A stretch of DNA of 64,000 nucleotides from Candidatus Cloacimonadales bacterium. Lineage in GTDB: Bacteria; Cloacimonadota; Cloacimonadia; Cloacimonadales; JAFGVF01. Position 1 is the first letter of the stretch, and the number at the start of each line of letters is the position of its first letter. The notes beneath the pieces were generated by a model. It was not told where the DNA came from. It searched no databases and worked only from the letters and a program-made list of their open reading frames with translations. The DNA lies in NCBI GenBank assembly GCA_963677495.2, contig CAXXOU010000002.1, positions 256,001 through 320,000 of the forward strand, written 5' to 3'. The translations under genes and the position numbers were made by a program. Positions 1-64,000 of the stretch are shown one piece after another.

Positions 1-2
1 GC

Positions 3-86
3 AACGATGCGAAGAGTCCATTTGTTCAGGAAAGAAAACGAGGTTCAGGGAATGGTGGTCCGCAGGGTCCTCCACCACAGAATTAA
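3..86 (+). CDS. 3' end of an upstream gene, probably the MacA-like periplasmic adaptor of the ABC exporter (partial)
   Basis: Frame 3 reads NDAKSPFVQERKRGSGNGGPQGPPPQN* (TAA 84-86). An SPF...G/P-rich tail is typical of efflux adaptor C-termini, and it lies directly before the MacB-like ATPase. Confidence 0.5.
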   Translation, partial: NDAKSPFVQERKRGSGNGGPQGPPPQN

Positions 87-96
87 GGAGAGTAGC

Positions 97-858
97 ATGA
101 ATATCAAAGAAATAATAAGAATAGAGAATATGCATAAGCACTATACTTTAGGTGACGAAACTATCAAAGCTTTGAATGGAATAAGCCTGTCAGTGCCGGA
201 AGGTGATTTTGTTGCAATCATGGGTTCAAGTGGCTCAGGTAAATCAACAATGTTGAACATACTTGGATGCTTGGATTTACCAACAAGTGGAGAGTATTTT
301 CTCGATGGCATAAATGTGAAATCATTGAGAAAAAACCGTTTGGCTGAAATCAGAAATCTGAAACTGGGATTTGTTTTTCAATCATATAACCTGTTGCCTA
401 AAACATCAGCTATAGACAATGTACAACTACCATTACTTTATAATCCAAAGATAAGCAAAGTAGAGCGTAGAGAACGAGCAGAGCAAGCATTAATAGCTGT
501 AGGCTTGAAGGATAGGATGAAGCATCTGTCAAACCAAATGTCAGGCGGTCAACAACAAAGAGTAGCAATTGCCCGTTCTATTGTAAATAATCCGATTGTT
601 ATATTCGCAGATGAAGCAACCGGTAATTTAGATACAAAGACATCATACGAGATTATGGCTCTCTTTCAGGAACTGAATGAAAATGGTATGACTATCTGCT
701 TTGTTACACATGAACCGGATATTGCCTCTTTTACTAAGCGGAATGTTGTCTTTAGAGATGGTGTGATTATCGAGGACAATGTCAATTATGAAATGCGTAA
801 TGTGATGGATGTTCTCGCTGACTATAACAAAGTAACTAACGAATATCAGGTGGGATAA
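97..858 (+). CDS. ABC transporter ATP-binding protein (MacB/LolD family)
   Basis: Walker A GSSGSGKST, signature MSGGQQQRVAIAR, Walker B IFADE, H-loop VTHE. Start placed at ATG 97 after AAGGAG. Confidence 0.95.
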   Translation: MNIKEIIRIENMHKHYTLGDETIKALNGISLSVPEGDFVAIMGSSGSGKSTMLNILGCLDLPTSGEYFLDGINVKSLRKNRLAEIRNLKLGFVFQSYNLLPKTSAIDNVQLPLLYNPKISKVERRERAEQALIAVGLKDRMKHLSNQMSGGQQQRVAIARSIVNNPIVIFADEATGNLDTKTSYEIMALFQELNENGMTICFVTHEPDIASFTKRNVVFRDGVIIEDNVNYEMRNVMDVLADYNKVTNEYQVG

Positions 859-859
859 A

Positions 860-2080
860 ATGAAACTAACAAATATAATTATGATAGCGATTACAGCTAT
901 TAAACGGAACAAGACACGTTCCATCCTGACAATCTTAGGTATTGTAATTGGTGTTGCAGCTGTTATTGCAATGTTAGCAATAGGGTATGGCTCTAATCAA
1001 AACATCAAAGATACAATATCTTCCATGGGTACTAACCTAATAAATGTTATGCCTGCACATCAGGTTGTAGGTGGTGTGAAGCAAAGCAGAACCAGTTCAC
1101 CGACCTTAACTGAAGAGGATGTTGCATATCTTCAAGAACATAGTGAGTTGATTGATGCAGTATCTCCTGAACTTGATGGTCAGGGACAGATAGTGTATGG
1201 CTCGAACAATTGGCCTACTTCAATATATAGTGGTGATGAGGACTACTATTTTATAAAGAAGTTTACAGTTGAATCAGGGCGAATGTACACAGCAAAGGAG
1301 ATAAAGAGTGCTTCAAAAGTATGCCTTATTGGGCAGACAATAGTAGAGAATGTCTTTGCAGAGAATGAAGACCCTATAGGAAAAGTTATTCGCTTCAACA
1401 ATATCCCATTCAAGGTCATTGGTATATTAGCCGAAAAGGGTGACAACACTTTCGGGCAAGATCAAGATGATATGGTATTAGCTCCATACACTACAGTCAT
1501 GAAGCGATTATTCAGACAAACACATCTTAGAGCAATTGTGATTTCAGCAAAATCAGAAGATGCCATAGAGGAAACAAGTGCTGAGATTACAACTTTACTT
1601 AGAAAGTCACATAAACTTAAAAGTGATGAAGATGATGATTTTGAGATAAGAACTCAAGAAGAGCTGATCAGTAACTTCACCTCAATATCAGAGATGATGC
1701 TTGTGTTATTAGGTTCTATTGCTGCAATCTCATTGGTTGTTGGTGGCATAGGTATTATGAATGTGATGTATATGTCTGTTACTGAGAGAACACGTGAAAT
1801 CGGACTTAGAATGGCGATTGGTGGTAAAAGTAAGTTCATCTTGCAACAATTTCTTTGCGAAGCGATGCTCTTAAGTATATTGGGTGGAATTGTAGGTGTA
1901 CTCGTTGGAATAGTGGCCTCAAACATAGTGGAGAAAGTATTGGGATGGCCAATATTGATTACATCTAACTCAATAATCATTTCATTTCTCTTCTGCACTT
2001 TTATTGGAATATTCTTTGGTTGGTATCCTGCAAGAAAAGCATCTGCATTAAATCCTATTGACGCTTTAAGACATGAGTAG
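860..2080 (+). CDS. ABC transporter permease (MacB/FtsX family)
   Basis: RSILTILGIVIGVAAVIAM, GGIGIMNVMYMSVTERTREIGLRMAIG, PARKASALNPIDALRHE. Confidence 0.95.
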   Translation: MKLTNIIMIAITAIKRNKTRSILTILGIVIGVAAVIAMLAIGYGSNQNIKDTISSMGTNLINVMPAHQVVGGVKQSRTSSPTLTEEDVAYLQEHSELIDAVSPELDGQGQIVYGSNNWPTSIYSGDEDYYFIKKFTVESGRMYTAKEIKSASKVCLIGQTIVENVFAENEDPIGKVIRFNNIPFKVIGILAEKGDNTFGQDQDDMVLAPYTTVMKRLFRQTHLRAIVISAKSEDAIEETSAEITTLLRKSHKLKSDEDDDFEIRTQEELISNFTSISEMMLVLLGSIAAISLVVGGIGIMNVMYMSVTERTREIGLRMAIGGKSKFILQQFLCEAMLLSILGGIVGVLVGIVASNIVEKVLGWPILITSNSIIISFLFCTFIGIFFGWYPARKASALNPIDALRHE

Positions 2081-2099
2081 ATAGTTTAAACTTGAAGAG

Positions 2100-3185
2100 G
2101 TGATTATGATAAATAGAGAGAAAGTCTGGCGGGTATTACCCCATATAATCGGAGTATTGCTCATAGCGATTATGCCAATGTTTTTGTTCGATGAGTCCGA
2201 TGAGAGAATTAGAACCTGGACATACAGATATTATTATCAACTATTCTTTTTGATTATAGCATTTTATGGTAATTATCTGTTCATTGTACCCCAATTCTTT
2301 CTCAAGAACAAACGGATCAGATTCTTCCTAATCTTGATAATGTTTGCCGTCTCTTTGACATGGATCTCTCAATCAATATCGAAGAAACTCGATATTTATA
2401 AACCACCTCGCCGTGAGATGAACACAACCAATGAAGTTAATGAAATAACTGAAGAGAAACGTATCTTGGGTTTACATCCAAGAATTATGGACGATTTACT
2501 ATTCCTAGTCTTAGTTTTTGGTTTTAGTACCGGAATGAGCATTCTTCAAAAGCAGAGGAAAGATAAGGAAAAACAGCAGAAGCTTGAGAAGGCTAATGTT
2601 GAGAATGAGCTCGCTTTTTTAAAGAATCAAATTAATCCTCATTTCTTTTTTAACTCTCTCAACAATATCTATGCTTTAATAGATATAGATGGCACCAAAG
2701 CCCAGCAGGGTATTGAGAAACTTTCAGGGCTCATGCGTTATCTTATCTATGAGTCTAACAGCCCCTATGTGCCCGTCAGCAAGGAGTTTGAATTTACACG
2801 AAACTATATCGAGTTAATGCGTCAGAGATTGACTAAGAAGGTAAAGCTTGATGTTGATATTAGCGATGAAAACAGTGGTGCAAACATACCTCCCTTACTC
2901 TTCATATCCTTCATTGAAAATGCTTTTAAACACGGGATTAGTTATAGAAGTGATTCGTTCATTGAGATAAAACTACACACGACTGAGGATACTGTTCATT
3001 TCAGTTGTAAAAACAGTATCCCGGCAGCTCAAGATAAGCAAACCAATAATCAGGGTGGGGTAGGAATTACCAATATCAGGAAAAGGCTCAATATTCTTTA
3101 TGGTAATGAGGAGCGATTGATTATTAACGAGGACAAGAATGAATACTTTGTAACTATGAAGATACCCTATGAGGTGAAATCATGA
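2100..3185 (+). CDS. LytS/YehU-type membrane sensor histidine kinase
   Basis: N-terminal TM helices, ELAFLKNQINPHFFFNSLNNIY H-box, FIENAFKHG, GGVGITNIRKRL. Confidence 0.93.
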   Translation: MIMINREKVWRVLPHIIGVLLIAIMPMFLFDESDERIRTWTYRYYYQLFFLIIAFYGNYLFIVPQFFLKNKRIRFFLILIMFAVSLTWISQSISKKLDIYKPPRREMNTTNEVNEITEEKRILGLHPRIMDDLLFLVLVFGFSTGMSILQKQRKDKEKQQKLEKANVENELAFLKNQINPHFFFNSLNNIYALIDIDGTKAQQGIEKLSGLMRYLIYESNSPYVPVSKEFEFTRNYIELMRQRLTKKVKLDVDISDENSGANIPPLLFISFIENAFKHGISYRSDSFIEIKLHTTEDTVHFSCKNSIPAAQDKQTNNQGGVGITNIRKRLNILYGNEERLIINEDKNEYFVTMKIPYEVKS

Positions 3186-3915
3186 ATAAAATAACCTGTA
3201 TTGCCATTGATGATGAGCCGTTAGCTCTTGGATTGATAGCCGGACATATAAAGAAAACCCCCTTTCTTGAGCTGAAGGGTGAATTTGATAATCCTATTGA
3301 TGCAATGGAATTCTTAGAAGAAAATCCGGTACAACTTCTGTTTATGGATATTCAGATGCCGGATTTGACTGGGATTAAATTCGCTAAAGTACTTGATCGA
3401 AAGTACAAAGTTATCTTTACAACTGCTTATGAAAAGTATGCTCTGGATGGGTTCAAAGTCGAAGCTCTTGATTACCTCCTCAAGCCGATTAGCTATGAAG
3501 TTTTCTTGAAATCAGCCAATCGGGCAAAACGCTATTTCGATGAGCAAAGTGATAGTAATGAAAGTAACTCTGAAATACCCTTAAAACTTGATAAAGAATT
3601 CCTATTCGTTAAGTCTGACTTCCAAATCAGACGCTTTGAATACAAAGATATCCTCTATTTTGAGGGATTGAAGGACTATATTAAGCTCTATGTGAAATCC
3701 TCAAAGGAAGCAGTCGTTTTCCATGCAACTCTGAAGGCTGTTGAAGCCAAACTACCAACCGACAGATTCATGCGTACTCATAAATCTTATATTGTGAACC
3801 TCCAGAATGTAAGACTTATCGAAAAATATAGAATCATATTTGGCACTAAATATATCCGGTAAGCGATAAATATAAAGCGACTTTCGATAATTTTGTTAAG
3901 ACCCAATTCCTGTAA
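3182..3915 (+). CDS. LytTR-family response regulator with an apparent 1-nt frameshift near 3856 (the ORF as read stops at 3862)
   Basis: Receiver motifs IAIDDEP, MDIQMP, FTTAY, DYLLKP and LytTR motif FMRTHKSYIVN. Adding one C at 3856-3857 gives the usual end YIPVSDKYKATFDNFVKTQFL* (TAA 3913-3915). Confidence 0.88.
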
Positions 3916-3930
3916 CCTATTGTTTAGAAC

Positions 3931-4067
3931 CGGTTAAATCCATATTCTTTGGATTGCATTTACTATGTAAATGCAACAGCCACATGACGCTGAAAGCATT
4001 CACTCAACTAAAATGAGCCACTAAACTAGGCACCGCAAGGCAAACCGACATAGTCGGTTAACTCCAT
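3931..4067 (-). repeat. Dispersed copy of the ~125-bp RAYT-associated double-hairpin repeat
   Basis: Reverse complement reads ATGGAGTTAACCGACTATGTCGGTTTG...GTTGCATTTACATAGTAAATGCAATCCAAAGAATATGGATTTAACCG, matching the units at 8819-9195. Confidence 0.9.
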
Positions 4068-4072
4068 GAACA

Positions 4073-4099
4073 AAAGAGACACTAACCGTAGTCAGTGTC
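4073..4099 (-). terminator. Intrinsic terminator of the YdeI-family gene
   Basis: Minus strand GACACTGAC-TACG-GTTAGTGTC followed by TCTTTT, with a cUACGg tetraloop. Confidence 0.6.
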
Positions 4100-4116
4100 C
4101 TAATCTTGAATACAGA

Positions 4117-4692
4117 TTATCGAAAATTTTTGGGTAATACTTTCTCCTTCAAGTTTTCAACAATCTTCCGTATCCTCTTCGTTTTAGTTGCAGGGCGCTT
4201 AGCCATAGCTATCCAAGCCAACAGACCTCTCTTCAATGACTTTGATAGGGAATTATAATAGGTCTTTGAACCGGGGTGGGATTTAAAAGCTTGTTCGAGT
4301 TCATCCGGTATCTGCAATGCTTCTACTGAATCAAGTATTGTCCAGGAACCGTTCTCTTTAGCAAGCTCAATTACGTTTAATCCTGCATTTGTCATTAGAT
4401 TTGCTTTAACAAGTGTTTGGACCTTATTCTTATTCACTTTAGACCAAGTGCTGTTAGGCTTGCGTTTAGAATAATATTGCATATATCTGTCTTTATCTAT
4501 TGATTTCTTTGTACTATCAATCCAGCCAAAGCAAAGGGCTTCATCTACAGCATCACTCCAAGTGATTGTTGGGGTTGCTGAACTTTGCTTGTAAACTACA
4601 ATCCATATAGCATCTTTTGTCTGATGGTTTTGTTTTAACCATTCTCGCCATTCTTTCCGATTCTTAGGGCAGATCTTTTCCGTTGTTTTCAT
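4117..4692 (-). CDS. YdeI/OmpD-associated family protein
   Basis: EWREWLKQNH, AVDEALCFGWIDS, RKPNSTWSKVNK, AKRPATKTKRI. Confidence 0.9.
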   Translation of the reverse strand: MKTTEKICPKNRKEWREWLKQNHQTKDAIWIVVYKQSSATPTITWSDAVDEALCFGWIDSTKKSIDKDRYMQYYSKRKPNSTWSKVNKNKVQTLVKANLMTNAGLNVIELAKENGSWTILDSVEALQIPDELEQAFKSHPGSKTYYNSLSKSLKRGLLAWIAMAKRPATKTKRIRKIVENLKEKVLPKNFR

Positions 4693-4756
4693 GTTTTGAT
4701 ATTGATAGGCAGTTTGTATATGTCAACATAATAGTGCTCAATCCAGCTTCAATGAG

Positions 4757-4853
4757 ATATCTAACCACGGATGATCCACGGGTAAACCAGGCCTAAACGA
4801 CGGGAGCTGTGGTTAACCCGCGGTTTACCTGTGGTCAACCCGTGGTTAGATAT
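4757..4853. repeat. Palindromic element built of 11-bp units
   Basis: Perfect 14-bp terminal IR ATATCTAACCACGG / CCGTGGTTAGATAT enclosing four forward and four reverse degenerate 11-mers. Confidence 0.75.
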
Positions 4854-5019
4854 GCTTTTAGTATGCCAGTTGAAGGCAACGAATTTATATATATCTTGCA
4901 GAAAAGTTAATATATCTTTAATTATGTGCAGGATATTTTTACCGATGTTGTCATAGAATGAGTAAGAATAATCGGAGCCGATAAACAAACAACACACACT
5001 AACTATAAGCGAGAGAATT

Positions 5020-5856
5020 ATGTCAGATAATCTAACATTTAAACGTAAGGAACGTAAATACATAATCTTAGAAAATACTTTCGAACAGGTTGTGGATTCA
5101 ATTAAAGAGAAGCTTCCAATTCATATATTTGATGGGGTTAATCCTTATACAGAACTAGAGACTATTTATCTTGATACTAAAGAACTTATGCTATTTAAGG
5201 AGTACTTGAATGGGCGCAGCTTCAGATTCAAAATCAGACTCAGACGATATGGCCATGACGGTGTCTTTGATAATAAATATCTGGTAGAACTGAAAGTAAA
5301 GCATAATGGCATTTCAAGAAAAAAACGCTTTATATTACCGGCGGAATGCTTAGATGATTTCCTGAAAGGTGAGAAGATAAAACCTGCTATCAAAGAAGCA
5401 AACAAAGGCTTTGTGGGAGCACAAAAGACCTATAAGTTGATTGCAATACTTATTGAAATGAACCAGTTTGTACCTGTTATGAAAACAAGTTATGAGAGAA
5501 TTGCATTTCAAAAGAAATCTAAAAAGAACAGACTTACAATAGATCGGAATATTACTCATACGAGACTTATAGGTAAACCTTGCGAAGAGAAATTAGACAC
5601 TTATGTCTTAGAATCAAAGGTAATCGGTAAGACACCAAAATGGTATAAGAAGATGGTGAACAGACTATCTCTTCTAAAGCAAAACCGTTTCTCCAAGTTT
5701 GCGACCGGGATGAACTCACTTTATTTCCCTCAAAGAGGAAAGTATAATTTCTCAAATGACGACTTCGAGATAGATGAGATGCCGGAAGTGATAAAAGAAT
5801 CATTTGACCTTATGAAATCATATCTTAAACTTAGTGACGATATTGAAGTGAGGTAA
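5020..5856 (+). CDS. VTC-domain (polyphosphate polymerase-like, CYTH/TTM fold) protein
   Basis: RKERKY, TIYLDT, KIRLRRY, VELKVK, KKR, YERIAF, RLTIDRNI, VLESK and FSKF occur in the order expected for the VTC domain. Confidence 0.85.
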   Translation: MSDNLTFKRKERKYIILENTFEQVVDSIKEKLPIHIFDGVNPYTELETIYLDTKELMLFKEYLNGRSFRFKIRLRRYGHDGVFDNKYLVELKVKHNGISRKKRFILPAECLDDFLKGEKIKPAIKEANKGFVGAQKTYKLIAILIEMNQFVPVMKTSYERIAFQKKSKKNRLTIDRNITHTRLIGKPCEEKLDTYVLESKVIGKTPKWYKKMVNRLSLLKQNRFSKFATGMNSLYFPQRGKYNFSNDDFEIDEMPEVIKESFDLMKSYLKLSDDIEVR

Positions 5857-5861
5857 CAAAT

Positions 5862-6404
5862 ATGCAGGAACTATTTGAGGTAATTCAGAACAGTGCTAGC
5901 GGAGGAATAAGTCAATCCCCACTACAGATTCTTCTCAATCTTACAATGGCAATGATACTTGGTCTTATCTATGCTTATGTCTATCGACTGACCTATGTGT
6001 ATAGCGGAAGTTTTGCTAAAGAAAAAGATAAGAAAGTACTTAAGTTGGAGATGAAAAGTATACAATACACTCTTCTTCTTCTTTCAATTGGTGGTGCCTT
6101 TATCTGGATAGTTGTTGCAGATAACTTGGTGAGAGCTTTTGGTCTTGCCGGTGCACTCAGCTTGATTAGGTTCCGTACGGTTGTGAAAGATCCAATGAAT
6201 ACGATTAAAGTGTTCTATGCAATTATCATCGGTATGTCCTGTGGATTGAGCCAGTACTATACAGCAATTATTGGTACTGCTTTCATTTGTTTTGTCTTAA
6301 CTGTAATATATTTCATCAAAAACCGAGAGAAAGAACAAAAAGCACTAAAGAAAAGCCTTGAGACACAAGATGTTGAGGAAGTAGTTGATGAGAGTAAAGA
6401 ATAG
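5862..6404 (+). CDS. DUF4956-family membrane protein
   Basis: Several TM helices with NLVRAFGLAGALSLIRFRTVVKDP, the DUF4956 signature. This family is a usual neighbour of bacterial VTC genes. Confidence 0.82.
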   Translation: MQELFEVIQNSASGGISQSPLQILLNLTMAMILGLIYAYVYRLTYVYSGSFAKEKDKKVLKLEMKSIQYTLLLLSIGGAFIWIVVADNLVRAFGLAGALSLIRFRTVVKDPMNTIKVFYAIIIGMSCGLSQYYTAIIGTAFICFVLTVIYFIKNREKEQKALKKSLETQDVEEVVDESKE

Positions 6405-7706
6405 ACTATATCTGATAGTACTTATCCTCTACATAAGCTTTTCTTTAAGAGCACAGACACTTGATGATTTTATGTCTGAGATGCTCTTGAAGAATAGTGA
6501 TTACCAGGAAGCAGTATATAGATTACATCAGGAGAAAGCTTCGCATGATATTGATTCATCATCGGAGTTTGGGGAGCTGAGTCTTAGTTACAGTAAGAAT
6601 GATAACGAGATTGAGCGTAGTATTACTAAATCATCTGTCGAAGATACAGAGATTAATGAAGAGGATGAACGCTGAAGGTTGAGTATACTAAGCAATTCTT
6701 TCCTAAAGACTTTGATGCTACTGAAGATGCCATTAGTTATAAGATCAACAAATTCCGCTATCAACAGAGCTTGCTAAATGTCCGTTTGAAGAGTATGAAT
6801 GATATACTTGAGGATATGATCGAATGGTATGAGATAAGCGAGAAACTTACTTTATATAAAGAAGAGCTAGGCATGTTGCATGCCGAAAATGTTATCCTTG
6901 ATGAATATGAGAAGCAGAACATTGTAAGCCCCAATAAGCTACTAAAGAATCTGAAAGCGATAGATAAACTTGAAGATAGAGTATACTACTCACAGAGTGA
7001 AATTAAGAAGTACGAAGCGAATTATGGCGAAAGATTAGAAGAGTTTAGGCAAGTTTTTAATCAATACATGCTTACTCAACCGCAAGCCGATACTTTGAGT
7101 TTTACTAGTTACAGTATCGATTTACTTAATAGTGTTGAGAGGAAGATGGAGAGAATTAGTAACTCAATCAAGCTTCATACTCTTTTCGCATTCTTACCGG
7201 AAGTGAATCTGTCAGTCTCATATAATCAGCGAGATATTGATCAGGATTGGGTGACCACAGAAGATGGAGATGTTGATGAACTTACCCGTGTCCAATCAGA
7301 AGTCTATCCTGAAGCAGAACTGGAACTATCAATACCTTTGAATCTGTTTTCCAATATTCGAGGTAAGAATAGAATGCTGAAATCGTTTAAACAAGAATTG
7401 AGGTATCGAAAAAATGAGCTTCAACTTGATTTAAACGAGTTTGTTATAGAACTAAAAACTGCATTATTAAGTAACAGCACCTCAGTTACCCGTAAAGAGC
7501 GAATCCACGAACTTTCGCAAGAACAGCTAAATGGTGTTAGAGCTATGTTTAATGAGAACCCGGAACTTCTTGGTGCTGCTCCGGAAGATAGACTCCAGGA
7601 GGAGATTATTTCAGCTTCTAAAGCAGAAATCAATTATAATGTTAGTAGAATGAATCTCTTTAAGACAATATATATCATGAACCGATTTGATGAGGGGAGA
7701 GAATGA
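6388..7706 (+). CDS. Exported TolC-like outer-membrane efflux protein, split by a 1-nt frameshift at ~6674
   Basis: Signal peptide MRVKNRLYLIVLILYISFSLRA. Helical repeats with beta-like segments (ELSLSYS; LPEVNLSVSYN...LELSIPLNLF). ORFs 6385-6675 and 6771-7706 join if one G is restored (CGC TG[G] AAG GTT GAG). Directly upstream of an MFP gene. Confidence 0.6.
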
Positions 7707-8809
7707 AGAAGCAAAAGATAAAAGTTATATTTGTACTTACACTTTTGGTGATAACAGGAACAATTATTGTATCATATTTCATAGATTCCAATTCTCAGAA
7801 GCTACCGGCAGTTGTTAGAAGCAATAAAGTGTTTGTGAGTACAGAAGTTTCCGGCACGATTGCTAACTATTTTGTTGCCTCGATGCAGGAAGTTAAGAAA
7901 GGACAAGCAATTGCAAAGCTTGAGAATCCACGACTTACAGAAAAGCTCAAAGCTCTCAGAAGTGAGTATGATAATTATAATAAGCTTGTTAAGTCAGCAG
8001 AAGATGGAGATATTTTAAAACTTGAGCTTTTCAAGATAGAGAAGGATATTCTTGAAACTTTTGAAGATATTCAGAAAGCTGAGTATAAACTAAACAAGCT
8101 TTATCAAGAGCTTGATATTCAAACCCTTGATAACCAAAGTGCAATCAAAAAATACAATTCCATTAAGAAACTCTATGAAGAAGGTAAAATCTCCCAAACT
8201 GAATATGACCTGAAAGCTAAAGAGTATCTTTCCATTATAAACAAATACGCCAACTGGCAAGCTGAATCGTCAATGATAACAAAAGAGCTTGAAGCTAGTA
8301 AAACTGTTTTGAAGATGCAGAAAGCACAACGAGACATAATCAATTCAAATACGGCTATACTTGCTTCTAAGAACTTAATAGAGTTAGACAAGATTAGAGT
8401 GGACATTGCTGATCTAGAGCATGATATTGAGAATCTGACTATTCTATCACCCTTAGATGGAGTGGTAACAGGTTTACGCAATCGCCCGGGTGAACGAGTA
8501 AAGAATGGTGATGTAATTGCCGAAATCTCTGATATAAGCGATGTCTGGCTTACTGCTTATGGGAGTTCATACTCCAATCGTGAACTTAAAGAAGGCAACA
8601 AAGTTACCATCTACTCTAACAATAAAGAGAAGATTGCCGGTGTTGTATTCTCAATCTCACCTGTTATGGAGAAAGTGAAATCATTGAGTGCAACTTCTGA
8701 AACGGTTAATACTTATACTAAGATTAAGATTGGCTTTATTGACCACAATGAAGCTATGAAGCACTTGACTCCGGGAGAGAGGTTGTTTGTTAGGATAAGC
8801 TTGGATTAA
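7703..8809 (+). CDS. HlyD/EmrA-type membrane fusion (periplasmic adaptor) protein
   Basis: N-terminal TM anchor, lipoyl halves VSTEVSGTI...VKKGQAIAKLEN and TILSPLDGVV...PGERVKNGDVIAEI, with a long coiled-coil hairpin between them. Confidence 0.88.
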   Translation: MKKQKIKVIFVLTLLVITGTIIVSYFIDSNSQKLPAVVRSNKVFVSTEVSGTIANYFVASMQEVKKGQAIAKLENPRLTEKLKALRSEYDNYNKLVKSAEDGDILKLELFKIEKDILETFEDIQKAEYKLNKLYQELDIQTLDNQSAIKKYNSIKKLYEEGKISQTEYDLKAKEYLSIINKYANWQAESSMITKELEASKTVLKMQKAQRDIINSNTAILASKNLIELDKIRVDIADLEHDIENLTILSPLDGVVTGLRNRPGERVKNGDVIAEISDISDVWLTAYGSSYSNRELKEGNKVTIYSNNKEKIAGVVFSISPVMEKVKSLSATSETVNTYTKIKIGFIDHNEAMKHLTPGERLFVRISLD

Positions 8810-8810
8810 A

Positions 8811-9240
8811 TATGGATTTATGGAATTAACCGACTATGTCGGTTTGTCGTGTCACATTTCGTTGAGTAGCTGATAATAGTTTAGTTATGCTTTTTTAATG
8901 TCGCGTGGCAGTTGCATCTACACAGTATATGCAGTCCAAAGGAATATGGAATTAACCGACTATGTCGGTTTGTCGTGTCACATTTCGTTGAGTAGCTGAT
9001 AATAGTTTAGTTATGCTTTTTTAATGTCGCGTGGCAGTTGCATCTACACAGTATATGCAGTCCAAAGGAATATGGAATTAACCGACTGTGTCGGTTTGTC
9101 ATGTGGCACTTAGTTTAGTGGCTCATTTTTGTTTAGTTGATGCTCTCAAAGTCGCGTGGTAGTTGCATCTACACAGTAAATGCAGTCCAAAGGAATATGG
9201 AATTAACCGACTGTGTCGGTTTTTCATGTGGTACTTAGTT
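8811..9240 (+). repeat. Tandem array of REPIN/BIME-like units upstream of RAYT (units start 8819, 8945, 9071; partial 9196)
   Basis: Units are 126, 126 and 125 bp. Each starts TATGGAATTAACCGAC-NNN-GTCGGTT and ends GTTGCAT(C/T)TACA-AGTA-ATGCAGTCCAAAGGAA. Units 1 and 2 are identical. Confidence 0.95.
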
Positions 9241-9271
9241 AATTTGTAATAAGTTCAAGTAAGGATGTAAT

Positions 9272-9808
9272 ATGTATAAAGAGTATAAGCATAATCCCCC
9301 GCACCTTTTTCTTGCAGACACAAAATACTTTATCACAACTTCAACCTTAGGAAGGTATAAATATCTTGGAACTAAAGAAGCCAAAGATGCTATTTTGCAT
9401 TATCTCGTGAAAACAATCAACCACTTCAATTGGATATTAGAAGATTGGGTCATTTTAGATAATCATCTACACTTAATGATGACAGCTCCAGAGGACGCTA
9501 CTAATCTTCCAGAATTAATGCATAACATCACTCGATTTTCTGCCAATTGGCTTTCTAAACATGGTGTCAAAAAGATAGAAAGACAATATTTCCATAACTA
9601 TTGGGATACCTGTATAACATACGAAAGGTCATATTATTGTCGTCTAAACTATATTTGGAATAACCCTGTAAAACATGGATATGTTGAATACCCGGAAGAT
9701 TGGGAGTATGGGAGTTATTTCTACAGAATAAGAGAACTTGAAAACGACACTCATAAGATAATGAACAACTATCCCATTGACAGAATTCATGTTGAAGATG
9801 ACTTTTAA
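9272..9808 (+). mobile_element. REP-associated tyrosine transposase (RAYT/TnpA-REP, HUH Y1 family)
   Basis: YFIT, WVILDNHLHL (HUH), YWDTCI, NYIWNNPVKHGYVEYPEDWEYGSY (catalytic Tyr and NPVK motif). Flanked by palindromic repeats on both sides. Confidence 0.88.
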
Positions 9809-9809
9809 A

Positions 9810-9936
9810 TATGGAATTAACCGACTGCGTCGGTTTGTCTTGTCACACATAGTTTAGTGGCATATTTTTATTTAGTTGATGCTCTCAAAGTCGCGTGGCA
9901 GTTGCATTTACATAGTATATGCAGTCCAAAGGAATA
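9810..9936 (+). repeat. REPIN-like unit downstream of RAYT
   Basis: TATGGAATTAACCGACTGCGTCGGTTTG...GTTGCATTTACATAGTATATGCAGTCCAAAGGAATA. Confidence 0.95.
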
Positions 9937-9949
9937 GAAGGAAACGAAC

Positions 9950-10603
9950 ATGAAACCATTAATACTTTTCGATGTGAACGGAACATTGATTAAGAGAGAT
10001 AGCAGAACTGATCTGCCATATGAATATGCAGTAAACGAGCTTTTAAGTATCGAGAATAGCCTTGAGGGTGTTAATACTTCAGCAAGATCAGATGTAGATG
10101 TCCTCATGGAAATACTTGAAAAGCGAGGGTTGGAATATACAGATAAGCTTTGGAATAAGTTCATGACATTATATATGAAACAGCTCGAAGCATACAAATC
10201 CACCGATGTCTGGAGAGAGAATAGCACAGCGGTTGAGTTTGTTACAAAGCTTGCGGATGCTGGTTACCCCTTAGCGTTAATAACCGGAGAGCTGAGTATT
10301 GGTGCAAAATATAAGCTTACAAAACTAGGAGTTTGGCAGTATTTCCCTACAGGTGGTTTCGGTGAAGATGGGCTCAAACGCTTTGAAATTGCTGATAAAG
10401 CTGTAGATAATTCAATCAAGCATTTCGGTCATGAATTTGAGAATATCTTCCTCATCGGTGATACTATTCTTGATATAAAGACAGCAAGACACCTTGGAGC
10501 TAAAGTAATCTCCATTACTACCGGCTCAAATACACGTGAAGAGCTTGCTGAGTGCAATCCAGATTATCTAATAGATGACTTTCAAGAATTAGACCTATTT
10601 TAA
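9950..10603 (+). CDS. HAD-superfamily hydrolase (phosphoglycolate phosphatase-like)
   Basis: Motif I LFDVNGTLI, motif II LITG, motif IV IGDTILDIKTA. Confidence 0.85.
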   Translation: MKPLILFDVNGTLIKRDSRTDLPYEYAVNELLSIENSLEGVNTSARSDVDVLMEILEKRGLEYTDKLWNKFMTLYMKQLEAYKSTDVWRENSTAVEFVTKLADAGYPLALITGELSIGAKYKLTKLGVWQYFPTGGFGEDGLKRFEIADKAVDNSIKHFGHEFENIFLIGDTILDIKTARHLGAKVISITTGSNTREELAECNPDYLIDDFQELDLF

Positions 10604-10693
10604 AACTTAATCCCATTTTCTCCACCTACAAGATGTTATATTTTCAACTTTTACCCTTATTCCCCCTCATTGCCCTGCAGTAATCCTTGAAAG

Positions 10694-10737
10694 ACCCCTG
10701 TGAAACCCTTGGGAAACACTTGGGTAACCCTTGGGTT
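10694..10737. repeat. Four degenerate tandem 11-mers
   Basis: ACCCCTGTGAA ACCCTTGGGAA ACACTTGGGTA ACCCTTGGGTT. Confidence 0.7.
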
Positions 10738-10911
10738 AAATACCAGGGAGTAAACAATTTATTAATAATTTAGAATTTAGTTGAAGGCATTTGTTACTGC
10801 TGAGAGAAGAGAGGGAATGAGAGAGTACTGTTTAGGATTGGAGTGATTATATCCTTTTTAGTGGACTATTGATATTCTATAAGTTAGTTGGAATAAGTGA
10901 TCTAAATTATA

Positions 10912-10944
10912 TTGACATATTAAGCATGCGCATGCTTTTATGGT
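10912..10944 (+). promoter_or_regulatory. Candidate promoter (-35 TTGACA) with a 16-bp perfect palindrome, possibly an operator
   Basis: TTGACA at 10912-10917 and AAGCATGCGCATGCTT at 10922-10937, just upstream of the phosphotransferase gene. Confidence 0.45.
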
Positions 10945-10961
10945 ATTAATTGGGAGTAAAA

Positions 10962-12023
10962 ATGCTACATAATTTCTATAACAAACTTATAGCGGGAGAT
11001 CTCACTTCTGAACATGAGTACTTACATAATAGGCTTTGTCTTAGTCAGAGGGACAAAATTGTTAATCTTGAAGTGAAGGAGACTATAAAGACAAATACTG
11101 CGAATCTGATCTTTCTTGACGTTGAGATACTAAAGCCTGAAAATGAGACGGTGCATGAAAAGCTTTTGCTAAAACATTTTAAAGCAAACGATTCTAACAG
11201 AAACTACTTAAACCATTGTATTAGAGAAATAGAGTTCTACAATCTGGAGAGGAAGACTCTTTCCTTGCCGGTTGCAACTTGCTATGATACATATGTCTCC
11301 GAAGATAAAAGTATGACTTGTCTTCTTTTAAAAGACCTATCAGCAGATTATAGTTCTGAGCTCAGATCTAAATGCCTATGTTATTGGCTAAGTGCAGCTA
11401 AGTGTTTAGCAGAGTTACATGGAAAATTCTGGAATAAGAGATATACAGCTGATGAGTTAGTGGAAGAGCAAGTATCTAAGAAAGTGCAAGAACATAGAAA
11501 TAATCTTGATTCTGCTTTTAAGAAGTTCGAGAAGTATGTAAAGAATCATTTAGATCACAGATTTTTAAGTATTTACTCTGATGTGCTAACAATTTCTAAT
11601 GATTTGATGAGAGAAAGACTTAGCAGATTGTCTGAAGAGGAAAACATTACATTAATACATGGAGACTCACATATCCATAACTTCTTGTTTAACAAGATTA
11701 ATCATAATGCATTACTAACAGATTTTCAGTTTTGGAACGAAGGTATAGGAGTAGCTGATTTAGCTCATTTAACAAGAGTATCATTTCCAAATGAATTTGG
11801 AGCTAAGGAGCATAAATTGATAGTCGAAACTTATCATGATTCACTATTGGAGCAAGGTGTTTCAGGTTATACATTTGAGCAATGCTGGAAGGATTACCAA
11901 AAACATGTTGCGTGCATGCTACTAATCCCAATGTGGCAATATACTATCTTCGGACTGGAGTTTGAGAAGTGGGGAAAGGATGTTAAAACTTTGATTAAAC
12001 ACTATATGGATGTGCTGGTGTAA
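10962..12023 (+). CDS. APH/choline-kinase/EcKinase-like phosphotransferase
   Basis: LLLK, REIEFY, LLLKDLS, LAELHGKFW, Brenner motif IHGDSHIHNFLF, LTDFQ. Confidence 0.85.
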   Translation: MLHNFYNKLIAGDLTSEHEYLHNRLCLSQRDKIVNLEVKETIKTNTANLIFLDVEILKPENETVHEKLLLKHFKANDSNRNYLNHCIREIEFYNLERKTLSLPVATCYDTYVSEDKSMTCLLLKDLSADYSSELRSKCLCYWLSAAKCLAELHGKFWNKRYTADELVEEQVSKKVQEHRNNLDSAFKKFEKYVKNHLDHRFLSIYSDVLTISNDLMRERLSRLSEEENITLIHGDSHIHNFLFNKINHNALLTDFQFWNEGIGVADLAHLTRVSFPNEFGAKEHKLIVETYHDSLLEQGVSGYTFEQCWKDYQKHVACMLLIPMWQYTIFGLEFEKWGKDVKTLIKHYMDVLV

Positions 12024-12025
12024 TT

Positions 12026-12586
12026 ATGAAGCTGATTGAAATGAGTTTACCGGAGTACAATATTGAATCAAAACCTGATTATGCAAAACTTGGTAATATT
12101 GTAGATAACGTAATTGCTCAGAACCTAGATGATGGGGAGTATATTCTTAGAGCAATAAGCTCATATGATCATGACGGTTTATCTCTTGATAACTTAGTAT
12201 CAAAGATTACTGAACTCGGAACAGATCATTATGATCCCAATCGAAAGCAAGTATGTCAAGCTGAGTTTGCTGATTATGATTTCGACATTCATGCCGGAAG
12301 ACTTAAAATTGAGAATGGAAAGGTTATTGTCCCAAAAGATAACATAGTAGATTCTGAATTTGGTGATATAATATATCATTTTTATGAGCATACCTTGCTT
12401 GATAGAGGTTATCCTCTAAGAATAGATGTTTTGATGATTTATGACTCCAAACTAGTTGTCCCAGCTACAAGAGTTCGGACAGATCTGCCTGATGTTAATC
12501 CCAACCTTAGTAATTGCCTATATAGGTTTGTTAATCCTGACAAGAAAAGGGATGCTTTAATTGCCGTAGTGAAAATATTGAAGTAA
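12026..12586 (+). CDS. Hypothetical protein
   Basis: 186-aa ORF starting 2 nt after the kinase stop. No motif recognised. Confidence 0.7.
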   Translation: MKLIEMSLPEYNIESKPDYAKLGNIVDNVIAQNLDDGEYILRAISSYDHDGLSLDNLVSKITELGTDHYDPNRKQVCQAEFADYDFDIHAGRLKIENGKVIVPKDNIVDSEFGDIIYHFYEHTLLDRGYPLRIDVLMIYDSKLVVPATRVRTDLPDVNPNLSNCLYRFVNPDKKRDALIAVVKILK

Positions 12587-12633
12587 GAAATGTTAGGACA
12601 ATTAGATGTGCTTTTTTCATCCTCAATTCTCTA

Positions 12634-12777
12634 TCACTGCACTATCATAATTCCCAATTGAAGGTACTCTGATTCAAGGGAGTCTCTTGGGCCTCACTGG
12701 GAAAAATAGACAAGTGACTGATTGGAAATGGACAGGATGTTCTAGGTTAAAGAACCATTATTATGATAGTGCAGTGA
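12634..12777. mobile_element. MITE-like element, copy 1
   Basis: Perfect 18-bp terminal IR TCACTGCACTATCATAAT / ATTATGATAGTGCAGTGA. The internal GGGAGTCTCTTGGGC...GACAAG is shared with 48082-48217. Confidence 0.65.
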
Positions 12778-12861
12778 AGATGAAAAGTGTGGGTGGTTTT
12801 TATATTGACAATATGGATAGGACAAAACTGATAAAATGAAATAACCTAAATGGAGATGATA

Positions 12862-13254
12862 ATGGAAGAACTTAACAAAGTAATGGAATCATTAACACTT
12901 GAATTTCTCGGTTCAGGTACATATAGAGTGTCACCGCAACAGTTCATTGCAGAAAAAGACGCAATATTTCTTGATATACGCACCAATGAAGAGATTGAAA
13001 CGATTAGTTTAAACCTTAAATACCACCAAACTGTACTAAGAATTCCTCTAAATGAGCTTCCTAAAAGGCTTGGTGAGATACCAAAGGATAAGATAGTAGG
13101 TCTGTTCTGCTCATCCGGCGTTAGAATTGCTATGGCATACCTTTATCTAAGAACTGCGGGGTTCGAGAATGTTTTGATGATTTCCGGTGGTCTTGATGCT
13201 ATTATCAGTGAACTAAAACCCGGTGGAGTGCTTAAGGCAGTTCAAACTTTGTAG
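12862..13254 (+). CDS. Rhodanese-like domain protein
   Basis: FLDIRTNEE, active loop FCSSGVR, GFENV...GG. Confidence 0.85.
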   Translation: MEELNKVMESLTLEFLGSGTYRVSPQQFIAEKDAIFLDIRTNEEIETISLNLKYHQTVLRIPLNELPKRLGEIPKDKIVGLFCSSGVRIAMAYLYLRTAGFENVLMISGGLDAIISELKPGGVLKAVQTL

Positions 13255-13267
13255 TCCAATTACCAAG

Positions 13268-13457
13268 CTCGCGTCCATGCGAACTTGTGAGTACGACGCC
13301 AAGCGAAGGCTGTCAGGTTCAACTTGAGTTAGTGGCCAATTTACGCATTTCCCCGAACTCACTATCGTTCGTAATGGTGACTGCTTCTGAATTAAGTTCG
13401 TACTGAACAATCAAGGGAGTCCGTTTTATATCGTAAACTCCCTTCTGACAAAATCCC
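13268..13457 (-). repeat. Mosaic intergenic repeat modules shared with 22228-22268, 27884, 30721-30850, 36821 and 63961
   Basis: 13369-13387 is the reverse complement of GAAGCAGTCACCATTACGA (27884, 30805). 13341-13360 matches the reverse complement of 30831-30850 at 19/20. Confidence 0.7.
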
Positions 13458-13471
13458 TTAATTGTTTTTAA

Positions 13472-14335
13472 TCACTCTGATAATGACTTTCTGTTATTGA
13501 ACCTAAAGATATAGATCGAAGTTATTATAATCAGCACTGAGCCGATTAGGCTCATAGTATCAGGAATCTCTTTCCAGATTGATAAACCAAGAATTGCAGC
13601 AAATACAATGTTAGTATAGTTATAGATTGAGACTTCTGAAGCTTTTGCGTATTTATAGGCATAGGTTAATCCAAACTGTCCGCCTGCTGCGAAGACTCCA
13701 ATTGCTATGAGAGATAAAAGCTCTAACCATGTAGGTTTAACAAATACAAAGAACATTGCAGGTAACAATGCAAGTACTGAAATCAATGAGAAGTAGAAAA
13801 CAATAGTCTTAGGTTTCTCTCCCTTTGTTCCAAGATATCTTACAGTTGTGTATGCAGCACCGGCACATATTGCTGAGAGAAAACCTGATAACGAAGGTAA
13901 AACCGATAAGTCAAACTTAGGCTTTATAATCAAAAGTGCAGAGAGGAACACTACAACCAATGCCACTACCTGCTGTTTGTATATCTTCTCGCTCAAGAAA
14001 AGAAAAGCAAACAAAGTGACAAAGAATGGGGATAGCTTGTTTAGCATTGCCGAGTCAGCGAGGTAAAGGTTGTTAATAGCGTAGAAATAGAGGAATACAC
14101 CTGTTAAACCTAATAATGATCGCAGGATAAGGAACTTCCGGTTCTCAGGATTCCCTTTAAAGCTACCGGATGCCTTTCTAAACATAAAGAATGTTACGAT
14201 TAAACTCACAAGATTTCGGAAGAATACCTTCTCTAGCACGGGAATCCCAGGAAGAAGCTTTACAAATACCGACATCAATGCAAAGGACAATGATGACAGC
14301 AGGATAAATATTACTGAACGTGATTTGTTTGTCAT
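13472..14335 (-). CDS. DMT/EamA-family transporter
   Basis: About 10 TM helices in two EamA repeats. Motifs FFRN, LSPFFVTLFAFLFLSEK, AYKYAKAS, WKEIPD. Confidence 0.92.
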   Translation of the reverse strand: MTNKSRSVIFILLSSLSFALMSVFVKLLPGIPVLEKVFFRNLVSLIVTFFMFRKASGSFKGNPENRKFLILRSLLGLTGVFLYFYAINNLYLADSAMLNKLSPFFVTLFAFLFLSEKIYKQQVVALVVVFLSALLIIKPKFDLSVLPSLSGFLSAICAGAAYTTVRYLGTKGEKPKTIVFYFSLISVLALLPAMFFVFVKPTWLELLSLIAIGVFAAGGQFGLTYAYKYAKASEVSIYNYTNIVFAAILGLSIWKEIPDTMSLIGSVLIIITSIYIFRFNNRKSLSE

Positions 14336-14436
14336 GGGAGTAGAGGATTGTAGGAAAGTGTTCCGGTCAACATCATTTTCATTGACACACTCATTTTAAT
14401 CTTTAAAACTCTAAACATATCTCCTAAGGAGGAACC

Positions 14437-15681
14437 ATGTTAGAGAATAGATTTAAAGAATGGGGTAACAACCCCTCGAAGCTGGAAGAAGTTTTCAGAA
14501 CTGATGAAAAAGCTTTTAAGAAGGATTTCTATGAGTATATAGATGGGGTGGAGGAGACAGATTTAATCCGCTATTGGAGAGCGAGACTTGAGTATAAGAA
14601 GCTCAAATCTGTTGTTAAGAAACCGATACCTCATCAAGTAATTTCTACACTTATCATTTGTGTTATTCTATATCTGCTTACAAAGATACCGGATATTATA
14701 GGAGTTCCCGATAAATCATTCTTTTTCGAGAAGAACCTTGCTTTAATTATTATATCAGGTTTACTACTGGTTGTATTTCATAAGAACAGGTCCAAAATAT
14801 TACCGGTGGCTCTTACAGGACTATTCATGGCAGGATGTGTCGTGTATATAAACACGATTCCTGAGTTAATGACAGAAAGTGTATCGCACCTGCTTAAGCT
14901 ACATCTTCCCTTCTTACTCTGGTTCGTTTGGTGCTTTAGTTATGAGGATTTTAGCCTGACTGACATTGATACAAGAAACAAGTTTATAAGGAATAATGGA
15001 AATATTGCGATAATTTCAATAGTTACATGTCTGGGACTTTTCGCCTTAGCCGGGCTCTCAATAGCACTCTTTTCACTTATTCAAATAGATATTGAGGAGT
15101 TCATGGAAGAGAATATCTTCATGTGGATAGTAGTCTCTTCACCAATTATTGCATTTGTTATCACTGAGAACTACCCTAATATAGCCGGTAAGATAGCCAC
15201 TATTATGGTAAGGGTGTTCAGTCCGATAACACTTACAACTCTTTTAATCTATTTAGCTCTACTTCCATTCTCCACTCACAATCTTTATGAAAACCGTGGT
15301 TCATTACTTGTCTTTAATCTGTCACTCTTCCTTGTACTTGCAATAATGGCATTTGGATTACTTGATACAGAAGGTTTAAAAAGCAGATTTTATAAGTATA
15401 TATACTTGTTTTTGGGAATCGTAGCGTTTGTGATAAATGTTGTAGCGTTATCAGCAATCTTCTATCGTGTTAATGAATATGGCCTTTCACCCAATAGATT
15501 GGCTGTATTAGGCTCAAACTTGGTTGTCTCAGTTCATCTTGCAATGTTGATATTAGCATTACACAAGTACAAACGCAATAAATGTGAACAGGAGTTTGTT
15601 TCAAGAACAGTTGGACTTTATCTGCCGGTATACGCTATTTGGCTGATGCTGGTACTTTCTATGTTCCCAATTCTGTTTTAA
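14437..15681 (+). CDS. Polytopic membrane protein (DUF4153-like)
   Basis: Many TM helices, RVNEYGLSPNRLAVLGSN, strong RBS AAGGAGG. Confidence 0.65.
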   Translation: MLENRFKEWGNNPSKLEEVFRTDEKAFKKDFYEYIDGVEETDLIRYWRARLEYKKLKSVVKKPIPHQVISTLIICVILYLLTKIPDIIGVPDKSFFFEKNLALIIISGLLLVVFHKNRSKILPVALTGLFMAGCVVYINTIPELMTESVSHLLKLHLPFLLWFVWCFSYEDFSLTDIDTRNKFIRNNGNIAIISIVTCLGLFALAGLSIALFSLIQIDIEEFMEENIFMWIVVSSPIIAFVITENYPNIAGKIATIMVRVFSPITLTTLLIYLALLPFSTHNLYENRGSLLVFNLSLFLVLAIMAFGLLDTEGLKSRFYKYIYLFLGIVAFVINVVALSAIFYRVNEYGLSPNRLAVLGSNLVVSVHLAMLILALHKYKRNKCEQEFVSRTVGLYLPVYAIWLMLVLSMFPILF

Positions 15682-15854
15682 TATGGAGTTAACCGACTGT
15701 GTCGGTTTGTCTTGTCACACTTAGTTTCGTGGTTTATCCTAGCTGATATATGCTATTTTACATCGCTTGGCAGTTGCATTTACATAGTATATGCAGTCCA
15801 GATGAATATGGAATTAACCGACTGTGTCGGTTTGTCTTGTCACACTTAGTTTAG
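15682..15854 (+). repeat. Dispersed RAYT-associated repeat (one full 125-bp unit plus a partial unit from 15807)
   Basis: TATGGAGTTAACCGACTGTGTCGGTTTG...TGCAGTCCA...TATGGAATTAACCGACTGTGTCGGTTTG. Confidence 0.92.
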
Positions 15855-16011
15855 CGAATCATCCGTGGTTAGAAGTCAATCAAATACTAAGCATTATAAA
15901 GTTTGTTTAGGAGCAACTAAGCTTGATAACATAAAGAAAATCGCAATTAGTGTTTGACATTTCGACCTCAATGTTCATTATATATATGTAGTTGATTAAT
16001 TGGAGGTGATT

Positions 16012-17112
16012 ATGCAGATTGACATACATTATTATGCAACATATGTGATTGCTCGCGTTGCAGGAATAAAAGCAGAACATGCACAAATCATAGCTTCAGC
16101 AGCTCAGTATGTTGATGATGGAGTCACTAAGGAGTTAAGAAAAGAGTTCGAAAACGGAGCTCAGATTTCACCAATAATTACAGCTCATCATGGAGATTCA
16201 GCCAAGAATCTAGATAGGCATGATCAGAGATATGTCTGGATTCCTTTTCATTTCTTACCCGGTGATATTGGGGATGAGCTTGAAGAGAGGCTAATATGCG
16301 TTAAAGATAGTACTATCGCATTGGAGATGGTTCACAACGCTTTAAGATGTCATTGGATGCATAATAGTGATTTTCTGATAGGAATAACTGCACATGTCTA
16401 TGCTGACACTTTTGCTCATACCGGATTCTCAGGTATAAGTTCATCTTTGAATAAGGTTAAGTACTCATCTCTCCAATTGAATATGAATGATAGACAAGAA
16501 CAAGAGCGAGTTGAAAATAAAACCAAAGCTTTTATCGAAAATACAGGAAACTTTCTTGTGAGATGTTTTCGAGCTATAGGTTCAACTCTAATTGAAGCTG
16601 CATCAGGAGCATTGGGGCATGGGGCTGTATATACACTTCCGGATAAACCTTTCCTCAATTGGGCTTTTTCATATGAAGAGAGTAGAAACCCACGTCTGGA
16701 TTTTAGTGTTAGAGATAATCAAACATTATTCTTAGAAGCATTGGAAGCCCTATTCGATATGTTCAGAGAATACGTAGAACTTAAGCCCGAGATTAAAGAT
16801 AACACAATAGACCTTGAATTCTGGCAGATAAGAGAACAGTTGAGGGATTGTTTAAAGGTAGAAGGAGACAAAGAAACAAGATCTGAATACTGGAAAACTA
16901 TCTTTAGAGATCACAAATTTTGCCGATGTTCTGAACATGTAATTCCTGAGTATCTTGGTCATACCTGGGAAGAGGAATTACGGAACATTGATCAATCAGA
17001 GATTATTAAAAGGGATACATTAGATATTCATAAGTTTTATTCAGCTGCATATTACCATCGTTCTTATATTTTAAATCAGTTACTTCCAAATCATGACATC
17101 ATCGTTACATAA
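16012..17112 (+). CDS. DUF6765-like protein (putative Zn-dependent phospholipase C/nuclease-type fold)
   Basis: MQIDIHYYATYVIAR, AQYVDD, WIPFHFLPG, GITAHVYADTFAH, LGHG. RBS GGAGG. Confidence 0.6.
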   Translation: MQIDIHYYATYVIARVAGIKAEHAQIIASAAQYVDDGVTKELRKEFENGAQISPIITAHHGDSAKNLDRHDQRYVWIPFHFLPGDIGDELEERLICVKDSTIALEMVHNALRCHWMHNSDFLIGITAHVYADTFAHTGFSGISSSLNKVKYSSLQLNMNDRQEQERVENKTKAFIENTGNFLVRCFRAIGSTLIEAASGALGHGAVYTLPDKPFLNWAFSYEESRNPRLDFSVRDNQTLFLEALEALFDMFREYVELKPEIKDNTIDLEFWQIREQLRDCLKVEGDKETRSEYWKTIFRDHKFCRCSEHVIPEYLGHTWEEELRNIDQSEIIKRDTLDIHKFYSAAYYHRSYILNQLLPNHDIIVT

Positions 17113-17276
17113 GGTCTAACAAATACATATAGTCTGAATACACATTAAAGCTTAACGTATAAACATAATATCTGTACGAATCTGTTATTGGAACGAATCT
17201 TTCATATTACAAATACGGTTAGTCTAATTGAGAAAATTGTTAATTGTAATTTACAGTTCTAGGAAGAGGTATTGAT

Positions 17277-20200
17277 ATGCGTTGCAAATTACTGTTTCTT
17301 TATTTATTATTTATTGTTTGTGTAACTCCCTTAATCTCAATTAACAACATAACTCGTGATCCAAATAGAGCCTTTGAGATTACAGAATCAAATCCAACTG
17401 GTATTATAGTCAAATTCACATTGCCAGAGTTTCAAGTAGAGGGTAGTATTGTAGATGGGAATGAGAAGGTCAGAATCCTTTCTGAATCAGATAATAGGGT
17501 TTCTCTGGCCAGTGGTATTGACGTACCATATTATTCTACAACACTTGCCATCCCAAATACTGGAAAAGTATCATTGGAAGTACTAGAAGAGAGGACTGAG
17601 ACTATTAAACTCACGTCCTTTGGTTCTAAGCATCTTGATAGAAACTCTGAAGAACTTCCAGTTATTACAGAAGAGTTAGAAACTGTTAATCTCTCAACTC
17701 CTGCAATCATGAGAGACTTAAGAGTTGTAACTCTTTCAGTATCTCCTTTCAACTATGATAAGCAGACAAAAAATCTTAGTACTGTGAACGAAGTTACGTA
17801 CAAAATCAGTATCCTACCGGAAAGAGGTGAGAATGAGTTGGAGTTAGGAAATAAAAAGCTTTCTGCTTCTTTCTTACCTCTTTACCAAAATGTAGTGGAT
17901 AACTTTAATGAGGTAGTTGGTAGACATGAGATTGACTACGAGAAGAGACTATTAATTCTCTATGCTGATTCAGACAATCAACAATACTTGGATAAACTAG
18001 ATGAGCTTATTCAGTGGAAGCGTCAGAAGGGATTTATTGTTTCAGGTATTGAAGTAGCAGGCTTAGGTCTTTCTGAGATAAAAACCATTATACAGAATCA
18101 CTATAATAATGAGAATACAAGACCTGATTATGTCATGCTAATTGGTAATCCAATGGGAGCTTATGATATAACATGTTACAATTATAATTCTGGAGCATCT
18201 GACTATGAGTATTCCTGTTTGGATGGAAACGATAGTTTAGGTGATGTAATTATCGGTAGAGTTCCAATGGATAGTGTTGTGGGTTTTCTAACAATGACAG
18301 AGAAGATTTTCGCTGTGGAAAGGAACCTTGATAGGAGTAATGCCGTTTGGTTGAATCATATAATTCTTGATGCATTAACCCAATATTGTGGTAAATCGGT
18401 TCTATATGTGAATTATTACGTTAAGCTAATTGCAGGCTTAGCGAACAATGAATATAGCTTTTCTGAAATATATGATAACCAACTCCCTCCTGAAGAAATA
18501 TTTAATCAAGGTTCGATGTTATATCACTTCAGGGGGGGTAATTACAATTGGATTGAGAATGCAACTTTTTCGAACGCAAACAAATTACCTCATTGTATAA
18601 TGATTTCAAGTAACTCCGGAAACTTCAACACAATGTGCCCAACTAAAACAGTTGTAAACTATGGTACTCCTGATTCTTTAGGAGGTGCTTTAACAGCTAT
18701 TGGACTATCATCTTCACCATCTCATACAATATATCGAAATATCTATAGTGCTAACGTTGCTGAGGGTGTTTTTGTGAACGGTCTTCGGGATATGGGCTCA
18801 GCTTTACTCTATTCTAAATGGCAATCAACACAATTGTTACCTACCTATACTCCTGATTACATTAGTCTTAATCATCAATGCAACCTTTTAGGTGATCCAA
18901 CTGCAGAAGTATTTATTGGTATACCCTCTGAATTGCAGCTCTCATGTCGTGAATCAATTACTATTAACGAAAACCAATATGCAGTCTTAGTTACAGATGC
19001 AAATGGAGTTGGTGTTGAAGATGTTTGTGTTACACTCGTAAATGATTCGTTACAAGAGATAGCGTTTACAGATATCACCGGAAGGGCAATGGTCGATGTA
19101 CCTGTTGGCTCAGCAATTGCTGATAGTTTGATAGTCACAGCGAGTAAGCAAGACTTTGTCCCTACAGTACAGTATCTCCAAATTCAGGCTGAAGGCCAAG
19201 TCTCTATAACTCAAGCGATATTTTTTGATGATAGCGGGAATAATGATAATGTCCCAGATGCCGGAGAAGTACTGGAACTTAGTGTTGAGTTGCAGAATAA
19301 CACTGACATTATGCTAAATCAGCTCAATCTTTCTCTTACTACTCAGGATCCGTACATAACAATTATCAATAATCAAGCGACTATTCCCTGCATTCCTGAA
19401 TCGGGAACCGCAAGTATTAATACACCATTTACACTGAGCACAGATCCTAATACTCCAGATGGGCATACAGCAGAGCTGTTAGTTCACTGCAATGATTCAG
19501 TCTATCCTGTAATTTTAACAGTGCACAATGCTATGGTTTGTGTAAGTGAATGTATTTTGATTAACAGTGATCAATATTTGTCTCCTGAGCAGGAGGTAAG
19601 TCTTAGTCTAACCATCCTTAATTCAGGCTCTTCTCGGGCTGAAGATATTTATGTTTGTCTATCTTCTGAATCTAATCTGGTTAGCTTTAGTGATTCAGAA
19701 GCATTTATTGGAGATATTTTACCTCAACAAGCAGTTACTAATTTAACTGATACTCTAATGATTGTTACATCTGAAAATTATCTAACAGAATCTGCAAGAA
19801 CAATATATGCTACTTTTAGTAACAACTCAGGTTTCTTACAAACTTGTCATTTCACCCTTGAAGGAGAACCTGAGAACGCAAATACTCCAACCGGACCTGA
19901 TGCATTTGGTCATTATATCTATCATAATAATGATTCTGAACATTTTGATACTCCAATCTATGAATGGATAGAAATTGCTGTACCGGAGGGTGGAAATGGT
20001 TCTCAGTTCTATTTTGCTGACCACACACACGATGCAGATAACACAGACCAGTTGTATAGTATCACAATTGATGAAGTTGATTTACCTTTCAACTTTACGT
20101 TCTATGGGCAGATATATGATAAAGCTTACGTTTGTTCAAACGGATTCATTACATTTAACGAAACTCAGTTTGGTGCATCCAGGAACTATGAGATACCCGG

Positions 20201-22139
20201 TGCTATGTCCCCTAACCCTGTGATTGCTGCATTTTGGGATAACCTGGAGATTCATACGGATGGTGGAGTTTACTACTATTATGATTCTACAAACAACTAC
20301 TTTGTTATTGAGTGGTATAACGTATGTAATAGTGCTGATCCACAGGCTCGAGAGACTTTTGAGATTATCCTGTATGACCCTGAATACTACCCAACATCAA
20401 CAGGAGATGGGTTAGTGAAGATTCAATACCAGGAGTTTAATGATATCGATAGTGGTAGTAATAGTGAATTGGTTCACGGGCATTACAGCACAGTGGGGAT
20501 TGGTGACCATACCGGTTTAGATGGTATGACATACCTATTCGATAATAACTATCAAACTACAGCAAATCCTATTACTGATGGTACTGCTCTATTGATTACA
20601 TCTGAACCTTTCTATGAACCATTTATCAGATTCGAGGAACATCAGATTATTGAAAGTAACAGTAACGGTTTCTTAGAGCCTGATGAAACTATTTATATGA
20701 GCTTAACAATGAGCAATGTAGGTACTCGGAGTGGTGAGAATATTCAAGTAACTATCAATGCTAATTCTCCATATCTAAACTTTATTAATAATACAATAGA
20801 TGGGATAAGCATTGATCCGAATGATACTTTTACAACTCAGGAGTATTTCCTTCTTCAGATTGAACCATCCATTCCGGGGTCAATGTGGATACCGATCTAT
20901 ATATTGATGACGGATGGTACTCATGAGTGGTATGGGGAGACACAAATCTTTGCTTCATCAGCCGGTCTTAATCATTTTGCTTATCGTATTTGTGACTTCC
21001 AAAGTGGCAATGGTAATGGTTTACCTGATGCCGGTGAAACTCTCTATCTAATTCATGAACTTCACAGTTATGGGCTTACAGATATTGAAGGTATATCTGT
21101 TGGGATTACATCTGACAACAATAGTGTTATGTTTGGTGAGACAGTTAATAATATTGCAAAATTCCCTGCTCAATCTAGTATGCAAACATGGTATGAAGTA
21201 ACTCTGCCAAGCAACCTCAATATTGGTGATGAAGTCCAGATTATGACTAATTATAGCAAAGAAGGTTGGTTTGATGAGACTTTTAATGCTACTCTGGAGA
21301 TTGGAATTCATTCTTATCAAAACTTTGGTTTAATAGAAGGGATTGTAACAGCTTCTCATCCTTATACAGAACCGGAAATGGGACTTGTTAATATCGATAC
21401 AAGATACTGTAGTGTGGATGAATCTAGTACTTTTAAAGCTTTTGCCGGTATCGGAAACCATGCTTTAGACTTAGCTCTTCCACATTATCAGCCGACAGTG
21501 ATCGAAGGTCTTGAGCTTAGTAACCCTGATAATATGGTACTAAGTGATATTGAATTTACACCAGAGATACTTCCGGTTGCAACTGAAGTTACTGGTATTT
21601 ATGAATATCCATATCTCTCAATAAACTGGCAAGCACCAATAACTACCGTTTACAATGTTGTTGGTTACAATGTTTACAAAGCAATTGGACAAGATGATTT
21701 CACTCTTGTCGGGTTCAGTGAATACAACCAATACATTGATGGAATTGGCAATACTGGAACATACAACTATCAAATTGAAGTTGTGTATGAAGATGATACT
21801 AGCTTCCATTCTGAAACTCTAATGATGGATATAACAGGTGCTGAGGATAACAGCAATGCACTCAGAACAGAGTTGTTAGGAAATTATCCAAATCCTTTTA
21901 ACCCTACTACAACAATTGCTTACAGTATTGCCAAACAAATGCATGTTGCAATTGATATCTACAATATAAAAGGGCAGCTGGTCAAATCATTAGTAAATCA
22001 GATTGTACAACCGGGGAATCATACAATTGAGTGGGATGGATTCAATTCAAAAGGTAAAGAGTGTGCATCCGGATTATACTTCTATAAGTTAAAAGCAGAT
22101 AGTAAAACTACTATAAAGAAGGCGTTACTAATCAAGTAA
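17277..22139 (+). CDS. Secreted gingipain-like peptidase C25 family protein 1 (catalytic residues degenerate) with FlgD-Ig-type C-terminal domain
   Basis: Signal peptide, C25 propeptide (PAIMRDLRVVTLSVSPF), WKRQKG, IGRVP, NLLGDP, Ig-like repeats, GPDAFGHY module, LLGNYPNPFNPTTTI...SGLYFYKL tail. Confidence 0.88.
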   Translation: MRCKLLFLYLLFIVCVTPLISINNITRDPNRAFEITESNPTGIIVKFTLPEFQVEGSIVDGNEKVRILSESDNRVSLASGIDVPYYSTTLAIPNTGKVSLEVLEERTETIKLTSFGSKHLDRNSEELPVITEELETVNLSTPAIMRDLRVVTLSVSPFNYDKQTKNLSTVNEVTYKISILPERGENELELGNKKLSASFLPLYQNVVDNFNEVVGRHEIDYEKRLLILYADSDNQQYLDKLDELIQWKRQKGFIVSGIEVAGLGLSEIKTIIQNHYNNENTRPDYVMLIGNPMGAYDITCYNYNSGASDYEYSCLDGNDSLGDVIIGRVPMDSVVGFLTMTEKIFAVERNLDRSNAVWLNHIILDALTQYCGKSVLYVNYYVKLIAGLANNEYSFSEIYDNQLPPEEIFNQGSMLYHFRGGNYNWIENATFSNANKLPHCIMISSNSGNFNTMCPTKTVVNYGTPDSLGGALTAIGLSSSPSHTIYRNIYSANVAEGVFVNGLRDMGSALLYSKWQSTQLLPTYTPDYISLNHQCNLLGDPTAEVFIGIPSELQLSCRESITINENQYAVLVTDANGVGVEDVCVTLVNDSLQEIAFTDITGRAMVDVPVGSAIADSLIVTASKQDFVPTVQYLQIQAEGQVSITQAIFFDDSGNNDNVPDAGEVLELSVELQNNTDIMLNQLNLSLTTQDPYITIINNQATIPCIPESGTASINTPFTLSTDPNTPDGHTAELLVHCNDSVYPVILTVHNAMVCVSECILINSDQYLSPEQEVSLSLTILNSGSSRAEDIYVCLSSESNLVSFSDSEAFIGDILPQQAVTNLTDTLMIVTSENYLTESARTIYATFSNNSGFLQTCHFTLEGEPENANTPTGPDAFGHYIYHNNDSEHFDTPIYEWIEIAVPEGGNGSQFYFADHTHDADNTDQLYSITIDEVDLPFNFTFYGQIYDKAYVCSNGFITFNETQFGASRNYEIPGAMSPNPVIAAFWDNLEIHTDGGVYYYYDSTNNYFVIEWYNVCNSADPQARETFEIILYDPEYYPTSTGDGLVKIQYQEFNDIDSGSNSELVHGHYSTVGIGDHTGLDGMTYLFDNNYQTTANPITDGTALLITSEPFYEPFIRFEEHQIIESNSNGFLEPDETIYMSLTMSNVGTRSGENIQVTINANSPYLNFINNTIDGISIDPNDTFTTQEYFLLQIEPSIPGSMWIPIYILMTDGTHEWYGETQIFASSAGLNHFAYRICDFQSGNGNGLPDAGETLYLIHELHSYGLTDIEGISVGITSDNNSVMFGETVNNIAKFPAQSSMQTWYEVTLPSNLNIGDEVQIMTNYSKEGWFDETFNATLEIGIHSYQNFGLIEGIVTASHPYTEPEMGLVNIDTRYCSVDESSTFKAFAGIGNHALDLALPHYQPTVIEGLELSNPDNMVLSDIEFTPEILPVATEVTGIYEYPYLSINWQAPITTVYNVVGYNVYKAIGQDDFTLVGFSEYNQYIDGIGNTGTYNYQIEVVYEDDTSFHSETLMMDITGAEDNSNALRTELLGNYPNPFNPTTTIAYSIAKQMHVAIDIYNIKGQLVKSLVNQIVQPGNHTIEWDGFNSKGKECASGLYFYKLKADSKTTIKKALLIK

Positions 22140-22162
22140 ACTTTCACTTCTACTACCTAAGA

Positions 22163-22190
22163 AAGCCCCACCGTCTTGTGGGGCTTATTA
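22163..22190 (+). terminator. Intrinsic terminator
   Basis: AAGCCCCAC-N6-GTGGGGCTT just after the stop. Weak U-tract. Confidence 0.6.
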
Positions 22191-22444
22191 TACCATTTTT
22201 CATCGCTCAGAGTAGTAAACCCTTTTTATGGAGTTTGTCACACCCAACGGGCGAACGGACTTCCTAAAAAGACCTAACCCTTGCAGTTACAAGAGCAACA
22301 TAGCCCGGCTAAAGATACATAATCCAGGACCTACCCGTCACCCTCCAAAGAATAAAGGAAGTCCGTTATCACTTAACTACCGTTAAACTTCGGTAAACTC
22401 CCTTAATCTTTTCAATATCTGCTTATAAACATCTGATCTATTGC

Positions 22445-22600
22445 TTCTCTTTATCTAATCCCTACAAGAACCTCTTTGCACCGTTAAATAAGTTATGCAC
22501 ACGATGTGGATAACTTTAGGGGTTCATAGGGAGGGTCTAGGGAGGCTAAAGGGTGGGACAAGCGAGATTCTAGGTTTTTGATGAGATTAGATAAAGAGAA
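22445..22600. repeat. IR-bounded intergenic element
   Basis: Perfect 16-bp IR TTCTCTTTATCTAATC / GATTAGATAAAGAGAA. Confidence 0.6.
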
Positions 22601-22909
22601 CCAGTTAACAAAGAATGTTAAATGTTAAATGGTAAACGAATGCAAAATGAATGATGAAAAATGTGAAGTAAGAAACGTATGACAAGCTTCTTAACAATTG
22701 GGATTATTTACTGGAAGGAGATTTTACATTATTCTTGAGAAGCGATATATGAGATAGAATATTGCTCAAATACTCAACGAAACTTGGTATATAAACATAT
22801 TTTAGGGTAAAAAAGACTATTGGAATAATTATTACATTTTGTGAAAAGTGGTTAGTCGAATTGGGAAAGTGAATTTTTAATGAAAACACAAAAGATGAGA
22901 GGTTTTAAG

Positions 22910-25900
22910 ATGTGTAAAAAGGTCACGACTTTAGTTCCCATATTTATGATGGTTCTTGTAGCATCGTTATTTGGTAGTAATGATTTTCTTGAGAACAAAA
23001 AGGGTTCATTTCAAGTTATGGAATCAAATGATTCCGGATTAATTGTTAAATTTAGTTTACCTGAGTATGAACTCAGAACAGAAACAGTTTCAGGTAAACA
23101 AGTTAAAGTTATTGCATGTGAATCTGAAGGTAAAGCATCTCTATCAGGAATAGATGAAGTTCCTTTATTCACATCAATGTTAGCAGTTCCCAATACAGGT
23201 AGCTTTGAGTTGGAAGTTATCGAGAAAAGTACTTCTACTATAAAGGGTGACTTCAAAATATCAAGAACAGCTCTTGAGAGTTTTGATGATAAAGATCCAC
23301 TTGAAGATACAAGACTTACCTTAGGTAAACTCTCACAGCCGGTTATAATGAGAGATTTAAGGACTGTATCATTAACTCTCTCTCCTTTCCAATACAATGA
23401 GTCAAAGAATGAACTGGAAGTGGTTTCAGAAGTAACATATAGATTGAAGCGATCAGACAATCCTGGTGTCAATGAATTGAATTGTGCTGATAATACAATC
23501 TCAGCTTCATTTCTTCCATTGTATCGATCTATTATTGATAACTTTGATTTAATTTCAGATAGGTATACTGTTAACTACGATAAAAAACTCTTAATTATTC
23601 ATGGTCATTCTACAGACCAGCAGTACATTAATAAGTTGAACGAATTTATCAGATGGAAACGACAGAAAGGATTCAAGGTAACATCTGCTTCAACACAGAC
23701 TATCGGTTCATCAAACACAGCTGTAAAAGCTTATATTCAGAATAAGTATAATAATGTCTATACTCGACCTGATTACGTACTTCTAATTGGTGATACCTCA
23801 GGTGCATTATCTATTAGTTGCTGGAATGGAAGTGGCGATACTGATTATCCATACTCCTATTTAGGTGGTAATGATACACTTGGTGATGTTTTTATTGGAC
23901 GTATGCCTGCAGAAACAGTGTCTCATTTTCTTACTATGGCAGAGAAAGTTTTTATCTATGAAAGAGATATAGTCCCTATGCCTGATGCTTGGTATAATCA
24001 AATGCTTCTTGTAGGCGATACTCAACCTTCAGGTCAGTCATGTCAGTATGTGAATTACTATGCAAGAGATATATCTGAAAGAGTAAATCCTAATTATAAT
24101 TACACTGAGCTTTATGGTCCTCAACCCTCCTCGTCTTCCATTACAAGTGCTATAAATCAAGGTGTAGCCATCTATAATTATCGAGGTCACATCGGTATGA
24201 GTGGATGGGATATGCCTAATGAAGGTAGTTTTAATAATGCCAATAAACTTCCTCATTGTATCTTGAATACATGTTCAACAGGTAATTTTAGCGGAACTGA
24301 TGTAACAGATAGCTTTGTTAGATTCGGATCTCCTGCTCTTCCTAAAGGTGGACTAACAGCTATAGGTATGGCTACGTCTTCCACTCATACACTTTTAAAT
24401 AATGTACTAACTACAGGCACACTAGAGGGAATATTTGTTCATGGGATGAGAGATATGAGTGCTCCTCTTCTTCATTCAAAGTGGTTATTACATGAAGTTT
24501 ACCACGATTTGCTCCCGAGTCATTCTATCTCCTTCCCTGAATGGTGCAACCTTATGGGAGATCCTACAGTAGAAGTCTTTGTTGGTACACCGGAAGCTAT
24601 GCAGGTTTCGTGTAGGGAGAGTGTAAGAGTAGGGGATAGCATCTATTCAGTTATGGTTAGTGATTCTAATGCTACCAATCTAAAAGATGTGTGTGTGACC
24701 TTTATGTATAATAATGTTCAGACAATTGCTTATACAAATGAGTTTGGCTATGCAACACTACCATTACCGAATGATATGGTAGAGGGTGAAACTATCACAC
24801 TAACTGTATCTAACCATGACAGTATACCATTTATACATGAAATTGATGTTTTTTCTGCTGCTGATGTAGAGATAGATTCATATACATTTAGTGATGAAAA
24901 TAACGGGAATAGTGATTCAATATTCAATGCAGGTGAAGAGTTGCAGTTAACCATTTCTTTAAGAAATAATAGTCAATCAGATATATCTAATGCACCTGTG
25001 ACTTTAGAATCAGTAGATCCATATATTTCTATTATAAATGGTGAAGCCGAAATTCAGAGTTTACCTGTTGAGGGAATAGGTGAGATAGCTGAACCTATCA
25101 TTTTATCACTTGATCCACAATCACCCGATGGGCATGTTGCTGAGTTAGTTTTATCTTATGATGATATTGATATGCCTATTGAGCTAACTATTGTGAATGG
25201 GGATGTTTGTATAAACAGTTATCAATTGTATAACGAAAGTGGTGTTTTGGATGCAGGTGATTTAGTTAATCTATCATTGAGTGTTGAAAATATTGGTAGT
25301 TATCCATTGAGTAGATTGAGTGTTGAGTTATCCTCAGAATCTGAGCTTGTATATTTTCCTGATAGGGAAGCATTTTTTGGTAACACTAATCCGGGACAAG
25401 TTGTAACAAACATCACAGATGGGCTATCAATTGGTACTAGAGAGCAGTTCCTCACTGAAACTGATATACCGCTTGTTGCTACATTTACCGGAGATAATGG
25501 CTTCAATCAAGAGGTTGAGTTCACGATTCAAGCAGCAACACCATCTTTAGGCAATCCTTCGGGTCCGGATGCCTTTGGTCATTACATCTACCATAGTAAT
25601 GATACTGAATGGCCGGATGCACCTGTTTATGATTGGGTGGAGATTGCACCTCAACAAGGTGGTTCAGGTACATTGGTATACTTAACTGATTCTACACATG
25701 ATAGTGATAACAGTGATTTAGTTAACATCATCGCATTTGATAATGCCCAACTTCCATTTGACTTTACATTCTATGGTGTTGATTATGATGAAGTATATAT
25801 CTGCTCAAACGGGTTTATCAGTTTCTTACCTACTGAAGTTAGCACTGCAAGGAACCTTCCGATACCCGGGCCAATGACACCTGATCCAATAATTGCCCCG

Positions 25901-27823
25901 TTCTGGGATAACTTAGAGGTACATTCAGATGGTGGAGTCTATTACTATCATGATACAGTAAATAGTACATTTATCATTGAATGGTATAATGTGAAGAACA
26001 GTTATAATACATCCTATTCAGAGACTTTCCAAATCATTCTTTACGATCCAGATCTATATCCAACCTCAACCGGAGATGGATTAGTGAAGATTCAGTATCA
26101 AGAATTCAATGATATAGACGCCGGTAATCCGGCTAGTTATACACCCGGGCACGGGCAATATTGTACTGTAGGAATTGGTGATCACACCGGAACAGATGGA
26201 ATGAGTTATCTTTTTGACTTAGATTACCTTCCAACTGCGCAACAAATTACCGATAATACCGCATTAATCATAACCGGTGAACCTTATGTCATGCTCACTC
26301 CTGATTTAGATATTGAAGATTTCCACTTTACGGAGACTAATGGCAACGGGTTCATCGAACCGGGTGAAACTGTTCAGTTTGGTGTGACAGTCACAAACAG
26401 CGGAACTGCAGATGCAACTAGTATTCTTGGTACTGCCATAACTGAGAGTCCTTATGCTACTATCATAGAAGGAGCAATTCCTAGCATTACAATCAACATG
26501 GATGAGTCTATTACAACAACTACCGGTTTCGAAATGCTGATTAGTGAAACAACACCTCTTGAAGAACATATTGTAGTAACAGTTAATCTGACAGATGGTA
26601 TAGATACTTGGTCCGAAGATGTTGAGTTCTTTATCACTGCCCCAATGCTGGAACATTTAGCATTTAGAATCTGTGATTATGAAACCGGAAATGGAGATGG
26701 TGAGCCTAATGCAGGTGAAACTCTATATCTAGTTCACGAAGTTGTAAGTTATAGTACAGTTGATATGCACGATGTTACTGTTGATGTTGATACAGATGAT
26801 TATAGCGTAACTCTCTTAGAGCATGTTGATGAGTTAAAACTGATACCAGCCGGGGGAGTGATGCAGAGCTGGTTTAAATTAACCTTACCTGATAACTTAA
26901 ATGTTGGAGATGAGACAACTATTACGGTAACTTATGAGAAGGAAGATTGGTTCAATAACAGCTTCGATGCAACGCTAGAAACAGACATGCACACATATCA
27001 AAGTTATGGGATGATAACAGGTACTGTTCATACTGAGCATGAAGATGCAATTCCCGGAGATGGATTAGTAAAGCTTTCTAATAGACATACAACCTTAGGT
27101 GATGGTTCAGTTTATAGAATGTTTAAGGGATTTGGTAATCATACAATAGAAGCTCATATGAACCATTATCTTCCTGCCTACATAGATGATGTGGAGCTGA
27201 ATCTTTATGATGAAATGGTTGCTAGTGGGATTGATTTAAGTCCTCAACCACTTCCTTTGGCTTCTGAACTTGAAGGAAGCTACAATAATCCTGAGTTTAC
27301 TTTAACATGGGTGGAACCAACTCATAGTGAGTATGATATTATAGAAAACAATGTCTATAAAGCTATTGGTGAGGGTGATTATAACCTTGTAGAGATTACT
27401 GATACAAATCAGTATGTAGAAACTATTAACACTGATGGTGTTTACCACTATCGTGTAGAAGTTGTGTATAACTATAGTACAAGTTTCCTTTCTGATGTCT
27501 TTACTCATAATTTAACCGGTAGTGATGATAATAATCAAACTCAACTTGTTACAAAACTATATGGTAACTACCCTAATCCATTCAATCCAACAACCGATAT
27601 TTCCTTCTGTATTGCCAAAAAAGGGCATGTTAAAATTGATATCTATAACGTGAAAGGACAGCATATTCATTCATTAGTTGATGATGTGAAAACTGCCGGA
27701 AACCATGTAGTTAAATGGGAAGGAACAGACAAGCACGGAAAGCCATGTGGCTCCGGCTTGTATATGTATAAATTTGAGACAATCAATTCGATCTCAATTG
27801 GAAAGGCTATGCTTTTGAAGTAA
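22910..27823 (+). CDS. Secreted gingipain-like peptidase C25 family protein 2 (His/Cys dyad intact) with FlgD-Ig-type C-terminal domain
   Basis: Collinear paralogue of 17277-22139. YNYRGHIG (His) and LNTCSTGNF (Cys), NLMGDP, LYGNYPNPFNP tail. Start at ATG 22910 after GAGGT. Confidence 0.9.
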   Translation: MCKKVTTLVPIFMMVLVASLFGSNDFLENKKGSFQVMESNDSGLIVKFSLPEYELRTETVSGKQVKVIACESEGKASLSGIDEVPLFTSMLAVPNTGSFELEVIEKSTSTIKGDFKISRTALESFDDKDPLEDTRLTLGKLSQPVIMRDLRTVSLTLSPFQYNESKNELEVVSEVTYRLKRSDNPGVNELNCADNTISASFLPLYRSIIDNFDLISDRYTVNYDKKLLIIHGHSTDQQYINKLNEFIRWKRQKGFKVTSASTQTIGSSNTAVKAYIQNKYNNVYTRPDYVLLIGDTSGALSISCWNGSGDTDYPYSYLGGNDTLGDVFIGRMPAETVSHFLTMAEKVFIYERDIVPMPDAWYNQMLLVGDTQPSGQSCQYVNYYARDISERVNPNYNYTELYGPQPSSSSITSAINQGVAIYNYRGHIGMSGWDMPNEGSFNNANKLPHCILNTCSTGNFSGTDVTDSFVRFGSPALPKGGLTAIGMATSSTHTLLNNVLTTGTLEGIFVHGMRDMSAPLLHSKWLLHEVYHDLLPSHSISFPEWCNLMGDPTVEVFVGTPEAMQVSCRESVRVGDSIYSVMVSDSNATNLKDVCVTFMYNNVQTIAYTNEFGYATLPLPNDMVEGETITLTVSNHDSIPFIHEIDVFSAADVEIDSYTFSDENNGNSDSIFNAGEELQLTISLRNNSQSDISNAPVTLESVDPYISIINGEAEIQSLPVEGIGEIAEPIILSLDPQSPDGHVAELVLSYDDIDMPIELTIVNGDVCINSYQLYNESGVLDAGDLVNLSLSVENIGSYPLSRLSVELSSESELVYFPDREAFFGNTNPGQVVTNITDGLSIGTREQFLTETDIPLVATFTGDNGFNQEVEFTIQAATPSLGNPSGPDAFGHYIYHSNDTEWPDAPVYDWVEIAPQQGGSGTLVYLTDSTHDSDNSDLVNIIAFDNAQLPFDFTFYGVDYDEVYICSNGFISFLPTEVSTARNLPIPGPMTPDPIIAPFWDNLEVHSDGGVYYYHDTVNSTFIIEWYNVKNSYNTSYSETFQIILYDPDLYPTSTGDGLVKIQYQEFNDIDAGNPASYTPGHGQYCTVGIGDHTGTDGMSYLFDLDYLPTAQQITDNTALIITGEPYVMLTPDLDIEDFHFTETNGNGFIEPGETVQFGVTVTNSGTADATSILGTAITESPYATIIEGAIPSITINMDESITTTTGFEMLISETTPLEEHIVVTVNLTDGIDTWSEDVEFFITAPMLEHLAFRICDYETGNGDGEPNAGETLYLVHEVVSYSTVDMHDVTVDVDTDDYSVTLLEHVDELKLIPAGGVMQSWFKLTLPDNLNVGDETTITVTYEKEDWFNNSFDATLETDMHTYQSYGMITGTVHTEHEDAIPGDGLVKLSNRHTTLGDGSVYRMFKGFGNHTIEAHMNHYLPAYIDDVELNLYDEMVASGIDLSPQPLPLASELEGSYNNPEFTLTWVEPTHSEYDIIENNVYKAIGEGDYNLVEITDTNQYVETINTDGVYHYRVEVVYNYSTSFLSDVFTHNLTGSDDNNQTQLVTKLYGNYPNPFNPTTDISFCIAKKGHVKIDIYNVKGQHIHSLVDDVKTAGNHVVKWEGTDKHGKPCGSGLYMYKFETINSISIGKAMLLK

Positions 27824-27844
27824 CCTTTCTTGAGGCTAACCACC

Positions 27845-27880
27845 AAGCCCCGTCAATCCCGACGGGGCTTACTTTGTTTT
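27845..27880 (+). terminator. Intrinsic terminator
   Basis: AAGCCCCGTC-N6-GACGGGGCTT then ACTTTGTTTT. Confidence 0.8.
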
Positions 27881-27883
27881 ATA

Positions 27884-28070
27884 GAAGCAGTCACCATTAC
27901 GACCAACGGGAGGAGCTCGTAAGCCGATAGGCGCACAACTTCCGGGTCGCTCAGATGGCTTTAGGAGATTAGTATTAGTAGTATTGACTTATCTTTAGTA
28001 TAATCTTTGCGGATAAGCTCTTCTTTAGTTGGGAGACTAAAGTTATCGGAGAGTTCTTTGGACTTCATTC
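27884..28070 (+). repeat. Dispersed intergenic repeat, homologous to 30805-31096
   Basis: 22-nt identity GAAGCAGTCACCATTACGACCA plus collinear GGGTCGCTCAG-TGGCTTTAG...TTAGTAGTATTGAC...ACTAAAG-TATC...GACTTCATTC. Confidence 0.75.
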
Positions 28071-28158
28071 ACAAAACTCTCTTCGTTCAGAACAAGTTGG
28101 GCTCTCGAAATTGCTAAGGTAAATTCCATTAACATGTTCCCAATCTCGTAAACTCTCT

Positions 28159-28188
28159 AAAAAAGGGTCATGCTTTCGCATAACCCTT
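28159..28188 (-). terminator. Intrinsic terminator after coaD
   Basis: Minus strand AAGGGTTATGC-GAAA-GCATGACCCTTTTT. Confidence 0.7.
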
Positions 28189-28205
28189 AAATTATATTTG
28201 AATTC

Positions 28206-28685
28206 TTATTTCCTAAATTTCGCTTCCATTGCTATCCTAACCGGCTCAGGAACCATGTCCATAAGATTCCCTCCCGCTTCGGCTACTTGCCTGATAATTG
28301 TTGAGGACAAGTAGAGATAGCGATAGCTTGGAATTAGGAAAAATGTCTCGATACATTTCTCTAATCTCTTATTCGTTAGTGCTACTGAGAGCTCAAACTC
28401 AAAATCAGATAATGCTCTTAGTCCACGAATCATAACTTCGCAATCCTGTGACTTAGCAAACTCAACAGCTAATCCACCGAATGGCATTACTTTAACATTT
28501 GGTAGATGTTCAAGTGATTTCCTGCAAAGCTCAGTGCGTTCTTCGAGTGTAAACAAAGTATTTTTACCTGTAACTCCGGCGACAGCTAAGATAATCTCAT
28601 CAAAATGAGCAGAAGCCTTCTCAATTATATTGATGTGACCGCTTGAAATTGGGTCGAAGGTTCCGGGATAGCATGCTCTTCTCAT
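28206..28685 (-). CDS. coaD: Phosphopantetheine adenylyltransferase
   Basis: YPGTFDPISSGH, IRGLRALSDFEFE, YLSSTIIR. Confidence 0.96.
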   Translation of the reverse strand: MRRACYPGTFDPISSGHINIIEKASAHFDEIILAVAGVTGKNTLFTLEERTELCRKSLEHLPNVKVMPFGGLAVEFAKSQDCEVMIRGLRALSDFEFELSVALTNKRLEKCIETFFLIPSYRYLYLSSTIIRQVAEAGGNLMDMVPEPVRIAMEAKFRK

Positions 28686-28689
28686 AAGA

Positions 28690-29922
28690 CTAACTCAAAG
28701 CTGCTGTGCGAATCTTCTCAAGCTCTTCCACTTCTTTCGGGATATTGATTGAGAGGTTCTTATAACCGTCTTCAGTTACAAGTATATCATCTTCGATTCT
28801 AACACCAATAGCTTCTTCCGGTATATAGAGTCCCGGTTCAACTGTAATTACATTACCAACTTCGAGAACTGAATCTCTGGCTCCAACATCATGTGTGTCA
28901 AGTCCAAGGTGGTGACCTATGCTATGCATGTAGTACTTTCTGAAATCCTTTGCATCATCAATGAGTTTAAGCTCAAGCATTGCATTTGCTAAACCTTCAG
29001 TAGCAGTTGCATTAAGTTCTGTCATTGAAACACCGGGTTTAATCATCGCAATAACTTCTTTCTGAACTTTGAGCACGGCATTATAAATATCCTTCTGGCG
29101 AGGAGTAAACTTACCACTTATTGGGAAAGTTCTGGTAATATCAGCACTGTATCCATTGCATGCAGCACCAACATCAAGTAGAACTAGTACGTCTTCTTCT
29201 ACAGGACAGTTATTTTCTTCATAATGTAGTGTTGTAGCATTCTTTCCACCAGCAATTATAGGACTGAATCCCCAATGACGAAAACCGTTTGAAAGCATCT
29301 CGTTATAAAGCATAGATTCGAGTGCATACTCATGCATTCCAACTCTGGAATCATCAATAATCTTGCGTATCCCTTGTTCTGTAATATCAATAGCTTTCTG
29401 CATCTGTTCGATTTCCCAATCCTCTTTTACAGAACGGAGTGGGCTGACAATCTTATTTATACCTGCAAACTCTATGTTTGGATAATGCTTTCTGATTTCT
29501 TGAATCCACATAGCAGAACGAGTTAATGGTGTTCCGAGAGGAATCTGGAAGTTCTGCGAGTATACTCTTTTTAAAGCAGGTCCATATCCTGAGATAACTC
29601 TTTCAAATTCATCAAGATAATGTACTGATGTGATACCTGAAAGCTCAGTGGCTTCCTCTTTATACATCTTAGCACCTTCCCAAACAATGCGTTCTGGGAT
29701 ATTACGTTCGATGAAAAGAATAGTTTGGTTAGTCTTTCCAAAGTTTATTTGTAAAAGAATCGCATTAGGAGTTTCCAGTCCTGTAAAATAGAGGAAATTC
29801 TTCTCCTGAATAAAGTTATATATTCCTCCAGGTAGTGGATTAGCAAAAATAAGCATTCCTTCACCCGGTTCTAAGTGCTTAAGAGCCTTTTCTCTACGTG
29901 CAATGTACATCTCTTTGTTCAT
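28690..29922 (-). CDS. pepP: Xaa-Pro aminopeptidase (M24B)
   Basis: NFLYFTG, LRSVKEDWEI, TLHY, DVGA...YSADITRTFP, HHLGLDTHD, TVEPGLY, GVRIEDD. Confidence 0.92.
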   Translation of the reverse strand: MNKEMYIARREKALKHLEPGEGMLIFANPLPGGIYNFIQEKNFLYFTGLETPNAILLQINFGKTNQTILFIERNIPERIVWEGAKMYKEEATELSGITSVHYLDEFERVISGYGPALKRVYSQNFQIPLGTPLTRSAMWIQEIRKHYPNIEFAGINKIVSPLRSVKEDWEIEQMQKAIDITEQGIRKIIDDSRVGMHEYALESMLYNEMLSNGFRHWGFSPIIAGGKNATTLHYEENNCPVEEDVLVLLDVGAACNGYSADITRTFPISGKFTPRQKDIYNAVLKVQKEVIAMIKPGVSMTELNATATEGLANAMLELKLIDDAKDFRKYYMHSIGHHLGLDTHDVGARDSVLEVGNVITVEPGLYIPEEAIGVRIEDDILVTEDGYKNLSINIPKEVEELEKIRTAALS

Positions 29923-29949
29923 GTTGACTCCCTTTATCGAGATTGAAAA

Positions 29950-30255
29950 TTAGTCAGCTATTTTGTCTTTGATCTCCTCGATCTCTTTCTTAGCAGCTTT
30001 AATCTGCTTGTTAGATTCCTTTTTCTTCTTTTTCATGTCCTTTTCAATCTCTTTTTTAGTTTTCTTTATATCTTTCTTAACTTGATCTATCTCTTTCTCT
30101 GCATCAGCCTTAAACTCTTTAGCTTCTTTATTCATCAGCTCAAGATGTGATTTCACCTTTTCCTGCTTTTCTTTTAAGTCATCCACTTGTTTTGAACAGG
30201 CTGTGAAACCTCCAATAATCAATACTGAACTTATAATTGCAATTATTTTACGCAT
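29950..30255 (-). CDS. Small coiled-coil lipoprotein
   Basis: Lipobox FTAC after a hydrophobic signal, then a K/E-rich helix. RBS GGAGG. Confidence 0.75.
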   Translation of the reverse strand: MRKIIAIISSVLIIGGFTACSKQVDDLKEKQEKVKSHLELMNKEAKEFKADAEKEIDQVKKDIKKTKKEIEKDMKKKKKESNKQIKAAKKEIEEIKDKIAD

Positions 30256-30477
30256 TTTCTTAACCTCCGAAAATCTGTTTGTTTACCAATTAACATAATA
30301 ATTCTACTGTCAAGGGAATTCCGATTTATTGAATGAACCAGTTATATTGGTTTGCATTTTTACTATCCTCTCATTTGTAATGGAGTAATTGCGTTATATG
30401 AGATAGAATCTGGAATCAATTCATCTCTTTTGCGATAACGCAAACTTTAAGTAAACTCTTTAGCAAAACGCAGTTAT

Positions 30478-30571
30478 CCCACTGTTTTCCCACTGTGCAC
30501 GCACTGTGCACCCAGTGAAACAGTGGGTTGGCAGTGCCTTCACAGTGCGTGCACAGTGCAGACACAGTGCG
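30478..30571. repeat. Palindromic element built of 11-bp units
   Basis: CCCACTGTTTT CCCACTGTGCA CGCACTGTGCA followed by reverse-oriented CAGTGCCTTCA CAGTGCGTGCA CAGTGCAGACA CAGTGCG. Confidence 0.75.
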
Positions 30572-30620
30572 TTGCCGGATAGAGCTGTAAAAGAGAGTAA
30601 AAAGGGCAATAAATATAGCT

Positions 30621-31120
30621 AAGTTATTGCAAAATGCACTGTGTATGTCCTTTTCGGACTTGCGTTGCAGCGATAGCGTGACGCGAGAACGAAATCAGGG
30701 ATATGCGACTTCGGAGTGCATTTTAGGAAGTCCGTAGCCTTATCAGGCCGACAAACTCCCTAAAATGCGGTAAGTTATTGCAAATACCACTGCGTATGTA
30801 TTTTGAAGCAGTCACCATTACGACCATCAGGAGTTCGGGAAAATGCGTAACGGATAACATATCTTTTCCGCATTTCCCCAAGCTCGTAAACTCGCACTGG
30901 TGACTGCTCCTGATATGTCACCCTGAGCGAAGTGAACGCAATGAAATGAAGTGAACGAAGTCGAACGGGTCGCTCAGGTGGCTTTAGTGTATAATTGTTA
31001 GTAGTATTGACCTATCTCTTTATGTTTTCCTATCGAAAATTAGCTCTATTTTTGCTGGGAAACTAAAGCTATCAGAGAGGTCTTTCGACTTCATTCGTAT
31101 TCTCACTCGATCAACATGAC
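30621..31120 (+). repeat. Mosaic of palindromic intergenic repeat modules
   Basis: Direct repeat AAGTTATTGCAAA (30621, 30771), IR GCAGTCACCA/TGGTGACTGC, and GTCACCCTGAGCGAAGT...GAAGTCGAA with a downstream TTCGACTTC. Homologous to 27884-28070 and 13341-13387. Confidence 0.7.
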
Positions 31121-31334
31121 AATTGTATTGCTATGCCTTTAAAGAAGTAAGTCAACTCCCCTAATCGCATCCATCTTAGCGAAAAAGAGAAATAATGAGT
31201 TGACAACAGGTTCTCAAAACTCATGATAAACTGTAATAAAATCAATAAAATGATGTAAATTCATTAATAAGGGCAATTTGGAACACTAATTGCCTAATAA
31301 TAATACGGACATTATTTTGATTAAGGAGATATTC

Positions 31335-34300
31335 ATGAACAAGCGTCTAGTTTTTTTACTTTTGTTACTAACAATTTTTGTTTCTCTGTCCGCAAACCCA
31401 TTCAACCTGGTAAGGAGTAGCTCTGAAGGAGTTGAACTCTCTTTTGAACTACCCTCTTATCAGATTGAACAGATGAAGGACGGATACCAGTTAATTAATG
31501 CAAAGGGCTGTGAATGGACAGTAGAGGAGGGGCAACCTCAGTTACCAGTTTTCACTACCGTTATTGCTATGCCGGATATGGGTAGTGTTACAACTAACTA
31601 TCTTATTCAACAAGAGGAAATGGAATCAGGTTTACAGATTAAACCATTCAGAGCTGACCCTTCAACTGCACTTGGTGAAGGTTCTGTCTATAGCTTAAAT
31701 AATTATTATCCTAAAGAACTTGTACTTACAGGTCAGCCTGCTATTATGCGTGGACAACGCCTTGTAAGTGTTACTTTCTCTCCATTCCAGTACAACCCTG
31801 TTACAGGTGAAGTAAGAGTTATTAAAGAAGCTGACTTGCAGGTTGCCTTCAATCAACAAATTACAGGTGTAAATGAAGTTACATCTTCACGGAACAGAAT
31901 GAACAGCATGTATAAGAGCATGATTGAATCATTGGTAATAAATCCTAGTAATCTTAATCTAAGAGTTGAAGAAGACCAACCGGTACTTGCATACATCGTT
32001 GAAGACGGTGCAATTGATGAACTTCAACCACTTATTGATTGGAAAATCCAGGTTGGCTATGAAGTAGTAGTTGCTCCAACTAGTGTAACAGGTACAGGAA
32101 CTAATTCAGTTAAATCTTGGATTCAATCAGCTTACGATAACTGGGTTAACCCGGTAGATTTTGTATGTTTAGTAGGAGATACTGATGTTATCTCAGCTTC
32201 TACCGGAAACGGTGACCATGAATATGCTCTCCTTGATGGTGGTGATCAGATAGAAGATATTGCTATCGGTCGTTTATCATATGGTAATATTGCAGAATTA
32301 CAAGTTCTTGTTAATAAGCAACTTCTCTATGAAAGAGACACATTCTTAGGAGGAGATTGGCTTGATAATATGCTTCTTGTGGGTGACACTTCTCCATCAG
32401 GAGTGTCCACAATCTCAACAAATAAGTATATCAAGGAAGTTTCTACAGCTTATAACCCTAACTATCAATACACTGAACTCTATGGTGGATCTCCTAGTCC
32501 TGCTAACTTTGACCAAGCTCTAAACAGTGGAGTTGGTTTCTTTAACTACCGTGGTTATTTGGGAACTAGTGGCTGGACAGGTTCAAATGCTAGTGGCTTG
32601 TTAAACGGCCCTAAGCTTCCTGTTGTAGTAATTATTACTTGCGGAACAGGTTCATTTGCCGGAGGGACAAGTCTTACAGAAGATATAATTAGAGCAGGTA
32701 CAGTACAAACTCCTAGAGGTGGGGTTGCAGCTATAGGAGCCGCAACTATCAGTACACATACTGCTTTTAACAACTGTGTTGCAGGTGGTATCTTTGAGGG
32801 TTTGTTTGTCGAAGATTTTAGAACATTAGGACAGGGGCTTGTACGTGGTAAAGCTAACCTTGTCTTTAACTATGGGAGCTCAAACCCTGGAAACGCCCAG
32901 TTCTTCTCAGATATTATTAACCTAATGGGTGACCCATCTCTACAAGTTTGGAAAGGTCAACCACAACAGATTCAGGTTATTACACCTACTTCAATACCTC
33001 CACATACAGAACAGTTTGCTGTAAATGTGCTTGGTGCAGATAATGCACCTTTGGAAGATGCATGGGTTACTGCAACCATGGGTGATTTCCAATATACAAC
33101 TTATACAAATATTAACGGTGATGCATTTATTGAACTTGAAGATAATACAAGCGGAACAATCTTAGTAACAGTAACTAGACCGGATGCTGTTCCGGAACAA
33201 AACAGTGTATCATATGGTGGAACTGCTGATGGTATTACAGTAAATGATGTTAGTATTGATGCCGGGGCTACAGCTCTAAATGCAGGGAGCACTCAGCAAG
33301 TTATGTTTGAGTTAACCAATATCGGTTCTTCTGATTTGAACAATGTTGTTTTTGATGTAAGTGGAGAGAATATTACTAACACTTCTGGTCAATACTTAAA
33401 TATTGCACCATTCCAAAGTGGCTTTATGAGCACACCTACGTTCGATATTGAAGTAGCAAATATTAGCTTCCCTACCGAAGAGATAGAACTATTTCTAGAG
33501 GTAAACTCTGATGAAGGCAGTTGGACATATAGCATAGTCTTAGCTGTAGATTCACCAATTAATGCTGTTACAAACTTCACAGTTGATTCTAACAGCCTTA
33601 ACTATATGTTCTTAGGTGCAACAGAAGATGTGACAGTGACTTTATCCAATACTGGTGAAGTAGACCTTGAAAACTTCGATATCAACGCAGTCTGTGAAGA
33701 CGGCAGAATTATTGTTAACACTGCTTCTCAGAATATCCCGATGCTTGCAGCAAATGGCACAGTGGGTGTTCCATTAAACCTTACAGTTGAGATGAATATA
33801 GTTTCTGGTTCATTATTACCTATGTACTTTGATATTACAACAGCTGATGGTTATGTTGAACAGGTTCCATTCACAGTTCAAGTTGGACAGGCTACAGCAG
33901 AAGATCCATTAGGTCCTGATGCTCATGGTTATTACATTTATGATGAAGAAGACTATCTCTACAATCTTGCACCATACTATGACTGGCAAGAAATCAATAC
34001 ATTAGGCACAGCACTTCCTTTGAATGATGATGGTCCTAATGCCGATTGTGTTACAACAGTTGACTTACCATTTAACTTCACATTCTATGGTGAAGATTAT
34101 AGCAGAATCTCTGTATGTTCAAATGGTTGGATTGCCATGGGTGAATCAGAACAGGTTACATTCCGTAATTGGAGAATCCCCGGTCCGAATGGTCCTCATG
34201 CAATGATTGCAGGATTCTGGGATGATCTACGTGGTGGCGACATCTATACATACTTTGATTCAAACGACCAAACATTTATTATAGAATGGGATGGTTGCAC

Positions 34301-36356
34301 TAATGAATATGGTGGAGCTGAAGAAACCTTCCAGATCATTCTTTATAACCCAACAACCTACCCATCCGAGACAGGTGATGGTTCAATTAAGATTCAATAT
34401 AAAGAGTTCAATAATGTGAATAGTCAAGCAGGTTCTTCACATGGTAACTACTGTTCAATTGGAATCATGGATCATACTGGATTGGTTGGTTTAGAATACA
34501 CATATAATGATGAGTGGCCAACTCAGGCAATGCCATTATATGACCAAACAGCTTTATATATTACTACTCAGAATCCACTGTTACAAGATCCACCAATTGT
34601 GGGTGTTAGTATTACAAATTTAGATTATCAAGCAAGTGTAAGTCAGATTATAACTGACCAATTCAACATAACTAATACAGGTGAAGCTGATCTTAGATAT
34701 AGAATCTCTAAAACTTATTTATCTAGAAACCCAGAGGATTACTACAGTTGGGGAACAAGTGAAGATATAGGTGGACCTACTTATAACTGGGTAGATATCT
34801 CTTTCACAGGATTTAATATTAATTTGACTACTGATGACCAGTATTCAGCGATATTACCTTTAGGCTTTAGCTTCCCTTATTGGGATAACAGCTATAACAC
34901 TGTGAAAGTCTGTGGAAATGGCTTCTTGAGCTTCACTTCAAGCAATGCGGCTTATGAAAATACAGAGCTCCCAGATACTGCACCACCAAACAATATAATA
35001 GCTCCATTTTGGGATGATCTTAGCCCCCAAAACGGTGGAACAATCTATTACTATCCAGACAGCTCAAATAATAGATTTATTGTTACATATTCAGAGATCC
35101 CTGTTTATGGAAGTGGTGCTCCATTAACCTTCCAGGTTATTCTTTATGAAAATGGTAGAATTGATTTCCAATATCAGAACATGGCAATTGGATCTGAAAC
35201 TGCTACTGTAGGTATAGAGAACTTTGATGGTTCTGAAGGTATTCAGATTGCTTATAACGAACCATTCATTCAAAATGATATGATAGTATCTTTTAACCCT
35301 AACTTCAACTGGATTAGCTGTGATCCTGTAATAGGAACAGTTGCACAGAACATGAGTGAAACAGTTAATATTACTGTTGATACTGCTGATATGCTGTTTG
35401 GTGACTATGCTTGTAATATTGAAATTGTAAGTAATGATCCAACTCAACCGCTTATCGTAATTCCTGTAACATTGGAAGTTCAAAGCGATCTTCCTCCGTT
35501 ACCACCTGAGTTGCAGGTCCCAATTAGTGATATTAGCTTTGATGAAGATACTTTCTATGGTGGTTTGGACTTGAATGATCACTTCTATGACCCTAACCTT
35601 GACCCACTTGAATTTACATATTCAGGTAACGAGCACATTAATGTAATCATTGCTGATGGTGAAGTCGGATTTATGCCGGAAGGAAACTGGTATGGTTCTG
35701 AAGAGATCATCTTCTTTGCTGATGATGGTCAGACAAGAACAGTCGTTACTGATACTATAATGGTTACTGTTAATTCAGTGAATGACGCACCAATACCAAT
35801 GACTGTTTTACCTGAAGTTGATGATATGATTGTCGGGTACAATGATGATATTCACTTCGTGTTTGAGTGTCACGATCCTGATAGTGATGTTGAATATACA
35901 TGGGAAGTTAATAATGTTGTTATAGCCCAAGGCATTGATGAATCAACATTTGATTTCAATACCGGAATGGGTCAGGTATACAGAATCGAAGTTACAGCAG
36001 CTGATGAAATAAGCTATGTAACAAGAGATTGGATTGTAGAAACCGATGCAACAGGTACACATGAGATGGTTGCTGTTGCGAAGAGTGAGCTCTTCCAGAA
36101 CATTCCAAATCCATTTAATCCTACAACCAAGATTAAATTTGCTCTTAAAGACAACGGTGTTGTAAGAGTGGTTATCTACGATACAAGAGGTAGAAAGGTA
36201 AAGACTATATGTAATGGTATGCATACACATGGTATTCATACATATGTATGGGATGGAACAGACGATAATAATCGCAAGTTAGCATCCGGTATTTACTTCT
36301 ACAGAGTCGAATCTAAACAATATACAAAAACTAAAAAAGCTGTAATGCTGAAATAG
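31335..36356 (+). CDS. Secreted gingipain-like peptidase C25 family protein 3 (His position is Tyr) with a duplicated module, a cadherin-like domain and an FlgD-Ig-type tail
   Basis: Signal peptide, C25 propeptide, FNYRGYLG, IITCGTG, NLMGDP, two ...FWDDL modules, EDT...VNDAP, FQNIPNPFNP...SGIYFY. Start at ATG 31335 after AAGGAG. Confidence 0.88.
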   Translation: MNKRLVFLLLLLTIFVSLSANPFNLVRSSSEGVELSFELPSYQIEQMKDGYQLINAKGCEWTVEEGQPQLPVFTTVIAMPDMGSVTTNYLIQQEEMESGLQIKPFRADPSTALGEGSVYSLNNYYPKELVLTGQPAIMRGQRLVSVTFSPFQYNPVTGEVRVIKEADLQVAFNQQITGVNEVTSSRNRMNSMYKSMIESLVINPSNLNLRVEEDQPVLAYIVEDGAIDELQPLIDWKIQVGYEVVVAPTSVTGTGTNSVKSWIQSAYDNWVNPVDFVCLVGDTDVISASTGNGDHEYALLDGGDQIEDIAIGRLSYGNIAELQVLVNKQLLYERDTFLGGDWLDNMLLVGDTSPSGVSTISTNKYIKEVSTAYNPNYQYTELYGGSPSPANFDQALNSGVGFFNYRGYLGTSGWTGSNASGLLNGPKLPVVVIITCGTGSFAGGTSLTEDIIRAGTVQTPRGGVAAIGAATISTHTAFNNCVAGGIFEGLFVEDFRTLGQGLVRGKANLVFNYGSSNPGNAQFFSDIINLMGDPSLQVWKGQPQQIQVITPTSIPPHTEQFAVNVLGADNAPLEDAWVTATMGDFQYTTYTNINGDAFIELEDNTSGTILVTVTRPDAVPEQNSVSYGGTADGITVNDVSIDAGATALNAGSTQQVMFELTNIGSSDLNNVVFDVSGENITNTSGQYLNIAPFQSGFMSTPTFDIEVANISFPTEEIELFLEVNSDEGSWTYSIVLAVDSPINAVTNFTVDSNSLNYMFLGATEDVTVTLSNTGEVDLENFDINAVCEDGRIIVNTASQNIPMLAANGTVGVPLNLTVEMNIVSGSLLPMYFDITTADGYVEQVPFTVQVGQATAEDPLGPDAHGYYIYDEEDYLYNLAPYYDWQEINTLGTALPLNDDGPNADCVTTVDLPFNFTFYGEDYSRISVCSNGWIAMGESEQVTFRNWRIPGPNGPHAMIAGFWDDLRGGDIYTYFDSNDQTFIIEWDGCTNEYGGAEETFQIILYNPTTYPSETGDGSIKIQYKEFNNVNSQAGSSHGNYCSIGIMDHTGLVGLEYTYNDEWPTQAMPLYDQTALYITTQNPLLQDPPIVGVSITNLDYQASVSQIITDQFNITNTGEADLRYRISKTYLSRNPEDYYSWGTSEDIGGPTYNWVDISFTGFNINLTTDDQYSAILPLGFSFPYWDNSYNTVKVCGNGFLSFTSSNAAYENTELPDTAPPNNIIAPFWDDLSPQNGGTIYYYPDSSNNRFIVTYSEIPVYGSGAPLTFQVILYENGRIDFQYQNMAIGSETATVGIENFDGSEGIQIAYNEPFIQNDMIVSFNPNFNWISCDPVIGTVAQNMSETVNITVDTADMLFGDYACNIEIVSNDPTQPLIVIPVTLEVQSDLPPLPPELQVPISDISFDEDTFYGGLDLNDHFYDPNLDPLEFTYSGNEHINVIIADGEVGFMPEGNWYGSEEIIFFADDGQTRTVVTDTIMVTVNSVNDAPIPMTVLPEVDDMIVGYNDDIHFVFECHDPDSDVEYTWEVNNVVIAQGIDESTFDFNTGMGQVYRIEVTAADEISYVTRDWIVETDATGTHEMVAVAKSELFQNIPNPFNPTTKIKFALKDNGVVRVVIYDTRGRKVKTICNGMHTHGIHTYVWDGTDDNNRKLASGIYFYRVESKQYTKTKKAVMLK

Positions 36357-36379
36357 TTTTCTTTAAACAATTAACAGAC

Positions 36380-36420
36380 AAACAAACCCGACCCCTGAAG
36401 AAGGTCGGGTTTGTTTAATT
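36380..36420 (+). terminator. Intrinsic terminator
   Basis: AAACAAACCCGACC-N9-GGTCGGGTTTGTTT. Confidence 0.8.
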
Positions 36421-36495
36421 TATACTCGATTCAAACACGTAGGACATTCTGCCACACCTTTGGAATGGTCTTTAGACCTTGCAAATGGTGCCCCC

Positions 36496-36519
36496 GTAGG
36501 ACATGCTGCCAGCTTGTCC
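36496..36519 (+). repeat. GTAG-footed REP-like palindrome
   Basis: GTAGGACATGCTGCCAGCTTGTCC. A degenerate sibling GTAGGACATTCTGCC is at 36439. Confidence 0.5.
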
Positions 36520-36542
36520 GCTTAGCGAAGCTAAGCAAACAA

Positions 36543-36646
36543 ACTTGCATTGTAGCGATAGCATGCATGGGGCGGGAATGGTGAAATCGAAGCCAGTTAT
36601 CCTGATGTCAATTCTTCCTCGCCCCACACTTCGTTGCGGTGCAGGT
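36543..36646 (+). other. Long strand-specific hairpin (candidate structured RNA or ssDNA repeat)
   Basis: 36543-36558 pairs with 36631-36646 over 16/16 positions including 5 G-U. Inner stem TGGGGCG/CGCCCCA. Confidence 0.45.
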
Positions 36647-37229
36647 GCAGGTCAGAATGCGTAGCTGTCACCACAGTGACCGAATGTGAGTGGATGAATG
36701 GCGGAACGTACAAATGACATAAGATAATATTGCCATTTATCACTTGGCGTCGTGTTCGTACCTCACATTGACGCGAGCTAAGTTCATCTCTATGAGTCCC
36801 TTTTATTTCAGATTTAGCAAAGAAGTCCGTTTTCGCTCGTAAACTTCACTCTGACAAACTCCTTTGCTAAACCTGAAACTCGCAGTGACTCCAATGATGA
36901 ATGTAACTACCTTTTCAATGACTAGAGATCTTGAAAATGGTACTCTTGTACTTTGATGGTGATTACTCCGGGTTGCACCATTCTCAAGGTCTGCGACCAT
37001 TAAGAAGGTACAAATTACATGCTCCCTAGTTTCACTTTGAAGAACTCCTTTAAGGGTTACGTGACAGGATGCACCTACATAGTTGGTGCACTCCATAATT
37101 CTGAACATTAATCAATTAATGATATTAGCTTGACAAGATAGCCCTAAAAATAATTTTGGAATAAGGAAAGTAAACGATTGCTGGCTGAGGTTTAAAGTCA
37201 GCATGTTTTTATATATAATAAATGCTATA

Positions 37230-37260
37230 TAAACCACTGTTCGACAGTGGTTTAAACTTT
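37230..37260 (+). promoter_or_regulatory. Leader hairpin upstream of rimP (possible attenuator)
   Basis: TAAACCACTG-TTCGA-CAGTGGTTTA ending 22 nt before the rimP start. TTGACA at 37130. Confidence 0.4.
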
Positions 37261-37276
37261 ATAAAGAGAAAGCTGT

Positions 37277-37750
37277 ATGAGAAGAGAATATTTAAATAAG
37301 ATTGAAGAATTTGCAATGCATGCCTGCAGTGAACATGGCGTGTCACTTTATGATGTCGAGGAAAAAGAGACATCAAAAGGTTTAGTGATTCTCATATATA
37401 TTAATAAAATGGGTGGAGTTTCAGTAGATGATTGTACTGCAGTAAGTAGAGATGTGGACAATATGATTGAAGCTGAAAATCTTTTGGAAGAAGCATATAT
37501 GCTGGAAGTTTCTTCACCCGGGATTGAAAGAGAATTGAAATTTAAGAAGCACTATGCAAGTGCGATAAATGAAAAAATTAAAGTTGAGTTTGACGTTGAT
37601 GATAAACGTGAAATCATTATCGGAATATTAGAAGAGGTATCTCCTGCAGTTATAAAAGTGAAGGGAGATAACGGACAACAAATAATAGCTTTTGAGTCGA
37701 TTCATAAGGCTCGTACTTATTTTGATTTTAAAAAAGGGAGTGGGAAATGA
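37277..37750 (+). CDS. rimP: Ribosome maturation factor RimP
   Basis: GGVSVDDCTAVSR, YMLEVSSPGIEREL. First gene of the nusA-infB cluster. Confidence 0.95.
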   Translation: MRREYLNKIEEFAMHACSEHGVSLYDVEEKETSKGLVILIYINKMGGVSVDDCTAVSRDVDNMIEAENLLEEAYMLEVSSPGIERELKFKKHYASAINEKIKVEFDVDDKREIIIGILEEVSPAVIKVKGDNGQQIIAFESIHKARTYFDFKKGSGK

Positions 37751-38982
37751 GTTCCAATATCGCTTCAATACTTTCTAATTTAGCTAATATAAAGCAGTTA
37801 GATGCAAGAGCACTTCAAACAATAATCGCTGAGAGCATTGAGAGTGCTTTGTCTAAGAAGATGGTCCAGGAAAATGAACTAGAAGTAATTGCAGATTTTG
37901 AAAATAATGATTTCTTTGTGCGTCTTAAAAAAATTGTAGTTCTTACTGATAGAAATCTCGGAGAACTTTCTTTAGCAAATGCTAGAGAGATGTATGGTGA
38001 CCATGTAGAATTAGGTGACTGTTATGAGACAGTTATCCCTATCGGTGATTTGGAACCAAAGATAATCAAGATTGCCAGAAAAGCAATCCTTGAGCGTATT
38101 AAAGACTTGGAAGAAGATAGAATACGTTATGACTTTGAGAAGCAAAAGAATACAATTGTTTCAGGTGTTGTAAGACGTATTGACTATAACGGTATCGTTG
38201 TAAATATTGGATATACTGATGCACTTCTTGCTAATGATCAACAGATTGAGGATGAGTATTTCAAAGTTGGTGATGTTATCAGAGCTTACGTTGTGAGTAT
38301 TGCTCAAAAAAGAAGTGGAATTCAGGTTGTACTTTCAAGAACTAATCCTGAGTTTGTACATAAGCTTTTTGAGCTTGAAGTACCTGAGATCTATAAAGGT
38401 GATGTTGAGATCATTAAAATAGTAAGAGAACCTGGAATCAGATCTAAGATTGTTGTTGTATCTCATAAATCGAAGATTGACCCTTATGGAGCCTGCTTAG
38501 GTGAAAAAGGTAATAGAATAGACCAGGTTAGAAAAGAGCTTCATGGTGAACAGATAGATATTATTGTTCACGATGAAAATCCTGAAGAGATGATTGCAAA
38601 TGCTGTTGGTAATGATCTTGTCGAAAGAATTATCGTAGCTGAGCGTGGCAAGTTTGCAAGCGTTATCGTTACAGAACGAAACAAGAATCTTGCTATAGGT
38701 AAAAGTGGTAAGAATGTCAAGCTAGCAGCTAAACTTACAGGTTTTAAACTTGATATCTTCACTTTCGAAGAGTATGAAGGAAAACTTTCAGCTGAAAGAC
38801 GTATTACTAGCTACGTTACTGAACTTGATGGTGTTACTGATAAGATTGGAACTATCCTTCGTGAGCATGGTTACACTGCTGTACAGGATATTTATAATGC
38901 ATCAGTTGATGAACTTTGCAGACTGGAAGGAATTGGAGAGAAAACAGCTGAGAAGTTGATTGAAGCTGCTCAGTCATTCTAA
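37747..38982 (+). CDS. nusA: Transcription termination/antitermination factor NusA
   Basis: S1 and KH domains (LSRTNPEFVHKLFELEVPEI, REPGIRSKI, GACLGEKGNRI, AIGKSGKNVKLAAKLTG) plus a C-terminal HhH. Confidence 0.97.
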   Translation: MSSNIASILSNLANIKQLDARALQTIIAESIESALSKKMVQENELEVIADFENNDFFVRLKKIVVLTDRNLGELSLANAREMYGDHVELGDCYETVIPIGDLEPKIIKIARKAILERIKDLEEDRIRYDFEKQKNTIVSGVVRRIDYNGIVVNIGYTDALLANDQQIEDEYFKVGDVIRAYVVSIAQKRSGIQVVLSRTNPEFVHKLFELEVPEIYKGDVEIIKIVREPGIRSKIVVVSHKSKIDPYGACLGEKGNRIDQVRKELHGEQIDIIVHDENPEEMIANAVGNDLVERIIVAERGKFASVIVTERNKNLAIGKSGKNVKLAAKLTGFKLDIFTFEEYEGKLSAERRITSYVTELDGVTDKIGTILREHGYTAVQDIYNASVDELCRLEGIGEKTAEKLIEAAQSF

Positions 38983-39230
38983 TGCCAAATAAGTCTTCCC
39001 ATGCAGGTCATATTGCCGAACGCAGCTGTGTTATCTGCAGAAAGAAAAGTGATAAGAGTGAATTACTGAGGTTTGCCTCAGTAGATGGAATTCAGGTCTT
39101 TGATCTGAAGAATAGAATACAAGGACGTGGGTTTTATATCTGCAATGATAGTGATTGCCTGCAACGTCTTGATAGATGGATAAAAAAGAAGAGACCATGG
39201 TTAATAAAGAAGCGACTCAGAACAAGATAA
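38982..39230 (+). CDS. ylxR: YlxR/RnpM (DUF448) RNA-binding protein
   Basis: ERSCVICRKK..K.ELLRF, GRGFYIC...C. Position after nusA. Confidence 0.88.
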   Translation: MPNKSSHAGHIAERSCVICRKKSDKSELLRFASVDGIQVFDLKNRIQGRGFYICNDSDCLQRLDRWIKKKRPWLIKKRLRTR

Positions 39231-39523
39231 AGAGCTTGTTGCAATTTGCCAGGAAAGCCGGAGTAGTCCAGATAGGCTTTGATGCATCAGTGAGATGCTG
39301 TTTGAAAGGCAAGTGTGAGTTGATAATGTATGCCGAAGATTTAGCTGAGAATAGCTGTAAAAGACTATTAAGAGTCATTGATGAAACCGGTGTGCCAGCT
39401 TTTGAAGTTTTAACCAAGAAAGATATGAGTGAATTGTTTGACCGCCAGGAGATTGGTATAATTAGTGTCAATGATGTGAACTTTGCTAATGGATTGAAGA
39501 AGCATCTGAAGTCCATTGTATAA
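39197..39523 (+). CDS. L7Ae/YlxQ-family RNA-binding protein
   Basis: SLLQFARKAG, AEDLAENS. Position between ylxR and infB. Confidence 0.85.
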   Translation: MVNKEATQNKIKSLLQFARKAGVVQIGFDASVRCCLKGKCELIMYAEDLAENSCKRLLRVIDETGVPAFEVLTKKDMSELFDRQEIGIISVNDVNFANGLKKHLKSIV

Positions 39524-39544
39524 AATTTAATATTGGAGGATGTT

Positions 39545-42500
39545 GTGCCATCCAGAGTACATGAACTTGCAAAAGAACTAAAGATTTCAACAACTGCTCT
39601 TAAGAAGCATTTGGCTGATGTTGGGGTGAAAGTTAAAAGCCACATGAGTGTTGTTGAAGATGATGTTGCCGTTAAAATTAGAAAGATGTTTGATGATCAG
39701 GTTAAAGCAGTAAAAATGATGGAAACTGATCGAAGAAGATTGCACACTCCTCGTCCGAAAAGTACTGAATCTCCTAAAGTTGAAGCTAAGGTTGAAAAGG
39801 AAGCTCCAAGACAGGAGAAACCTGCTGTTTCTAAACAGGAAGAGCCTAAGAAACAGGAAGCAAAACCCCAGCCAAAGAAACAGGAACCCCCAAAACAGGA
39901 CAAACCGGCTTATCTTCAAAACTTCGGTGCTCAGAGTAGAAACACTGAACAAAGAGGTGGAAGAGACGACCAGCGTCGTGAAAGACAGCCACGTGATAAT
40001 CGTGGTGGTTATCAAGGTCGGGATGGACAGAATCGTGATAATAGAGGTTACCAACCAAGAGATAACCGTGGTGGTTATCAAGGCCGTGACGGACAGAATC
40101 GCGATAATAGAGGTTACCAACCAAGAGATAATCGTGGTGGGTACCAAGGTCGTGACGGTCAGAATCGTGATAATAGAGGTTACCAACCAAGAGATAATCG
40201 TGGTGGTTATCAGGGTCGGGATGGACAGAACCGCGATAATAGAGGTTACCAACCAAGAGATAACCGAGGAGGTTATCAGGGTCGTGATGGACAGAATCGC
40301 GATAATAGAGGTTACCAACAGAGAGATAATCGTGGTGGTTATCAGGGTCGTGATGGACAGAATCGTGATAATAGAGGTTACCAACCAAGAGATAACCGAG
40401 GTGGCTATCAGGGCCGTGATGGACAAAATCGTGATAATAGAGGTTACCAACCAAGAGATAACCGAGGTGGCTATCAGGGCCGTGATGGACAAAATCGTGA
40501 TAATAGAGGTTACCAACCAAGAGATAATCGTGGTGGTTACCAGGGACGTAGTGATAGACCTCAAGGACAACGTCCACCACGTGACAACAGACCAGGAGCT
40601 CCTCGTACCAATAAAACGGATCAAGATGTTAAGAAACTTGTAACAACTCCGATTATCAATAAGAGATTTGATAAGAAAAAGAAAGCTGATGATTATGGAG
40701 ATCAGAGCCGTCACATCAAAGCTAAGCAGAAGTCAATGAAGAAGAAAGGCGCAAAGTATAGCGTTGTTGATGTTGATGAAGCAGCAAGAACTATTAAATC
40801 TACACTTTCTAAAAAGAAAAAGAAAAAATATGAGAAGAGAACTCAGTCTACTGATCATTTAAAAGATAGAGATATTACAGTTAGCGAATTCACATCTGTG
40901 AATGAACTTGCGAAGCTCATGGATATTAATCCATCTGATATTATAGCAAAATTCTTCCTTATGGGTAAGATGGTTACAATTAACCAGAGACTTGATAAGG
41001 AATCATTAGAGCTTATCTGTGACGAGTTTGAAGTTACATTCACATTCGCAGATGAGTTTGGTACAGAAATCCTTTCAACAGATGAAGAGGAATTCGAGAA
41101 TGCAGAAGATGTATCAAGACCACCGATTGTTACAATTATGGGTCACGTTGATCATGGTAAAACATCGATTCTTGACTACATAAGAAGTACTAAAGTTGTA
41201 GCCGGAGAATCAGGTGGAATCACTCAGCATATTGGTGCATACCAGATTGAACATGAAGGTTCTAAGATTACATTCTTGGATACACCTGGTCATGCTGCTT
41301 TCACAGCTATGAGAGCTCGTGGTGCTCAGTTAACAGATATCGCTGTTATTGTTGTTGCGGCTAATGATGGTGTGATGCCTCAAACTAAAGAAGCTATTGA
41401 CCATGCTAAAGCTGCCGGTGTTGATATGATTATTGCAATCAATAAGGTTGACCTTCCTGAAGCCAATGTAGATAGAACTATATCCGGATTACTTGAGAAT
41501 GGTGTATATCTTGAAAACTATGGTGGTGAAGTACCATGGTGTGAGTGTTCAGCTAAAACCGGTGAAGGTATTGATGATCTTCTAGAGCTTATGACTCTTA
41601 GTGCAGAGATGCAGGAATTAACTGCTAAAGAAGAAGTACCTGCTGTTGGTGCTGTTATTGAAGCAAGAATGGATAGCCGAATGGGTACTGTGGTTACTAT
41701 AATTAACCAGAACGGTATCCTCAGAAAAGGTGACTCTATCGTTTGTGGTGCTACACATGGTAGACTAAAGAAGATGGAGAACGAACGTGGTGTTGAAATC
41801 ATGGAGTTATTCCCATCTGATGTTGCTAGAGTTTACGGTATAAATGATGTACCTAAAGCCGGTGACGTATATAACTATGCTGAGAATGATAAACTTGCAC
41901 GTTCAATCAGTAGTGAACGTCTTCAAAGACGTCTTGAGCGTGAGAAATATAACTCTACAGCTAATCTTGATAACCTGTTCCAAAAGATTAAACAGAATGA
42001 GATTCAAGGTCTTAATCTTATCGTAAAAGCAGATACTGACGGATCAGTAGAAGCTATTTGTGACTCATTTATGAAACTATCTAATGAAGAGGTTAAAGTA
42101 AACATCGTACGTAAAGGTGTTGGTGGTATCACAGAAGCTGACGTAACACTTGCTTCTGCTTCAAGTGCAATTATCATAGGGTTCCACGTTAGATCAAATC
42201 CTCAAGCTCGTAAGCTGGCTGAAGATGAGAAGATTGAGATTAAAATCTATCACATCATCTATGATGCTATAAATGACATAAAACTTGCGATGGAAGGTAT
42301 GCTTAAACCTGAATTTGCAGAGAAAGTTACCGGTACAGCTAGAGTAAAACAGCTCTTCAAAGTTAAGAAGATTGGTACAATTGCCGGTTGTTATGTTGAG
42401 AGTGGAAGAATCGTTAAAGAAGCCCATGCTATCAGACTTTATAGAGATGATAAGCTTATTCATCAGGGTGGACTTGCATCACTTAAGCATTTTGCTAATG

Positions 42501-42628
42501 ATGTTAAAGAGGTCAAGGCCGGTACTGATTGTGGTATAGCATTCGAAAACTTTAACGATATCAAAGAAGGCGATATCCTAGAAACATTCGTTCTTGTATC
42601 AGTTGAAAGGAAGTTAGAAGATGTCTAA
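39545..42628 (+). CDS. infB: Translation initiation factor IF-2
   Basis: RVHELAKEL, RPPIVTIMGHVDHGKTS, GGITQHIGAY, DTPGHAAF, NKVD. GTG start after GGAGGA. Confidence 0.98.
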   Translation: MPSRVHELAKELKISTTALKKHLADVGVKVKSHMSVVEDDVAVKIRKMFDDQVKAVKMMETDRRRLHTPRPKSTESPKVEAKVEKEAPRQEKPAVSKQEEPKKQEAKPQPKKQEPPKQDKPAYLQNFGAQSRNTEQRGGRDDQRRERQPRDNRGGYQGRDGQNRDNRGYQPRDNRGGYQGRDGQNRDNRGYQPRDNRGGYQGRDGQNRDNRGYQPRDNRGGYQGRDGQNRDNRGYQPRDNRGGYQGRDGQNRDNRGYQQRDNRGGYQGRDGQNRDNRGYQPRDNRGGYQGRDGQNRDNRGYQPRDNRGGYQGRDGQNRDNRGYQPRDNRGGYQGRSDRPQGQRPPRDNRPGAPRTNKTDQDVKKLVTTPIINKRFDKKKKADDYGDQSRHIKAKQKSMKKKGAKYSVVDVDEAARTIKSTLSKKKKKKYEKRTQSTDHLKDRDITVSEFTSVNELAKLMDINPSDIIAKFFLMGKMVTINQRLDKESLELICDEFEVTFTFADEFGTEILSTDEEEFENAEDVSRPPIVTIMGHVDHGKTSILDYIRSTKVVAGESGGITQHIGAYQIEHEGSKITFLDTPGHAAFTAMRARGAQLTDIAVIVVAANDGVMPQTKEAIDHAKAAGVDMIIAINKVDLPEANVDRTISGLLENGVYLENYGGEVPWCECSAKTGEGIDDLLELMTLSAEMQELTAKEEVPAVGAVIEARMDSRMGTVVTIINQNGILRKGDSIVCGATHGRLKKMENERGVEIMELFPSDVARVYGINDVPKAGDVYNYAENDKLARSISSERLQRRLEREKYNSTANLDNLFQKIKQNEIQGLNLIVKADTDGSVEAICDSFMKLSNEEVKVNIVRKGVGGITEADVTLASASSAIIIGFHVRSNPQARKLAEDEKIEIKIYHIIYDAINDIKLAMEGMLKPEFAEKVTGTARVKQLFKVKKIGTIAGCYVESGRIVKEAHAIRLYRDDKLIHQGGLASLKHFANDVKEVKAGTDCGIAFENFNDIKEGDILETFVLVSVERKLEDV
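39986..40549 (+). repeat. 66-bp coding tandem repeat in infB (8 full units plus 12 aa)
   Basis: QPRDNRGGYQGRDGQNRDNRGY x8 (one P>Q change), with synonymous differences among the DNA units. Confidence 0.97.
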
Positions 42629-43091
42629 TTTCAAGATCCCAAGACTTGAAAAAGAACTATATAAGCTGATAATAAATACTTTACGTTTCAAAGTAAGAGA
42701 TCCCATATTCTCCACTGTTCAGATTACAGAAGTGAAACTTACTCCGGATCTGAGATATTTGAGAGTGTATTATTACTTTGAGAATGGAAAGAAGATAAAG
42801 AAGATGGAAGAAAAGCTGAGAAAGGTTTCCGGCTTTATAAAAAAACAGATTGCAGGAGCAGGAATTATGAGAATAATACCGGACATACGCTACCATTATG
42901 ATGAAACAGAGGAGAAAGCAAACCGTATTAACAAGTTGCTTTCATCTGTTAGAGATGATAGTTATGATGACAGTTCCAGTAGCTTCAATATGGACGAGTT
43001 TCTTCTTGAAGATGAGTACGAACCAGAGTCTTTTGGTGAGTACGATAAAGATATCGAAGAACTCTTCGAAGATATTGATGAAAAGAAATAA
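42621..43091 (+). CDS. rbfA: Ribosome-binding factor A with an acidic C-terminal extension
   Basis: VRDP, ITEVKLTPDLRYLRVY, GFIKKQIA, MRIIPDIRYHYD. Confidence 0.93.
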   Translation: MSNFKIPRLEKELYKLIINTLRFKVRDPIFSTVQITEVKLTPDLRYLRVYYYFENGKKIKKMEEKLRKVSGFIKKQIAGAGIMRIIPDIRYHYDETEEKANRINKLLSSVRDDSYDDSSSSFNMDEFLLEDEYEPESFGEYDKDIEELFEDIDEKK

Positions 43092-43111
43092 TCTTAAATC
43101 AAAAGAGGGTC

Positions 43112-43140
43112 AGGGAGTATTTTAAATACTCCCTTTTTCT
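43112..43140 (+). terminator. Intrinsic terminator between rbfA and the DHH gene
   Basis: AGGGAGTATT-TTA-AATACTCCCT then TTTTCT. Confidence 0.7.
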
Positions 43141-43144
43141 AAAT

Positions 43145-44140
43145 ATGAATGAGTTTAAAAAGAATTTACTTAACGCAATAGAGCGTCACGAAAATATATG
43201 CCTGTTAACGCATCATGAACCTGATGGTGATGGGCTTCCGGCTACACTTGCACTTAGAAGAATCTTTTCTACTATGGGAAAAGATGTAAAACTTATACTT
43301 GAAGAACAAGCTCCTGACCAGTTTGACTATCTTAATGCAAAAGAGCACTCATTAGTTGTTGATGAATCTATGCATTTTGACTTGGTAATCGTTGTTGATT
43401 GTCATGAGCAGAAAAGATTAGGAACCACAGGTTTTATCGCACAAAACGCTAACGAATGCTTCGTTATCGATCATCATGTTGTTAAAGACGGTGTGATCGA
43501 TGGAGCAGAAGCTTTTGTTGATACAGAGATTGCCTGTGTTGGAATCATCATTTTCCACATGTTTATGGACGAAATGAGAGTATTATCAAAAACTGATGCT
43601 CTTTATTGTGCTGAGTGTTTTTATACAACTATCCTAAATGATACAAACAGCTTCATGAATGCTAATACAGATGCTTTTACACTTCGCTCAGCTGCTGAAC
43701 TTGAAGATTTTGGAGTTACATACTTTGATATCACTGAGAAGTTCTTCTATAACGACCCCTGGAGAAAGCTTAAATTAGTTGGTAACACTATGTCCACTCT
43801 TGAACCTCATTTCCACGAGAATGTTCTGTTTTTACACACAGAAGAACAGATGGTTCTTGATTGTGAGATTGGTTATGAGTACCTAACTAAAGTGATTTCA
43901 TGGGTTCGGAGTGCTAAGGATATTCTCATGATTGTATACTTTAAAGAAACAGCGAGAACGGATATCAAGCTTAGCTTCAGATCAAAAACAATCAATGTTG
44001 CTAAGATTGCTGCCGATTTCGATGGCGGGGGGCATGTTCAAGCTGCCGGAGGTGTGATTCATGACACACTTGATAATGCAAAACAATTGGTGATTAATCG
44101 TTTAAAGGAATGTGATGAACTTCGGGATCTTGCTGATTGA
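43145..44140 (+). CDS. nrnA: DHH/DHHA1 phosphoesterase (NrnA-like nanoRNase/pAp phosphatase)
   Basis: THHEPDGDG, VVD, VIDHH, DTNSF, SFRS, GGGHVQAAG. Confidence 0.88.
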   Translation: MNEFKKNLLNAIERHENICLLTHHEPDGDGLPATLALRRIFSTMGKDVKLILEEQAPDQFDYLNAKEHSLVVDESMHFDLVIVVDCHEQKRLGTTGFIAQNANECFVIDHHVVKDGVIDGAEAFVDTEIACVGIIIFHMFMDEMRVLSKTDALYCAECFYTTILNDTNSFMNANTDAFTLRSAAELEDFGVTYFDITEKFFYNDPWRKLKLVGNTMSTLEPHFHENVLFLHTEEQMVLDCEIGYEYLTKVISWVRSAKDILMIVYFKETARTDIKLSFRSKTINVAKIAADFDGGGHVQAAGGVIHDTLDNAKQLVINRLKECDELRDLAD

Positions 44141-45011
44141 TAAACCTAAAGATAGGACATCCTTCTCTGTAGTTGCTCAGATTAGAAGAATTACCGGAAT
44201 CAAGAAAGTAGGTCATACCGGTACTTTAGATCCATTTGCTACAGGTTTGCTTCCTATCTGTATCGGAAAAGCTACCAAACTTGTAGATAAACTTCTTCTG
44301 GACTCGAAGACATATAAAGTCAAAATGAGGTTTGGTGAGCAGACAGATACAGGAGATAATACTGGTGAAGTTAAAGTTATCGGTGATATTCCAAAATCAA
44401 TAGATGCGGAAGAACTAAGAAAATTTGTTTTGAGCATTGTTTCTCAAATCCCACCGAAGTATTCAGCTCTAAAAGTTAATGGAAGACGAGCATATAAACT
44501 TGCTAGAGAGAATCAAGATTTTGAGCTAAAACCACGCAAAATATCAATTGAATCTTGCGATATTGTTGAGTATGTAGCTCCCTATCTAACATATAGAGTA
44601 AGAGTCAGCAAAGGTACATATATTCGTGTCCTTTCAGAATCTATTGCAAACTATCTTAACACGGTAGGTGTGACTGAAGAACTTTGTCGGGAAGAGATTA
44701 GTGATTTTCATCTATCATCTGCGATTGAACTTGAATCTCTTACAGCAGAAAACTGGCATGAGCATGTTTTACCTGTTACCACCCTCTTTCCTGATAAGAG
44801 TATAATTCAGCTGAATGATAATGAAGTACTTGACTATGTTAATGGTCGTCGTTTCTCTATTGAAAGAGAAAATGGTGAAGAGGAACTGGTTTTTGATACT
44901 AATGGTAAGTTTCTTGGATTTTGCAATGTTGTAGAGAAAATGCTTCATCCTAAAATGGTGTTTGCAGATCAGACAGAATACATTACTATGGATAAAGAAT
45001 GCAAAGAATAA
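44115..45011 (+). CDS. truB: tRNA pseudouridine(55) synthase
   Basis: LIDKP, KKVGHTGTLDPFATGLL, PPKYSALKVNGRRAYKLAR, SKGTYIR. Confidence 0.97.
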   Translation: MNFGILLIDKPKDRTSFSVVAQIRRITGIKKVGHTGTLDPFATGLLPICIGKATKLVDKLLLDSKTYKVKMRFGEQTDTGDNTGEVKVIGDIPKSIDAEELRKFVLSIVSQIPPKYSALKVNGRRAYKLARENQDFELKPRKISIESCDIVEYVAPYLTYRVRVSKGTYIRVLSESIANYLNTVGVTEELCREEISDFHLSSAIELESLTAENWHEHVLPVTTLFPDKSIIQLNDNEVLDYVNGRRFSIERENGEEELVFDTNGKFLGFCNVVEKMLHPKMVFADQTEYITMDKECKE

Positions 45012-45949
45012 ATGAAATTGAAAAGAATAAAACAGTTATAACTATTGGCAACTTTGATGGTGTCCATAGAGGGCACTTAAGGTTAGTAGATAAAGTTGTA
45101 GAAAGAGCATCTATACTCAATGCCATGAGTGTTGTTCTAACCTTCGATATGCATCCGTATCATCTGCTCTATCCGGAGATGAAGCCCTATCTTCTAACTT
45201 CTAATGAAAAGAGAGAAGAGTTAGTTAAACTACATGGTATAGATTATGTTTGTGCAATGGAGTTTAGTGAAGATCTAGCCCAAATGTCTGCTGAGGAATT
45301 TCTTATAAATATACTTCTCAAAAAACTCAATGCCGTTGAGGTAGTGATAGGTTATGATGCTAGATTCGGACATAATAGAGAGGGTGACTATCAATTCCTT
45401 AAGAATAGGGAAGAGCAATATGGGTATAAAACTATCTATGTAGATTCACTTAAACTTGGTGATGAAGTTGTCAGTAGTACTACAATTCGGGATTCAATTC
45501 GGATCGGTAATCTGGAGAAAGCTACAGACCTTTTAGGATATTTCTATCATTACAAAGGTGTTGTGGTCCATGGTAAGAAGATTGGGCATAAGATAAGTTT
45601 CCCAACCTTGAATATTGAACCTCTCACTTTACATCAACTCATCCCCGCAACAGGTATTTATTTAACTGGTTGTGTCATTGATGGTGAGCATTTTTGGGGT
45701 GTTACTAATGTTGGATATAGTCCTACTATTAAGACAGAACAGATGCTTGAAGTTGAGATGTTTGTTTTTGATTTTGACAAAAATGTGTACGATAAGACAC
45801 TTGAAATTGAGTTCTATTCACGAATAAGAGAGGAAGAAAAATTTGCTTCTATTGATGATCTTGTGAAGCAGATAGGACTTGATGTGGAGAAGGCTAAATC
45901 TATGATTCCTCTCTATGAGAACCATATATATAGGAGACAAAATGGATAA
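44999..45949 (+). CDS. ribF: Bifunctional riboflavin kinase/FAD synthetase
   Basis: TIGNFDGVHRGH, VSSTTIR, GKKIGHKISFPTLN, NVGYSPT, RIREEEKF. Confidence 0.96.
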   Translation: MQRINEIEKNKTVITIGNFDGVHRGHLRLVDKVVERASILNAMSVVLTFDMHPYHLLYPEMKPYLLTSNEKREELVKLHGIDYVCAMEFSEDLAQMSAEEFLINILLKKLNAVEVVIGYDARFGHNREGDYQFLKNREEQYGYKTIYVDSLKLGDEVVSSTTIRDSIRIGNLEKATDLLGYFYHYKGVVVHGKKIGHKISFPTLNIEPLTLHQLIPATGIYLTGCVIDGEHFWGVTNVGYSPTIKTEQMLEVEMFVFDFDKNVYDKTLEIEFYSRIREEEKFASIDDLVKQIGLDVEKAKSMIPLYENHIYRRQNG

Positions 45950-46883
45950 GTTATTTATAGAAGAATTAAAGTATCATGAAGGTGAAGAGATAATCAGCTA
46001 CTTCCTTTGCACAGAGAAAGAACTAAGAGATGGACAATCAAGCCAATTTTTAAGACTGTCACTAGCAGATAAGTCAGGCAAAATAGTTGCTTATGTTTGG
46101 GGTAATGCAAAGACCGTTTCTCAGGAGTTCGCGGAAGGTGATATTATTAAAGTGCAAGGTAAAGTGCATAGATATAAAAATCAGCTTCAAATTAAAGTTG
46201 ATAAACTCAGACTTGCTGATGAGACAGAAGTCAATTTAGCTGATATGCTTCCTACAACAAAGAAAGACCTTCGTTTACTTGCAGAGAAGTTCTTCCGTTT
46301 TGTTGATTCTATCGAGAATGAGTATCTATCTAAAATGCTTCAGATTATCTTTGACGATAAGGAGATATTTACCAAGTTCTCTCGTTGTCCTGCAGCTAAA
46401 TCATGGCATCATAACTATATAGGTGGTCTTTTAGAGCATACAGTTTCTGTAGCTGACCTTTGTGATCATGCATCAGAGATGTATCCAGTTGACCGAGACC
46501 TACTTCTCACAGGTGCTATGCTTCATGATCTTGGAAAGATATATGAATATGAACAACTTCCAAAAGTTGAGTTTACTGATATTGGAAGACTTATCGGGCA
46601 TTTAGCACTTGGTGATGAAATCGTTTACAAGACTGCTGCAAAGATAAATAACTTCCCGGATAACCTTCTGATGAAGCTACGTCACCTCATTCTTGCTCAC
46701 CATGGCTTGTATGAGAATGCTTCTGTGCGTTTACCGCAAACCCTTGAAGCTGTGTTATTGCACCAATGCGATAATCTTGATGCCCAAACTGTGGGAGTCA
46801 AACAGACTATCGAAGCTTCCGCTGAAGATGCTGAATGGTCTGAGTTCGATAGACTTAATTCCAGATATTATTACAAAGGTTAG
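45942..46883 (+). CDS. yhaM: OB-fold plus HD-domain 3'-5' exoribonuclease (YhaM/Cbf1 family)
   Basis: LADKSG, PAAKSWHHNYIGGLLEH, LHDLGK, GRLIGH, HLILAHHG, DNLDA. Confidence 0.88.
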   Translation: MDKLFIEELKYHEGEEIISYFLCTEKELRDGQSSQFLRLSLADKSGKIVAYVWGNAKTVSQEFAEGDIIKVQGKVHRYKNQLQIKVDKLRLADETEVNLADMLPTTKKDLRLLAEKFFRFVDSIENEYLSKMLQIIFDDKEIFTKFSRCPAAKSWHHNYIGGLLEHTVSVADLCDHASEMYPVDRDLLLTGAMLHDLGKIYEYEQLPKVEFTDIGRLIGHLALGDEIVYKTAAKINNFPDNLLMKLRHLILAHHGLYENASVRLPQTLEAVLLHQCDNLDAQTVGVKQTIEASAEDAEWSEFDRLNSRYYYKG

Positions 46884-46884
46884 A

Positions 46885-47670
46885 ATGTTTCAAACCTCTG
46901 TTCTTGCCAGCGGTTCCAAGGGGAACTGCGTTGTTGTGCGTAGTGAGAAAGCCAAAATCCTTATTGATGCCGGGTTGAGTGGTATAAAAATCTGGACTGC
47001 GATGGATGAGATTGGTCTCACTAAAGATAAAATCAAAGCACTCTTTATAACTCATGACCATTCTGACCATATCAAAGGTGCTGGTATCGTTGCCAGAAAA
47101 CTCAACATCCCTCTTTATATGACTGAAGAGACTTTTGCCAGAGCGAAGAAGAAACTTGGTAAGATTGATAACCATATCCATCACTTCGAAGTAGGGGAGA
47201 GCATCCATATTGATGACCTTATCATTGAGTCATTCCCATCTTCTCATGATGCTGTAGATAGCTGTAACTTCGTTGTGAGACAAAATGCTAATGACTTAGC
47301 AAAGCTGGCAGTTTGTACTGATTTAGGTTATTCCACACGTGTGACTCTGAACAGAATTGCCGGAGCTACGACTCTTATCCTTGAATCTAATCATGATGAA
47401 ATTATGCTCCTCAATGGTCCCTATCCCTGGGAACTGAAACAGAGAGTTCGAAGCAACAAAGGTCATCTTTCCAATAAGCAGGCTGTTGGTGTGATTAACA
47501 GCATTTTGCATAAAGACCTAAAGAACATTATCCTTGCTCATCTCTCTGAAGAGAACAACACCCCTATACTTGCAGAGAAAACCTCACGTGACTATCTGGA
47601 TTCAGTCAGATACGAAGGTAACCTTTTCGTAGCCGGACAATACAACCCCCTTCCACTTATAGATATTTAG
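46885..47670 (+). CDS. MBL-fold metallo-hydrolase (YycJ/WalJ-like)
   Basis: LASGSKGN, LIDAG, THDHSDHIKG, SHDA, TDLG, ESNHD, GHLSN, AHLSEENN. Confidence 0.9.
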   Translation: MFQTSVLASGSKGNCVVVRSEKAKILIDAGLSGIKIWTAMDEIGLTKDKIKALFITHDHSDHIKGAGIVARKLNIPLYMTEETFARAKKKLGKIDNHIHHFEVGESIHIDDLIIESFPSSHDAVDSCNFVVRQNANDLAKLAVCTDLGYSTRVTLNRIAGATTLILESNHDEIMLLNGPYPWELKQRVRSNKGHLSNKQAVGVINSILHKDLKNIILAHLSEENNTPILAEKTSRDYLDSVRYEGNLFVAGQYNPLPLIDI

Positions 47671-48081
47671 AGTTATATACCGGGAACGCGGACATCCTGT
47701 CTGCTGTAAAACGACTCTCCGGGTCGTTTATTCCCCTCTCACAGAGGGGTGGCGTGAAACGACGGGGTGTTGAAACTTCGGTCGAGACAACTAATCTACT
47801 ACGACCGTATTTTCTTTTGTACTGCAACTCCCCTGAGTTGCTGTGACGACGAAGTCGGCAATATTTTATGGCAATCCAGTTAATTTTAGTTTCACTCCTC
47901 TGTAACACTACCAAACCCTTTCCCCATCTAACCCTATCACTTTCGAGTCCAAGTCCTATTATCTGATAACAACATTTGAATAGGGTTTCAATAGGTGTCT
48001 CTCACCTGAGTATTAACAATTGCAGCAGAGCAATCAATGCAGTATGAACCTGCTAACACATCCAATCCTATGCAGTCTCTA

Positions 48082-48217
48082 TGCCCTATCATAATAAGAG
48101 ATAAAAAACTATCAGTTTCTGCCCCAAAACATGTCACTCTCTTGTCAATTTCCCCCGGAGTTGCCCAAGAGACTCCCAAAAACCGATGTCCTGAGTCTAA
48201 GTAATTATGATAGAGCA
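48082..48217. mobile_element. MITE-like element, copy 2 (inverted relative to 12634-12777)
   Basis: IR TGCCCTATCATAAT / ATTATGATAGAGCA. Internal GCCCAAGAGACTCCC is the reverse complement of GGGAGTCTCTTGGGC in copy 1. Confidence 0.65.
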
Positions 48218-48350
48218 ATGAATGGGGAAAAGTATTGTTTAAACTCATTATTGAATGCTACACGAAAACATCTCGAAATAGAAATGATTGATTGACATGG
48301 AAAGGAAAGATTGTAGGAATGGTAAAATACGATTCCATAAAGGGGTATAA

Positions 48351-50147
48351 ATGACTGAATTACATAAACAGACATCGATAAATATACAAGAAAAAGCGAA
48401 TATGATTTGGAATATCGCTGATATTATCCAGGGAACTTTCAAACCACATCAATATGGATTAGTGATACTTCCCTTCACAGTTATAAAGAGATTAAATGAC
48501 ACACTTGCAACAACCAAAGAGAAGGTTTTAGAGACTTATGAAAAGGTGAAGCATTTAGAAGTTAGAGATGGATTTTTGGAGAAAGCTTCCGGGTACTCTT
48601 TCTATAACACGAGTAAGTTCACCTTTGAGAATCTGGTAAATGATTCTGAGAACATTGAAGATAACTTCAAAGCTTTTCTGGGTGGCTTCTCTGAGAATGT
48701 GCAGGATATAATTAAGAACTTCGATTTCATTGGAACACTTAAGAAGTTAGTGGGTTCTACTAAGCATGAGGACAAACTGTTCTATGTGATTCAGGAGTTT
48801 AATAAGCCCCAATCATATCTTGGGATTGATAAGATAACTACTGTGGATATGGGTTATGTGTTTGAGGAGCTTGTGCGTAAGTTCTCAGAGAGCTATGATG
48901 AAGATGCTGGGCAACACTTTACGAGTAGAGATATTATCTACACAATGACTGATCTACTCACAGCAGAGGAGGAAAACACTCTTATTGAAGAGGGTGTTGT
49001 TAAAACGGTTTATGATATGGCTATGGGAACGAGTCAGATGCTTACATGTATGGAGGAAAGGCTCACGCAACTGGATTCAGATGCAGAAGTTACATCTTTC
49101 GGACAGGAGATAAACCATGAGACCTATTCTATTGCTAAATCAGATGCGATAATCAAAGGGAGTTCGGCTCAGAATATGCGTCTGGGTGATACACTTGCCA
49201 ATGACCGGTTTGAAGGCTTTGAGTTTGATTACATTATCTCTAATCCACCCTTTGGAAGAGATTGGAAGTCAGCTAAGAAGTTGGTAGAAGCTGAACATAA
49301 GAAGGGCGAAGATGGCAGGTTTGCTCCCGGCTTACCAAAGATATCTGACGGACAGATGCTTTTCACAATGAATGGAATTAAGAAGCTGAAAGATACCGGA
49401 AAGATGGCAATTATCCATAATGGGTCTCCCCTCTTTACAGGAGATGCAGGCTCAGGACCTTCTGAGATTAGAAGGTATATAATTGAAAATGACTGGTTAG
49501 AAGCGATTGTGCAGTTACCCAATGATGTGTTCTACAATACCGGGATTAGTACCTATATCTGGATTATCTCTAAAGAGAAACCGACTCACAGAGTTGGGAA
49601 GATACAACTTATTGATGCTTCCAAGATGTTTGAGAAACGCAGGAAGTCGATTGGGAATAAAAGAGTTGATATTACAGTTGATTGCAGAGGTGCTATTGTT
49701 AAGGCTTTCGGTGACTTCATGGATAAGCTCTATGAATATGAGAACGGTAAACAAGTTGAGTCCCGTATCTTTGAGAATGAGGAGTTTGGCTATTACAAGA
49801 TTACAGTTGAGTCTCCCGAACTTGATGAGCAGGGCAATAAGGTCTTAAAGAAGGGAAAACCTGTTCCTGATAAGAAGAAGAAAGACACTGAGAATGTGCC
49901 GATGCAGAAAGATCGAGATGAGAGAACAGTTATTGATGAGTATTTCCAAAAAGAGGTTATCCCCTATAATCCTGATGCCTGGGTTGATTACAAGAAAACC
50001 AAGGTTGGCTATGAAATCCCCTTTACGCGTCACTTCTATAAGTATGTTGCTCCTGAACCTTCCGAGAAGATAGCTGAACGCATAAACGCTTTAGAGTCTG
50101 AACTTATGACATCCCTTAAATCTCTCTTCTCCGATGAGGAGGAATAA
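48351..50147 (+). CDS. hsdM: Type I R-M methyltransferase subunit
   Basis: IWNIAD, GQHFTSRD, YDMAMGT, GQEIN, NPPF (N6-adenine MTase), FYNTGI. Confidence 0.95.
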   Translation: MTELHKQTSINIQEKANMIWNIADIIQGTFKPHQYGLVILPFTVIKRLNDTLATTKEKVLETYEKVKHLEVRDGFLEKASGYSFYNTSKFTFENLVNDSENIEDNFKAFLGGFSENVQDIIKNFDFIGTLKKLVGSTKHEDKLFYVIQEFNKPQSYLGIDKITTVDMGYVFEELVRKFSESYDEDAGQHFTSRDIIYTMTDLLTAEEENTLIEEGVVKTVYDMAMGTSQMLTCMEERLTQLDSDAEVTSFGQEINHETYSIAKSDAIIKGSSAQNMRLGDTLANDRFEGFEFDYIISNPPFGRDWKSAKKLVEAEHKKGEDGRFAPGLPKISDGQMLFTMNGIKKLKDTGKMAIIHNGSPLFTGDAGSGPSEIRRYIIENDWLEAIVQLPNDVFYNTGISTYIWIISKEKPTHRVGKIQLIDASKMFEKRRKSIGNKRVDITVDCRGAIVKAFGDFMDKLYEYENGKQVESRIFENEEFGYYKITVESPELDEQGNKVLKKGKPVPDKKKKDTENVPMQKDRDERTVIDEYFQKEVIPYNPDAWVDYKKTKVGYEIPFTRHFYKYVAPEPSEKIAERINALESELMTSLKSLFSDEEE

Positions 50148-51391
50148 TGCCTCGTAAGATGAAAGATAGTGGGATTGAATGGATTGGAGAGATTCCGGAA
50201 GATTGGCGGTTAGTAAAATTTAAGAGGTTTGCTAAAAGTGGCATGGGGGCAACAATATTAAAAGAAAACCTACTACCAGATGATTCATCAGATGATAGAA
50301 TCCCAATTTACAGTGCAACCAATACTGATAAAGTATTTGGTTATATCTCAGATTCTGTAGTAAAACTAAAGAAGAATGACTTTGTTATTCCAGCAAGAGG
50401 AAACTCAATTGGATATATAACCTTAGTAAGGGATCAAATAGCTACATGTACACAAACAACAATATACAGTAAAATTAGTAATATTAACCATAAGTTTTTA
50501 TTCTACTGTGGGTATGGTCTTAAAGATTATTGGTTTGAGTTTGACCAAACAGCTATACCACAAATTACTGTGAAGCAGGTGGATAATAATTTTGTTCCTG
50601 TACCAGATAAAATTGAGCAAACCCGAATAGCCAACTACTTAGACCGAAAGGTGGCATTGATAGATTCGATAATTGAGAAGACAAAGCAGACAATTGAGGA
50701 GTATAAGGCATATAAACAGTCACTGATAACTGAGGTTGTTACCAAAGGACTCAATAAAGATGCCAAGATGAAGGACTCCGGAATTGAATGGATTGGGGAG
50801 ATTCCGGAGGATTGGGAAGTTGTTAACCCCAGAAGATTTTTTACTGTTAGAAGAGATAGAGCTAGTATAAATGATCAACAACTTACATCATCTCAGAAAT
50901 ATGGAATTGTTACTCAAAAAGAATTTATGGAAATTGAATCAAAAAGAGTTGTTGTTGTTCAAAAGAATTATGCAATACTTAAAAAAGTATTAAGAAATGA
51001 CTTTATAATAAGTATGAGAAGCTTTCAAGGGGGTCTTGAACTAAGTGGTAAAGAAGGTTCTATAAGTTCAGCCTATGTCGTAATAACTCCTAATGAAAAA
51101 ATCTTTAGTAAGTTTTATAAGTGGTTTTTCAAATCAGTCAAGTACATTGATGCATTACAAAGCACATCCAATCTTGTTAGAGATGGTCAAGCAATGCGAT
51201 TTTCTAACTTTACTCAGATACCAATTGTTTTGTTACCATTAGCTGTTCAAGCTTTCTTAAGTGAATACTTAGAAAATATAACATATAGAATAAATATAAT
51301 AATTCTAAAAAAACAACAACTAATCACAGAATTGGAAAACTACAAGAAGTCATTAATCTATGAAGTGGTAACTGGTAAGAAAGAGGTGTAG
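50147..51391 (+). CDS. hsdS: Type I R-M specificity subunit
   Basis: Two conserved MKDSGIEWIGEIPEDW repeats (50159, 50768), each followed by a variable TRD. EQTRIANYLD and SLI.EVVT helices. Confidence 0.95.
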   Translation: MPRKMKDSGIEWIGEIPEDWRLVKFKRFAKSGMGATILKENLLPDDSSDDRIPIYSATNTDKVFGYISDSVVKLKKNDFVIPARGNSIGYITLVRDQIATCTQTTIYSKISNINHKFLFYCGYGLKDYWFEFDQTAIPQITVKQVDNNFVPVPDKIEQTRIANYLDRKVALIDSIIEKTKQTIEEYKAYKQSLITEVVTKGLNKDAKMKDSGIEWIGEIPEDWEVVNPRRFFTVRRDRASINDQQLTSSQKYGIVTQKEFMEIESKRVVVVQKNYAILKKVLRNDFIISMRSFQGGLELSGKEGSISSAYVVITPNEKIFSKFYKWFFKSVKYIDALQSTSNLVRDGQAMRFSNFTQIPIVLLPLAVQAFLSEYLENITYRINIIILKKQQLITELENYKKSLIYEVVTGKKEV

Positions 51392-51394
51392 GAT

Positions 51395-54300
51395 ATGAGT
51401 ATTGAGCGGACTGAAAAGCGGTTTGAAGCGGATATAGAGGATTATCTATTAAATGAGGGCGGTTATAGAACAGCCAACAAAGATAATTATGATGCCGGAA
51501 AAGCAATTAATCTGACTGAGTTGATTGGCTTTATTAAAGATACCCAGCCGAAAATGTGGGAACGCTATGAGAAAACCTATGGTGATGAGGTTGAGAAGAA
51601 ACTCTTCAAACGCTTTAACGAAGAGGTAAATCATCATGGTCTCTTGCATGTTCTTAGAAACGGGATAAATGACAGAGGAGTTAAGTTCAAGCTTGCTTAC
51701 TTTAAACCGGAATCAGGTCTTAACCATAAGCTCATAGATAGATATAACCTAAACAGATTAAGCTTAACCAGACAGTTCTACTATTCAACCGAGAATAGGA
51801 ACAGCATTGATATGGTGCTCTCCCTAAACGGGATTCCTATTGTTGCTCTGGAACTAAAGAACCAGTTAACCGGGCAATCGGTAGAGAATGGTAAATCGCA
51901 ATACTGCTACGATAGAAACCCACGTGAGTTTTGTTTTAACTTCAATAAACGTATTCTTGTCTATTTTGCTGTTGACCTTTACAATGTAGAGATGACTACC
52001 CGATTACAGGGTAAAGATACCTATTCCCTCCCTTTCAATCAAGGCTCAAACGGTGCCGGGAATGTGGGTGGAGTCGGTAATCCCGAGAACCCAAACGGAT
52101 ATGCAACCTCCTATCTCTGGGAAAAGGTTCTGCATAAAGATGCCTTGATGAATATACTCCATAGGTTTATCCATCTCAGTAAAGAGAAGAAATCTACAAA
52201 ACTAATCTTCCCCCGCTATCACCAGCTTGATGTTGTTACAAAGCTTATTGCAGATGTAAAAGAAAACGGCTCAGGGCACAACTACCTTGTCCAACATAGT
52301 GCGGGGTCGGGTAAATCCAACTCCATTGCCTGGACTTGCTATAGACTCGCAAGCTTGCATGATGAGCATGACAATAATATCTTCACATCTGTTATTGTTG
52401 TAACTGATAGACGGGTATTGGATAGTCAGTTGCAGGAGACAATCTCAGCGTTTGACCATAAGTTTGGGCTTGTAGAAACGATTGGCGAGGGTAAAAGCTC
52501 CAAAGATCTGAGGGATGCCATAAACTCGGGGAAGAAGATAATTGTTACAACCCTACAGAAGTTCCCTGTAATCTATAAAGAGGTTGATGACAATACCGGC
52601 AAACGCTTTGCTATTATTGTTGATGAAGCTCATAGCTCTCAGACAGGTTCATCTGCCCAGAAACTAAAGACTGCTCTTGCTGATACTGAGGATGCTAGAA
52701 ATGAGTATGCCGAATTAATAGATGAAGATGAGATAGAAGATTTTGAAGATAAGATTGTGAAAGAGATGCTGAGTCATGGCAAACATAAGAACCTCTCCTT
52801 CTTTGCTTTTACGGCGACACCTAAACAGAAGACGCTGGAGATGTTTGGTGAGAAGATGAAAGACGGAACTTTCAGACCTTTCCATGTATATTCGATGAGG
52901 CAGGCGATAGAAGAGGGCTTTATCCTTGATGTACTGAAGAACTATATGACTTATGAGACTTGCTATAAAATAGCAAAGAACTCACCCGATAACCCTGAAC
53001 TGGAAGAGTCGCAAACCAGAAGAGCTATAAGAAGATTTGAATCCTTGCATGATTATAACCTGCAACAAAAGACTATGGTGATGGTTGAAAGCTTTAGAGA
53101 GAATACTGCGAACAAGATTATGGGTAAAGCGAAAGCAATGGTTGTTACTCCTTCACGCATGCACGCTGTTAGATACTATCAGCAGTTTGTGAACTATATT
53201 AAGCTCAAAGGCTATGAAATTGGAGTGCTTGTTGCATTTTCCGGTACAGTTGATGATAAAGGTGAAGAATATACGGAAGTTGGGCTTAATACAAAGGCAA
53301 ATGGTGAAAGGATTAGTGAGAAACAACTCCCCAATGCCTTTCATAGTGATAAATACCAAATATTGATTGTAGCGGATAAATATCAGACCGGTTTCGATGA
53401 ACCCCTGTTGCATACTATGTTTGTTGATAAACCTTTAAAAGGTGTGAAAGCAGTCCAAACGCTGTCTCGCTTGAATAGGATAGCTAAAGGTAAGAATGAT
53501 ACCTTTATTATGGACTTTGCAAACGAAGCTGAGGATATTAAGGCTTCCTTCCAACCCTACTTTGAAGAAACACTGCTTGATGAAGAGATTAATGTGAACC
53601 TTATCTATGATACCCGTACTAATCTGCATGCTATGATGCTGTATAACGAATCTGATATTGAAACATTTAACAAGATATATTATAAATCAGGGAAACAATC
53701 ACCAACTGATTTGGGAAAGATAACAAGTAGGTTTAAACCAATTATTGAATCCTACAACAGATTAGACGATGATAATAGGTTCAAGTTCAAGAAAGGTGTG
53801 CGAAACTTTGTTAAATGGTATGCCTATATCATCCAAATCGTGCGGATGTTTGATAAAGAACTGCATAGAGAGTATAACTTCCTTACTTATTTGAATAAGC
53901 TTTTGCCGAATGATGTGCGTGAAGGTGTGCATATAGATGATAAGATTAAGTTGGAATACTATAAACTTGATAAGACCTACGAGGGTGATATTGTGCTTGA
54001 GCAAGCATCGTACGACAAGACATTGGTGAATCCGAAGACAGTTGATGCCGGTCAGAAACAAGACCCTAAAAGTGAGTTGTTAGATGTAATAATTGATCAG
54101 GTTAATCAACGCTTTAGTGGAAAGTTTAGTGAAGCTGACAGAGTGATAGTTGAGACATTATTGGGTAAAGTTGTGTTTGGCAATGAGAAGCTGAGAAAGA
54201 AATGGAAGAAACAAGCTAAAAACAATAACGCTGAGATCTTCCAGGATAGTATCTTTCCCAAGATATTCAAAGATATTGCAAATGATTGCTATGTTGAACA

Positions 54301-54400
54301 GACAAATGCTTTCACAAAACTCTTTGAGAACAAAGAGTTTTATGATATTGTAATGGCTGAGATTGGGAGAGAGGTATATAGACAGTTGAGGAATGATTAA
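51395..54400 (+). CDS. hsdR: Type I R-M restriction subunit
   Basis: IDMVLSLNGIPIVALELKN nuclease motif, QHSAGSGKS Walker A, DEAH, FTATP, QTGFDEP, QTLSRLNR. Confidence 0.96.
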   Translation: MSIERTEKRFEADIEDYLLNEGGYRTANKDNYDAGKAINLTELIGFIKDTQPKMWERYEKTYGDEVEKKLFKRFNEEVNHHGLLHVLRNGINDRGVKFKLAYFKPESGLNHKLIDRYNLNRLSLTRQFYYSTENRNSIDMVLSLNGIPIVALELKNQLTGQSVENGKSQYCYDRNPREFCFNFNKRILVYFAVDLYNVEMTTRLQGKDTYSLPFNQGSNGAGNVGGVGNPENPNGYATSYLWEKVLHKDALMNILHRFIHLSKEKKSTKLIFPRYHQLDVVTKLIADVKENGSGHNYLVQHSAGSGKSNSIAWTCYRLASLHDEHDNNIFTSVIVVTDRRVLDSQLQETISAFDHKFGLVETIGEGKSSKDLRDAINSGKKIIVTTLQKFPVIYKEVDDNTGKRFAIIVDEAHSSQTGSSAQKLKTALADTEDARNEYAELIDEDEIEDFEDKIVKEMLSHGKHKNLSFFAFTATPKQKTLEMFGEKMKDGTFRPFHVYSMRQAIEEGFILDVLKNYMTYETCYKIAKNSPDNPELEESQTRRAIRRFESLHDYNLQQKTMVMVESFRENTANKIMGKAKAMVVTPSRMHAVRYYQQFVNYIKLKGYEIGVLVAFSGTVDDKGEEYTEVGLNTKANGERISEKQLPNAFHSDKYQILIVADKYQTGFDEPLLHTMFVDKPLKGVKAVQTLSRLNRIAKGKNDTFIMDFANEAEDIKASFQPYFEETLLDEEINVNLIYDTRTNLHAMMLYNESDIETFNKIYYKSGKQSPTDLGKITSRFKPIIESYNRLDDDNRFKFKKGVRNFVKWYAYIIQIVRMFDKELHREYNFLTYLNKLLPNDVREGVHIDDKIKLEYYKLDKTYEGDIVLEQASYDKTLVNPKTVDAGQKQDPKSELLDVIIDQVNQRFSGKFSEADRVIVETLLGKVVFGNEKLRKKWKKQAKNNNAEIFQDSIFPKIFKDIANDCYVEQTNAFTKLFENKEFYDIVMAEIGREVYRQLRND

Positions 54401-54437
54401 GTATTTACAAACTTAACTTTACGCTTATTGGAGGATT

Positions 54438-55301
54438 ATGAACACTTTTGATTTCAACAATACAACAACAGATTACAGTGGTTATCTTGATTTCATCAAT
54501 CTATATCACCTTCATTCTAAAAAAACAGATACACTCAATTCATTAGATATATATAATTGGTTTGATGCAAATTTATGCTCACCATTGGGAGCCATTCTTG
54601 ATTTATTGCAGAGTCAAGATGTTGATATGGAGTTTAACCAGATTGAAAGTGGTGCAATGCGGATAATGCAAAAGAATGACTTTCTTTCGTATTATGGTTA
54701 TACAAGAAGGTATGATGAATTTGGCACTACTATTCGATATAGAAAATTCAAGCCAAATGATAACAAACTGTTTGCTAATTATGTAAAAGAAAATCTTTTA
54801 GAACATCCTGAAATGCCAAATATATCTATAGAATTAAAAATGAAGTTTATGGAGATTCTGACTGAACTATTCGAAAATGCACGAATGCATAGTGAAACTA
54901 AATCTGTTTATGCTTGTGGTCAGTTCTTTCCTAAAAAGCATGAAATCAAGTTCTCTTTGACTGATTCAGGGGTTGGATTTAGAAACAGAATCAACAGTAC
55001 TTTCCAAACAAGTCTAAAAGCTATCGATGCAATCGAATGGGCTTTAGTGGAAAGTCATTCAACTAAACAGAACACATCCGGTGGATTAGGATTGAGCATT
55101 TTAAAAGAATTTATTTGCCTAAATAGTGGACTGATTCAAATTGTCAGTGATAATGGATTTTATTCGATGAGTAAAGATGGTGTTTCAAGTAAAGAATACG
55201 GTAACCCCTTTCCGGGAACAATGATAAATCTGACTTTCCGGACTGATGACACAAACTCTTATTCTCTTGCTAACAAAGAAGAATTAGGTGACCTATTTTA
55301 G
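54438..55301 (+). CDS. GHKL/HATPase protein lacking an H-box (anti-sigma Ser/Thr-kinase-like) with a possible N-terminal STAS-like domain
   Basis: N-box ELFENARMHS, G1 LTDSGVG, G2 STK...GGLGL, G3 PGTMINLTF. No TM or HisKA domain. Confidence 0.75.
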   Translation: MNTFDFNNTTTDYSGYLDFINLYHLHSKKTDTLNSLDIYNWFDANLCSPLGAILDLLQSQDVDMEFNQIESGAMRIMQKNDFLSYYGYTRRYDEFGTTIRYRKFKPNDNKLFANYVKENLLEHPEMPNISIELKMKFMEILTELFENARMHSETKSVYACGQFFPKKHEIKFSLTDSGVGFRNRINSTFQTSLKAIDAIEWALVESHSTKQNTSGGLGLSILKEFICLNSGLIQIVSDNGFYSMSKDGVSSKEYGNPFPGTMINLTFRTDDTNSYSLANKEELGDLF

Positions 55302-55311
55302 GAGAAGATTG

Positions 55312-55659
55312 ATGAAAGACTTAAGAATCGAAATAATCAATATTGTTGGTAGTGAATACTGCATTGAAGCAGAAGATGGACAGTTAGTATATGAACAGAT
55401 TAGAAAAGCTATTGATAATGGTAATAAAATAATCCTATCTTTCAACAATGTTGAGATTTTAACTACCTCATTCCTCAATACAGCTGTAGGACAACTTTAT
55501 AAAGAGTATAAAGATGAACAAGTTAAAGAGATTATGTCCGTAGAGAACATGTCCCCATCTGATCAGGCAAAACTAAAAAGAGTAAATGATACCGCTAAGC
55601 TATACTATAAAGATCCTGATAGACTAAAGAGAAGCCTTGATGCTGTAATGGAAGATTGA
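55312..55659 (+). CDS. STAS-like (DUF4325-type) protein
   Basis: EDGQLVYEQI, IILSFNNVEILTTSFLNTAVGQL (STAS phospho-loop-like). ATG after GGAG. Confidence 0.78.
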   Translation: MKDLRIEIINIVGSEYCIEAEDGQLVYEQIRKAIDNGNKIILSFNNVEILTTSFLNTAVGQLYKEYKDEQVKEIMSVENMSPSDQAKLKRVNDTAKLYYKDPDRLKRSLDAVMED

Positions 55660-55660
55660 T

Positions 55661-56206
55661 ATGAAAAGGTACTCCTTAAAAGATGTAGATAGTGTAAAAG
55701 ATAGGAGAATCTTTTTTGATACTAATATCCTTATCTTTCTTTTTGGTACACATACTCAAGATAGATATAGACAAAACCTATATGCTAAACTCTACAAGAT
55801 GTTATTGAGTCCTAAGAGCTTATTCTACGTCGACTTTATAGTTGTTTCAGAATTTATTAACAGACTAAGCCGTGTAGAATATGAGAATTATTTAAATTTC
55901 CATAATTTGCAGAGAAGTGAATTCTCATATAAAAAATATAGAAATACAGATGAAGGTACTACAACCATCAAAGGAATCTATTCAACTGCAATAGATGATA
56001 TTTTAAATAAATTCCTAATTACTGGAAAGCAATTTATAAGAAAAGATCTTGAAAGTTTCCTACAAATTAATGACTTAGATTTTTCCGATAAAGCAATTGA
56101 ACTGGTTTGTAAAGAGAATAACTTTGTGTTATTCACTGATGATAGAGACTTTGCTGATTCAGATATAGATATCCTAAGTGCCAATGGAAGCATCGTTGAA
56201 CAATAG
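55661..56206 (+). CDS. PIN-domain ribonuclease
   Basis: IFFDTNILI, VVSEFIN, DFSDKAI, LFTDDRDF: the acidic PIN active-site residues are present. Confidence 0.85.
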   Translation: MKRYSLKDVDSVKDRRIFFDTNILIFLFGTHTQDRYRQNLYAKLYKMLLSPKSLFYVDFIVVSEFINRLSRVEYENYLNFHNLQRSEFSYKKYRNTDEGTTTIKGIYSTAIDDILNKFLITGKQFIRKDLESFLQINDLDFSDKAIELVCKENNFVLFTDDRDFADSDIDILSANGSIVEQ

Positions 56207-56223
56207 AATATTAATAACTCTCT

Positions 56224-56250
56224 AGGTCGTTTCAAGCGACCTTTCCTTAT
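56224..56250 (+). terminator. Probable terminator closing the R-M/PIN operon
   Basis: AGGTCGTT-TCA-AGCGACCT then TTCCTT. Confidence 0.5.
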
Positions 56251-56536
56251 CTCTCACAAAATCTAAACAATTTTTACCCCTCACTAGCTCTTCTCAAAAC
56301 AGGTATTCAGTCCCTCTAATGGAAAACACAAGTGAGGAAAGGTTCAGAAAATACCTTAAATTCCCAAAAAGCGTGAGCTACAACTAATAGAGGTATAAAT
56401 AATAATTACCAATTATGAATTAGGAATTTACTTGCAGTTTGCAAGACTCGTGGTATCAATGGTTTTTAGGAAGGAAATTTATTTACAATTTCTTTAATAA
56501 TTGAAAGTTGGCATCATATTTGAGCTGGAGGAAAAG

Positions 56537-56893
56537 ATGCTTAGAACAATGCTTTACGCGAAGATACATAGAGCGACTATTACAGAGACCGACCTTGATT
56601 ATGTCGGTAGTATAACTATTGATAAAGATTTGTTAGATGAAACCGGAATCTTACCTAATGAGAAGGTTGAAATCTATGATATAGACAATGGTAACCGTTT
56701 TGCAACCTACGTGATTGAAGGTGAAGCCGGTAGTGGTATTATCGGTGTAAATGGTGCAGCTGCACGTCTTGTCCGTCGTGGTGATAAGGTTATAATTGTG
56801 AACTTTGTTGAACTTCACACTGATGAACTTGAAGGACATAAGCCAAACGTTGTTATTGTTGACGATGAGAACAAAGTAATCGACCGCAAATAG
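56537..56893 (+). CDS. panD: Aspartate 1-decarboxylase
   Basis: MLRTMLYAKIHRAT, YVGSITID self-cleavage site, NGNRFATY, NGAAAR. ATG after GGAGG. Confidence 0.97.
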   Translation: MLRTMLYAKIHRATITETDLDYVGSITIDKDLLDETGILPNEKVEIYDIDNGNRFATYVIEGEAGSGIIGVNGAAARLVRRGDKVIIVNFVELHTDELEGHKPNVVIVDDENKVIDRK

Positions 56894-56900
56894 AGAGATT

Positions 56901-57737
56901 ATGGAAGTTATCAAGACAGTTGAAGAGATGCAAAATCTCACTCGTAAAGCTATGTGGAATCGTAAGGTTGGTTTTGTACCAACAATGGGCGCATTGCATA
57001 AAGGGCATATTAGTTTAGCTGAGCAAGCCAAGAAGGAATGTTCATTAGTTGTAATGAGTATTTATGTGAATCCAAGTCAGTTTGGCCCAAATGAAGATCT
57101 TGATAACTACCCTAGAACCTTGGATGCAGACCTTCAGAAAGCTAACGATGCCGGTGTTGATATTGTTTTTCTGCCAACTGACAAGGAGATTTATCCAGAG
57201 GGATATAGCAGTTGGGTGAATGTTGATGGACTTACAAATGTTCTTTGCGGGGCATCTCGACCCGGTCACTTTAGAGGAGTAACTACAATTGTTGCGAAAC
57301 TGATGAACATTGTTAAACCCAACTTCATGTATATGGGAGAGAAGGATTATCAACAGATAGCAGTGTTGAACAAGATGATTATAGACCTAAATTTTTCTAC
57401 TATCATTCGATCTTGCCCAATTATCAGAGAATCGGATGGACTTGCAATGAGTTCTAGAAATAAATATCTCTCTAAGCTTGAAAGAGAAAATGCTTTATGC
57501 TTAAGCAATGCAATTAAACAAGCAAAATTGCTATATAAATCAGGTGAAACTGACGTTGCTAAACTTAGATTTGAAATGGAATCGATAGTAAAAAATGCAG
57601 ATGGGAAGATAGATTATATTGAATTTGTTGACAAAGAAACTTTACAGTCTAAAGTTGAGGTTGATGACAATACAAGAGTTATAATGGCAGTTTACATTGG
57701 CTCTACAAGATTAATTGATAATTCAGACTTGAGGTAA
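56901..57737 (+). CDS. panC: Pantoate-beta-alanine ligase
   Basis: GFVPTMGALHKGH, VNPSQFGPNEDLDNYPR, SRPGHFRGV, GEKDYQQ, GLAMSSRN, RLIDN. Confidence 0.97.
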   Translation: MEVIKTVEEMQNLTRKAMWNRKVGFVPTMGALHKGHISLAEQAKKECSLVVMSIYVNPSQFGPNEDLDNYPRTLDADLQKANDAGVDIVFLPTDKEIYPEGYSSWVNVDGLTNVLCGASRPGHFRGVTTIVAKLMNIVKPNFMYMGEKDYQQIAVLNKMIIDLNFSTIIRSCPIIRESDGLAMSSRNKYLSKLERENALCLSNAIKQAKLLYKSGETDVAKLRFEMESIVKNADGKIDYIEFVDKETLQSKVEVDDNTRVIMAVYIGSTRLIDNSDLR

Positions 57738-57738
57738 T

Positions 57739-58503
57739 ATGGCTGATAAAAGTGTATGGTTTGAGACAGTTAAGCACTATATCAATGTGCTAGTTGGTAT
57801 GATTGTAATTTTTGGTGTTGTAACAGGTTTGTATTTCGGGTGGTATCAATCCCGCTCAGGTAAGATGATTTGGGTTTCAAATAGCTACCATTTAGCAACA
57901 TCTCTCCATTGTTCCTCTGCAAAAGAGCAATACATGAAGATTATTAACAGCATCGAGAAAGAACTGAATAGCTCAAAGCTTACAGAGAATAAGATTGATG
58001 CCAGTGAAGCCTCTTTGGCATACCAACTTGCTGTTAAAGATATTTCAATGATAGTGCTGTTGCAAACAATACATCATGATGATAAGTATACTGATAAAAC
58101 AGACCTCGTTAGAGATCAATTCAATTCAATAGTTATCAAGAATAATCTACCTCGTGAACAAGCTAAAGAGATAAGCAAGAATGCTTATGAATATATCAAA
58201 GTTTTAGATTCTCTCCAAGCTGAACACCAAAATGATAATGTTATCTTGGAAGCAAAGATTAAAACATGGCGTAAACGAAGAACATATCATTTCCTAGGTT
58301 TCTTAGTGCTTATTCTGATTATCGGATTTGGACTTGTAAGGCGAATTACAAGCTTAATTAAAATGATTCTATTTAGATTACTAGAAGAGAGTGATGAAAG
58401 GGAATCTGAACGAAAAGTATTAAAGAAAAGGGAAGAGGAGATAGAAGAGCTTCGTTCTATTATCTATAGAGTTAAGCAGGAACATCCAGAAATAGAGCTA
58501 TAA
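57739..58503 (+). CDS. Hypothetical membrane protein (two TM helices flanking a helical extracytoplasmic domain, C-terminal coiled coil)
   Basis: Hydrophobic segments near aa 15-35 and 183-200. Starts 1 nt after the panC stop. Confidence 0.65.
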   Translation: MADKSVWFETVKHYINVLVGMIVIFGVVTGLYFGWYQSRSGKMIWVSNSYHLATSLHCSSAKEQYMKIINSIEKELNSSKLTENKIDASEASLAYQLAVKDISMIVLLQTIHHDDKYTDKTDLVRDQFNSIVIKNNLPREQAKEISKNAYEYIKVLDSLQAEHQNDNVILEAKIKTWRKRRTYHFLGFLVLILIIGFGLVRRITSLIKMILFRLLEESDERESERKVLKKREEEIEELRSIIYRVKQEHPEIEL

Positions 58504-58507
58504 TCCT

Positions 58508-59473
58508 TTGCAAAATCCCATAAAGATTCTTTTCTTTAGTGATACACATCTGGGGTTCGATTATCCTGTGAATCCAAAGATTCAACGTCGACGCAGAGGG
58601 GATGATTTTTTCAATAACTTCGAGCAAGTACTAGATATTGCCCACAAAGAGAACTTTGATTTAGTTATCCATGGTGGAGATCTTTTCTTTAGAAGTAAAA
58701 TTCCTCCGATGATTGTCGATAAAGTCTATCTTGAACTTCTCAAGTTCTCAAAACATGGTATACCAATAGTAATTGTACCCGGCAACCATGAACGTTCTAT
58801 TTTACCTGAATCAATCTTATTGGCAACCCCTGAGATTAACATCTTTCAAGAACCGAACAGGTTTACATTTCGAATAAAAGACAGGACAATATCAGTTTCC
58901 GGCTTCCCATTTGTACGTGGGGATATTAGAGCTACATTTACGGATATTGTGACAGAGTTAACCAATGTCAAGCGGAGTGACATAGAATTACTTGTTGTGC
59001 ACCACCCATTCGATGGGGCACAAGTCGGACCGCAGGAATTCACATTCTTTAAACGTGAAGATACAATAGCATTATCCCCTTTATTGACATACTATGATAT
59101 GATTTTAGCAGGACACATTCATAGGCGGCAAGTTCTTAAACTAAAAGATACTCCTATAGTATTTAGTGGATCAATTGAGCGTACTTCCATTGCTGAAATT
59201 GGGGAGCAAAAGGGATTTGTGGAGATAGTTATTGATGATACTGTTGCTTTCAAGTTTAGGGACCTTTATGCGAGACCAATGTATGTTTTAGATATCCCCA
59301 ATGTAGATAATTTAGAGTCAGAAGTAGTTAAAGCTATTTCAACTCTGGAAAAGGACAGTATTGTTTACATTAAATTCACAGATAAATCATATCTTAGTGA
59401 TTCACATCTTAGAGAGTTAGCACCTGATACAATGAATATTCAATCAACAGGATACAGAAAAAGGCGATCATAA
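58508..59473 (+). CDS. SbcD/Mre11-like metallophosphoesterase nuclease
   Basis: SDTHLG, GGDLF, PGNHE, VVHH, AGHIHRRQ, SGSIERTSIAE...KG. Confidence 0.85.
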   Translation: MQNPIKILFFSDTHLGFDYPVNPKIQRRRRGDDFFNNFEQVLDIAHKENFDLVIHGGDLFFRSKIPPMIVDKVYLELLKFSKHGIPIVIVPGNHERSILPESILLATPEINIFQEPNRFTFRIKDRTISVSGFPFVRGDIRATFTDIVTELTNVKRSDIELLVVHHPFDGAQVGPQEFTFFKREDTIALSPLLTYYDMILAGHIHRRQVLKLKDTPIVFSGSIERTSIAEIGEQKGFVEIVIDDTVAFKFRDLYARPMYVLDIPNVDNLESEVVKAISTLEKDSIVYIKFTDKSYLSDSHLRELAPDTMNIQSTGYRKRRS

Positions 59474-59485
59474 AGATCGCCTTTT
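59459..59485. terminator. Bidirectional terminator between the SbcD-like gene and rpsA
   Basis: AAAAGGCGATC-ATAAA-GATCGCCTTTT. Confidence 0.8.
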
Positions 59486-59503
59486 CCAATTTATAAGTGA
59501 AGA

Positions 59504-61597
59504 CTATTCTTCAGTCTTTTTCTCTTCAGAAGCTTCAATAACTTCCTCTTCAACTACAGGTACCTCTTCAACAGCAGGAGCTGTCTCTTCAGCAACCGGA
59601 GCTTTCTGTTTTGTTTCTTCAACTACTTCAGGTTCTGGAGTTACTTCTTCAGTTGCAGGAGCTGTTTCTTCAACAGCAGGCTCAGTAACAACTTCTTCTG
59701 CTACAGGAGCTTCTACAACTTCCTCTTTCTTAGCTTCTTTTCTTTCTGCTTTAGAAGCTTCTTTTTTCTTAGCAGCTTTCTTCTTTCTGTCCTCTTTACG
59801 CTTTCTGTCTTCTTCGAGGTGCTTCATAATCTCTTCATGCTGTTCATTATGGAACTGAACATAAGTTTCTTGAAGTTCAAGGTCTCTTGAGAAGAAGTAA
59901 GCTTTAACTGAGAGGATAAGACGACGGTTTTCCATATCAAGTTCGATAACTTTAAGTGGAAGTTCTTCGTTCATCTTAAAGAACTCTTCCGGATGCTCTA
60001 AGTTTGGAATTGCAAGATGAGAGATAGGTACGAAACCTTCTACTGATGTTCCTTCTACAGGAATATCAACTAAAAGACCCTTAGGGATAAGCTTAGATAC
60101 TTTACCGATAATCTCAGTGTTGAGAGGTAATAATGTATCAAGACTGTTCCATGGATCTGTGCTCATCTGTTTGATTCCAAGAGCGATACGATGGAGAGTT
60201 CTGTCTACAGCAAGAACTATTGCTTTAACCATCTGTCCTTTCTTGAACATTTCTCTTGGATGATAGATACGTTTTGTCCATGAGATATCGGAGATGTGAA
60301 CGAGACCATCAATACCATCTTCGAGTTCAAGGAATACACCAAACTCAGTGATATTCTTAACTTTACGCTCGATAGTAGTTCCGATAGGATATCTTTCATC
60401 AATTGAAACCCAAGGGTTAGGGAACATCTGTTTCATTCCAAGAGAGATCTTATGGTTCTCTTTATCAATTGCTAATACAATAGCATTAACTGTTTCACCA
60501 ATCTTCACATATTTGTGAGGGTTTACAATAGATTTAGTCCATGACATTTCTGAAACATGGATTAAACCTTCAACACCTGGCTCAAGCTCAACGAATGCAC
60601 CGTAATTTACGATGTTTACAATTTTACCTTTAACCTGCTTACCTTCTGGGTAGTTTGCATCAACATTTGCCCATGGTTCAGGAACGAGTTGTTTGAGTCC
60701 AAGTGCTACGCGACCGCTTTCTTTATCGAAATCGATCACTTTTACTTTGAGCTTGTCGCCAATATTCAACATCTCTGATGGGTGGTTAATTCTTCCCCAA
60801 GACATATCCTGGATATGAAGAAGACCATCAATTCCACCGAGGTCGATAAATGCGCCGTAATTAGTGATGTTTTTAACTTCACCTTCAAGCTCTGCATCAA
60901 TTTTAATACTGTCGATAATTTCATGTTTTCTGCTTTCAAGGTCTTCTTCAAGAACTTTCTTGCGAGAAACGATGATGTTACGACGTTCTTCATCTAACTT
61001 AATGATGTAGAAAGTGTGTTCTTTACCAATAAACTGGTCCAGGTTAGGAATAGGTTTGAGAGCGATCTGTGAACCTGGTAAGAAAGCTTCCAGTCCTAAG
61101 ATCTCTACAATCATTCCACCTTTAACTCTGCGTCTAAGAATGCCTTGCACACGGTCTTGTGCTTCATAGATCTCTTTAACCTTAACAAGGTTAACTTTGA
61201 AATCTGCTTTTTTCTTTGAAAGCTTAATTCTGCCTTCATCGAAACGTGTAACCATCACTTGGATTTCATCCATGAATGAAGGAACACCTGAATAACTGAA
61301 TTCAGAAACAGGGATAGCACCTTCAGATTTTCCGCCGATGTCTACAAGAACTTCTTTATCGTTTACAGAAACAACTGTTCCCTTCACGATTTCACCTGCT
61401 TTGTAATCCGGGAATGATTGATCGATAAGGTCGATCATTTCCTGATGCTGAGATTCCTCTTCAGTTAATGGTTTTGCATCTTTTTCCGGTGCTATTTCAG
61501 CATGCTCTTCAGCCTGGTGGCGTAAAGCCTCTTCAGCTGCAGCGAGTTCTTCTTCCGGAACTTCAGTTTTGATAATTTCGTCTTTTGTGTAATCCAT
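59504..61597 (-). CDS. rpsA: 30S ribosomal protein S1 with acidic N- and C-terminal extensions
   Basis: Six S1 repeats (AFLPGSQI, YGAFIDLGGIDGLLH, EGLIHVSEMSW, DGLVHISDISW). ATG at 61597 after GGAGGA. Confidence 0.96.
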   Translation of the reverse strand: MDYTKDEIIKTEVPEEELAAAEEALRHQAEEHAEIAPEKDAKPLTEEESQHQEMIDLIDQSFPDYKAGEIVKGTVVSVNDKEVLVDIGGKSEGAIPVSEFSYSGVPSFMDEIQVMVTRFDEGRIKLSKKKADFKVNLVKVKEIYEAQDRVQGILRRRVKGGMIVEILGLEAFLPGSQIALKPIPNLDQFIGKEHTFYIIKLDEERRNIIVSRKKVLEEDLESRKHEIIDSIKIDAELEGEVKNITNYGAFIDLGGIDGLLHIQDMSWGRINHPSEMLNIGDKLKVKVIDFDKESGRVALGLKQLVPEPWANVDANYPEGKQVKGKIVNIVNYGAFVELEPGVEGLIHVSEMSWTKSIVNPHKYVKIGETVNAIVLAIDKENHKISLGMKQMFPNPWVSIDERYPIGTTIERKVKNITEFGVFLELEDGIDGLVHISDISWTKRIYHPREMFKKGQMVKAIVLAVDRTLHRIALGIKQMSTDPWNSLDTLLPLNTEIIGKVSKLIPKGLLVDIPVEGTSVEGFVPISHLAIPNLEHPEEFFKMNEELPLKVIELDMENRRLILSVKAYFFSRDLELQETYVQFHNEQHEEIMKHLEEDRKRKEDRKKKAAKKKEASKAERKEAKKEEVVEAPVAEEVVTEPAVEETAPATEEVTPEPEVVEETKQKAPVAEETAPAVEEVPVVEEEVIEASEEKKTEE

Positions 61598-61610
61598 TCT
61601 TCCTCCTGAA

Positions 61611-62486
61611 TTAGTGGACTGGAATATCTGTGACATTGTCTGCCTTGGACAGATCCCCAAACCAATCTATTAATTTATTATATATTTCTACGATTATGAC
61701 ATCCGGTGTGGAAGCACCGGCAGAGATACCGATTTTCTCTTTTTGCACGAACCATCCCTGCTCTAACTCCTCTGCTGTCTCAATATGATGAGTCTCTACA
61801 TGAGGAGATGAAAGCTTGGAGAGCATTCTTGTATTTGAGCTATATTTTCCTCCAATAATCAACATGACATCAACAGATTTTGCAAGTTCAACTGTATGAA
61901 ACTGCCTTACTTCTGTTGCTGTGCATATCGTATTATGAACAAGTAACTCCTGACACTCTTCCACTAAATGGCAGGTAACTTGTTTAAACCCACTTAAGTC
62001 TTTCGTGGTCTGGGAAATCAGGGCAGACTTATGATGGGGGGCTTGAATCTCTTTCTCTGAAGAAACAACAATAGCTCCTCGTTTTCTTGCAAATGAACAT
62101 AGGGACTTAACTTCCGGGTGGTCACCATCTCCATAGATGTAAACTTGATACCCGTTTGAATCTGCACTATTTACATGCTCCTGTGCCTTTTTGACGAAGG
62201 GACATGTTGCATCAATAATCTCTACTTCTTTTGCTTGCAGCTCTTCATAGGTTTCACGGGGTATTCCGTGAGAGCGAACAATAACAGGTTTATCAGTGCA
62301 TTCATCTATTGAAGTTACCGGAACAACTCCTAGCTTTGAAAGTTTCTCAACAACCTGAGGGTTATGAATAATATCTCCAAGGGTATTAACTTCTTTATAC
62401 TTCTTTGCACTTCTCTCTGCAATTTGTACTGCTCTTTTTACACCGAAACAAAATCCGGCATGCCTTGCTAAAAAGATCTGCTTCAC
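61611..62486 (-). CDS. ispH: 4-hydroxy-3-methylbut-2-enyl diphosphate reductase
   Basis: GFCFGVKRA, IIHN, RSHG, DATCPFV, HPEV, QTT, TICTAT, SSNT, AGASTP. Confidence 0.97.
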   Translation of the reverse strand: MKQIFLARHAGFCFGVKRAVQIAERSAKKYKEVNTLGDIIHNPQVVEKLSKLGVVPVTSIDECTDKPVIVRSHGIPRETYEELQAKEVEIIDATCPFVKKAQEHVNSADSNGYQVYIYGDGDHPEVKSLCSFARKRGAIVVSSEKEIQAPHHKSALISQTTKDLSGFKQVTCHLVEECQELLVHNTICTATEVRQFHTVELAKSVDVMLIIGGKYSSNTRMLSKLSSPHVETHHIETAEELEQGWFVQKEKIGISAGASTPDVIIVEIYNKLIDWFGDLSKADNVTDIPVH

Positions 62487-62498
62487 TATTTAAACACT

Positions 62499-63197
62499 CT
62501 ATGCGTACGCTTTATTTTTGATAATTTCCTTAATTCTACTAACCTGCTCATCAATCGATAAGCCGGTTGTGTCAATCTCGATAGCATCATCTGCTTTCTT
62601 CAAAGGAGCAAGGGCACGTGTTGAATCATTCTTATCACGCCATATTAAATCATCTCTGACTTCTTCAAAGCTGATCTCCATCCCTTTTTGCTGCAATTCA
62701 GCAAATCTCCGTTGTGCTCTTACTTCTACGTCTGCAATCATGAATAGCTTTAAGTCTGCATTGGGGAACACAACTGTTCCAATATCGCGACCATCCATTA
62801 CTACTCCACCTGCTTTTCCCATCTCACGTTGTAAATCGACAAGCTTTGTGCGCACAATGCCTATCTGCGAGATATCAGAAGCAAGCCTGGAAACCTCTTT
62901 TGTTCTGATTGCTTCACTAACATCCTCATTATTCAAGAAGATGCGGTTTCCTGTTTCACTGTATCTAATTTCGATAATTATATCCTGCATCATTTCAGTG
63001 ATAGCAGGGATGTCAGATAGAGGTATACCTAACTGCTTGGAACATAGCCCACAAGCTCTATACATAGCACCTGTGTCTATGTATATGTATTCAAGCTCTT
63101 TAGCCAACAGCTTAGCTGTTGTACTTTTGCCTGATGCAGCAGGGCCATCTAATGCGATGATTAATTTCTTATCTCTATCTTTATATATATTCTCCAT
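62499..63197 (-). CDS. cmk: Cytidylate kinase
   Basis: IALDGPAASGKST, DTGAMYRA, VMDGRDIGTVVFP, RDKNDSTRALAPL. Confidence 0.97.
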   Translation of the reverse strand: MENIYKDRDKKLIIALDGPAASGKSTTAKLLAKELEYIYIDTGAMYRACGLCSKQLGIPLSDIPAITEMMQDIIIEIRYSETGNRIFLNNEDVSEAIRTKEVSRLASDISQIGIVRTKLVDLQREMGKAGGVVMDGRDIGTVVFPNADLKLFMIADVEVRAQRRFAELQQKGMEISFEEVRDDLIWRDKNDSTRALAPLKKADDAIEIDTTGLSIDEQVSRIKEIIKNKAYA

Positions 63198-63505
63198 AAT
63201 AGTACATATCCAAGAGCCTGTCCAAAACAGTCAACACTTTTTTCTCCTGTATTTATATTTCCTGTAAAACTGTTCAAAATGTCTACTTTTAATAAGTGTA
63301 AATCAATGTTTAAGTTATGTTACTTCACTGCTACTTTATGGTAAATATTTATTGTATAACATAACTCTAACGTAGCTATATAGTTGATACTATTATCGAA
63401 TCAATTGCTGTTTTCGATCATATTCGTATAATTATAGTTATTTTTCTTAACAGATTTCGAGAAAATAGATTATCATCTCTATAAGAATATTTATGGAGGT
63501 AAAAG

Positions 63506-63877
63506 ATGCGATTAGGTGCATTTTCAGTAAGCTTATCTGTAAAAGATATTAATGTTTCGAGAGAGTTTTATTTAAACCTTGGATTTGAAGAGATGGGTGG
63601 AAACATAGAGCAGAACTGGTTGATTCTTAAGAACGGGGAAACTGTGATAGGTCTCTTCCAAGGGATGTTCGAAAAGAACATTATGACCTTTAATCCCGGA
63701 TGGAATCAAAAGGCTGAGAACACAGAAGATTTTGATGATGTTAGGGTCATACAAGAAGACCTTAAATCCAAAGGGATTGAAATAATAAATGAAGCAAGTT
63801 TAGAAAGTGAAGGACCTGAGAACTTCATCGTTGTTGACCCTGATGGTAACCAGATTCTCTTCGATCAGCATAGATAA
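63506..63877 (+). CDS. VOC/glyoxalase-family protein
   Basis: LGAFSVSLSVKDI..S..FY..LGF, IGLFQGMFE, DPDGNQILFDQH. Confidence 0.9.
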   Translation: MRLGAFSVSLSVKDINVSREFYLNLGFEEMGGNIEQNWLILKNGETVIGLFQGMFEKNIMTFNPGWNQKAENTEDFDDVRVIQEDLKSKGIEIINEASLESEGPENFIVVDPDGNQILFDQHR

Positions 63878-63880
63878 TCT

Positions 63881-64000
63881 CGGACTTGCACTGCAACGCT
63901 AGTGCCTGAGAAGCCGTAATCGATAAGAGAAGGCTCTTGGGACGAGAACGAAAATCTTACCTCGCGTCCATAGGAGCTTGCGTACTTCGACTCAAAGCGA
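63881..64000 (+). repeat. Intergenic repeat module (truncated by window end)
   Basis: CGGACTTGCACTGCAACG...CGAGAACGAAA resembles 30656-30694. CTCGCGTCCAT also occurs at 13268. Confidence 0.55.

Follow-up and report, generated by a model that had tools for sequence, protein, structure and literature searches.

A conserved VTC-DUF4956-channel-adaptor cassette of Cloacimonadota as a candidate system for polyphosphate synthesis and export

What stands in for the efflux pump when the genes for a TolC-like channel and its adaptor are preceded by those for a VTC-domain enzyme and a small DUF4956 membrane protein? The question is raised by a four-gene cassette (Table 1) in a 64,000-nucleotide stretch of DNA from a Candidatus Cloacimonadales bacterium (contig CAXXOU010000002.1 of assembly GCA_963677495.2), hereafter the window. 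We give a probability of about one half to the reading that this conserved cassette makes polyphosphate (polyP) at the inner membrane, from where the polymer would be threaded outward via a duct formed by an EmrA-like adaptor and a TolC-like channel. Literature searches returned no paper describing such a cassette, no account of a link between a polyP polymerase and TolC, and no exporter of polyP in bacteria.

Gene layout and distribution of the cassette

The tight coupling of the four genes, claimed in an earlier note on this DNA, was confirmed at each junction: a 5-nt gap (5857-5861) separates the VTC and DUF4956 genes, the DUF4956 gene overlaps the channel gene, which starts at ATG 6388, by 17 nt (6388-6404), and the channel and adaptor genes share an ATGA overlap (7703-7706). 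The family assignments of that note hold as well, those of the VTC, DUF4956 and HlyD-type proteins by Pfam and that of the channel by the Foldseek matches of an orthologue's model. No Rfam match at E <= 0.1 was found over 4000-9900, and scans for promoters and terminators gave counts at the chance level. Repeats and a REP-associated transposase gene flank the cassette in the window.

Table 1. Genes of the cassette, with positions in the window
Feature	Positions	Strand	Basis
VTC-domain protein, 278 aa, Vtc4-like triphosphate-tunnel enzyme, predicted cytoplasmic polyphosphate polymerase	5020-5856	+	Pfam VTC
DUF4956 membrane protein, 180 aa, five predicted membrane helices	5862-6404	+	Pfam DUF4956
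TolC-like outer-membrane factor gene with signal peptide, broken by a missing G at 6673/6674	6388-7706	+	OEP, orthologue fold
Membrane-fusion (adaptor) protein, 368 aa, EmrA-like	7703-8809	+	Pfam HlyD_D23, HlyD_3

The linkage of the four genes recurs elsewhere in the phylum, as the earlier note had anticipated. All four are collinear in 19 of the 23 VTC-positive Cloacimonadota genomes, two of the others being cut by contig ends and two representing another type. Among 60 relatives, the matches were collinear in four cases out of four, and among species genomes of Cloacimonadota in 12 of 13 loci, the 13th being truncated where its contig ends. Searching reciprocally with the adaptor recovered a channel gene upstream in all 12 metagenome loci with upstream DNA and all four genes in seven of the 12, with no counter-examples. 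The order VTC-DUF4956-channel-adaptor, with genes overlapping or abutting, is kept while the proteins diverge to 28-48% identity. The cassette occurs in 26 of 202 genomes, a patchy distribution, and was absent from all 11 relatives searched within the family to which the window belongs. VTC was found in one of the six genomes of the small phylum containing genome G205. A weak VTC match in a genome of the same genus (G001) was dropped, having neither similarity to any cassette protein nor synteny. Two Cloacimonadota genomes, in which the genes lie inside polysaccharide loci, and one other diderm possess VTC-DUF4956-CotH sets that have no adaptor or channel gene; the duct is thus not a universal requirement of the module.

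Properties of the four predicted proteins

The first gene encodes a putative polyP polymerase, for which we infer from the sequence the conversion of NTP to polyP. Pfam reported VTC (PF09359) as the sole family of the 278-residue protein (136.5 bits, cut-off 23, E 1.4e-39, profile positions 1-235 of 235 covered), with neither an SPX domain nor a fused transmembrane channel domain. When a profile of the cassette VTC proteins was compared with solved structures, the best match was the Vtc4 catalytic domain 3g3q (E 1.1e-13), followed by weaker matches to Vtc2 (3.7e-9) and Vtc3 (6.7e-6), and no CYTH triphosphatase appeared at E <= 0.01. In the HMMER alignment to 3g3q/8i6v, residues K13, R73, R75, K92, Y158, R160, E198, S225 and K226 pair with Vtc4 K200, R264, R266, K281, Y359, R361, E426, S457 and K458, respectively; the C-terminal stretch of this alignment scored weakly, and the FSKF motif within it is identical. 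The preprint by Liu et al. names K200, R264, R266, K281, R361, K458, S457 and Y359 of Vtc4 as triphosphate-coordinating and E426 as a Mn ligand. All nine residues are invariant across 77 sequences; in place of K458, which all 77 retain, the inactive Vtc2 and Vtc3 have Ile or Leu. The gene is the only VTC gene of the genome, in which no match to PPK1 or PPK2 was found. A search for longer proteins with a VTC alignment gave no fusion relatives, which is weak evidence, and the literature searched held no report of biochemical activity for any bacterial VTC-domain protein.

The DUF4956 protein is the most conserved of the four, with 57-78% identity to its orthologues. Its assignment to Pfam DUF4956 (PF16316), a family with 3671 cluster representatives at E <= 1e-3, barely exceeds the cut-off (31.7 against 30.6 bits); the orthologue at locus L012 scores 34.2 bits and distant neighbours of VTC genes 60-65 bits. 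Its resemblance to MgtC (PF02308) is sub-threshold only (25.4 bits, cut-off 31.4). The AF2 model is all-helical (pLDDT 90). In 136 sequences, R103 and G124 never vary, and A92, G97, R105, T106 and G128 are nearly invariant; helix 3 has an invariant Arg at its end predicted to face the cytoplasm, and helix 4 contains a GxxxG that hardly varies. Neither a Foldseek search of the PDB, with no match at E <= 1e-3, nor a wide structure search (VIA), with generic helical bundles at best (Z 7.6), yielded a solved relative, both searches being uninformative; the ESM Atlas returned DUF4956 clusters alone (scores 0.83-0.88). The 18 longer DUF4956 matches carry N-terminal extensions, one of them a STAS domain; none is fused to VTC, which is weak evidence. 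As DUF4956 shares no homology with the channel subunits of yeast and matched no solved fold, its role as a channel is conjectural.

The third product is a TolC-family channel by its modelled fold, taking as criterion two repeats, each of a beta-hairpin and long helices, in about 430-470 residues with a signal peptide. The fold evidence comes from a model of the intact L012 orthologue and not from the broken window gene: the AF2 model (pLDDT 86) has the secondary-structure pattern expected of a TolC protomer, and its best 40 Foldseek matches in the PDB are all TolC, ST50, SilC, CusC, OprM, VceC or CmeC, with a best E of 3.4e-13 and TM of 0.45-0.6 over about 430-450 columns. By sequence the family is recognised less readily. 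The OEP profile matches only the C-terminal part of the window protein (29 bits, cut-off 22), it has no hit at E <= 1e-4 in the intact L012 orthologue, and a profile of 13 channel orthologues found no sequence match in the PDB. The earlier description of 6388-7706 as coding for a TolC-like protein with a signal peptide is thus upheld in its fold, through the orthologue, and in its signal-peptide-like N-terminus, but in the window the span (1319 nt) is split over two frames. The first ends at the TGA 6673-6675 and the second is open over 6669-7706; alignment with the intact orthologues (438-476 aa) places the break behind ...NEEDER, with (W)KVEYTKQFFPKDFD following. In four of four public runs, all from a single sample (possibly that of the source) within one study, the contigs have an additional G after 6673 that creates a Trp codon and an intact frame of 439 aa. 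The break therefore probably reflects an erroneous or variant position in the deposited assembly, and the interpretation of the channel gene as a pseudogene was rejected on the same evidence. Cassette channels have pI values of 4.7-6.05 and are as acidic in bulk as ordinary channels; neither bulk pI nor net charge discriminates cassette channels and adaptors from ordinary ones, so that no adaptation to a polyanion is evident from bulk acidity.

The adaptor, which the earlier note had called HlyD-type, is of the anchored EmrA-like type as judged from its sequence. It scores well above the cut-offs of HlyD_D23 (62.3 against 30 bits) and HlyD_3 (51.5 against 22.2), and its closest solved chains are EmrA (4tko, E 2.6e-11, and 8zar), followed by LipC and MacA; every NCBIfam match stayed under its cut-off and no equivalog cut-off was reached. 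The protein has an N-terminal membrane anchor and a long coiled-coil hairpin, has no membrane-proximal domain, and its hydrophobic N-terminus contains no lipobox Cys, as seen in the sequence and in an alignment of 13 orthologues. Anchored adaptors of the EmrA type pair with partners having little periplasmic mass.

The same four proteins could be arranged differently, with DUF4956 transporting some other substrate (e.g. a small anion or a precursor for secreted enzymes) for export by the adaptor and channel, and with the VTC protein as its cytoplasmic motor or regulator, hydrolysing NTP or triphosphate. Many triphosphate-tunnel enzymes are hydrolases, DUF4956 has a sub-threshold similarity (25-34 bits) to the membrane domain of MgtC, the STAS domain fused to one of its relatives is typical of anion transporters, and the channel is unremarkable in its bulk charge. 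We nevertheless consider this arrangement unlikely, given that VTC is the only Pfam family found, that Vtc4, Vtc2 and Vtc3 are the only solved structures matched, to the exclusion of CYTH triphosphatases at E <= 0.01, that the Lys separating active Vtc4 from its inactive paralogues is kept, and that genes for Ppx, PhoU_div and PHO4, or for PhoU_div and PHO4, lie beside the cassette in two of 25 related loci, belonging to two lineages.

The place of the pump and the genomic surroundings

The VTC and DUF4956 genes occupy the place of the pump beside the adaptor and channel genes. No ABC, RND or MFS efflux gene lies within 6 kb in any of the 25 related loci; a separate pump in homologous operons would, according to the earlier note, have spoken against the idea. 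Its statement that no pump adjoins the operon is true only in part, for genes encoding an ABC ATPase (at 1-858) and a permease of MacB type (at 860-2080) lie 2.9 kb upstream of the cassette. This pair comes with separate OEP and adaptor genes, located immediately outside the window on the upstream side, and was seen at none of the 25 related loci. All five other OEP genes of the genome adjoin an adaptor and a pump, of AcrB type in three cases and ABC type in two. The cassette thus shares with EmrAB-TolC, MacAB-TolC and HlyBD-TolC an EmrA-like adaptor and a TolC-fold channel encoded side by side, and differs from them in having VTC and DUF4956 instead of an MFS, ABC or RND component. As these two proteins stand where an efflux pump normally sits, the set likely makes polyP and would push it out. 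Replacement of the pump by VTC and DUF4956, which we infer from these data, came through the refutation tests run and is partly supported.

Genes for CotH+LTD proteins, most with a T9SS tail, are recurrent neighbours that the earlier note had overlooked; they occur within 6 kb in 17 of the 25 loci, and genes for secreted Metallophos phosphoesterases in five. CotH is present in all 23 VTC-positive genomes, as against 81 of 202 overall; 58 CotH-bearing Cloacimonadota genomes have no VTC, and CotH is therefore independent of the cassette. At the window locus no CotH gene is adjacent, and two CotH-LTD-T9SS genes lie elsewhere in the genome.

A comparable association is known from Gram-positive bacteria, in which pel loci carry CotH, 'poly-phosphate polymerase' and DUF4956 accessory genes (Whitfield 2020, PMC7112168); SIR_1592-1594 of S. 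intermedius are such genes (PMC12345266). The VTC-DUF4956 pair and its association with a secreted CotH kinase are the same as in the cassette. At ~220-230 aa and with a C-terminal domain, the DUF4956 proteins of Gram-positive bacteria exceed the short ones of Cloacimonadota in length. The Gram-positive sets are situated within polysaccharide loci, and the adaptor and outer-membrane channel that the Cloacimonadota cassette adds are absent from them.

Such sets open the way to a reading in which the adaptor and channel serve an unlinked inner-membrane pump and are co-transcribed with VTC-DUF4956 only on account of a shared surface process (e.g. export of a factor required by a CotH-modified matrix), while the product of VTC-DUF4956 reaches only the periplasm or the inner-membrane surface. 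VTC-DUF4956-CotH sets with no adjacent adaptor or channel occur in monoderms and some diderms, and in S. intermedius Pel-dependent aggregation is reduced when the DUF4956-type and CotH genes are mutated, which ties the triad to exopolysaccharide rather than to polyP export itself. Yet the gene order is fixed, with genes overlapping or abutting at 28-48% protein identity, every other channel-adaptor pair of the genome is encoded beside its own pump, and no pump recurs near the cassette, which renders dependence on an unlinked pump quite improbable. That the cassette of this genome is a decaying, recently acquired remnant, functionless with a pseudogene for a channel, might be read from the frameshift in the window sequence, the flanking repeats and transposase gene, the lack of an adjacent CotH gene and the absence of the cassette from the 11 same-family relatives searched with a protein query, but is highly improbable in view of the G that is missing from the window but present in the contigs of 4/4 runs, the three other intact genes and the two CotH-LTD-T9SS genes elsewhere.

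Proposed mechanism and its implications

In the favoured reading of a polyP synthesis and export system, the VTC protein would polymerise polyP from NTP while docked on a DUF4956 oligomer, which would form the inner-membrane conduit by analogy, not homology, with the yeast Vtc1/3/4 channel. The membrane-anchored adaptor would couple this conduit to the outer-membrane channel, and polymerisation rather than an ABC, RND or MFS motor would provide the drive. Exported polyP would probably be used by the CotH kinases and phosphoesterases secreted via T9SS, acting either as their phosphoryl donor or as a matrix.

The eukaryotic VTC complex (yeast Vtc4/Vtc3/Vtc1; PDB 3g3q, 7ytj, 8i6v) has a catalytic domain of the same family, with all triphosphate- and metal-binding residues conserved, and may share with the cassette the proposed logic of a polymerase seated on a membrane conduit that couples synthesis to translocation. 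In contrast to the yeast complex, the cassette enzyme possesses neither an SPX nor a fused membrane domain, its partner DUF4956 is unrelated to the yeast transmembrane subunits, and the proposed target is the cell exterior across two membranes instead of the vacuole lumen. In synthase-dependent secretion of cellulose (Bcs), alginate, PNAG and Pel, the polymer is driven out along a dedicated envelope path by its own synthesis at the inner membrane, a concept that the cassette would share by analogy. Here, however, the polymer would be inorganic, the enzyme has a triphosphate-tunnel fold and is not a glycosyltransferase, and the outer path would be an adaptor-TolC duct instead of a TPR-porin.

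A more far-reaching proposal, tentative and in our judgement doubtful, is that of a new class of envelope-spanning machine, in which a VTC-DUF4956 synthase replaces the pump of a tripartite system, polymerisation drives export, and polyP feeds T9SS-secreted CotH kinases outside the cell, without ATP there. The compact four-gene cassette makes a clear prediction on two questions that a heterologous host could put directly to the test: how polyP comes to lie on the bacterial cell or outside it, and from where secreted kinases such as CotH obtain their phosphoryl donor. If the prediction is right, tripartite envelope ducts could be powered in a third manner, by polymerisation, besides ATP hydrolysis and proton flow.

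Families and structural models of the cassette proteins

Pfam upheld the four families that the earlier note had assigned to the cassette from sequence, with matches to VTC, DUF4956, OEP (in the C-terminal part of the channel) and HlyD_D23/HlyD_3. The ORF coordinates confirmed its junctions: 5 nt separate the VTC and DUF4956 genes, the DUF4956 and channel genes share 17 nt, and the channel and adaptor genes overlap at an ATGA.

Features of the cassette, its flanks and related loci (positions refer to the window or to the locus named)
Feature	Sequence	Position	Strand	Evidence
VTC-domain protein gene	window	5020-5856	+	ORF; Pfam VTC, 136.5 bits
DUF4956 protein gene	window	5862-6404	+	ORF; Pfam DUF4956, 31.7 bits vs cut-off 30.6
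Channel gene (ATG 6388, signal-peptide-like start)	window	6388-7706	+	Pfam OEP, 29 vs 22, C-terminal part only
Adaptor (membrane-fusion protein) gene	window	7703-8809	+	Pfam HlyD_D23/HlyD_3
126-bp unit, inverted copy	window	3947-4067		
Palindromic element, about 90-105 bp, intergenic, upstream of VTC gene	window	4756-4860		
126-bp unit, 3.3 tandem copies directly after cassette	window	8819-9229		
REP-associated tyrosine transposase gene, after tandem repeat	window	9272-9808		NF047646, 92.7 bits
126-bp unit, just after transposase gene	window	9810-9934		
126-bp unit	window	15682-15854		
Secreted calcineurin-like phosphoesterase	L019	2653-4883		
Secreted calcineurin-like phosphoesterase	L023	7748-9981		
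Secreted calcineurin-like phosphoesterase	L038	6285-7415		
Secreted calcineurin-like phosphoesterase	L054	6077-7186		
Secreted calcineurin-like phosphoesterase	L051	11082-12737		
Ppx/GppA, PhoU_div and PHO4 genes, directly downstream of cassette	L015	6178-8825		
PhoU_div and PHO4 genes, adjoining cassette	L050	267-2398		
DUF4956, CotH and VTC genes, genome G186	L037	5020-9022		
DUF4956, CotH and VTC genes, genome G106	L040	1203-5610		
Conserved 350-363-aa protein, genome G205	L024	8015-9106		No Pfam match
Conserved 350-363-aa protein, genome G205	L025	2748-3800		No Pfam match

A profile of five cassette VTC proteins matched best the catalytic domain of Vtc4 (1.1e-13), above Vtc2 and Vtc3, and no other kind of protein among solved structures at E <= 0.01; Pfam detected neither an SPX nor a membrane domain in the cassette protein. 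According to Liu et al. (bioRxiv 10.1101/2023.01.27.525886), Vtc4 binds triphosphate through K200, R264, R266, K281, R361, K458, S457 and Y359 and Mn through E426, and Vtc2 and Vtc3, which are inactive, have Ile or Leu in place of K458. HMMER pairs K200, R264, R266, K281 and R361 with K13, R73, R75, K92 and R160 of the cassette protein, and K458, S457, Y359 and E426 with K226, S225, Y158 and E198, all nine of which are invariant in 77/77 sequences, including six distant ones (25-29% identity). The genome of the window (G000, 99.5% complete) has one VTC gene, one Ppx/GppA gene (C4:923465-924310) and no match to PPK1 (PF02503) or PPK2 (PF03976), and the VTC protein is the sole candidate polyphosphate-forming enzyme seen in it.

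The DUF4956 protein, from a large family (3671 cluster representatives at E <= 1e-3), is the most conserved of the cassette (57-78% identity to orthologues, with helices 2-4 almost unchanged, vs 31-48% for the adaptor and 25-37% for the channel). It was modelled as a helix bundle (pLDDT 90) with no match among solved folds, its resemblance to MgtC in Pfam was below threshold, and hydropathy and the positive-inside rule point to a protein that crosses the membrane five times and ends on the inner side. Over 136 sequences R103 and G124 never vary, and A92, G97, R105, T106 and G128 hardly do; the conserved residues give a GxxxG motif in helix 4 and, where helix 3 is predicted to reach the cytoplasm, an RFRT motif. 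An assembly of such proteins may form a conduit. One protein from the DUF4956 search (P0199, 370 aa) joins an N-terminal STAS domain, typical of anion transporters, to a DUF4956/MgtC-like membrane domain.

The 1319 nt of the channel gene, earlier read as one gene, do not form a single open frame in the window: the first frame stops at TGA 6673-6675, and another is open from 6669. Alignment with six intact orthologues places the break between ...NEEDER and (W)KVEYTKQFFPKDFD, with Trp at that site in the orthologues. Since the contigs of 4/4 public runs (all of one sample and study, possibly the source of the assembly) have an extra G behind 6673, being otherwise identical over 6300-7000, the break most likely reflects an error in the assembly, or a variant; single-base errors like the missing G at 6673/6674 may affect other genes of the deposited assembly. 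The channel was treated as a 439-aa protein and modelled from an intact orthologue (L012) rather than from the mended window sequence. The claim that it is TolC-like found weak support in sequence, as the L012 orthologue had no Pfam match at E <= 1e-4 and a profile of 13 orthologues no PDB sequence match at E <= 1, but was borne out by the fold: the AF2 model (pLDDT 86) contains two repeats of a beta-hairpin and very long helices, and Foldseek at E <= 1e-3 gave 40 matches, every one a TolC-family channel (best E 3.4e-13, spanning about 430-450 columns), so that the predicted fold is clearly of the TolC family.

The adaptor begins with a hydrophobic anchor lacking a lipobox cysteine (orthologue alignment), contains about 165 residues of coiled coil and extends no further than the beta-barrel, leaving no sign of a membrane-proximal domain. 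Its nearest solved relatives are EmrA (4tko, 2.6e-11; 8zar), then LipC and MacA, and no NCBIfam equivalog cut-off was reached. EmrA-type adaptors pair with partners of small periplasmic mass, a preference that would suit DUF4956.

Linkage, distribution and genomic neighbourhood

The cassette is patchily distributed in Cloacimonadota. The VTC protein matched in 4/60 relatives and in 0/11 within the window's own family, and the Pfam VTC model in 26/202 genomes of the phylum (>=80% completeness), belonging to 16/60 genera. The four-gene linkage holds among relatives in the phylum, with the order VTC-DUF4956-channel-adaptor in 4/4 matching relatives. All four genes occur at 12/13 analysable loci of the species-genome scan, the 13th being cut inside the channel gene by a contig end (a 14th, outside this count, matched over just 38 residues where its contig stops), and in 19 of 23 genomes with strong VTC matches (E <= 1e-25; one adaptor cut at a contig end); two of the other four are cut earlier by contig ends and two (G106, G186) are differently arranged. 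A reciprocal search of metagenome contigs with the adaptor alignment gave 17 loci, seven with all four genes, and in 12/12 with upstream DNA the channel gene, and no other, occupied the channel position. These loci are fairly close relatives, with adaptors 40-56% identical.

The 126-bp unit has about 24 matches genome-wide, and because copies stand at both sides, one inverted, the cassette and a YdeI-like gene are bracketed by inverted copies. The palindromic element (44 BLAST matches on all four contigs, no Rfam match) resembles a dispersed MITE-/REP-like repeat.

Genes for CotH kinase with a lamin-tail domain, mostly with a T9SS sorting tail, lie within 6 kb of 6/13 and 11/12 cassettes, some of the metagenome loci being close kin and not independent, and often directly adjoin them; in G000 the nearest is 17 kb upstream, outside the window, and a second is on another contig. 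CotH is present in 23/23 strong-VTC genomes vs 81/202 overall (relatives not independent), and 58 of the 202 have CotH and lack VTC. At five loci, secreted phosphoesterases with dockerin or lamin-tail/T9SS domains stand between or beside CotH and cassette, and are possible extracellular polyphosphatases or phosphatases.

A second type of set has neither adaptor nor channel gene. In G186 and G106 a longer DUF4956 protein (221-234 aa), CotH and VTC are encoded inside polysaccharide-synthesis loci with GDP-mannose dehydratase, DegT, EpsG and sugar-transfer ATP-grasp genes. The nearest relative outside Cloacimonadota (G205), a diderm with 24 OEP matches, has TetR-VTC-DUF4956-unknown-CotH twice without duct genes, the unknown being the 350-363-aa protein. 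In Lachnospiraceae and Staphylococcaceae loci VTC and DUF4956 occur as a pair, either by themselves or accompanied by a Cthe_2159 protein. The duct-less sets agree with the accessory genes of Gram-positive pel loci listed by Whitfield et al. 2020 (PMC7112168), namely cotH, 'poly-phosphate polymerase', DUF4956 and DUF4832. Two further papers describe lower Pel and aggregation in MgtC-like and CotH gene mutants of S. intermedius (2025, PMC12345266) and a C. perfringens locus including VTC and CotH genes (Lepp et al. 2010, PMC2879425).

Pumps and the proposed route of polyphosphate

Within 6 kb of 25 related cassettes, no ABC, RND or MFS efflux component was found among the scanned ORFs (>=90-100 aa vs Pfam; 95 ORFs at 13 loci, and 55/58 at a further 12, omitting one 100-aa ORF and two sister-contig near-duplicates). 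The transport genes seen there encode an importer permease, PHO4 (twice), an H+-pyrophosphatase, a nucleobase permease and a solute-binding protein; MatE, accompanied by MarR, was also seen, on the opposite strand. The earlier claim of no pump in or next to the operon holds in part for the window, where genes for an ABC ATPase and a permease of MacB type stand 2.9 kb upstream of the cassette. OEP (200 bits) and adaptor genes of their own precede them, which completes the unit, and behind it come a histidine kinase of LytS type and a LytTR response regulator (window 1-3862 with G000:C2:253428-256086). The ABC system occurs in no related locus.

Observed families and folds, active-site conservation, gene order, the absent pump and the neighbours are the basis on which we propose, at a probability of about 0.5, that the cassette makes polyphosphate and passes it outside. 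We infer each step, from synthesis and docking to translocation and use: the cytoplasmic VTC protein would polymerise polyphosphate, a DUF4956 assembly in the inner membrane would receive the chain, from there the anchored adaptor and TolC-like channel would take it through the periplasm and outer membrane, and secreted CotH kinases and phosphoesterases would be its probable users. Export of another substrate, with VTC as motor or regulator, is unlikely, though the least so of the alternatives; the sub-threshold resemblance to MgtC and the STAS fusion of P0199 speak for it, the invariant Vtc4-type residues against it. That the duct works for an unlinked pump is a slightly more doubtful reading. 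The duct-less sets speak for it; against it, the other five OEP genes of G000 each adjoin an adaptor gene and a pump, three AcrB-type and two ABC, and the cassette is thus the single channel-adaptor pair of six flanked by VTC and DUF4956. A dead remnant, for which the broken channel frame might speak, is very improbable given the extra G in the run contigs.

Searches pairing 'polyphosphate polymerase' with 'TolC' returned no paper (subscription-only papers and bioRxiv supplements lay outside them), and none of the matches listed for CotH, VTC and polyphosphate reported activity for any VTC protein from bacteria. DUF4956 is mentioned in five papers. In the proposed export of polyphosphate, the cassette would join two known kinds of machinery, the coupled synthesis and translocation of the VTC type and the tripartite duct.

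Follow-up and report, generated by a model that had tools for sequence, protein, structure and literature searches.

A divergent, probable VapKSC toxin-antitoxin locus behind the hsdR gene of a type I restriction-modification operon in a Candidatus Cloacimonadales bacterium

The anti-phage system VapKSC was described for Escherichia sp. E4736 (PDB 9Z7O; Chambers et al., EMBO J 2026, PMC13373217), and the statements on it given here follow the portions of that paper available to us. Toxicity of its PIN-domain protein VapC requires D28, and VapC is neutralised by VapS, an activity abolished by the substitution S48E or by deletion of the C-terminal helix. The vapKSC genes conferred about 2-log protection against phage Bas42, which was lost in the D28A, S48A and F54A mutants; protection was shown with this one phage only, in an E. 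coli free of restriction-modification (R-M) systems, and is possibly exerted via a global stress response, as the authors remark. VapK was insoluble in their hands, and its kinase activity, its activation by ssDNA and the RNA target are inferred in that work, activation by ssDNA having been demonstrated biochemically only for the relative CapK. Within 10 kb, 64% of the 289 VapKSC loci have no defence neighbour. For the related capKS genes, 88 of 443 loci are downstream of an R-M system, and coupling to R-M is discussed in the main text for capKS only.

Other effectors are known from type I R-M loci. According to the parts of the respective sources at hand, PrrC resides within a type IC locus and becomes active when Stp inhibits EcoPrrI (PMC12707154), and the site between hsdS and hsdR is a described hotspot for cargo such as DarTG2 and other gene pairs (PMC12255303). 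The coupling of PIN.4-family genes to DUF4325 genes was also noted earlier (Matelska et al. 2017, PMC5499597); the table row concerned, as far as that source was accessible, gives neither a mechanism nor a kinase.

The window analysed here is a stretch of 64,000 nt from a Candidatus Cloacimonadales bacterium, in which a kinase gene, a STAS gene and a PIN gene follow a type I R-M operon. The features of the region are as follows:

48351..50147, plus strand: hsdM, type I methyltransferase (Pfam N6_Mtase and HsdM_N; PADLOC MTase_I, 8.5e-222)
50147..51391, plus strand: hsdS, type I specificity subunit (Pfam Methylase_S, two copies; PADLOC Specificity_I)
51395..54400, plus strand: hsdR, type I restriction subunit, an open frame (Pfam HSDR_N, ResIII and SWI2_SNF2; Walker A and DEAH motifs)
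54438..55301, plus strand: vapK, 287 aa, STAS-fold domain (aa 1–88) joined to a GHKL kinase domain of the SpoIIAB/RsbW type (aa ~96–272)
55312..55659, plus strand: vapS, 115 aa, putative antitoxin, with a DUF4325 STAS domain and a helical extension at the C-terminus; Thr52 as predicted phospho-acceptor
55661..56206, plus strand: vapC, 181 aa, PIN-domain toxin and predicted RNase; acidic set D20, E64, D140, D143, D161 and D163 intact
56224..56242, plus strand: intrinsic-terminator-like hairpin, 17 nt past the vapC stop (-9.6 kcal/mol)

The original prediction had placed three coupled genes behind hsdR, and its coordinates were reproduced: vapK starts at 54438, 37 nt past the end of hsdR at 54400, the gaps between vapK and vapS and between vapS and vapC are 10 and 1 nt, respectively, and a chance cluster was ruled out by the conserved gene order described below. 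The start of vapS was assigned to the ATG at 55312, where an upstream AGGAG overlaps the vapK stop and where 71 of 77 VapS relatives have Met at the equivalent position; the GTG at 55288, taken as the vapS start by the ORF finder, represents an upstream in-frame extension. The hairpin proposed to end the operon is also present, with an 8-bp stem and a U-rich tail (z=-3.05; an equally good fold in 3 of 200 shuffles), and terminator-like matches across the whole region, 2 against a shuffle mean of 5.1, were not above chance. The same holds for a promoter-like site inside hsdR (54324–54351), with 38 such sites found and 31.5 +/- 5.8 expected. This site, in the 3'-terminal part of hsdR some 87 nt before vapK, is overlapped by a 15-nt inverted repeat (54312–54351; 93% complementary, 4-nt loop), and the paralogous hsdR of this genome has a different sequence there; the repeat could act as an internal promoter or operator, or could have arisen by chance.

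The GC contents of vapK, vapS and vapC are 0.33, 0.33 and 0.29, compared to a genome mean of 0.37. Since ARAGORN and Rfam detected no RNA gene in the window, a tRNA or tmRNA integration site is absent, and no direct repeats were found to flank the hsd-vap block. In the complete genome of a member of the same genus, the two genes flanking the block in the window are ~1.4 Mb apart, with no hsd or vap genes at either of the flanking-gene regions examined; comparison with this genome therefore yielded no insertion boundaries. An intergenic sequence of ~44 nt located 5' of hsdM (47817–47861) recurs throughout the genome at 86–98% identity, often in arrays with a period of ~190–194 nt (e.g. 8 copies at positions 182327–183727 of contig C2), and has no match in Rfam. 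The intergenic pieces 47705–47770, 47930–48034 and 48077–48230 are dispersed repeats as well.

The vapK product had been predicted to be a soluble HATPase devoid of a phospho-His domain. Its GHKL residues are indeed kept and there is no DHp domain, but an N-terminal STAS-fold domain of 88 residues had been overlooked. Pfam HATPase_c matched it only weakly (E=1.8e-4, under the cut-off), and its AF2 model (pLDDT 88.6) consists of two domains. Aligned by VIA-align, aa 1–88 match the STAS protein 1sbo_A (Z=9.0, rmsd 2.2, 87 residues aligned) and aa 96–272 match SpoIIAB 1l0o_A (Z=12.2, rmsd 2.9, 134 residues aligned), with 6m36_A giving Z=9.8; the protein is thus a STAS-GHKL kinase with no His-phosphotransfer domain. 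Assignment as a sensor histidine kinase was rejected, since the NCBIfam matches were far under the cut-off and covered the ATPase part only, while the N-terminus has a STAS fold instead of DHp. In the relatives, the GHKL residues N147, D176, G178, G180, G215/G216/G218 and G260 are almost invariant, the N147 position being N in all 79 aligned relatives, and of the 78 relatives having a residue at the W41 position, 77 have W or F. The two lysines of the predicted ssDNA groove are less uniform: among the 79 aligned proteins, position 166 is K in 16 and R in 10, and position 167 is K in 54 and R in 5. Mapping by eye, rather than by a computed alignment, to Appendix Table S2 of Chambers et al., in which the numbering is 5 lower than that of the text, made W41 the equivalent of Escherichia VapK F54 (the putative ssDNA-stacking aromatic), N147 that of N160, and K166/K167 those of K180/K181.

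The STAS-like nature proposed for the second protein was borne out by Pfam (DUF4325, E=4.5e-16) and by a PDB search, in which residues 5–114 matched Escherichia VapS 9z7o_A (E=1.8e-13; next match E=0.88); a profile of the VapS family gave E=1.2e-23 with the same chain. After subtracting an 18-residue tag, T52 aligns to S48 of Escherichia VapS. This position is occupied by T in 47 and by S in 30 of the 77 VapS relatives, following a Thr at position 51 in all 77. Of the TTS loop in which the acceptor had been predicted to lie, Thr52 is hence retained as the candidate; Ser53 was discarded, since this position is Ala in 77 of 77 relatives and Ser in the window's copy. It had further been stated that the operon has no VapB-type antitoxin and no sigma factor. 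No sigma factor gene is present in the operon; an antitoxin, on the other hand, would be provided by the STAS protein itself, judging from its homology to VapS.

The third protein, predicted to be a PIN nuclease with intact acidic residues, matched Pfam PIN (E=3.4e-6), and its D20, E64, D140, D143, D161 and D163 show no variation in either of two alignments (58 and 56 sequences), with D20 as the counterpart of Escherichia VapC D28. The Escherichia VapC chain 9z7o_C was missed by the single PIN sequence and by the narrow 58-sequence profile. It was the top PDB match (E=8.5e-16, profile positions 3–179; next E=0.013) of a broad PIN-family profile, built from the window's PIN protein and 55 of 150 listed representatives. 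The AF2 model of the protein (pLDDT 96.4) has FitB/VapC PIN folds as its nearest Foldseek matches; no chain of 9Z7O was returned from the structure library, which extends to 8 April 2026, and this is no evidence either way.

Complex prediction, a check proposed with the original prediction, supported a VapS-VapC pair with an ipSAE of 0.84, compared to 0.00 for the best control; of 157 solved complexes 116 attain the ipSAE mark, as do 2 of 215 mismatched pairs. Contact agreement between runs was at least 87% and partner pLDDT at least 87. Since a like complex (9Z7O) has already been solved, this result indicates likeness to it rather than binding by the window's copy. In the model VapS residues 51–54 contact VapC residues 26–28 and 42, with T52 inside the interface, and VapS is thus predicted to bind VapC with Thr51 to Ser53 at the interface. 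VapC of the window has G29 where 69 of 73 relatives have W, and residues 26, 105 and 160 are also atypical. In the window (55312–56206) as in a same-genus locus (L104:6775–7669), VapC residue 29 is Gly and VapS residue 53 is Ser, both positions being part of the predicted interface; these residues possibly form a lineage-specific compensated pair.

These comparisons identify the triad, as far as homology can, as a copy of VapKSC, so that a locus held to be unassignable to a named system would already have a name. Directly observed in the window are the order vapK-vapS-vapC, a STAS and GHKL VapK with no N-terminal HTH, a VapK aromatic (W41) and N-box Asn (N147), a VapS with the expected conserved Ser/Thr and C-terminal helical region, and a PIN protein that is homologous to Escherichia VapC and retains the catalytic Asp. 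What is established for this copy is thus the arrangement of the genes, the identity of their domains, the relatedness to the published proteins and the retention of key residues. Among plasmids, the kinase has a single match, on plasmid P5 of Deinococcus gobiensis I-0, a strain included in Dataset EV3 of Chambers et al. (PMC13373217); there the ATP-binding, STAS-like and PIN genes are in the same K-S-C order and their products share 31% (over 284 aa for the kinase), 30% and 28% identity with those of the window. PADLOC, a check that had been suggested, gave no match to any of the three proteins in PADLOC-DB 2.0, a database from 2023 that predates VapKSC. NCBIfam names none of the three genes.

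The Escherichia system and the triad share, besides gene order, a STAS-GHKL kinase with no HTH, a VapS with a C-terminal helix and no wHTH, a VapC-like PIN protein, and counterparts of F54, N160, K180/K181, S48 and D28. They differ in the acceptor (Ser48 in Escherichia, Thr52 as the predicted one here), are distant in sequence, 9z7o_C being reached only by the broad PIN profile, and differ in location, as the Escherichia system has no PADLOC neighbour in the paper's list while the window's triad lies behind hsdR. CapK/CapS have in common with it the pair of a STAS-GHKL kinase and a STAS substrate. However, the N-terminal HTH of CapK and the wHTH transcription repressor CapS (184 aa; PMC13373217, as available) are both absent from the window, where the output is a PIN toxin, the kinase starts directly with the STAS fold and the 115-aa STAS protein aligns end-to-end with VapS; the triad is therefore not a CapK/CapS pair. 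With SpoIIAB/SpoIIAA and RsbW/RsbV, the triad shares the GHKL Ser/Thr-kinase fold and a STAS substrate whose acceptor occupies the same loop, but its operon has no sigma factor or PP2C phosphatase gene, its kinase has a STAS domain of its own and its STAS protein is the putative antitoxin. PrrC and DarTG2 likewise represent toxic effectors in or beside hsd operons, although their proteins are unrelated to those of the triad; moreover, PrrC fires upon inhibition of its cognate enzyme, whereas VapKSC functions without R-M.

A first genome scan with the single kinase gave no relative among 46 candidates, and an alignment-based scan gave 217 candidate relatives, of which the best 80, biased to the close clade, were analysed. 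These best 80 of 217 come from many phyla, mostly Bacteroidota. As expected if the neighbourhood is conserved, a point raised by the original prediction, 73 of the 80 loci contain the full triad in the same order; 5 incomplete ones end at contig ends, and in two (L063 and L073) partners are missing although neighbouring DNA is present. Of 151 genomes sampled from the host phylum, 5 have a match to VapS, that of the window being one of them. One of 3 same-genus genomes contains the triad, at another chromosomal site with a contig end on its upstream side; its frames are open (77% and 52% identity) and it keeps the TTSF loop of VapS and Gly29 of VapC. In the kinase tree, the window's copy forms a long branch (1.55) with at most 48% identity to any row; its neighbour is from the host phylum Cloacimonadota, with no starred support. 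The patchy distribution and low GC content fit accessory defence cargo.

Several partial relatives were also encountered. Streptococcus phage Javan172 (L112:2950–4228) contains, near an integrase gene, a distant relative of vapK (30% identity) and, after it, a gene for a 114-aa protein; no full-size PIN gene is annotated downstream. A VapS-like gene at L117:1501–1845 has neither a kinase nor a PIN gene detected within 1.5 kb. Loci L073 and L118 have the kinase and STAS genes and no PIN match; in L073 these are followed by a 615-aa ORF, perhaps encoding another effector.

Type I hsd genes were searched for by phmmer with HsdM and HsdR of the window, BLASTP clustering and Pfam checks. They are present at at least 22 of the best 80 of 217 loci, a count that includes an hsdR start (L010) and an hsdS piece (L019) obtained by BLASTP clustering and not confirmed by Pfam at E<=1e-8; the other 58 have none in the flanking DNA examined. 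If only the 44 loci flanked by 5 kb or more in each direction are counted, 12 have a type I gene and 32 do not. The triad precedes hsdR in 16 of the 80 and is visibly located between hsdM/hsdS and hsdR in 13, the same slot as that of DarTG2-type cargo; in 10, the vapC stop overlaps or is within 8 nt of the hsdR start, and Eco57I/IIG-like enzymes are encoded at 9 further loci. A randomly placed stretch of comparable size would meet an hsd locus in 1.8% of cases, a baseline taken from this one genome and to be read with the non-independence of the related loci in mind. Adjacency of VapKSC to type I R-M is already on record, since RM_type_I is listed in 24 of the 289 rows of Dataset EV3 by our hand count (PMC13373217).

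In a kinase tree built by a quick method (81 rows, with L003 and L045 omitted as fragments), location before hsdR changed 9 times, at least 4 changes being forced by starred branches; the mean for shuffled labels was 10.9, and 85 of 500 shuffles were as low. The location is thus not clustered on the tree, and gains are indistinguishable from losses. HsdR of the window is only 22–26% identical to 12 full-length HsdRs located beside related triads and the gene order is different, which indicates that the hsd-vap association of the window is a separate one and that no single Hsd partner is conserved. For those 12 triads, the identities between kinases are correlated with those between HsdRs (rho 0.47 over 66 pairs that are not independent), suggestive of a degree of co-inheritance.

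Genes for RhuM, YhcG, Bro-N, GmrSD and DUF3800 proteins occupy the same hsd slots in the relatives' loci and in this genome. In a second type I locus of this genome (L107:6247–13375; contig C4 ~1090246–1097375), the paralogous HsdR is 85% identical and rhuM is located directly 3' of hsdR. The HsdS of this locus is different and its hsdM has no single open frame, being broken or mis-assembled; a 203-nt stretch of its hsdS is 96% identical to that of the window, a hint that the two hsdS genes may have recombined. In a third type I locus (L108:4096–13195; contig C1 ~374000–383200), Bro-N and DUF3800 genes are embedded, hsdR is followed by a YgjP-like gene, and an additional, partial hsdS lies upstream of hsdM.

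We consider it probable (about 0.8) that the triad represents a VapKSC toxin-antitoxin module at the end of a type I R-M operon. VapS would bind the VapC PIN toxin and keep it inactive, ssDNA arising from phage infection or DNA repair would likely activate VapK, phosphorylation of VapS on Thr52 by VapK would release VapC, and free VapC would likely cut RNA, thereby arresting the phage-infected cell. The earlier proposal that STAS phosphorylation gates a PIN toxin in an anti-phage module agrees with the published VapKSC model and with the predicted VapS-VapC complex. Toxicity, rescue and protection are known from the distant Escherichia homologue and are extended to the window's copy by analogy. 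Points against a VapKSC assignment are the long branch, the departures at VapC G29 and VapS S53 and the partial conservation of the groove lysines.

The long branch and the residues at VapC 29 and VapS 53, together with atypical VapC residues at positions 26, 105 and 160 and the broken kinases of relatives L003, L045, L063 and G031, could be taken as signs of a decaying, inactive copy. This is very improbable, because all three frames are open and of full length with the catalytic residues retained, and because the same-genus copy shares the TTSF loop and Gly29 in open frames, which points to a lineage trait rather than a result of decay. Slightly less improbable, yet still very unlikely, is a guard of the PrrC kind, in which the triad would be tied physically or functionally to the Hsd complex and fire when a phage anti-restriction protein blocks it. 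The EcoPrrI precedent and the 13 of the best 80 of 217 relatives inserted between hsdM/hsdS and hsdR, as well as the 10 with vapC adjoining or overlapping hsdR, are what such a guard would predict. However, the linkage is not obligate, 58 of the 80 relatives having no type I gene in the flanking DNA examined; no single Hsd partner is conserved; and the 85% identical paralogous hsdR of the same genome is followed by rhuM instead. The trigger suggested by the original prediction, inhibition of R-M, is likewise disfavoured, since the likely trigger in the published model is ssDNA and since, according to the portions of the paper available, an R-M-free E. coli was protected.

A general DNA-damage stress or addiction module, hitchhiking in R-M slots and stabilising the locus, with phage protection being a side effect or absent here, also seems unlikely, though less so than the PrrC-like guard. 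It is in line with the authors' remark on a global stress response, with the majority of published loci standing apart from other defence genes, with the use of the hsdS-hsdR hotspot by DarTG2 and other gene pairs, and with the RhuM, YhcG, Bro-N, GmrSD and DUF3800 genes in the same slots. In Escherichia, by contrast, phage protection requires all three key residues (PMC13373217, as available), and the biochemical switch would be identical under both readings, the difference lying only in the selective role. Under the preferred reading, a VapKSC module, the most likely role of the R-M operon is to provide transcription and a site for cargo, its presence not being needed for function. A further proposal, which we put forward tentatively and regard as rather unlikely, is that this clade has repeatedly come to serve type I operons as their second tier, in which the kinase would read ssDNA from resected HsdR cuts and thereby turn heavy or failed restriction into abortive infection, as a DNA-damage-coupled counterpart of PrrC; the genes would be co-transcribed with hsd, often translationally coupled to hsdR, and gained or lost many times beside unrelated HsdR lineages.

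With VapKSC already described, the main gain is a divergent copy of it, with a predicted Thr acceptor, in another lineage. Its genomic context represents a modest addition, at least 22 of the best 80 of 217 loci being at type I R-M operons compared to 24 of 289 in the published list. Native hsd-vapKSC operons would allow a direct test of whether ssDNA made by restriction triggers a later abortive defence, an idea that the authors, in the available text, put forward for CapKS only, and the clade of the window may provide the soluble VapK that they lacked.
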